A DNA stretch of 27,625 nt, filler included, from Dimorphilus gyrociliatus (lineage: Eukaryota > Animalia > Annelida): the NCBI GenBank assembly GCA_904063045.1. It is 2 parts of 2 records of this genome, joined end to end, with 100 filler letters (N's around TTAATTAATTAA, not from the genome) between each part and the next. Parts side by side here need not be neighbours in the genome. Positions count along the whole stretch, not along the records: positions 1 to 9,710 come from CAJFCJ010000284.1; 1 more part is not named here. The stretch is one strand, 5' to 3'. The notes under the pieces are model-generated. The model saw nothing but the letters and a program-made list of their open reading frames with translations, ran no database searches and was not told where the DNA came from. Below are positions 1 through 27,625 of this stretch, piece by piece. Position 1 is the stretch's first letter; each line of letters starts with the position of its first letter. The position numbers were made by a program, and so were the translations under genes.

Positions 1-742
1 GAATACGACAGACTCAAGGGATGTGTTGCTTCTTCGTTGGATGACGATGATGATGCTACGATGATGACAAAGAGGAAGATCCAAAGAAGGAGTCGTTTTC
101 TACTCTGAAGAAAACTTCAAGGGAAAACGTTGCGTTGTCAAGGACGATGTACCAGATTTGTCCCAAATCGGATGTGATAACACTGCCGAATCGCTATCGT
201 GTTTGGTGGCAAGAGATGGCAACTCTATGATGACGACAAATATGAAGACGAATTGGTCATCTTGAAGCAAGGAAAATACCCAACTTTGAAGAGATACGGT
301 GCTGATGACAAAGTTTCATCTATCAGAGATCTCCCAGAAGACGTTGACAATTGTAAACCAAACCCATGCAAAACAGGAGCAACATGCGCCGATCTCGCCA
401 ATGGTTTCAAATGTACCTGCAAAGATGATGATTTCGAATACGATGAAGCCAAAGGCTGTGTACGAAAGATAGTGAAAGAGCCAAGAGAAGGTATCATTTT
501 GTACGATGAAGAAAACTTCAAGGGAGATTTCATCGTCGTTGAAAAGGATACTCCAGAATTATCTGAATTGAAATTTGGAGATAGAGTCGAATCATTGAAA
601 GTTATTGGCAAGAAAACATGGGAATTGTACGACAAGGGAGGATATGTTGATCCCATTGCCCGTTTCCCACCAGGAGAATACGACGTAATCAAACCAGGAA
701 ACAAGGCCAGTTCTCTCAGAGTTGCACCAAAGACATCTGACT
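1..742 (+). CDS. 5'-partial exon of the large modular protein: tail of an EGF, beta/gamma-crystallin domain, acidic EGF-like domain, second beta/gamma-crystallin domain (three apparent 1-bp deletions in 1..198)
   Basis: ORF 199..750 plus upstream frames give two Greek-key domains (GVVFYSEENFKG...WQLYDDDKY...DDKVSSIR and GIILYDEENFKG...GDRVESLKV...WELYD...GNKASSLR) around the EGF CKPNPCKTGATCADLANGFKCTCKDDDFEYDEAKGC. Frame switches occur near 59, 85 and 192. ORF 199 begins at GTG, so it is not a true start. Confidence 0.8.
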
Positions 743-816
743 GTAAGTAGACCATTAAAGGATTATACAAATAATCCACAATGAACATATCATTATCACT
801 TGCATCTTTGTAACAG
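743..816 (+). other. Spliceosomal intron (74 nt, phase 1) linking the crystallin exon to the EGF array
   Basis: GTAAGT donor at 743 and TAACAG acceptor ending at 816. Removing it skips the TAG at 748-750 and gives ...KTSD-L-PNYCAKNPCKRGARC, the start of an EGF repeat. Confidence 0.75.
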
Positions 817-1333
817 TGCCCAATTATTGTGCCAAGAACCCATGTAAACGTGGAGCTAGATGTTTCGGTTTGAAGAAGGGATTTGAAGAAGGGATACCGT
901 TGCATTTGTCCATCTGGACAAAAATACTATAGAACAAAGGATGTCAAAAACTTTTGACCAGCCCATGTACAGCAACCCATGTAGAAAGCCAGCTAGATGT
1001 TTCCGTCTGGTTTGACTAGATACAGATGTGTATGCAAGAGAAGTCAATATTATAGCGCAAAGGCTGGATGTGTGTCCAGACCTTGTGCCAGAAAACCATG
1101 TGGAAAAGCAAGATGTATCAACATCGGTTCACGTCATAGATGTGTTTGTCCACCAAGAAGCATCTTTGATGCTAAAACAAATCTTGCAAGATCTGCTACA
1201 CAATTGTGCAAGAAGAATTCTTGCAAAGAAAGGCTAGAGTGTATCTCTCGGCAGAAGAATCAGATGTCAATGTGGAAGAGGATTCAGATACAACGCCAAA
1301 AAAGGCTGTGTCAAATTCAACTTCAACCCATGC
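817..1333 (+). CDS. Frameshift-interrupted continuation: about four further cationic EGF-like repeats of the same gene
   Basis: Fragments in shifting frames: NYCAKNPCKRGARC, GYRCICPSGQKYYRT, NPCRKPARC, RYRCVCKRSQYYSAKAGCVSRPCARKPCGKARCINIGSRHRCVCPP, LCKKNSC...GRRIRCQCGRGFRYNAKKGC. Indels lie near 891, 938, 973, 1008, 1228 and 1238. Confidence 0.7.
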
Positions 1334-4300
1334 TTGAAGAAACCATGCAAGGGAGCCAGATGTATGAGAAGAGGTTTCAACGGTTATAGATGTCTTTGTA
1401 AACCAGGCTTCAGATATTATGGCAAAAAGGGATGTGTGAAATACACAAGACCAAACCCATGCTTGAAGAGACCATGTAAGGGAGCTAAATGTCTCAGAAG
1501 AGGTATTGCTGGATATAGATGTGTCTGCAAGAAGGGACTCTTCTACAACAGAACAAAAGGCTGTATCAAATACAACAAGAACCCATGTTCAAAGAGACCA
1601 TGCAAGGGAGCCAGATGTTTGAGAAGAGGTCTTTCTGGTTACAGATGTTTGTGCAAGAGAGGATTTAGATACAATAGCAAAAAGGGATGCGTTAAATACA
1701 CAAGACCAAACCCATGTTTGAAGAAACCATGCAAGGGTGCAAGATGTATGAGAAGAGGACTCTTCGGATACAGATGTGTATGCAAGAAGGGATTCAGATA
1801 CAACAGAAGAAAGGGATGTATCAAGATGACCAAACCAGTCAACTTGTGCAAGAAGAACTCTTGCATAGGAAATGCTAGATGTTTGACTTTGGGTAGAAGA
1901 ATCAGATGCCAATGTAAGAAGGGATTCAGATACAACGCCAAATCTGGCTGCGTTAAATACGGAAAGAACCCATGCTTGAAGAGACCATGCAAAAAATCCA
2001 GATGCATCAGAAGAGGTATCACTGGATACAAATGTTTATGTAGACCAGGATTCATTTATCGCGGAGCTAAAGGCTGTGTGAAATATAATCCATGTGCCAA
2101 GAACCCATGTAAGAAAACTAAATGTGTGAGAAGAGGAAGATTCGGTTACAGATGTCTCTGTAAGACAGGATTCAGATACAACAGCAAAAAGGGATGCGTT
2201 AAATACACAAGACCAAACCCATGTTTGAAGAAACCATGCAAGGGTGCAAGATGCATGAGAAGAGGCATTTTCGGATACAGATGTGTATGCAAGAAGGGAT
2301 TCAGATACAACAGAAGAAAGGGATGTATCAAGATGACCAAACCAGTCAACTTGTGCAAGAAGAACTCTTGCAGAGGAAATGCTAGATGTTTGACTTTGGG
2401 CAGAAGAATCAGATGCCAATGTAAGAAGGGATTCAGATACAACGCCAAATCTGGCTGCGTTAAATACGGAAAGAACCCATGCTTGAAGAAACCATGCAAA
2501 GGAACAAGATGCATGAGAAGAGGACTCTTCGGTTACAGATGCGTCTGTAAGAGAGGATTCAGATACAACTCAAGAAAGGGATGTGTTAAATACAACCCAT
2601 GCTTGAGAAGACCATGCAAGGGAGCTAAATGCTCAACACGTGGAAAATTCGGTTACAAATGTACTTGCAAGAAGGGATTATTCTATAATAGCCGACTTGG
2701 ATGTATCAAGGGCAACCCATGTTTGAGAAGACCATGCAAAGGAAGCAAATGTGTAAGAAAAGGATTGTTTGGATACAGATGTCTTTGTAAAAAGGGATTC
2801 GTCTACAACAGAAGAAGAGGTTGTATCAAATTGAACAGACGCAATCCATGTTTGAAGAGACCATGCAAGGGAGCTAGATGTGTGAGAAGAGGACTCTTCG
2901 GATACAGATGCTTGTGCAAGAGAGGATTCAGATACAACAGCAGAAAGGGATGTGTTAAATACACAAGACCAAACCCATGTGCAAAAAGACCATGTAAGAG
3001 CGCTAGATGTGTGAGACGTGGTCCTTTCGGATTCACCTGTTTGTGTAAGAAGGGATTCTACTATCAACCAAGAAGAGGATGCTTGAAATACGGCAAGGTC
3101 AATCCATGTGCCAAGAAGCCATGTTTGAAATCTAGATGTCAAAGAAGAGGCCGTTCTGGATACAGATGCGTCTGCAAAAAGGGATTCTTCTACAACCGCA
3201 AGAGAGGATGTATGAAATTCAACCCCTGCCGTAGAAGACCATGCGGAAAAGTTGCCAGATGTGTTGCCAGAGGTTTCAGATACAGATGCGTATGCAAGAA
3301 AGGCTTCAGATTCAACAGAAGAAACAACAAATGTGTTAAGATTATCCCAGTCACAACAAATCAACCACCAACAACTCCATCTACTGGTACTCCACCAACA
3401 ACCGAAGTTCCAACAACAGAAGCTCCAACAACTGAAGCTCCAACCACAGAAGCTCCAACCACAGAAGCTCCAACCACAGAAGCTCCAACCACAGAAGCTC
3501 CAACCACAGAAGCTCCAACCACAGAAGCTCCAACCACAGAAGCGCCTACCACACCAGAACAACCAACTACTCCTGAAGAACCAACCACACCAGAACAACC
3601 AACTACTCCTGAAGAACCAACCACACCAGAACAACCAACCACACCAGAACAACCAACAACACCAGAACAACCAACTACTCCTGAAGAACCAACCACACCA
3701 GAACAACCAACAACACCAGAACAACCAACCACACCAGAACAACCAACTACTGAAGCTCCTACCACTCCTCCTACCACTACTCCATCTACTACTCTTGAAA
3801 CAACCACTGATGTCATTTCATTCCCTGATAGACGTCCACCTCAAGGTCAACAAGATGATGATAGCGATAATGAAGATGAAAAATACTTTGTTCCCGATCC
3901 TCCAGCAAAACCCAAGCCTCGTCCTTTGGGTATGCACAGTAAAATCATTGAAGATGGTGATATTGTCGGTAGCACTGAACAACCAGGATTCGAAGCCCAG
4001 AACAGCAGACCAAAATTGTCTGGATGGAAGCCTTCTCCATCTGATGAGAGACCAACACTTACAGTAGACATTGGTGATGTGTTGGGAGTTCACGGTATCG
4101 GAACAAAGGGTGCCAAGGGAGAAGATTGTTATGTTAAGAAGTACACTCTCGAAGTATCTAAGGATGGTAATAGCTTTGAAACATTGAAGGATAAAGACGA
4201 TGCCGAAAAGGTGAAGGTGTGGAAGGGAAACAAAGATGATGATTCGTGGAAACATCATTGTCTCCATAGATACTATGGTAAACCAGTCGAGGCTAAATTT

Positions 4301-4786
4301 GTAAGAATTGTGCCAATTAAATCAAACAACAACTGTGTAGGTCTTAGAGCTGAATTGTACGGCTTCAGAAAGGCTGAAGATGAAAAATTGGTCAATGTCA
4401 TTAAGAAGGATATCTGGACAAAGAGTCCTGGTGGATGTCAATGTTATTTCGACAAGAGTAGAATGGATTGTGCTTGTTGTTATCCAGGAGGTTGTCAATG
4501 CAGCAAATCTAACCATCAACAATGTGTGCAATGCGGATATCCTGATAGATGTGGTGATCCTCGCGAAGAAGAAGTAAGAGATCCATGGACCAAATCTAAG
4601 GGTGGATGTCCTTGCGCTGATGATGCAACAAAGGATTGTGCTTGTTGTCAAAACAATGGATGTCAATGTGGTGGAAAGAACAGAAATAAATGTACACAAT
4701 GCGGTCGTCCAGATCTTTGTGAATCCCAAGATAATAGTCCTGAATTCTGTGTTCCACGCACATGCCCTGCTAAAAAAACACCATAA
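1334..4786 (+). CDS. Main ORF of a large modular extracellular-type protein: 16 K/R-rich EGF-like repeats, Thr/Pro/Glu mucin-like stalk, F5/8 type C (discoidin) domain, two 10-Cys modules
   Basis: Repeats follow NPC-x4-C-x4-C-x9-C-x-C-x11-C. PTTEA and PTTPEQ tandem repeats follow. The FA58C signature is PLGMHSKIIEDGDI...LTVDIG...GIGTKG...YVKKYTLEVSKDG...KGNKD...AKFVRIVP...LRAELYG (about 3918..4368). The annotated start is TTG and the frame is open from about 1238, so this is not the real N-terminus. AATAAA directly follows the stop. Confidence 0.88.
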   Translation: MKKPCKGARCMRRGFNGYRCLCKPGFRYYGKKGCVKYTRPNPCLKRPCKGAKCLRRGIAGYRCVCKKGLFYNRTKGCIKYNKNPCSKRPCKGARCLRRGLSGYRCLCKRGFRYNSKKGCVKYTRPNPCLKKPCKGARCMRRGLFGYRCVCKKGFRYNRRKGCIKMTKPVNLCKKNSCIGNARCLTLGRRIRCQCKKGFRYNAKSGCVKYGKNPCLKRPCKKSRCIRRGITGYKCLCRPGFIYRGAKGCVKYNPCAKNPCKKTKCVRRGRFGYRCLCKTGFRYNSKKGCVKYTRPNPCLKKPCKGARCMRRGIFGYRCVCKKGFRYNRRKGCIKMTKPVNLCKKNSCRGNARCLTLGRRIRCQCKKGFRYNAKSGCVKYGKNPCLKKPCKGTRCMRRGLFGYRCVCKRGFRYNSRKGCVKYNPCLRRPCKGAKCSTRGKFGYKCTCKKGLFYNSRLGCIKGNPCLRRPCKGSKCVRKGLFGYRCLCKKGFVYNRRRGCIKLNRRNPCLKRPCKGARCVRRGLFGYRCLCKRGFRYNSRKGCVKYTRPNPCAKRPCKSARCVRRGPFGFTCLCKKGFYYQPRRGCLKYGKVNPCAKKPCLKSRCQRRGRSGYRCVCKKGFFYNRKRGCMKFNPCRRRPCGKVARCVARGFRYRCVCKKGFRFNRRNNKCVKIIPVTTNQPPTTPSTGTPPTTEVPTTEAPTTEAPTTEAPTTEAPTTEAPTTEAPTTEAPTTEAPTTEAPTTPEQPTTPEEPTTPEQPTTPEEPTTPEQPTTPEQPTTPEQPTTPEEPTTPEQPTTPEQPTTPEQPTTEAPTTPPTTTPSTTLETTTDVISFPDRRPPQGQQDDDSDNEDEKYFVPDPPAKPKPRPLGMHSKIIEDGDIVGSTEQPGFEAQNSRPKLSGWKPSPSDERPTLTVDIGDVLGVHGIGTKGAKGEDCYVKKYTLEVSKDGNSFETLKDKDDAEKVKVWKGNKDDDSWKHHCLHRYYGKPVEAKFVRIVPIKSNNNCVGLRAELYGFRKAEDEKLVNVIKKDIWTKSPGGCQCYFDKSRMDCACCYPGGCQCSKSNHQQCVQCGYPDRCGDPREEEVRDPWTKSKGGCPCADDATKDCACCQNNGCQCGGKNRNKCTQCGRPDLCESQDNSPEFCVPRTCPAKKTP
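1660..2500 (+). repeat. Higher-order duplication within the EGF array (507-bp period = four EGF units)
   Basis: The block from ...tacacaagaccaaacccatgtttgaagaaaccatgcaagggtgcaagatg... through ...ggaaagaacccatgcttgaag recurs nearly identically 507 bp downstream. Shadow ORFs ending at 1912 and 2419, and starting at 1639 and 2146, show the same offset. Confidence 0.85.
3395..3757 (+). repeat. Coding tandem repeats: 10 x 15 bp (PTTEV/PTTEA), 11 x 18 bp (PTTPEQ/PTTPEE), then one more PTTEA
   Basis: Read directly: ccaaccacagaagct units at 3395..3544 and ccaaccacaccagaacaa-type units at 3545..3742. Confidence 0.95.
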
Positions 4787-5996
4787 ATAAATGACTATCT
4801 CTGTCCACTCAAAACTGAAATGATTTTGGCTATATGGGACGATATAATGTGTTTAAAATATTTTTGGTTGTGGATTTACTTGTTAGTTGCATATAAAAAA
4901 GAGAAATAAATTCAAATCTGAAAAGTCTGATTTGTCTGTCAAATGAACTTAAGGTCAAAGTGTTGCTTTTTCTAATATTTAACACTTTTTTTAGGAAATA
5001 AATTAGTTTTTAAGCGTCTGATAGATTGTTTTTCAGATTAGAGATGAGATTTGTAAGTAATTTCGAACGCTAAAGAGATTGATTACAAGACTTTATTTCA
5101 AAGCAAAAAAAATGTGTTAATGATGTTTGCTAAGATATCATTTCAACATAGGCACAGTTGAAAGTATTTAGCATAATGAATTTGCAGAAATTTTTTAAGA
5201 TTGGTCATAGTTTAAGTTTAAACAGTTTTTAGAACTTAAAAAAATACATTACAATGTCTGTTTGAAGGGGTAGACTTCATGATTACAGTTGAAGGTGCTG
5301 AATTAGAGAAAGATCAGCTGCGTGTAGTGTATTAAAGTTGCCGGAAGTGCTTTTTTGAAAAAGAAGGACGTCTTTTTTATAGGAGCTGATAGGAGGTATA
5401 TTTATAATAGAATATGATGTGGAATTTATATATTTCGTTCAAAAGCACATCTCCCTCTTATTTCGTAGGGTTTTTTTTATCTTCTCTGAATTTCTAGTAT
5501 TTTTTCAACGTCTGAAAGTCAAAGAAGTATGATTTAATCGGGAATAGAATCTTTTGAGGATAAAATACAGTGTATTCAGTTGAATAAAACTTATTTTAGA
5601 TGTTCTCTACATGGAAAGATATTTCTCATTGGCTATTCATAAGTATCATTTAGTAAATATTGCTAATAGGTACTTCTATGTTCTTTAGTTTTAGCCTACA
5701 AACGTGCATTAGCGATGCAATTAAAAATGAACTTGCATTGAATATGGTAGTACTGTTAGTGCTAGATGACTAATTTGTTGATAGTTCTGAATTCGTAATT
5801 AAATATCATCATTCAACTAGCATGAAAAATATAAGCCTTGTCAAAAAGAAATTAATAGCAATAGCTGCAAAATATAAGATCTAGAATGATTAATATCAAA
5901 TTTTTATGGAATAATTGCGATTGCCTTGGTATTTTATGGTTTTAAACAGTTTTGCGCCAGAAAAGAAACAATTATTTACTAAGAAGTTAGGGCGTT

Positions 5997-6048
5997 TTTC
6001 AAGAAAAGTCTATGCCTATTCGAATTCGCGACACCTCTTCTATATATA
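5997..6048 (+). promoter_or_regulatory. Candidate heat-shock element (tTTCa aGAAa aGTCt, 5997..6011) and TATA-like box (6041..6048) upstream of the sHSP gene
   Basis: Three alternating nGAAn/nTTCn pentamers with one mismatch, about 30 bp before TATATATA and about 220 bp before the ATG. Short motifs in AT-rich DNA can arise by chance. Confidence 0.35.
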
Positions 6049-6232
6049 CATGCGATCAATACACCTTTATGCTGCGTAGACCACATAAAAGGCTCATTGA
6101 AATTTTCAAGTTAGCACGGGCGGTACTTTAATATTAACAGATAAACAATATGCCAATAATAAACTTTTAGAATAAAACCGACTCTGGACTCTGTCATTTG
6201 CGCAGTTCTAATTGAAAAATGCTATAATAAGC

Positions 6233-6910
6233 ATGCAAAAGAAAGCGTTCTTAAGTGACATTCAACACGAATTAGAGAAGCAGAGAAGAGAATGGGGATC
6301 TGAAATAAAAAGACTGACTCAAGGAATTTCAAATGATGATAAGAAAGTATCAAAATCAACTTCATTAGTTGATCATTCATCTGGTAAACCGATCTTTAAG
6401 GCATACTTCAACGTCCGAGAATTTTCGAAAGATGAGGTGACTGTACAAGCAGACAGTCTTACAAATAAAATTGTTGTTAAAGCGACTAATAAGAAAGGAA
6501 TTTTAAGTCGGACCTTAACCCAAAAGGCAAACTTACCTAAATTTGCCGATACAAGGAATATAACGAAGCGAATACGATCTGATGGAATATTGGAAGTTAA
6601 TATTCCCTTGTTGTATCACTTTCCTTCTGAAGAAGAAGCGAAATCTTTCGTTTATCGAGTAGACAAGAAACATGGAAATGGTAAAAAATGCTTGGAAATT
6701 GTCGTAAACCTAACGGATGGAATTGATCCCGACGACGTCGATCTTCAAATTGTTGATGATAACGTTCTATTTGTTAGCGCCGATTCCAGATATGGTGGGA
6801 AAAGCTTAAAGAAAAGATATCATTTACCCAAAGATTTTGACGTGGACAATATCAGTGCCGAGATAACTGACGAGAATAATGTGACTATTTTTGTGCCAGT
6901 CTTATCATAG
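6233..6910 (+). CDS. Small heat-shock protein with two tandem alpha-crystallin (HSP20) domains, p40/Tsp36-like
   Basis: Domain 1 is FKAYFNVREFSKDEVTV...SRTLTQKANLP...SDGILEVNIP and domain 2 is IVVNLTDGIDPDDVDLQIVDDNVLFV...KRYHLPKDFDVDNISAEITDENNVTIFVP. The N-terminal RREWGSEIKRL resembles flatworm p40 by recollection. The track start at 6212 is TTG; the first in-frame ATG is at 6233. Confidence 0.8.
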   Translation: MQKKAFLSDIQHELEKQRREWGSEIKRLTQGISNDDKKVSKSTSLVDHSSGKPIFKAYFNVREFSKDEVTVQADSLTNKIVVKATNKKGILSRTLTQKANLPKFADTRNITKRIRSDGILEVNIPLLYHFPSEEEAKSFVYRVDKKHGNGKKCLEIVVNLTDGIDPDDVDLQIVDDNVLFVSADSRYGGKSLKKRYHLPKDFDVDNISAEITDENNVTIFVPVLS

Positions 6911-7055
6911 TTGTTATCAAATCAGATCCACAAGCTTCATTTATAAAGTATACCTTAGACTTTTATTATAAATAGTTAGTGCTCACTTTTATTTCTTCCT
7001 GAAGATTTAAATACTAAAATGGAGAACTATCGATCTAAATGTCAATAATTTTCTC

Positions 7056-7134
7056 ATATATATATATTTATATATATATATATGTATTGCTGTGGAAAAA
7101 AGAATGAATAAAACTGATCAACCATTCTCGGATA

Positions 7135-7168
<34 letters not shown>
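7056..7168. repeat. (AT)n microsatellites at 7056..7083 and 7137..7168
   Basis: Visible dinucleotide runs. A shorter (AT)n run lies near 7573 and a (GA)n run near 7669. Confidence 0.95.
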
Positions 7169-7171
<3 letters not shown>

Positions 7172-8814
7172 TCTATATATTAATAGATAATATATATAAT
7201 TCAAATTAGATTATAAATATAATGGCATAAACATAAACTTATGAATAAATGACATTTAATATATACTCAATTCAAGTTGAAAAATATACAATATATATCT
7301 TAAATGATAAAAATTGAATCGTATAAATATCCAAAAATTCATCGCACGTACTACGTATAAGTTTGTTTAGATTTGTAGTATTGCTATGTTTGGAAAGTGT
7401 ATTTGTTTGAATTATTTTCTTAAAAATATAATGACTATTGAAGCAAGCCTATTACATTTAGAAGAGATACATATAGATGGTAATGAGTAGCAGGAATGAA
7501 TGACCTCTTTGATGTAGAATCAGTTGTTTTTTAATAAAGTAGATCAAAATATGGATTATATTTTTCCCATGATATATATATATATATATCTTTGTGTTCT
7601 AAATAAATATTAACTAAATATGTTTAATGTTTAAATTAAATATTATATAAATATCAAGAAAATATGTAGAGAGAGAGAGAGAAAGAAGAAGAGAGAACTT
7701 AGGATAAAGAGCGATAAATATAAATATCATATCACAATTTACAAATATAAAGATAGAAATCATTGCTTAATTTCATATTCAATCTTATTATTTTCTTTAT
7801 AAGAACAATCAATCTGCAGTAATTCGTTTATAACTTTTTGTTTTTGTCTAAAGGGAGACGTGATATATCTTTCGTCTAAAGGAGAAACTGAATATTATAT
7901 AATTCAAGTCTGATGAATTCCATTCACTTTCTCTTGTCAATAATAAGAAGTTTGTTTATTCTCTCTTTCTATATTATTTGTTTAAGGTAAAAAATAAGCA
8001 TTAATTATATGACGTCGATAAACGATTACGAAGTTTAATACTAGTTTAATAAGGTATATTAATATTTAAAAAAGTGATTAAAAGTTGGGTTTAGAATGAA
8101 TTTTCAACGTATTATCCCACTTAGAAATAATTGAATATGAAATCTTATTAGATTTATTTCCCAGGCTATTTTATATATGATTGTATTGCAATACTAGAAA
8201 TTAAAGCTCACAGACTATACCGCTGAATGAACATTGATTCATAGAAAAGTCCTTTGTTAGATACAACTTTGTTGTTTTAATCATGTAATGACTATCTCTA
8301 CCAAGAGAATAAGATAGAGATTCTAAAAAATTCGAGTAGATTAGTTACAAGAATAGTATCTGTCTGTATGCTGTCGTCATCAACAAGTTATACTGTCAAA
8401 CAGCCATTACTTAACAGATATATCTTATGTGTATATTAGAATATACACTTAAATTAACCATTAAAGTTTGATGAAGAAACAAGTTAATACACAGATTATT
8501 ATTAACACTTTCTACTATTTAATATACATATCCTACACAATTTTCATAAACTCTATATTCAGTATTAATGTTTTATGTTAACAACTATCTATGTTCAATT
8601 ATGCAATAAGCTTAATTTTTACATGGGTGCTAATGTTTTTTTCCAGATGAATTAATAATGTATCATTTTTCGAAGTAGAATTAATACATTATACATCTTA
8701 GTTGACAACACATATCATGAAAGGTCATTTACTTATTCGAATATAAATATCATTAATAATTTATTAAGCAAAAGCAGTTAACTCAGTACAAAAAATTTCT
8801 TAGTATTTTCTAAT

Positions 8815-9696
8815 ATGGCATCGTTTGGGATTGTTCTCCTTTATTTTATTTATATCTTAAATATCGATAAGTACGCTTGTTTTTATCTTAAATCTATTAT
8901 ATTTCATTTTTTAATTCTTCTTATTAGCAGATGTAGTTCGAAAAATATTCAAAAAGTCGCCAACAGATCTGGTATATATTATAATTAATACAGTATTATA
9001 TTCAATAGTAATTGGAAATTACTATTATTTTTAAAGATTGCGGCAATGTTGATTGCAATTATGGTGAATGTAAACAATTTGAAAACGGTACTGAATGTTA
9101 CTGTTATGATGGAATGTATCATGAAAATAGATGCAAAGTGACGAATAAATCAGAGAGTATAAATGAATATAGAAATTAAATTTTACTACTCTTTCAAATC
9201 TATCTTAAATATACAGATGTATTTTACATAAAAAATGCATTTGGTAGTGTGTCGTTCGTGAACGAAGAGCCTACTGAAAAGGTCTACACAATAAATGTTA
9301 ACCCCGGTATGTATAGGTTCGAATAAATTTTTAATATATTCAAAGAGAGATTAGAGAAATAAAATGGAATTTGAAAAATGTATTAATTCTTTTCTTTCTT
9401 TTCAATAGGTAAAAACATTGCACTTTTCATGAGATATCCATACTTTTCATCTTCAAGAAGTTTATGCTATTGTTCTGATAATTATGTACAGATTGGAGAT
9501 AAGAAATTATGCGAGTTAAATCAATTTCCCGAAGTAATTCTAATAATAAAAAGGAATTAATTCTTTGTTACATAGAATAACTATTGTTTCTTTTTTTTTT
9601 AAATTAAGCCTATAATAATTAATTCAGATACCTTGGAAATACGTCCACACTGGGCACATATGTCAATGTTTTTCAATACTGACTTCTTTGAATTAG
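8815..9696 (+). CDS. Multi-exon gene for a secreted EGF + CUB-like protein, cut by the contig end (exons 8815-8870, 8931-8971, 9037-9156, 9217-9306, 9409-9533, 9628-9696)
   Basis: GT..AG introns of 60, 65, 60, 102 and 94 nt with phase-compatible exons. The spliced product is MASFGIVLLYFIYILNIDK-CSSKNIQKVANRSD-CGNVDCNYGECKQFENGTECYCYDGMYHENRCKVTNKSE-NVFYIKNAFG...VNPG-KNIALFMRYPYF...CSDNYVQIGDKKLCELNQFPE-IPWKYVHTGHI. The CUB call rests on motif resemblance, and the last exon needs a 1-bp correction. Confidence 0.75.
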
Positions 9697-9710
9697 GTAA
9701 AAAATAACAT

Positions 9711-9810
9711 NNNNNNNNNNNNNNNNNNNNNNNNNNNNNNNNNNNNNNNNNNNNTTAATTAATTAANNNNNNNNNNNNNNNNNNNNNNNNNNNNNNNNNN
9801 NNNNNNNNNN
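9711..9810. other. Artificial contig-joining spacer N44-TTAATTAATTAA-N44
   Basis: Exactly 100 positions with a palindromic 12-mer that places stop codons in all six frames, a standard pseudomolecule linker. Confidence 0.97.
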
Positions 9811-11141
9811 ATTGAAATGGTATAAAATATTTTATTATTAGTTTATTAAACTATTTATAGTCACTACTAAAGTTTATTTTAATGTCTTTAAAAAAAGAAT
9901 AGACTATCTTTAAATACAGATATTTTTACAATTTATCTTGGAAATGTGTTATTTTTGACTTATTTTGTTTATTATTTTATATCATAACTTTTTGTACTTT
10001 ATTTTTAAATGTTGCGTTTAAATAAATACTATTTTAATTATTATTATTGTTCTATTATAGAAATACTGTATTTTAAATGATTTTCTATATCTTTTTAAAA
10101 CTATTTTCTATAAATTTGATACTTTTATGACTCTTATTATATCATAACTGTTTTAATATTAAAAACTACCAATTTTTATATTTTAACAGGTTTTACTTTT
10201 TTAAAAGTAATTTAACCATGTAAAATAAACTTAATATTTTATTAAATCGATGTTTCTAGTTTCTATAATAATTTTTTACTATACTTTTGTATTTTTTATA
10301 CATCAAATTTAAATTAAACACTAAAAATTTCTATAAAATAAATAAGAAATAAACACTTCTGAAATATTCAATCAATTCTTGATAAATACTTTTTTTAACT
10401 TTTGCTTTTTAAAAATATACCAAAGTTCTTATACTTATTCATAAAAAGAAACTATCAAAGCTCTTATAACATACTTATTCGTAAAAAGAGTTATTATACG
10501 TAATTGACTTTCCCCCGTTTTTTGTTGTAATAACTAAGGTAAGCCTATCTTCATCGACAATAACAAGTTTTTTATCTTTAGCTTATATCCTTAAATGACT
10601 TCTAACACATACTTTTTGTTTTAGTATAGACTAACTGATCTTCGATACAAAAGAAATATAAATAATTTATTTCAATTTATAATAAATCAGGTACAATATT
10701 ATATCAATAGTATTCTACGATAAAGATTTTATTTGAGTTTTTTATGATCAAATAGCAACCAATACCTAATTCGTAATACATATTTTGACTTGCTATAAGA
10801 AAAGTTCTTTTTTTTATATTTTACTTTTCAATTACTAAGTTTCTTGTAGATAGAAATTACTACTTGATATACTAAGTCTAGTCACTCAAAACTCCTTCTT
10901 TATCAATATTTTATAGGTTTTTTATTATAAATGTTATTTTTTAATTATACGTTTTAAATTAAGAACAGTTACTATCATAATAAGCTAAAAATTTATATGG
11001 TAAATAAGTTTTAAAAATTACATTTATTTCCCTCTATGTCACCTACAAAAGAAGTAAAGTCCTATATTTATACTTTTTTTAGATGAGGTTTAAATAATCA
11101 TTTTCATGCTTCTTTAAAGACTAATTAGATATTACGTTACT

Positions 11142-11325
11142 CTATCTATAACTCTTCTTTTTATATTAAAACTCATTCAATTATATCATAACTTTGTATA
11201 TAACTATCTATAACTCTTCTTTTTATATTAAAACTCATTCAATTATATCATAACTTTGTATATAACTATCTATAACTCTTCTTTTTATATTAAAACTCAT
11301 TCAATTATATCATAACTTTGTATAT
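11142..11325. repeat. 62-bp tandem repeat, about 3 perfect copies
   Basis: ctatctataactcttctttttatattaaaactcattcaattatatcataactttgtatataa starts at 11142, 11204 and 11266, with no spacers. Confidence 0.95.
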
Positions 11326-11390
11326 CATGGTAAAACACGTGTCTTTCCATTTATAATTATTATTTCTTAAAATGTTTACCTTGACCCTTA

Positions 11391-12089
11391 ATGAACTCCT
11401 TTTTAAAAATTATACTACTTGAATCCATTTATACAACAAGTAAATGCATTTCAGAAGATGAAATAAACGATCTATCCCAAATTATGAACGGGAATGTTAT
11501 AGGTTCTGATCATTTTGTTACAAAAATGAAAAGATTTCTAAACGAACCACCATATTCCCAATTAAGCGATCATAGTAAATTTAATACAGAATTGGAAAAT
11601 CTACTTAGAATAGTTTATAACGAATTCGATAATTTACTAGATCTTGTATATTTTGTATCCAACAATATACATAATACGAGTGGTTATAGAATATTAAAAC
11701 AACATAAGTCATTAAGACCCAAAGAAAGCAACCCTAACAGTAATGATGCTGTGTGCTCCTGTGATTTATATTATGGTAGAGGTATTCTGCAAGCACAAGG
11801 TATTATAAATTATTTTATAGCATCAGAAGTGGTAGAAGATGATTTTGTATCCAACCCTGACAAATTAGCTAGTCTATCTGAGAATGCGGTTAAAGGCTCT
11901 ATCCATTTATATAAAACCATTTACAACAAGTTTAAAAAAGAAAGATCTAAGAAAGCTTTGAGTTTTAGAGATACTGTAGAAATGGTAGCACCTAACGAAA
12001 TTTCTGATGATGAGAACGCCTTAGAAAGATACGAGAATAGGAAAAGAATATTCAAGAGGGTTGCAGAACTGTTTGTTGTTGAAGATTAA
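11391..12089 (+). CDS. Glycoside hydrolase family 19 (chitinase-like) protein, probably catalytically inactive
   Basis: The GH19 motif YYGRGILQAQGIINY (consensus YYGRGxxQLxxxxNY) is followed by DFVSNPDKLA. HNT stands at the HET position. A CCC motif (gaccctta) lies just before the ATG. Confidence 0.75.
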   Translation: MNSFLKIILLESIYTTSKCISEDEINDLSQIMNGNVIGSDHFVTKMKRFLNEPPYSQLSDHSKFNTELENLLRIVYNEFDNLLDLVYFVSNNIHNTSGYRILKQHKSLRPKESNPNSNDAVCSCDLYYGRGILQAQGIINYFIASEVVEDDFVSNPDKLASLSENAVKGSIHLYKTIYNKFKKERSKKALSFRDTVEMVAPNEISDDENALERYENRKRIFKRVAELFVVED

Positions 12090-12430
12090 ACTCAGTTTTT
12101 ATCAAATTTACTGTTTTGAAAGAACATTTTCTTATAAAATTATACTAAAAATATTTATTTATAAATTCTTGGTATTAAAAAAATGTTTAGTTAACACGTG
12201 AAATTCAATTTTATATATAAATTTTTAATTTAATAAAAGAATTGTATATAAAAAATTACTTAGAAAACACTTTTCTAAAAATATAACAAATCAAAACATA
12301 ATAATATTTTTTTATAAAAAAGGATAATTTTAACATCAATTCAAATTAAATAGTTGATGTAATCACCACTCTTGAATAAAATAACTATTTTTATTTATCA
12401 TTAAAATATGTCAATCTATATATATTTTAA

Positions 12431-12580
12431 TGATAAATGAAATTGTAGGTCTATACAATTAGTTTGTTTTCTTATATGTCTTTTAGTCACACTCCATAGG
12501 TATTCTATATTTTCAAGTGCTTATTATGTTTAATCAAGTCATGGTAGTATTTTTCACTTAGTTGGGATAGAATATTACCA
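12431..12580 (-). mobile_element. Short degenerate Merlin/ISXO2-like transposase relic
   Basis: Aligns by eye with 18910..19075. The segment cttatatgtcttttagtcacactccatag is identical in both, and the flanks are similar. Confidence 0.7.
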
Positions 12581-13060
12581 TAAATAAGTTAATACTGTCT
12601 ATAACAAACTGTTTAATGTTGTATAATCTACAAATATAACATAAACCATAAATAACTTAATACTTTACATATTAATTTATACTATATTTGTGTTAAAATA
12701 GTAAAACTTAAGTAATTCTCTTGTATAATTTATAATTTTAAAACAACCACCCGTACTTTTAAATACCTGGTTTCATTTATTTTTTAAAAACCATAATAAG
12801 GGTTCGTTTTGTTTATTTATAAACTTAACCTGAATTAATTTAATCTATTATTCTTGTATTAGAGTTATTAAATTTTTAAAACTAATATTTTACAACCTAG
12901 AAAGTGAAAAAGCAGTTGTCTATTTAAACTAGAAAGAATAATATAAATAGTATAAAAGGATACAAAAGAATATAAAAATACTATTTATAAAAGAATATAT
13001 ATAAAAGAATATATAAAAAAGAATATAATTTAATGATTTTATATAAAAATAATTTTTTTA

Positions 13061-13071
13061 ACCCCTAAATG
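13061..13071 (+). promoter_or_regulatory. Microsporidian-type CCC motif immediately upstream of the start codon, preceded by an AT-rich tract
   Basis: acccctaaATG. Comparable motifs occur before the GH19 ATG (gacccttaATG, 11391) and the transposase ATGs at 18599, 21050 and 26560. Confidence 0.6.
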
Positions 13072-16000
13072 TTAAACTTCTACAAAAATTCTAACATCCT
13101 AACACATACGTATCTCTACCCACTTTACACACTCCCATTAACATTACAAACTGTAGTACCTAAACATGTAACTCTACTATTTACATGTCTCTTATCTATT
13201 CTACTATATTTATTAACAATTTGGTTTGTTAAAATAAATTTAATATTTTGTTATAAAAAATTAAATTTAAACAAAAACTATAACAATAACAAATCTATAG
13301 ATTCTATAGACTTTAGAATGAATATAAAATATACTAAAGAGTATTTAAATACTTACATATTTATAAAAGACAAACTATGTAAGATAAAGATAAAACAATA
13401 CAAATACGATAAGTTTTTAGTGTATTTCTACTGTGATAAACAGCTATACTTAATAAATGAAGATGTGTTTCAAGTTAAACCAAATTTAAATAGAAAATAC
13501 AAATTTTACAAAAATATTTTAGAAAATAAATGCATAAACAAAGAAGATGAAGAAAATAAATGCATAAACAAAGAAAATTTAGAAAATAATTTAAAAAATG
13601 AAAAATATGAAGAAAATAAATGCATAAACAAAGAAGATGAAGAAAATAAATGCATAAACAAAGAAAATTTAGAAAATAATTTAAAAAATGAAAAATATGA
13701 AGAAAATAAATGCATAAACAAAGAAGATGAAGAATCAGATGAGGTTTTTATACCTGACTACATAAAAGATGTTATACCTAACAATGAGTTTAGAATTGAA
13801 GCACCTACATTCTTTGAGTTACTACTTGAGCACATGACAGCACCATTTTTTGTATTTCAGTTGTTTTCTGCTATTTTGTGGTGTTTAGATGAATACATCT
13901 ATCATTCTTTGTTTAGTATATTTATGTTATTTGTATTTGAGAGTGGATTTGTTATACAAAGAATAAAAAATATGAAAGAATTTAAAAGTATGAATCTTAA
14001 AGAAGAAGAAATTGAATATATAGAAAATAAAAATTCAAAAAATTTAAAAAGTGAAAATAAAAAAAATAATTTAAAAAATGAATGCATAAATAGAAGAAAA
14101 GAAAATTCAAAAAATAAAGAAAATAATTTAAAAAATGAATGCATAAACAAAGAAGAAGAAAATAAAGAAAATAATAAAAAAAATGAATGCATAAATAGAA
14201 GAAAAGAAAATTCAAAAAATAAAGAAAATAAAAATAATACAGAGAATCCAAAAAAATCTTCTAAAAATTTAAAACCTGGTGATTTAATAATTCTTAAAGA
14301 AAATAATATACAAATACCTTGTGATTTAATTTTATTAAAAGGTAGTTGTGTAGTTGATGAAGCAATGTTAACTGGAGAATCAATACCTAATTTTAAAGAG
14401 AGTATTAAAGAAAAAGAAGATAATTTAATTTATAACGTAAATGATAAGAAAAGCACTTTATTTGGAGGAACTAAACTTATACAAATACTCAACACCAGTG
14501 AAGAAGTCAATGAAGAGAATAACAATAGTATTGATACAGATAAAGCTATTAATAATAATAGTAAAGAATTAATATGTTTAGTTATTAGAACATCTTTTGA
14601 TACAGAACAAGGATCTCTTATAAAAAAAATGTTACTTAATACTACAAACAACTACGACAAAGATTCTTTATATCTTATTCTATCACTTTTAATATTTGCA
14701 ATTCTAGCTTCTATTTATTTAATAATACAAAATTATAAAAATAAAACAAAAAGTAATTATAAATTATTATTAGATATAATAATAATAATAACAAATGTAG
14801 TACCAAGTGAATTACCAATGGAAATGGCAATATCTATAAATTTTAGTTTAGGAAATTTAATAAAAAAAAGTATTTATTGTTTAGAAACGTATAGAATACC
14901 AAATGCAGGTAAAACTACAGTATGTTGTTTTGATAAGACAGGAACTTTAACAGAGAGTGAATTAAATGTAGAAGGAATTGAATATTTAACAGAGAGTGAT
15001 AGTAAAATAGATAAAATAAGTAAAGAAGTAGATAATAAAGTTAATACTAATAGAGTAGATAATAAATACTATCTGAATCATATCTCTCAACATTGTCATT
15101 CTCTTATAAAAATAGATAATAAAATACATGGAGATCCTTTAGAATTATCTTTACTTAATTATTTAAATTTAGAATTAAAAAATCCAATAAAAAGATATTC
15201 ATTTGATTCTAATCTTAAGAGAATGACTGTTGTAAGTCATAAAAATAATACTAAATTTAATAGAGTAGATAATAGTAAAAAAATAGATAATAATAATAAT
15301 AAAAAATTAAATAATAATAAATTAAATAAAATAAATAACATTAATAATAATAATAAAAGAATAGATAATAAATTAAATAATAATGCTAAAAGAATAGATA
15401 ATAAATTAAATAAAATAAATAACATTAATAATAATAGAGTAGATAGTAAAAAATTAGTAGTGTCAATGAAAGGTGCTCCTGAAATTGTTAAAGATTTTTT
15501 AAATGAAATTCCTAAAAATTATAATAATTATAAAAATTTATGTAAATTAGGTTATAGAGTATTAACATTAGCTTATAAAGAAACAATACTAGAAAATATA
15601 AATATAAATAATAAATTTAATAGAGAATTAGTTGAAAAAGATTTAAATTTTTTATGTTTTGTTTTATTTAAAAGTAAATTAAAATCTGATGCTAAAAAAA
15701 GTATAGAAATATTAAAAAAGAGTGGACATAAAATAGTTATGATAACAGGAGATAATAAATTAACAGCAGAAAGTGTAGCTAAAGATTTAGGAATTGAAGG
15801 AGAAACATTAGAAGGAGAAGAAATAGATTTTAATATAAATAGAATAGATATTAATAGAATTAGTAGAGTAGATAATATAAATAATACTAATAGAATTAAT
15901 AACAATATTAATACAGATTTTAGTAGAGATTTTAATAGTGTTGCTGTCTTCGCTCGTGCTGATCCTAAGCAAAAAGAAAGAATTATTGAATTTTATAAAA

Positions 16001-17265
16001 AAAATAATGAAATAGTTTTAATGGCTGGTGATGGAACTAATGATGTAGGTGCTTTAAAAACAGCAGATATAGGAATAGCATTAGTAAATTCAAAAACACA
16101 AGACAAAGATGATATAAAAGACAATATAAATAATAATAGTATAAAAAGAAATAATACTAATATAAATAATAGTATAAAAAGAAATAATAATACTAATATA
16201 AATAATAACAATAACAATACTAATAGAAATAATAATAGAAATACTATCTCTCGTGATGAATTAATTAAGTTAAGACAAAAAGAAGCTTTAAAAAACTTAA
16301 AAGCTGAATTAGGTCTTTTCGATGATGATGATAAAAATTTAAATTTAGGTGATGCTAGTGTAGCTGCTCCTTTCACTATAAAAGATAACAAACTAGATAA
16401 CATTTTAACAATAATAAGAGAAGGTAGGAGTAGCTTAGTCTCTGTTATTCAAATGTATAAAATTTTAAGTTTAAATTCATTAATAACTGGTTTTAGTTTA
16501 AGTGTATTAGATAGTTTTAATATTAAGTTTGGAGACGTACAAATGACTTTGAGTGGTATTTTATTAGCTTTTGGATTTATGTTCTTAAATAGAAGTGATT
16601 CTTTACTTGAAATAAGTAAATTTAAATTACCTAAAAGAGCAATTAATAAGTATGTATGTATATCTACATTTTTACAAGCTATTGTTAATATTTTAAGTAT
16701 TAGTGTAATTGTATACTTAATTAGTACCAATCATATAAATACTAAAGAATATATAAATACTAAAGAATATATAAATACTAAAGAATATATAAATACTAAA
16801 GAATATATAAATACTAAAGAATATATAAATACTAATAATAAAGAGAATAATAAAGAATATATAAGTGATATAGAAAATACTAATACTGATAAAGATAATA
16901 ACTCATTCACCCCCTCCCTACAAAATACTGTTCTTTTTCTTCTTTCTACTTATCAACAAATTTTAACTATTTCTATTAATTATATTGGTAGACCATTTAG
17001 AATTAATTTATTAGAAAATAATAAACTAAGAAATACTTTATTTCTTCTTCTTTCTTTTATTTTATTTTTAGTTTTTGATTTAAATTTAGATTTTAGAGAA
17101 AGTATGCAAATTGTAAGTCTTGTTAATTATTATTTTTATATTAATAATTTAAAAATAAGATTAGATATTTTTTTAAGTCTATTAATGATTATTAATACTA
17201 TTTTAAATTATTTAGTAGAAAGAATTTCATATGAATATTTATTTATAAGAGAAGGACTTAAATAA
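13069..17265 (+). CDS. SPF1: P5A-type P-type ATPase (Spf1/ATP13A1 family) with multiple Asn/Lys-rich low-complexity insertions
   Basis: Motifs: EHMTAPFFVFQLF...LWCLDEY, DEAMLTGES, VVPSELPMEM (PPELP-like), DKTGTLT, KGAPE, MITGDN, VFARADPKQK, MAGDGTNDVGALK, LGDASVAAPFT, REGRSSLV...QMYKIL. Intronless, with acccctaa directly before the ATG. Confidence 0.92.
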   Translation: MLNFYKNSNILTHTYLYPLYTLPLTLQTVVPKHVTLLFTCLLSILLYLLTIWFVKINLIFCYKKLNLNKNYNNNKSIDSIDFRMNIKYTKEYLNTYIFIKDKLCKIKIKQYKYDKFLVYFYCDKQLYLINEDVFQVKPNLNRKYKFYKNILENKCINKEDEENKCINKENLENNLKNEKYEENKCINKEDEENKCINKENLENNLKNEKYEENKCINKEDEESDEVFIPDYIKDVIPNNEFRIEAPTFFELLLEHMTAPFFVFQLFSAILWCLDEYIYHSLFSIFMLFVFESGFVIQRIKNMKEFKSMNLKEEEIEYIENKNSKNLKSENKKNNLKNECINRRKENSKNKENNLKNECINKEEENKENNKKNECINRRKENSKNKENKNNTENPKKSSKNLKPGDLIILKENNIQIPCDLILLKGSCVVDEAMLTGESIPNFKESIKEKEDNLIYNVNDKKSTLFGGTKLIQILNTSEEVNEENNNSIDTDKAINNNSKELICLVIRTSFDTEQGSLIKKMLLNTTNNYDKDSLYLILSLLIFAILASIYLIIQNYKNKTKSNYKLLLDIIIIITNVVPSELPMEMAISINFSLGNLIKKSIYCLETYRIPNAGKTTVCCFDKTGTLTESELNVEGIEYLTESDSKIDKISKEVDNKVNTNRVDNKYYLNHISQHCHSLIKIDNKIHGDPLELSLLNYLNLELKNPIKRYSFDSNLKRMTVVSHKNNTKFNRVDNSKKIDNNNNKKLNNNKLNKINNINNNNKRIDNKLNNNAKRIDNKLNKINNINNNRVDSKKLVVSMKGAPEIVKDFLNEIPKNYNNYKNLCKLGYRVLTLAYKETILENININNKFNRELVEKDLNFLCFVLFKSKLKSDAKKSIEILKKSGHKIVMITGDNKLTAESVAKDLGIEGETLEGEEIDFNINRIDINRISRVDNINNTNRINNNINTDFSRDFNSVAVFARADPKQKERIIEFYKKNNEIVLMAGDGTNDVGALKTADIGIALVNSKTQDKDDIKDNINNNSIKRNNTNINNSIKRNNNTNINNNNNNTNRNNNRNTISRDELIKLRQKEALKNLKAELGLFDDDDKNLNLGDASVAAPFTIKDNKLDNILTIIREGRSSLVSVIQMYKILSLNSLITGFSLSVLDSFNIKFGDVQMTLSGILLAFGFMFLNRSDSLLEISKFKLPKRAINKYVCISTFLQAIVNILSISVIVYLISTNHINTKEYINTKEYINTKEYINTKEYINTKEYINTNNKENNKEYISDIENTNTDKDNNSFTPSLQNTVLFLLSTYQQILTISINYIGRPFRINLLENNKLRNTLFLLLSFILFLVFDLNLDFRESMQIVSLVNYYFYINNLKIRLDIFLSLLMIINTILNYLVERISYEYLFIREGLK
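13521..13734 (+). repeat. In-frame repeat in the P5A ATPase: seven 30-bp subunits in A-B-C-A-B-C-A order (90-bp higher-order unit)
   Basis: The subunits encode ENKCINKEDE, ENKCINKENL and ENNLKNEKYE. Confidence 0.93.
16735..16833 (+). repeat. In-frame 18-bp repeat (INTKEY x5.5) in the C-terminal membrane region of the P5A ATPase
   Basis: ataaatactaaagaatat repeated five times plus ataaatact. Confidence 0.95.
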
Positions 17266-17376
17266 ATAATTATTTTAATTACTTTTTTTAATAAATAAAT
17301 AATTATTTTAATAAGTTATTTAATATAATATTTTTACTATAAGTGATTTATATAATATAATAAATAAATATTTATA

Positions 17377-18849
17377 CAGTGAGGGACAAAAAAAATGGGA
17401 CACCCTAAAAAATGAGTTTAAAAAAGGTATAGCTAAAATGTAAAATAGTGATGTGGTCTTGTATTAATTAAATAAAAAATTTTTATAATTCATTATTTTT
17501 AAGGTCATATTTTTGTTGGGATTTGATGAATTTTTTAAAAAACAGGGACAAAAAAAATGGGACACTTACTAAAAAATCCAATCTAATACTTAGTATGACC
17601 TCCTTTCATGTTAAATACAGCTTCTGCTCTTCTTGGCATACTATCTATAAGCTTTCTTATATATGCTAATGGTATATTATACCATATTTGGGTTATTTCC
17701 TCCTTTAATTGATTGATTGATTTTATGTGTATTTTTTCTAGCTTAGATTCTATAAACCCCCATACGTGTTCTATTGGGTTCAAATCCGGACTCTGGGCTG
17801 GCCATTCTAATAATTTAATGTTCTTTTCGGTGAAAAACTCCATTGTTAACTTTGATTTATGACATGGAGCGTTATCTTGTTGAAAGATATGGTCTTTTAT
17901 CAGGCGTTTGGTTCTTTCTAATTCAAAAATATTTGATAATAGACTAATATACTTCATGGAGTTCATTGTTCCTTCAATGAAAGTTAACTCACCTACACCT
18001 TCATAGCTAATATAGCCCCACACCATTACACCTCCTCCACCAAATTTTACAGTCTTTACTGTATTTGCATCATGGTACTCAGAATTTATTTTTCTGTACA
18101 CTATAACTCTTTTGTTGCTATTGGATAAGCAAAATTTGCTTTCATCACTATAAATTATTTTTCTAAAAAAATCATCACTATTGAATAAAATCTTTTTCGA
18201 AAAATTTAGTCTTTGCAGTCTATGTAGACGAGATAAGAAAGGCTTTCTCCGTGCTATTCTAGCATGTATTCCTCTACTCTTTAAACATCGTATAACTGTT
18301 TTTTTTGATACTTGAATATTAGCTTTTTCCTCAAGCTTTCTTGCTAGTTGATTTCCTACTAGTCTCGGATTTTCTTCTGATATTTTTTGTAAAACATCTA
18401 TTTGGTCACTATCAAGCGATAGACGTCTACCAGAACCTTTTTTTCTAAATATATCTCCATTATCCTTGATTTTTTTTACAATTCTTCCAATAGTAGATTT
18501 ACTTATTTGCATTATCTCCGAGATTTTTCTGATGGAATACTTTGCTTTTCTTAATCCTAAAACCTCACCAATCTCTATTTTACTAATATGTTTTGCCATA
18601 AGGGATAAGTTTTAAGGTATTTTATAAAAATTTTTAGCTCATTTTGTAACTTTTTAGTAAGTGTCCCATTTTTTTTGTCCCTGTTTTTTAAAAAATCCAT
18701 CAAATCCCAACAAAAATATGACCTTAAAAATAATGAATTATAAAAATTTTTTATTTAATTAATACAAGACCACATCACTATTTTACATTTTAGCTATACC
18801 TTTTTTAAACTCATTTTTTAGGGTGTCCCATTTTTTTTGTCCCTCACTG
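17377..18849 (-). mobile_element. Complete Tc1-like DNA transposon (family A, 1473 bp) with about 199-bp IR/DR terminal inverted repeats and TA target duplication
   Basis: TA|cagtgagggacaaaaaaaatgggacac...gtgtcccattttttttgtccctcactg|TA. TIRs are at about 17377..17575 and 18651..18849, each with outer and inner copies of agggacaaaaaaaatgggacac. Confidence 0.95.
17583..18599 (-). CDS. Intact Tc1-family DD34E transposase (338 aa)
   Basis: N-terminal HTH with GSGR. Catalytic segments are IIYSDESKF, VMVWG, FQQDNAPCH and WPAQSPDLNPIE, with 34 residues between the second D and the E. Confidence 0.95.
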   Translation of the reverse strand: MAKHISKIEIGEVLGLRKAKYSIRKISEIMQISKSTIGRIVKKIKDNGDIFRKKGSGRRLSLDSDQIDVLQKISEENPRLVGNQLARKLEEKANIQVSKKTVIRCLKSRGIHARIARRKPFLSRLHRLQRLNFSKKILFNSDDFFRKIIYSDESKFCLSNSNKRVIVYRKINSEYHDANTVKTVKFGGGGVMVWGYISYEGVGELTFIEGTMNSMKYISLLSNIFELERTKRLIKDHIFQQDNAPCHKSKLTMEFFTEKNIKLLEWPAQSPDLNPIEHVWGFIESKLEKIHIKSINQLKEEITQIWYNIPLAYIRKLIDSMPRRAEAVFNMKGGHTKY

Positions 18850-19740
18850 TAGAATAAATATCTCATTTAATCTCTTGAACTTTTTAAACTTTTTAAACCA
18901 TATTGACTGCAATAAATGAAAGAATTGCAGGCCTTTGCAATTATTTTGCCTTCTTATATGTCTTTTAGTCACACTCCATAGACATTCTATATTTTGGGTG
19001 TGGGCTTCAGGATCATTTGGACTAACAACTTATCTATCGTGATTAATATTATAATGGTCGTATTCATCACTTAACTGGGATAGGGCACTACTGTACGCTC
19101 TCCATTGGTTCGTTATTGCTTTTGTGCCAGGAAGAACAATTTGTAATATTATATTTTTAATTGTCTGACTTCTTCTATCTGGGACTTCTACTACAAAAAT
19201 ATTGGTCGTACCACGCTCCATACCGCCTACATACCACCTCTGCTCCAGTAGTCTACCTCTAGTATACTTTCTTTTTAAAAAGAGACTTTCATCCATCTCG
19301 ACAAATTTACTTTCTCCATTTTCATTAATTCCACCAATAGGTTCAGTAGTTTGTTCCATGTGGTATGCTATCGCTTCTAGAATTATTTCCTCCCACTTGG
19401 TTATAGAAGGTCTAGAGATATTTGAGTCGAAAGCTATCACAGACTTTTGAACTCCAAAAATTAGCTTTCTAATAATTTTAAGTATAATTTTGAATGGTAA
19501 TTTACAATTAAAGAAAAAACTTCCATACCTAACAGACTGCTTTGTTTTGTATAGTCTACAAACAAACCTAAGTCCATCAATTAATTTATTTTCTTTGTGT
19601 AAAAACATTGAAACTCTACACTCAGGGCACTTTTGCTTGTTATTTATCAATAGATGGCCAGCCATAAGGTCAAGTAATTCTTTTTTATCATTTATGTTTT
19701 CGAAATAATCACCTCGTAATTTTAAAGATCTGGTTTCAGA
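18850..19740 (-). pseudogene. Merlin/ISXO2-like (IS1595-related) transposase pseudogene
   Basis: ORF 19030..19665 has a CPEC zinc-finger-like start, VEMDES, RKYTRGR, ITNQWRAY (second Asp replaced by Asn) and INH. The same frame continues past a TAA at 19030 as VVSPNDPEAHTQNIECLWS...EIFIL up to the Tc1 boundary. Confidence 0.85.
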
Positions 19741-19845
19741 AAAGGTAAAAATTTATGGTTCAGGTATAATATAATTTGAATTTTTATGAAAACCATTTTA
19801 TTTAAAGAGAAGTGCTTTGAATTTTCAAACCCCCACTATTCTTTA

Positions 19846-22522
19846 CATAAACCTTTATTTTTTCTAGCTTTATGACTAAAACAAATTTCATCCATATTTA
19901 TTTTGGGAAAAAAATGAAACAAGATTTATTTATGCTTTCTTTATTTCTTATACATTCGATTGTTCTTTTATTCATAGAACCAGATGGTTTTTTGCACAAA
20001 TCCAGTGTTGTTTCATTCCATGTTTTTACTATTTTGGCTTTTAATTCATCTTGACTAGAAAACAATTTCCCTTTAATTCGTATTTTTTTATTGCCCAAAT
20101 ATTCTCTATGTGGTTCAAATCAGGAGACTGAGATGGCCAAGGTAGTACATTAATACTATTTGTCTCAAAATAACCTTTAGTAAGCCGACTTATGTGCTTT
20201 GGATCACTATCTTGTTGAAATTTAATAACATCACAAGCCAACTGTGCTTTCATTTCAGGAGATTTGTAGCTAATATTGATACATATTTGTCTGCATCCAT
20301 TGTTCCATCTATAAAAGTTAGTTTTCGAACACCTTTAGAGGTAAAGAATCCCAAACCGTTTTTTTTTTTCTATATCCGAATTTTCTGTCAAGTTAATTGG
20401 ACTTCTTGTATCATCAATTTTCCATAGTTTGGGTCTTCCGGCATCATTAAAATATGAAAAAGGATACTTCATCACTGTAAATAACGCCATTCCAATAGTT
20501 TTTGCCAAAGAACCCCTCCTCTCCGCCATTTTCAGTCTTTGTTCCATATGCTTTGAGGTGAGATGTGGTTCCTTATTGGTGTCACTGCTTTAAAACCATT
20601 ACTTTTTAAAAAATTACGATCTGTCCTAGCTGTAATCGACAGTCCACGTTCTTCAGTTAGTTTATCAGCAATTTTATAGCTTCTAATTAAACTATTACTT
20701 ATAATTTTTTTTTGATCAGTGATAAATCGTGATTTTTTAACACTTTTTTCCTACCAGATCCTGTCTTACGTTCATGTGATCCGAATTCATTATATACAGT
20801 GTGTAAAAAAAAAGTGGTCACCCATATTTTTGTTGATTAATAAACAATTAGGTTGTTTTATTCTGAATAAGTTATACCAAATATTTTATAATTAATCATT
20901 AAAGCTTTTCTATATTTTAAATTTTCTGCTTATCTTATTTTTAATTATTTAATAAAAATGTTTTAAGACTGTAAAAAAAAAAGTGGTCACTTATTGAAAT
21001 CTACTTTCCCTCCACTTTGGTATAAAATAAAATAGCAAATATACCCAACATGGGTCACACTACTCTAACGAGAAGAAAGGAGAAATAATAGGATGAAAAA
21101 TTCAGGGATTTCTCTTAGGAAAATTTCTACAATTTTAGGGATTCCGTATTCATCTGTACAGAAAATCGTTAAAAAAGGCAGATGAATATAATAAATAGGG
21201 CATATGGGAGAAATGGAAGGCCTCAAAAACTTACAGGTCGAAATATAGAACTTCTATATAAGGAAGTAAAAAATGATAATACTATGTCTTGCAGAAAGTT
21301 AGTAGAAAAGTTGAAAGAAAAACAAGGTATAGACTGTTCACATATGACAGTGAAAAATTACCTAAATAAGTTAGACTTTATATCGGCTTCACGATAAAAC
21401 CCCACTTCTTCAACCAAGGCACATAATAACCGTTTTGAAGCTAGCAAGAGGTGGATAAAAATGCCTGAAAGTAGAGTTAAAACAATGATTTTTAGTGATG
21501 AATGTAAATTTAACTTATTAAATTCAGATGGAAATGTAAAGATATGGAAAACTAGAGGAGAACGATTACTTCTAGAAAATGTCGAGGTACATTAAAATTT
21601 GGAGGAGGATCTGTAATGGTATGGGGGTGTTTTTCGTATCATGGTGTTGGAGAAATCAAATTTATCGATGTAAAAATGGATGCAGCATACTACTGCAACA
21701 TGCTAAGCTCTTGTTTGTTTAACTCGGCTCTAAAATGGGATTATCTGATTTTATTTTTGTACAAGATAACGATCCCAAGCATACAAGTAAGCTAGCAAAG
21801 GATTTTTCAGAGAGAATGATATTAAAGTTGAAAGCTGGCCTGCTCAATCTCCTGATTGCAACCCTATAGAAAACTTGTGGGCAATAATCAAGGCCAAAAT
21901 AGGAAATAAAATGTTTAAAACAAGAAACGAACTAAAGGCTGCTATAACAGAAGAATGGAATAAAATACCAGTAGAAACGTGTCAGAATTGGCTTTATCCT
22001 TTAAAAAAGAGCATTGTTACTTTATAGAGCAAAAGGAGGATATATTATGAAATAATGATAGTGACCACTTTTTTTTTACAGTCTTAAAGACATTTTTTAT
22101 TAAATAATTAAAAATAAGATAAGCAGAAAATTTTAAAATATAGAAAACCTTTAATGATTAATTATAAAATATTTGGTATATACTTATTCAGAATAAAACA
22201 ACCTAATTGTTTATTAATCAACAAAAATATGGGTGACCACTTTTTTTTTACACACTGTATCTTGATGATTATCCAAACGGTTGACACGCTAATACCGATT
22301 TTTTTTGAAACATCTCGATATATATATTCCTCATTTTTTAGAGATAGAACCAGACTTTGCCACCCCGGTGTAGTGTGATTCTATAAGAAATTAAAGTGTG
22401 TGAAATTGCCATTAAAGTGGAAGGAAATTCTATTTTAAACTTTGTTTCATTTTTTTCCCAAAATCTATACGGATGAAATTTGTTTTAGTCATAAAGCTAG
22501 AAAAAATAAACTTCAATCGATG
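19846..22522 (-). mobile_element. Old Tc1-like element (family C, about 1.2 kb) interrupted by the family B insertion
   Basis: About 70-bp inverted repeats at about 19854..19923 and 22442..22510 (tttattttttctagctttatgactaaaacaaatttcatcc...). Decayed transposase fragments include FQQDSDPKH and WPSQSPDLNHIENIW. The N-terminus reads through the insertion site. Exact outer ends are uncertain. Confidence 0.75.
20797..22257 (+). mobile_element. Complete but non-coding Tc1-like element (family B, 1461 bp) with about 195-bp IR/DR TIRs and TA duplication
   Basis: TA|cagtgtgtaaaaaaaaagtggtcac...gtgaccacttttttttttacacactg|TA, with inner repeats near 20970-20991 and 22060-22083. The frameshifted transposase at 21050..22055 retains IFSDECKF, GGGSVMVWG, VQDNDPKH and WPAQSPDCNPIENLW. 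Confidence 0.92.
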
Positions 22523-23727
22523 TAAATTCATTTACATAAAGCTTATCAACGTTTAATAAAATTGTCTAGATAAAGTCTAGTTAACAATTTAAGTATAAGA
22601 CTTTTTGAACCTTTTTTCCCAAACAGTAAAACTATTTATGAAAGGTCTGGTCCTGAGAAGTGTATTAGAGAGGATAATCTGTATATGAAAGCGTCTCAAA
22701 TAAATAAATAAAAAAGTATTTAATTAAAAGATTCTATTCAACTTATTTTATTAAATAAGTTTTTCTGTTTCTAGTGGTGGATCCTTACTTCCATAAAGTC
22801 TTCTTTTAGAAGTTTTTGCTTACGTTGGAAGTAAAACATCTTCATCTTTGTAGATTTATAACTATTTACAATTAGGGTTGATATACTCATCATATACTTT
22901 ATAATTACTTTAGTGTAATAGTCATACTTCAATATAAATAGTTTGTAAACACTTCTTATCTTTTCTTTTTTATCTTATCCAATAGCAGTTTTATAAAGCC
23001 TATGGATTGTTTGAATAAAATAATACACATCTTAAACATCTCTATATACATGATTCTCTCATCTATTAAAGTTTCTCTTTTATAAACAGCTTTTGTTTTG
23101 AATGATCTTCGGGTATATTAGATCATTAACTTCTTTTGATTTATCAGTTATACTGATATCTCCTCCGTTGAGCCTTCCTATAAACATGGTTATAAGAGTG
23201 GACATAGCGATGATTGATGGAATGAAAGACATACCCTTCCTTTCTTCAAGTTCTTTTATGCATAATTCTGAAACAGCTATGTTTCAGGTAAAACTCTACT
23301 CTTAAACTATAATTATAATCTTTATAGAGTAGTATAACACTTGAATTATGTATTTAGATTTAAAATAGTTGTATAGGTATGAATCTTGTATCAAAAAAAA
23401 TAAGAATTTGTGAAAAAAAATAAACCTCTTAGATGAGAAGTATTGTGTACTCACTATAAAACTTTGAATCAGTTTATTCAATAATGTTTTAGCACTTAAA
23501 AATGTAAACTGTTTTTTATATGTATAGAATATGAATTTTATTTATAAGATGTTTTTAATGAAAATAAGTTTATGTTGAGTAATGATGGTTTTGTTTAAAG
23601 TTTCAAAAATACATTAAAGGTATCAAATACTAGAGACTTGTATATTATAAGGTCTAAATATAAGGTACTACCTTGGATAAAAATTTTTAGAAAAAATTTT
23701 TATATTTTAATGAATTTTACTATAATT

Positions 23728-24596
23728 TTAATTAAATGTTAAGTTTCTGAAATAAATTCTGAGAATTAAAATAAAAATTTCAAAAAATTCCTCTCTAGAC
23801 ATACCAACAACATATCTTCTTTTAAAGGTATATTCATCAATCCATGCATCGATGTTTTCTCTTTTAACTCCGTTTTCTTTCCTAATAGAAGCTTTTAAAT
23901 GAGACCAAAAGGCCTCGATGTTATTAGTATGAGTACCATCTATCGCTACAAACTCATCAATATGGTTTACAACTCTATGTATCAGTGCTAAGTTAACACA
24001 AATGATGGATAAGATGCATACCCAGCAGTACACAATACACTTCCAACTTTTATTATCCCTCTAAATAGTTACAAAGTGTATTTACTCGCCTATTAGGAAC
24101 TTTCTTCAGGAAGAATTTTCTCCGATTAGTAGGGTCAACTACACCCAAAATCCAGACTGTATCAGCAATGTTATCGGATGTGGAAGTTGGGTTTATTATA
24201 ATGCCCCTTCTGGATAAACAGTCTCATCAGCTTGTATGTTTTTATTTATTTCACCGATAAAAATAGGACTTTGGTCGAAGAATATAGAATAACACGATCT
24301 CAACTGTGTTTGAGCTTTGAGATAGTTACATTTGTGACTCCGAACCAAACATTTAATTGCTAATAACTGCAACCTGAGATTATATAGTATAAAAAACTTA
24401 TATACTTTATTATAGACAGCTTTGTTTTAATTATTAGTGTTTTTTTCTTGCATTTTCTTCCTATGCATCTAAATATCAGCTTCCTTTTGTTAATTTGTTT
24501 ATAAATTTTTAGATCTGTTGTATTAGTACAGTCAGGCCATACACCCTGAGAGTTGACGATGTTATTTTCAACTAAAAAGTCCATTAATGTCTCCAA
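23728..24596 (-). pseudogene. Second Merlin/ISXO2-like transposase pseudogene (different subfamily)
   Basis: Fragments across frameshifts: N-terminal Cys-containing ORF 24360..24596, QADETV, WILGVVD, KVPNRR, and VVNHIDEFVAIDGTHTNNIEAFWSHLK...DEYTFKRRY. Confidence 0.8.
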
Positions 24597-24651
24597 ATTA
24601 TCAAAATATTTTATTTTTTAGGAAGGGGTAAAATAATTTTATAAAAGATTT

Positions 24652-25190
24652 TTGCTTTTGTATATTATAGGGTCTATAACCAAAAAATTTTATATTAAAA
24701 CTAGACCTTATAATATACAAGCCCCCAGATTTGTATATAGAATCTGTAAAAAAAAACAATCTGTTAGATATGGATGCTTTTTTATAAATCAAACATGCCT
24801 CCCCCCCTATATTAAAGACTTTGAGAAAACTGCTACATGGTATAAATAAAGAAGAAATCCCCATGATAGTAGTATAGATAGATTTACTGCGGGTAAATGT
24901 GAGAAAATCGTATTGGGAGCGATTGTAAACCATGTTCAAAAAATACAAGAACCATTAGATGGAGTAGAAGAAGAAAATAGTTCTAAAAAGTCAAATAGAC
25001 GAAATTTTGTTTTTTAAGAGGATATATAATAGAGGCCGGAATTTAATTAAATCTTGATGTGCCGGGATATAGAGCTGCGTCAGTGAAGTACCAGGTAGAA
25101 AAAAGAATATACTAAAACGAGTGACTATCGATAATATTAAATCATGGTAACTTATAATATCAGACGAGTGGAGGGTACATGAAGCAGAAG
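24652..25190 (+). pseudogene. Third Merlin/ISXO2-like transposase relic, related to the 18850..19740 copy and divergently oriented to its neighbour
   Basis: RFVYRICKKKQSVRYGCFF matches RFVCRLYKTKQSVRYGSFF. EPLDGVEEENSSK..VQIDEILFFKRIYNRGR and ISDEWR appear in broken frames. Confidence 0.75.
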
Positions 25191-25199
25191 ATTTATATT

Positions 25200-25810
25200 C
25201 CCGTCAATAAAACCGATATTCGCGTTTTAATTGTTGCCCCTTTTGAATTTGGTTTTTGATCTTTTTTTATACAAGATCTGTTGGTTGGTTGTTTAATAAA
25301 AAGACTTGTTTCATCACTATTAAAAATATTTTCTGAAGAATATGATTGTTTTACTGATTCGAACTCTTTCAAAAAATTTTGCCTTCTGATTTGTTAGCTT
25401 TTGATATTTTATGATGATTTTTAATACTTTTAATTGATTTTCTTCAATAAACTTGCGTATAAAATAATTTGTTGCATTTATATCCTTAAACCGTGCTTTT
25501 TTTTAATAATTTTTGCGGTTGTTTTTAAATCATTTTTCCATAAAGGAAATCCTCCTTTTCTGCACCTTTTAACTTTCTCTAAAAAATGTTTATAGACCTC
25601 TTGATATTTGTTGTTTTTATTAGTTCTTGTTTTAGTTTCTATTAATTTTTCCTTCTAATGTAAAGTATAGATTATTTTTAACTGTTCTAGCCTAGGAAAT
25701 AGTAATATCAAAGTTATTGGCTATTTTTTTATATACCCGCTTTAGGTTTTCTACAATCTTTCGAGCAATTTCGTCTTTCTTTTTAATTGTCATTTTTTTT
25801 CTAGAGTTAT
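25200..25810 (-). pseudogene. pogo/Tigger-like (CENP-B-related DDE_1) transposase relic, 3'-truncated
   Basis: The minus strand gives RKKMTIKKKDEI (CENP-B-type N-terminal HTH-like) and YSSENIFNSDETSLFIKQPTNRS...KTRISVLL (pogo first-Asp motif IFNxDETxLF). No TIRs identified. Confidence 0.65.
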
Positions 25811-26308
25811 CTATAGTTGCGCTAAAATTTATATTGCAAAATAAATCATATATTTAATAAATAGAAAAATTACAGTATAAAAAAATACAATCAAATACGT
25901 GCGATAACTCTGAAAATAGAATCAAGCATGAAATAACTTAAAAAAATTCAAATTTATTGAGTAAAACTTTAGAACCAACTTGAATAGTGTAATTTTATGC
26001 TCTAGACCGCTTTATAGAAATTTTACAGCCCCTTTTATGTTTTATCGCTGGGGTGAGATAAACTTGCCCCACTTTAATTTAATATAAACATTTTTATAGT
26101 TATATATAAGGGCATTTGCATAATTTACGATGAATTTTACTACTAGTAATTTGTCTAGCATCTAGCACGGATGAAATTTTATTAAATTCATATAATAATA
26201 GGGACTTATGTTCATAAACACAACCTAAAATTATTAGTATATAAAAGAAAGTGAGTAGTAGTTTAGTATCATAGTTTATCGATCCCTATAGCTAAATCGG
26301 TAGCTATA

Positions 26309-27625
26309 CAGTGAGGGACAAAAAAAATGGGACACCCTAAAAAATGAGTTTAAAAAAGGTATAGCTAAAATGTAAAATAGTGATGTGGTCTTGTATTAAT
26401 TAAATAAAAAATTTTTATAATTCATTATTTTTAAGGTCATATTTTTTGTTGGGATTTGATGGATTTTTTAAAAAACAGGGACAAAAAAAATGGGACACTT
26501 ACTAAAAAGTTACAAAATGAGCTAAAAATTTTTATAAAATACCTTAAAACTTATCCCCTATGGCAAAACATATTAGTAAAATAGAGATTGGTGAGGTTTT
26601 AGGATTAAGAAAAGCAAAGTATTCCATCAGAAAAATCTCGGAGATAATGCAAATAAGTAAATCTACTATTGGAAGAATTGTAAAAAAAATCAAGGATAAT
26701 GGAGATATATTTAGAAAAAAAGGTTCTGGTAGACGTCTATCGCTTGATAGTGACCAAATAGATGTTTTACAAAAAATATCAGAAGAAAATCCGAGACTAG
26801 TAGGAAATCAACTAGCAAGAAAGCTTGAGGAAAAAGCTAATATTCAAGTATCAAAAAAACAGTTATACGATGTTTAAAGAGTAGAGGAATACATGCTAGA
26901 ATAGCACGGAGAAAGTCTTTCTTATCTCGTCTACATAGACTGCAAAGACTAAATTTTTCGAAAAAGATTTTATTCAATAGTGATGATTTTTTTAGAAAAA
27001 TAATTTATAGTGATGAAAGCAAATTTTGCTTATCCAATAGCAACAAAAGAGTTATAGTGTACAGAAAAATAAATTCTGAGTACCATGATGCAAATACAGT
27101 AAAGATTGTAAAATTTGGTGGAGGAGGTGTAATGGTGTGGGGCTATATTAGCTATGAAGGTGTAGGTGAGTTAACTTTCATTGAAGGAACAATGAACTCC
27201 ATGAAGTATATTAGTCTATTATCAAATATTTTTGAATTAGAAAGAACCAAACGCCTGATAAAAGACCATATCTTTCAACAAGATAACGCTCCATGTCATA
27301 AATCAAAGTTAACAATGGAGTTTTTCACCGAAAAGAACATTAAATTATTAGAATGGCCAGCCCAGAGTCCGGATTTGAACCCAATAGAACACGTATGGGG
27401 GTTTATAGAATCTAAGCTAGAAAAAATACACATAAAATCAATCAATCAATTAAAGGAGGAAATAACCCAAATATGGAATAATATACCATTAGCATATATA
27501 AGAAAGCTTATAGATAGTATGCCAAGAAGAGCAGAAGCTGTATTTAACATGAAAGGAGGTCATACTAAGTATTAAATTGGATTTTTTAGTAAGTGTCCCA
27601 TTTTTTTGTCCTGTTTTTTAAAAAA
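26309..27625 (+). mobile_element. Second copy of Tc1 family A, frameshifted and cut by the window end inside its right TIR
   Basis: TA|cagtgagggac... with near identity to 17377..18849. An A7 run at about 26853 (A8 in the intact copy) splits the transposase into ORFs 26560..26877 and 27057..27575. A few substitutions are present (P>S, T>I, Y>N). Confidence 0.93.

What the first reader, a model, noticed from the sequence alone, without database searches (positions are those of the whole stretch)
817..3350. About 20 tandem polycationic EGF-like repeats with no acidic residue: candidate novel bioadhesive or structural protein
Seen: the 16 repeats in the main ORF span about 670 aa without a single Asp or Glu. 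Roughly one residue in three is Lys/Arg (15 of 44 in one unit), most units carry 1-3 Tyr, and the last Cys loop is longer than in canonical EGF (x11 versus about x8). About four more repeats lie in the frameshifted part. Known: mussel foot protein-2 is a Lys/Tyr-rich EGF-repeat adhesive, flatworm Mlig-ap1 combines EGFs with K/R-rich regions, and sea-star Sfp1 combines EGF with discoidin domains. Inference: this is a secreted glue, cement, capsule or polyanion-binding scaffold protein. I do not recognise this full architecture (crystallin/EGF, cationic EGFs, mucin, FA58C, Cys modules). No signal peptide is visible because the 5' end lies outside the window.
Basis: partly seen in the sequence, partly recalled or inferred. 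Interest (0 to 1): 0.75.

Follow-up and report, generated by a model that had tools for sequence, protein, structure and literature searches.

The report
Polycationic EGF-repeat matrix protein of annelid
This is the last exon of a tandemly amplified gene of the miniature annelid Dimorphilus gyrociliatus; it encodes a large secreted protein with 20 strongly positively charged EGF-like modules, a plausible but untested cocoon, glue or mucus component and an unusual variant of a known type of EGF-repeat material protein.

Summary
Window 1325-3340 encodes 16 in-frame EGF-like units: 669 aa, no Asp or Glu, 32% Lys+Arg, 14% Cys. Four more units lie at 817-1324.

The frameshifts there are most likely assembly errors at a PacBio contig end. 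An internal copy on contig C126 reads all 20 units in one open frame (838 aa, net charge +259).

The genome is Dimorphilus gyrociliatus. The gene (public model DgyrCDS13760, truncated and mis-spliced) occurs at least five times in tandem.

The conceptual full protein is about 2,750 aa:
- a signal peptide;
- novel Lys/Arg/Tyr-rich repeats;
- EGF_CA-VWA twice, and beta/gamma-crystallins;
- 20 cationic EGFs and a Pro/Thr mucin;
- a discoidin domain and two uncharacterised Cys modules.

The units are old and under purifying selection (dN/dS about 0.2). No orthologue with this architecture was found. The only comparably cationic EGF arrays are cephalopod EGF/VWA proteins of a different EGF subtype.

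My best reading is a secreted cohesive or structural protein that binds polyanions. No expression or localisation data could be obtained. A mussel-like DOPA chemistry is not supported, because no tyrosinase was detected in the genome. I rate it a new variant of a known kind, of moderate interest.

The parts
1..742 (+). 3' part of the preceding coding exon, cut by the contig start. It holds the end of an EGF, an acidic poly-Asp linker, then beta/gamma-crystallin, EGF and beta/gamma-crystallin.
   Evidence: Frame-1/2 translations. Pfam Crystall E=1.5e-18 and EGF on 199-747. The sister copy reads it as one open 312-aa frame. Three private 1-nt deletions at about 57, 85 and 191 break the frame only in this copy.
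743..816 (+). Intron, 74 nt, phase 1, GTAAGT...AACAG.
   Evidence: Sequence, coordinates, and the exon map of the public model on contig C27.
817..1324 (+). EGF-like units 1-4 of the terminal exon, out of frame in this copy.
   Evidence: Eight private deletion events (seven of 1 nt, one of 2 nt) and one 13-nt tandem duplication (878-890) are absent from the other four copies. The intact copy reads units 1-4 in frame.
1325..3340 (+). EGF-like units 5-20: 16 polycationic units of 40-44 aa with no Asp or Glu.
   Evidence: alignment A1. Pfam EGF and cEGF. AlphaFold2 model of three units has pLDDT 79.6 with two beta-hairpins per unit. Best Foldseek matches are Notch EGF arrays, E=6e-6. dN/dS 0.20.
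3341..3814 (+). Pro/Thr/Glu-rich mucin-like spacer (TTEAP and TTPEQP/TTPEEP repeats), acidic, with no Lys, Arg or Cys. It is presumably O-glycosylated.
   Evidence: Tandem repeats of period 15, 18 and 36 nt. Composition T60 P42 E26 of 158 aa. Length differs between copies in frame.
3941..4357 (+). Discoidin (F5/8 type C, FA58C) domain. The Pfam match covers 4019-4357; the start is approximate.
   Evidence: Pfam PF00754 E=1.9e-17, residues 896-1008 of the ORF. It is 46% identical across the cassette to two JGI proteins and also matches Saccoglossus.
4409..4723 (+). Two copies (4409-4555, 4580-4723) of an uncharacterised module of about 48 aa with 9 invariant Cys: D-x-WTK...GC-x-C...C-A-C-C...GCQC...C-x-x-C...C.
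   Evidence: Alignment A3. No Pfam match. No PDB sequence match. No significant fold match, model pLDDT 69. Conserved in JGI proteins, Saccoglossus, Branchiostoma and Ciona and in a paralogue on contig C16.
4784..4791 (+). Stop codon TAA (4784-4786) overlapping an AATAAA hexamer (4786-4791).
   Evidence: Similarity to the other gene copies ends at about 4774, so this is the last copy of the array.

Best explanation
Positions 817-3350 are the EGF array of the terminal exon of a real, tandemly amplified protein-coding gene of the annelid Dimorphilus gyrociliatus. The public model, DgyrCDS13760, is truncated by a contig end and carries false introns.

The conceptual product is about 2,750 aa, in this order:
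- a signal peptide;
- about 480 aa of Lys/Arg/Tyr-rich repeats with no known family;
- EGF_CA-VWA, a crystallin, a second EGF_CA-VWA, an EGF, and crystallin-EGF-crystallin;
- 20 non-calcium-binding EGF-like units carrying net charge +259;
- an acidic, probably O-glycosylated Pro/Thr mucin spacer;
- a discoidin domain;
- two novel Cys modules.

Shown here: the gene structure, the domain order, the charge, the EGF fold, purifying selection on the units, the gene amplification, the secretory-type N-terminus, and the absence of an orthologue in the searched databases.

Inferred: it is secreted and acts as a cohesive, load-bearing component of an extracellular material. In this animal the candidates are the gelatinous egg cocoon, adhesive gland secretion or gliding mucus. 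The disulfide-stapled EGF rod would give extensible stiffness, as in the octopus egg tether protein octovafibrin. Its dense positive charge would condense it with polyanionic glycans or mucins and with negatively charged surfaces. The terminal VWA (DxSxS metal-site motif present), discoidin and Cys modules would mediate binding and multimerisation.
For: Organism and gene: the top hit is DgyrCDS13760 of Dimorphilus gyrociliatus, on a contig of 662,881 nt, which is the length of contig C27.

Amplification: there are five copies at 98-99% identity on C27, C126 (three) and C284.

Intact frame: the 1,347-aa open frame with 20 units is read in internal copies. Private 1-nt indels cluster at the contig ends and are nearly absent from internal copies.

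Domains.

Secretion: the N-terminus MLPIPRLCLILLLAATAGALILK is hydrophobic and there is no other TM-like segment. A mini-paralogue inside the array has its own signal peptide, 3 EGFs of the same subtype and a mucin.

EGF fold.

Selection: dN/dS 0.20 with dS about 1.2.

Charge is specific to this cluster: other EGF-rich genes of the genome are neutral or acidic, as are generic EGF proteins.

Precedents for tandem EGF arrays in secreted holdfast, adhesive and egg-case materials: mfp-2, Sfp3/4, Mlig-ap1, sbp9 and octovafibrin (PMC9382459, PMC6410801, PMC12817120, PMC10336842).

The animal makes gelatinous cocoons and has several gland types.
Against: - There are no expression, localisation, proteomic or binding data.
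- The signal peptide was judged by hydropathy only.
- VWA-EGF combinations also occur in internal matrix proteins such as matrilins and collagen VI-like proteins, which are the best VWA hits.
- No tyrosinase was detected, so mussel-type catechol adhesion is unlikely.
- The window's own copy is cut at the contig start and reads as broken. Its integrity rests on the artefact argument.
- The big profile search did not return this protein itself, so that library is not complete for this genome.
Confidence: 0.6

Rival explanations
1. It is an internal extracellular-matrix scaffold (matrilin or collagen-VI-like, in basement membrane or cuticle). It binds sulfated proteoglycans inside the body and is not an externally secreted glue, cocoon or mucus component.
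For: The VWA domains are most similar to those of collagen VI-like and matrilin-like multi-VWA proteins. EGF-VWA is the matrilin arrangement. Polycations bind heparan or chondroitin sulfate equally well.
Against: There is no C-terminal coiled coil and no collagen triple helix. The mucin spacer, the at least five-fold tandem amplification and a signal-peptide mini-paralogue in the array are more typical of bulk secretory products. No orthologue was found in other animals, which is unusual for core matrix components.
Confidence: 0.2
2. The window copy, and perhaps the whole array, is a decaying pseudogene family. On this view the frameshifts at 57-1238 are real.
For: Eleven deletion events and a 13-nt duplication break the frame in this copy. 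A 13-nt tandem duplication is not the most typical consensus error. The end copies on C27 and C126 are also broken.
Against: Every broken stretch lies within a few kb of a contig end. The two internal copies have one and zero single-base indels over 9 kb and read open frames of 1,347 and 1,359 aa. The remaining 3.5 kb of the window copy is open. Units show dN/dS 0.2. The assembly is old PacBio CLR polished with short reads, which map poorly in repeats.
Confidence: 0.08
3. It is a polyprotein or coat with antimicrobial function. The 43-aa, six-Cys, strongly cationic units act as defensin-like peptides, intact on the surface or released at the many dibasic sites, and protect eggs or epidermis.
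For: The size, charge (about +13 per unit) and disulfide content of the units resemble cationic antimicrobial peptides. Dibasic motifs are abundant.
Against: Dibasic residues lie inside the disulfide-bonded loops, not only in linkers. Long flanking VWA, crystallin, discoidin and mucin domains are not features of known antimicrobial peptide precursors. The units fold as ordinary tandem EGFs.
Confidence: 0.07
4. It is a gamete or egg-coat recognition protein that bridges cells through its discoidin domain, as the EGF-discoidin proteins MFGE8/SED1 and EDIL3 do.
For: It combines EGF with FA58C. Rapidly evolving, lineage-specific repeat proteins are common in reproduction. The DNA came from adult females.
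Against: It has one discoidin domain, not the tandem pair. The cationic array has no RGD motif, since it has no Asp. The much larger multidomain architecture and the amplification point to a bulk material.
Confidence: 0.05

Closest known systems
[quoted passage not shown]
   Same: It is a secreted, basic, Cys-rich protein built of tandem EGF-like repeats, and it is the cohesive bulk of an adhesive plaque (PMC12817120, PMC6410801). The consensus of the present units starts NPC-x3-PCK-G, which I recall as similar to mfp-2 (from memory, not tested).
   Different: Here there are 20 units with essentially no acidic residue and a longer last loop (x11-12). They are embedded in a protein of about 2,750 aa with VWA, crystallin, mucin, discoidin and novel modules. 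No tyrosinase was found in the genome, so DOPA chemistry is doubtful. No direct alignment to mfp-2 could be made, because it was not retrieved by any search.
Octovafibrin (Octopus bimaculoides egg case and tether protein)
   Same: It has a long array (29) of non-calcium-binding EGF repeats flanked at both ends by carbohydrate-binding or assembly domains. It forms a load-bearing secreted egg-case material (PMC10336842). The present protein also has a non-calcium EGF array flanked by binding domains, and the animal encloses its eggs in a cocoon.
   Different: The flanks are C-type lectins in octovafibrin. Here they are VWA and crystallin on the N-terminal side and discoidin plus Cys modules on the C-terminal side. 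A polycationic character is not reported for octovafibrin. Homology was not tested.
Cephalopod cationic EGF/VWA/VWD proteins (Octopus bimaculoides 'neurogenic locus notch homolog protein 1', P0013/P0085; Argonauta hians P0015), uncharacterised
   Same: They are the only other strongly cationic EGF arrays found: +49 and +24 net charge per 200 aa, against +65 here. They combine these arrays with matrilin-type VWA domains, which BLASTP aligns with the VWA domains here (28% identity over the 843-column best alignment, E 5e-55), and they have a signal peptide.
   Different: Their EGFs are the short-loop hEGF type (last loop x8). They end in VWD-C8-TIL, not mucin-discoidin-Cys modules, and they lack crystallins and the N-terminal repeats. 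Their function is unknown. Cationic EGFs therefore probably arose independently.
Sea star footprint protein Sfp1, and Sfp3/4
   Same: These are large secreted adhesive proteins that combine EGF-like and FA58C domains. Tandem EGF arrays occur in Sfp3/4, and the proteins are Cys-rich and cohesive (PMC9382459, PMC12817120).
   Different: Sfp1 has VWD-C8-TIL and galactose-binding lectin domains and autocatalytic cleavage sites, none of which was found here. The EGFs of Sfp3/4 are calcium-binding.
Flatworm adhesive protein Mlig-ap1
   Same: It is extremely Lys/Arg-rich and secreted, with EGF repeats. Its positive charge binds negatively charged carbohydrates and gives cohesion, and heparin blocks attachment (PMC6410801).
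   Different: In Mlig-ap1 the charge sits in low-complexity KR regions, and the 17 EGFs are calcium-binding and fibrillin-like. Here the charge is built into the folded EGF units themselves. No sequence relationship was detected.
Matrilins
   Same: They have a VWA-EGF modular arrangement and a similar VWA subtype.
   Different: Matrilins end in a coiled-coil oligomerisation domain and have few, non-cationic EGFs. This protein has none of that C-terminus.

Membership tests
EGF-like domain (Pfam PF00008 / cEGF PF12662) | Six Cys with spacing C-x(4-7)-C-x(4-5)-C-x(8-10)-C-x-C-x(8-13)-C, plus conserved Gly and aromatic residues | tested here: met
   All 20 units have spacing 4 / 4-5 / 8-9 / 1 / 11-12. 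Invariant residues are G17, G28, G36 and Y/F31. Pfam EGF E=2.4e-31 and cEGF E=3.6e-10.
EGF-like domain (Pfam PF00008 / cEGF PF12662) | EGF fold: a major and a minor beta-hairpin per unit | tested here: met
   The AlphaFold2 model of three units has pLDDT 79.6 and four short strands per unit. The top Foldseek hits are Notch EGF arrays, E=6e-6, probability 1.0.
Calcium-binding EGF (EGF_CA, PF07645) | N-terminal D/N-x-D/N-E/Q motif and the Asp/Asn hydroxylation consensus between Cys3 and Cys4 | tested here: not met
   The 16 in-frame units contain no Asp or Glu at all, and the 20-unit array has 2 Asp and 0 Glu. EGF_CA matches only the two acidic EGFs upstream, next to the VWA domains.
Mussel foot protein 2 type adhesive | A secreted, basic protein made of tandem EGF-like repeats | tested here: met
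   Signal-like N-terminus. 20 EGFs with pI about 10.5.
Mussel foot protein 2 type adhesive | Tyr converted to DOPA by tyrosinase | tested here: inconclusive
   No PF00264 match was found anywhere in the genome by six-frame search. Animal haem peroxidase was found readily with the same method. The tyrosinase model rang in no control genome, so absence is not proven. The modification itself is not testable here.
Mussel foot protein 2 type adhesive | Sequence relationship to mfp-2 and presence in an adhesive secretion | not tested
Localisation needs wet-lab work.
Octovafibrin / fibropellin type EGF fibre protein | A long non-calcium EGF array flanked by terminal assembly or lectin domains | tested here: met
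   VWA and crystallin domains lie on the N-terminal side, and FA58C plus Cys modules on the C-terminal side, of a 20-unit non-calcium array.
Octovafibrin / fibropellin type EGF fibre protein | C-type lectin termini (octovafibrin), or C1s-like and avidin-like termini (fibropellin) | tested here: not met
   No such Pfam domains are present in any part of the protein.
Matrilin | VWA domain(s) followed by EGF repeats | tested here: met
   Two EGF_CA-VWA pairs with a DxSxS motif.
Matrilin | C-terminal coiled-coil oligomerisation domain | tested here: not met
   The C-terminus is mucin, FA58C and two Cys modules.
Gel-forming mucin / Sfp1-like (VWD-C8-TIL) proteins | VWD-C8-TIL multimerisation cassette | tested here: not met
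   It is absent from P0012 and from the window ORF. It is present in the JGI relatives that share the C-terminal cassette and in the Octopus protein.

The most novel reading that the evidence does not exclude
The polycationic EGF protein and a polyanionic partner form a charge-complementary, DOPA-free glue or cocoon system. The partner is the paralogue on contig C16, which has cationic PAN/apple domains, a stretch of more than 850 aa of strongly acidic Glu/Thr/Pro/Ser mucin, and the same discoidin plus two-Cys-module C-terminal cassette (39% identical). On secretion the two would co-assemble through the shared cassette and condense by complex coacervation. This would be analogous in principle to sandcastle-worm cement, but built from folded EGF rods and mucins and not from DOPA and phosphoserine peptides.
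Probability: 0.15. Interest if true: 0.7.

Novelty: new variant of a known kind. Interest (0 to 1): 0.45.

Why it matters
Tandem EGF arrays recur in marine holdfasts, glues and egg cases, but how they contribute is still debated. This protein is an extreme natural case. It has 20 folded EGF units with about +13 charge each and virtually no acidic residue, kept so by selection. It also has a novel Tyr/Lys/Arg-rich N-terminal repeat region and an uncharacterised Cys module that is conserved from annelids to amphioxus.

If it proves to be a cocoon or adhesive component of a culturable, small-genome annelid, it would offer three things:
- a tractable system for charge-driven (possibly DOPA-independent) underwater cohesion;
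- a compact recombinant building block;
- a corrected gene model for a locus that the public annotation truncates and mis-splices.

If it is only an internal matrix protein, it is a curiosity.

Tried and rejected
- Oikopleura house protein (oikosin). I considered this after the first search returned deuterostome hits. I rejected it when the EGF search identified Dimorphilus gyrociliatus.
- Real frameshifts or a pseudogene. Rejected as the main reading after comparing the five copies.
- ESM Atlas search of the EGF array. It gave only generic EGF clusters.
- Big profile search with the unit alignment. It gave 412 hits, none with this unit type and comparable charge. The top hits share the long-loop subtype but are not cationic: Tubulanus 'IgGFc-binding/zonadhesin-like', Patiria and Branchiostoma. 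The query's own protein was not returned, so the library is incomplete for this genome.
- Search for full-length orthologues with the public model's first 1,430 residues. Only VWA-level matches appeared, and nothing matched the N-terminal repeats.
- Naming the C-terminal Cys modules. No Pfam match, no PDB sequence match, and only insignificant TNFR-like fold matches.
- Rfam scan of the window. No RNA family.
No earlier notes, no transcript contigs and no sample origin for the JGI relatives could therefore be obtained.
Searches used the window ORF, single exons by reference, or the public model. The pieces were put side by side only to count residues.
- The contig is not human.
Full report
WHAT THE WINDOW IS. 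Places 1-9710 are the whole of a small contig (C284) of a 77.9-Mb assembly in 349 contigs. The EGF search returned DgyrCDS13760 of Dimorphilus gyrociliatus as top hit, on a contig of 662,881 nt. That is exactly the length of contig C27, which holds another copy of this gene. The published genome of this miniature annelid is a PacBio (PBcR/Quiver/Pilon) assembly of about 78 Mb in about 350 scaffolds (PMC7854359). The sequence is not human and carries no RNA family.

THE OBSERVATION. One frame is open from 1334 to 4786 (1,150 aa). Pfam finds EGF (E=2.4e-31), cEGF and one F5/8 type C domain in it. It finds beta/gamma-crystallin plus EGF in the ORF at 199-750. Tandem Repeats Finder reports periods of 129 and 255 nt over 1275-3016. 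Cutting at the Cys pattern gives 16 complete units at 1325-3340. Their spacing is C-x4-C-x4/5-C-x8/9-C-x-C-x11/12-C, and the consensus is NPCLKRPCKGARCxRRGxFGYRCxCKKGFRYNxRKGCVKY. The 669 aa contain 107 Lys, 108 Arg, 95 Cys, 40 Tyr and no Asp or Glu. Four further units lie at 817-1324 in shifted frames.

THE FRAMESHIFTS ARE MOST LIKELY ARTEFACTS.
- The gene is present five times at 98-99% identity: at the end of C27, three times on C126, and here.
- In a five-way alignment the window has eleven private deletion events (ten of 1 nt, one of 2 nt) and one 13-nt tandem duplication, all between 57 and 1238. That is the first 1.2 kb of its contig.
- The two other copies that abut contig ends show the same kind of private single-base indels near those ends.
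- The two internal copies have one and zero over 9 kb.
- An internal copy reads the whole terminal exon as one 1,347-aa frame with exactly 20 EGF units: 838 aa, 129 Lys, 132 Arg, 2 Asp, 0 Glu, net +259.
- The public protein model bridges the errors on C27 with false introns and ends at the contig edge.

GENE STRUCTURE.
- In the window the preceding exon ends at 742. It carries crystallin-EGF-crystallin.
- A 74-nt phase-1 intron (GTAAGT...AACAG) spans 743-816.
- The terminal exon starts at 817, which is precisely the finding's start.
- After the EGF array come an acidic Pro/Thr/Glu mucin-like spacer (3341-3814), a discoidin domain (Pfam 4019-4357), and two copies of an uncharacterised Cys module (4409-4555, 4580-4723).
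- The TAA stop at 4784 overlaps an AATAAA.
- Similarity to the other copies stops at about 4774, and unique AT-rich sequence follows. C284 therefore holds the last copy of the array.

UPSTREAM, OUTSIDE THE WINDOW. The sister copies supply about 4 kb more.
- The N-terminus, MLPIPRLCLILLLAATAGALILK, is hydrophobic, and it is the only TM-like stretch in the protein.
- About 480 aa follow with repeats of about 40-67 aa of the form GGKxYxLxK..SGRYYF..GK..Y. They are 23.5% Lys+Arg and 12% Tyr, have no Pfam match, and have no relative in any search.
- Then come EGF_CA-VWA, a crystallin, a second EGF_CA-VWA and further EGFs.
- Summing residues of the pieces gives about 2,756 aa, net charge +372 and pI about 9.8.
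- This count is the only place the pieces were put together.

ARE THE UNITS REAL EGF DOMAINS UNDER SELECTION? An AlphaFold2 model of three units has mean pLDDT 79.6, with two hairpins per unit. Its best PDB matches are Notch EGF arrays, E=6e-6. Pairwise Nei-Gojobori estimates among the 16 units give median dS 1.2, dN 0.29 and dN/dS 0.20. The ratio is below 1 in all 92 computable pairs. The array is therefore old, and its acid-free, Lys/Arg-rich character is maintained by selection. It is not a by-product of recent duplication. The units lack every calcium-binding signature.

RELATIVES.
- With the window ORF as query, the only strong EGF-array hit is the species' own model. Next come an Octopus bimaculoides protein (37% identity) and an Argonauta protein.
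- Measured as net charge in the most cationic Cys-rich 200-aa window, Dimorphilus scores +65, Octopus +49, Argonauta +24, and generic EGF proteins about -20 to +15.
- The cephalopod proteins also carry matrilin-type VWA domains that BLASTP aligns with those here (28% identity over the best alignment, E 5e-55) and a signal peptide. But their EGFs are the short-loop hEGF type and they end in VWD-C8-TIL.
- A profile of the unit searched against 1.84 billion representatives gave only 412 hits. The top ones (Tubulanus 'IgGFc-binding/zonadhesin-like', Patiria, Branchiostoma) share the long-loop subtype (..VYDPNKGC) but are not cationic.
- That subtype is also the one used by the acidic EGFs upstream in the same protein. 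The cationic array most likely evolved in this lineage by expansion and charge conversion of an ordinary long-loop EGF.
- Other EGF-rich genes of the genome are neutral or acidic.
- No protein of 1,095-3,486 aa matches more than the VWA/EGF part of the N-terminal 1,430 residues.

THE C-TERMINAL CASSETTE (discoidin plus two Cys modules).
- It is 46% identical to two JGI proteins that carry EGF_CA, ShK and VWD-C8-TIL upstream. It recurs in Saccoglossus, Branchiostoma and Ciona proteins.
- In Dimorphilus a paralogue on C16 has PAN/apple domains, more than 850 aa of strongly acidic mucin, and the same cassette (39% identity).
- Inside the array on C126 lies a 320-aa mini-paralogue with a signal peptide, three Tyr-rich EGFs of the same subtype and a TTEVP mucin.
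- The Cys module has no Pfam, PDB or fold match.

FUNCTION. Nothing here measures function. Several features point to a bulk secreted structural or cohesive protein:
- the secretory-type N-terminus;
- the mucin spacer;
- the tandem amplification;
- the neighbouring secreted mini-paralogue;
- the modular set VWA, EGF and discoidin.

Tandem EGF arrays are a recurrent feature of marine adhesives and holdfasts (mfp-2, Sfp3/4, sbp9, APAP-1, Mlig-ap1; PMC9382459, PMC12817120, PMC6410801). They are also the feature of the octopus egg case and tether protein octovafibrin. There, 29 non-calcium EGFs flanked by terminal lectins form load-bearing fibres (PMC10336842). In Mlig-ap1, positive charge binds anionic carbohydrate and provides cohesion (PMC6410801). 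D. gyrociliatus encloses its eggs in a gelatinous cocoon, glides on a ventral ciliary field, and has several gland types.

I therefore favour a cocoon, adhesive or mucus matrix role. In this reading the EGF rod bears load, and its charge condenses it with polyanionic glycans or mucins. No tyrosinase domain was found in the genome, while animal haem peroxidases were found easily. Dityrosine cross-linking would remain possible.

Rivals are an internal matrilin-like matrix protein, a real pseudogene, an antimicrobial coat or precursor, and a gamete-recognition protein. All are less well supported.

VERDICT. The gene is uncharacterised, lineage-specific in architecture, and an extreme cationic variant of a known kind of EGF-repeat material protein.

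Noticed in passing
window 6212-6910 (+): An ORF of 232 aa with an Hsp20/alpha-crystallin domain (Pfam E=2.5e-11). It is a small heat-shock protein gene in the unique flank downstream of the array. The listed start is a TTG, so the true start or an upstream exon is undetermined.
   Followed up: partly
window 7000-9710: Very AT-rich sequence (21-27% GC) with no ORF of 60 aa or more. It has (AT)n microsatellites at 7056-7087 and 7137-7198, which recur all over the genome, and a 28-nt tandem repeat at 7842-7895.
   Followed up: no
G000:C126, about 7055-8017, minus strand (L006:1466-2428): A complete 320-aa mini-paralogue lies between two copies of the big gene. It has a signal peptide, three Tyr-rich EGF units of the same long-loop subtype and a TTEVP/TTELP mucin tail. 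It accounts for the longer spacing (13.4 kb against 11.4 kb) between two of the repeats.
   Followed up: partly
G000:C16, about 577500-586150, plus strand (L020): A paralogue with about seven basic PAN/apple-like exons, more than 850 aa of strongly acidic PESxETE mucin, a discoidin domain and the same two Cys modules (39% identical cassette). It is a possible anionic partner of the cationic protein.
   Followed up: partly
window 4409-4723; also P0001-P0011: An uncharacterised module of about 48 aa with 9 invariant Cys (WTK..GCxC..CACC..GCQC..CxxC..C) occurs in pairs next to discoidin or LCCL domains. It is found in annelid, hemichordate, amphioxus and tunicate proteins. It has no Pfam, PDB or fold match.
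   Followed up: partly
L014:2554-4400 (contig C27), outside the window: The N-terminal 480 aa of the same protein consist of at least eight repeats of about 40-67 aa (GGKxYxLxK..SGRYYF..GK..Y). They are 12% Tyr and 23.5% Lys+Arg, with no family and no detectable relative. The motif is vaguely reminiscent of bacterial YG or cell-wall-binding repeats, which is an impression from memory only.
   Followed up: partly
G000:C27:659634-662881 and public protein DgyrCDS13760 (P0012): The public gene model is truncated by the contig end. It contains at least five false introns introduced to skip single-base assembly errors, which produces nonsense stretches inside the EGF array.
   Followed up: yes
G000:C7:3465989-3493157: A tandem array with a period of about 3.3 kb matches the Pro/Thr mucin part of the window at 68-75% DNA identity. 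It is probably another amplified mucin-like gene.
   Followed up: no
P0206 (Octopus sinensis 'von Willebrand factor-like'): Another strongly cationic cephalopod secreted protein (net +218 over 1,663 aa), rich in VWA domains. Polycationic VWA/EGF proteins may be a wider cephalopod theme.
   Followed up: no
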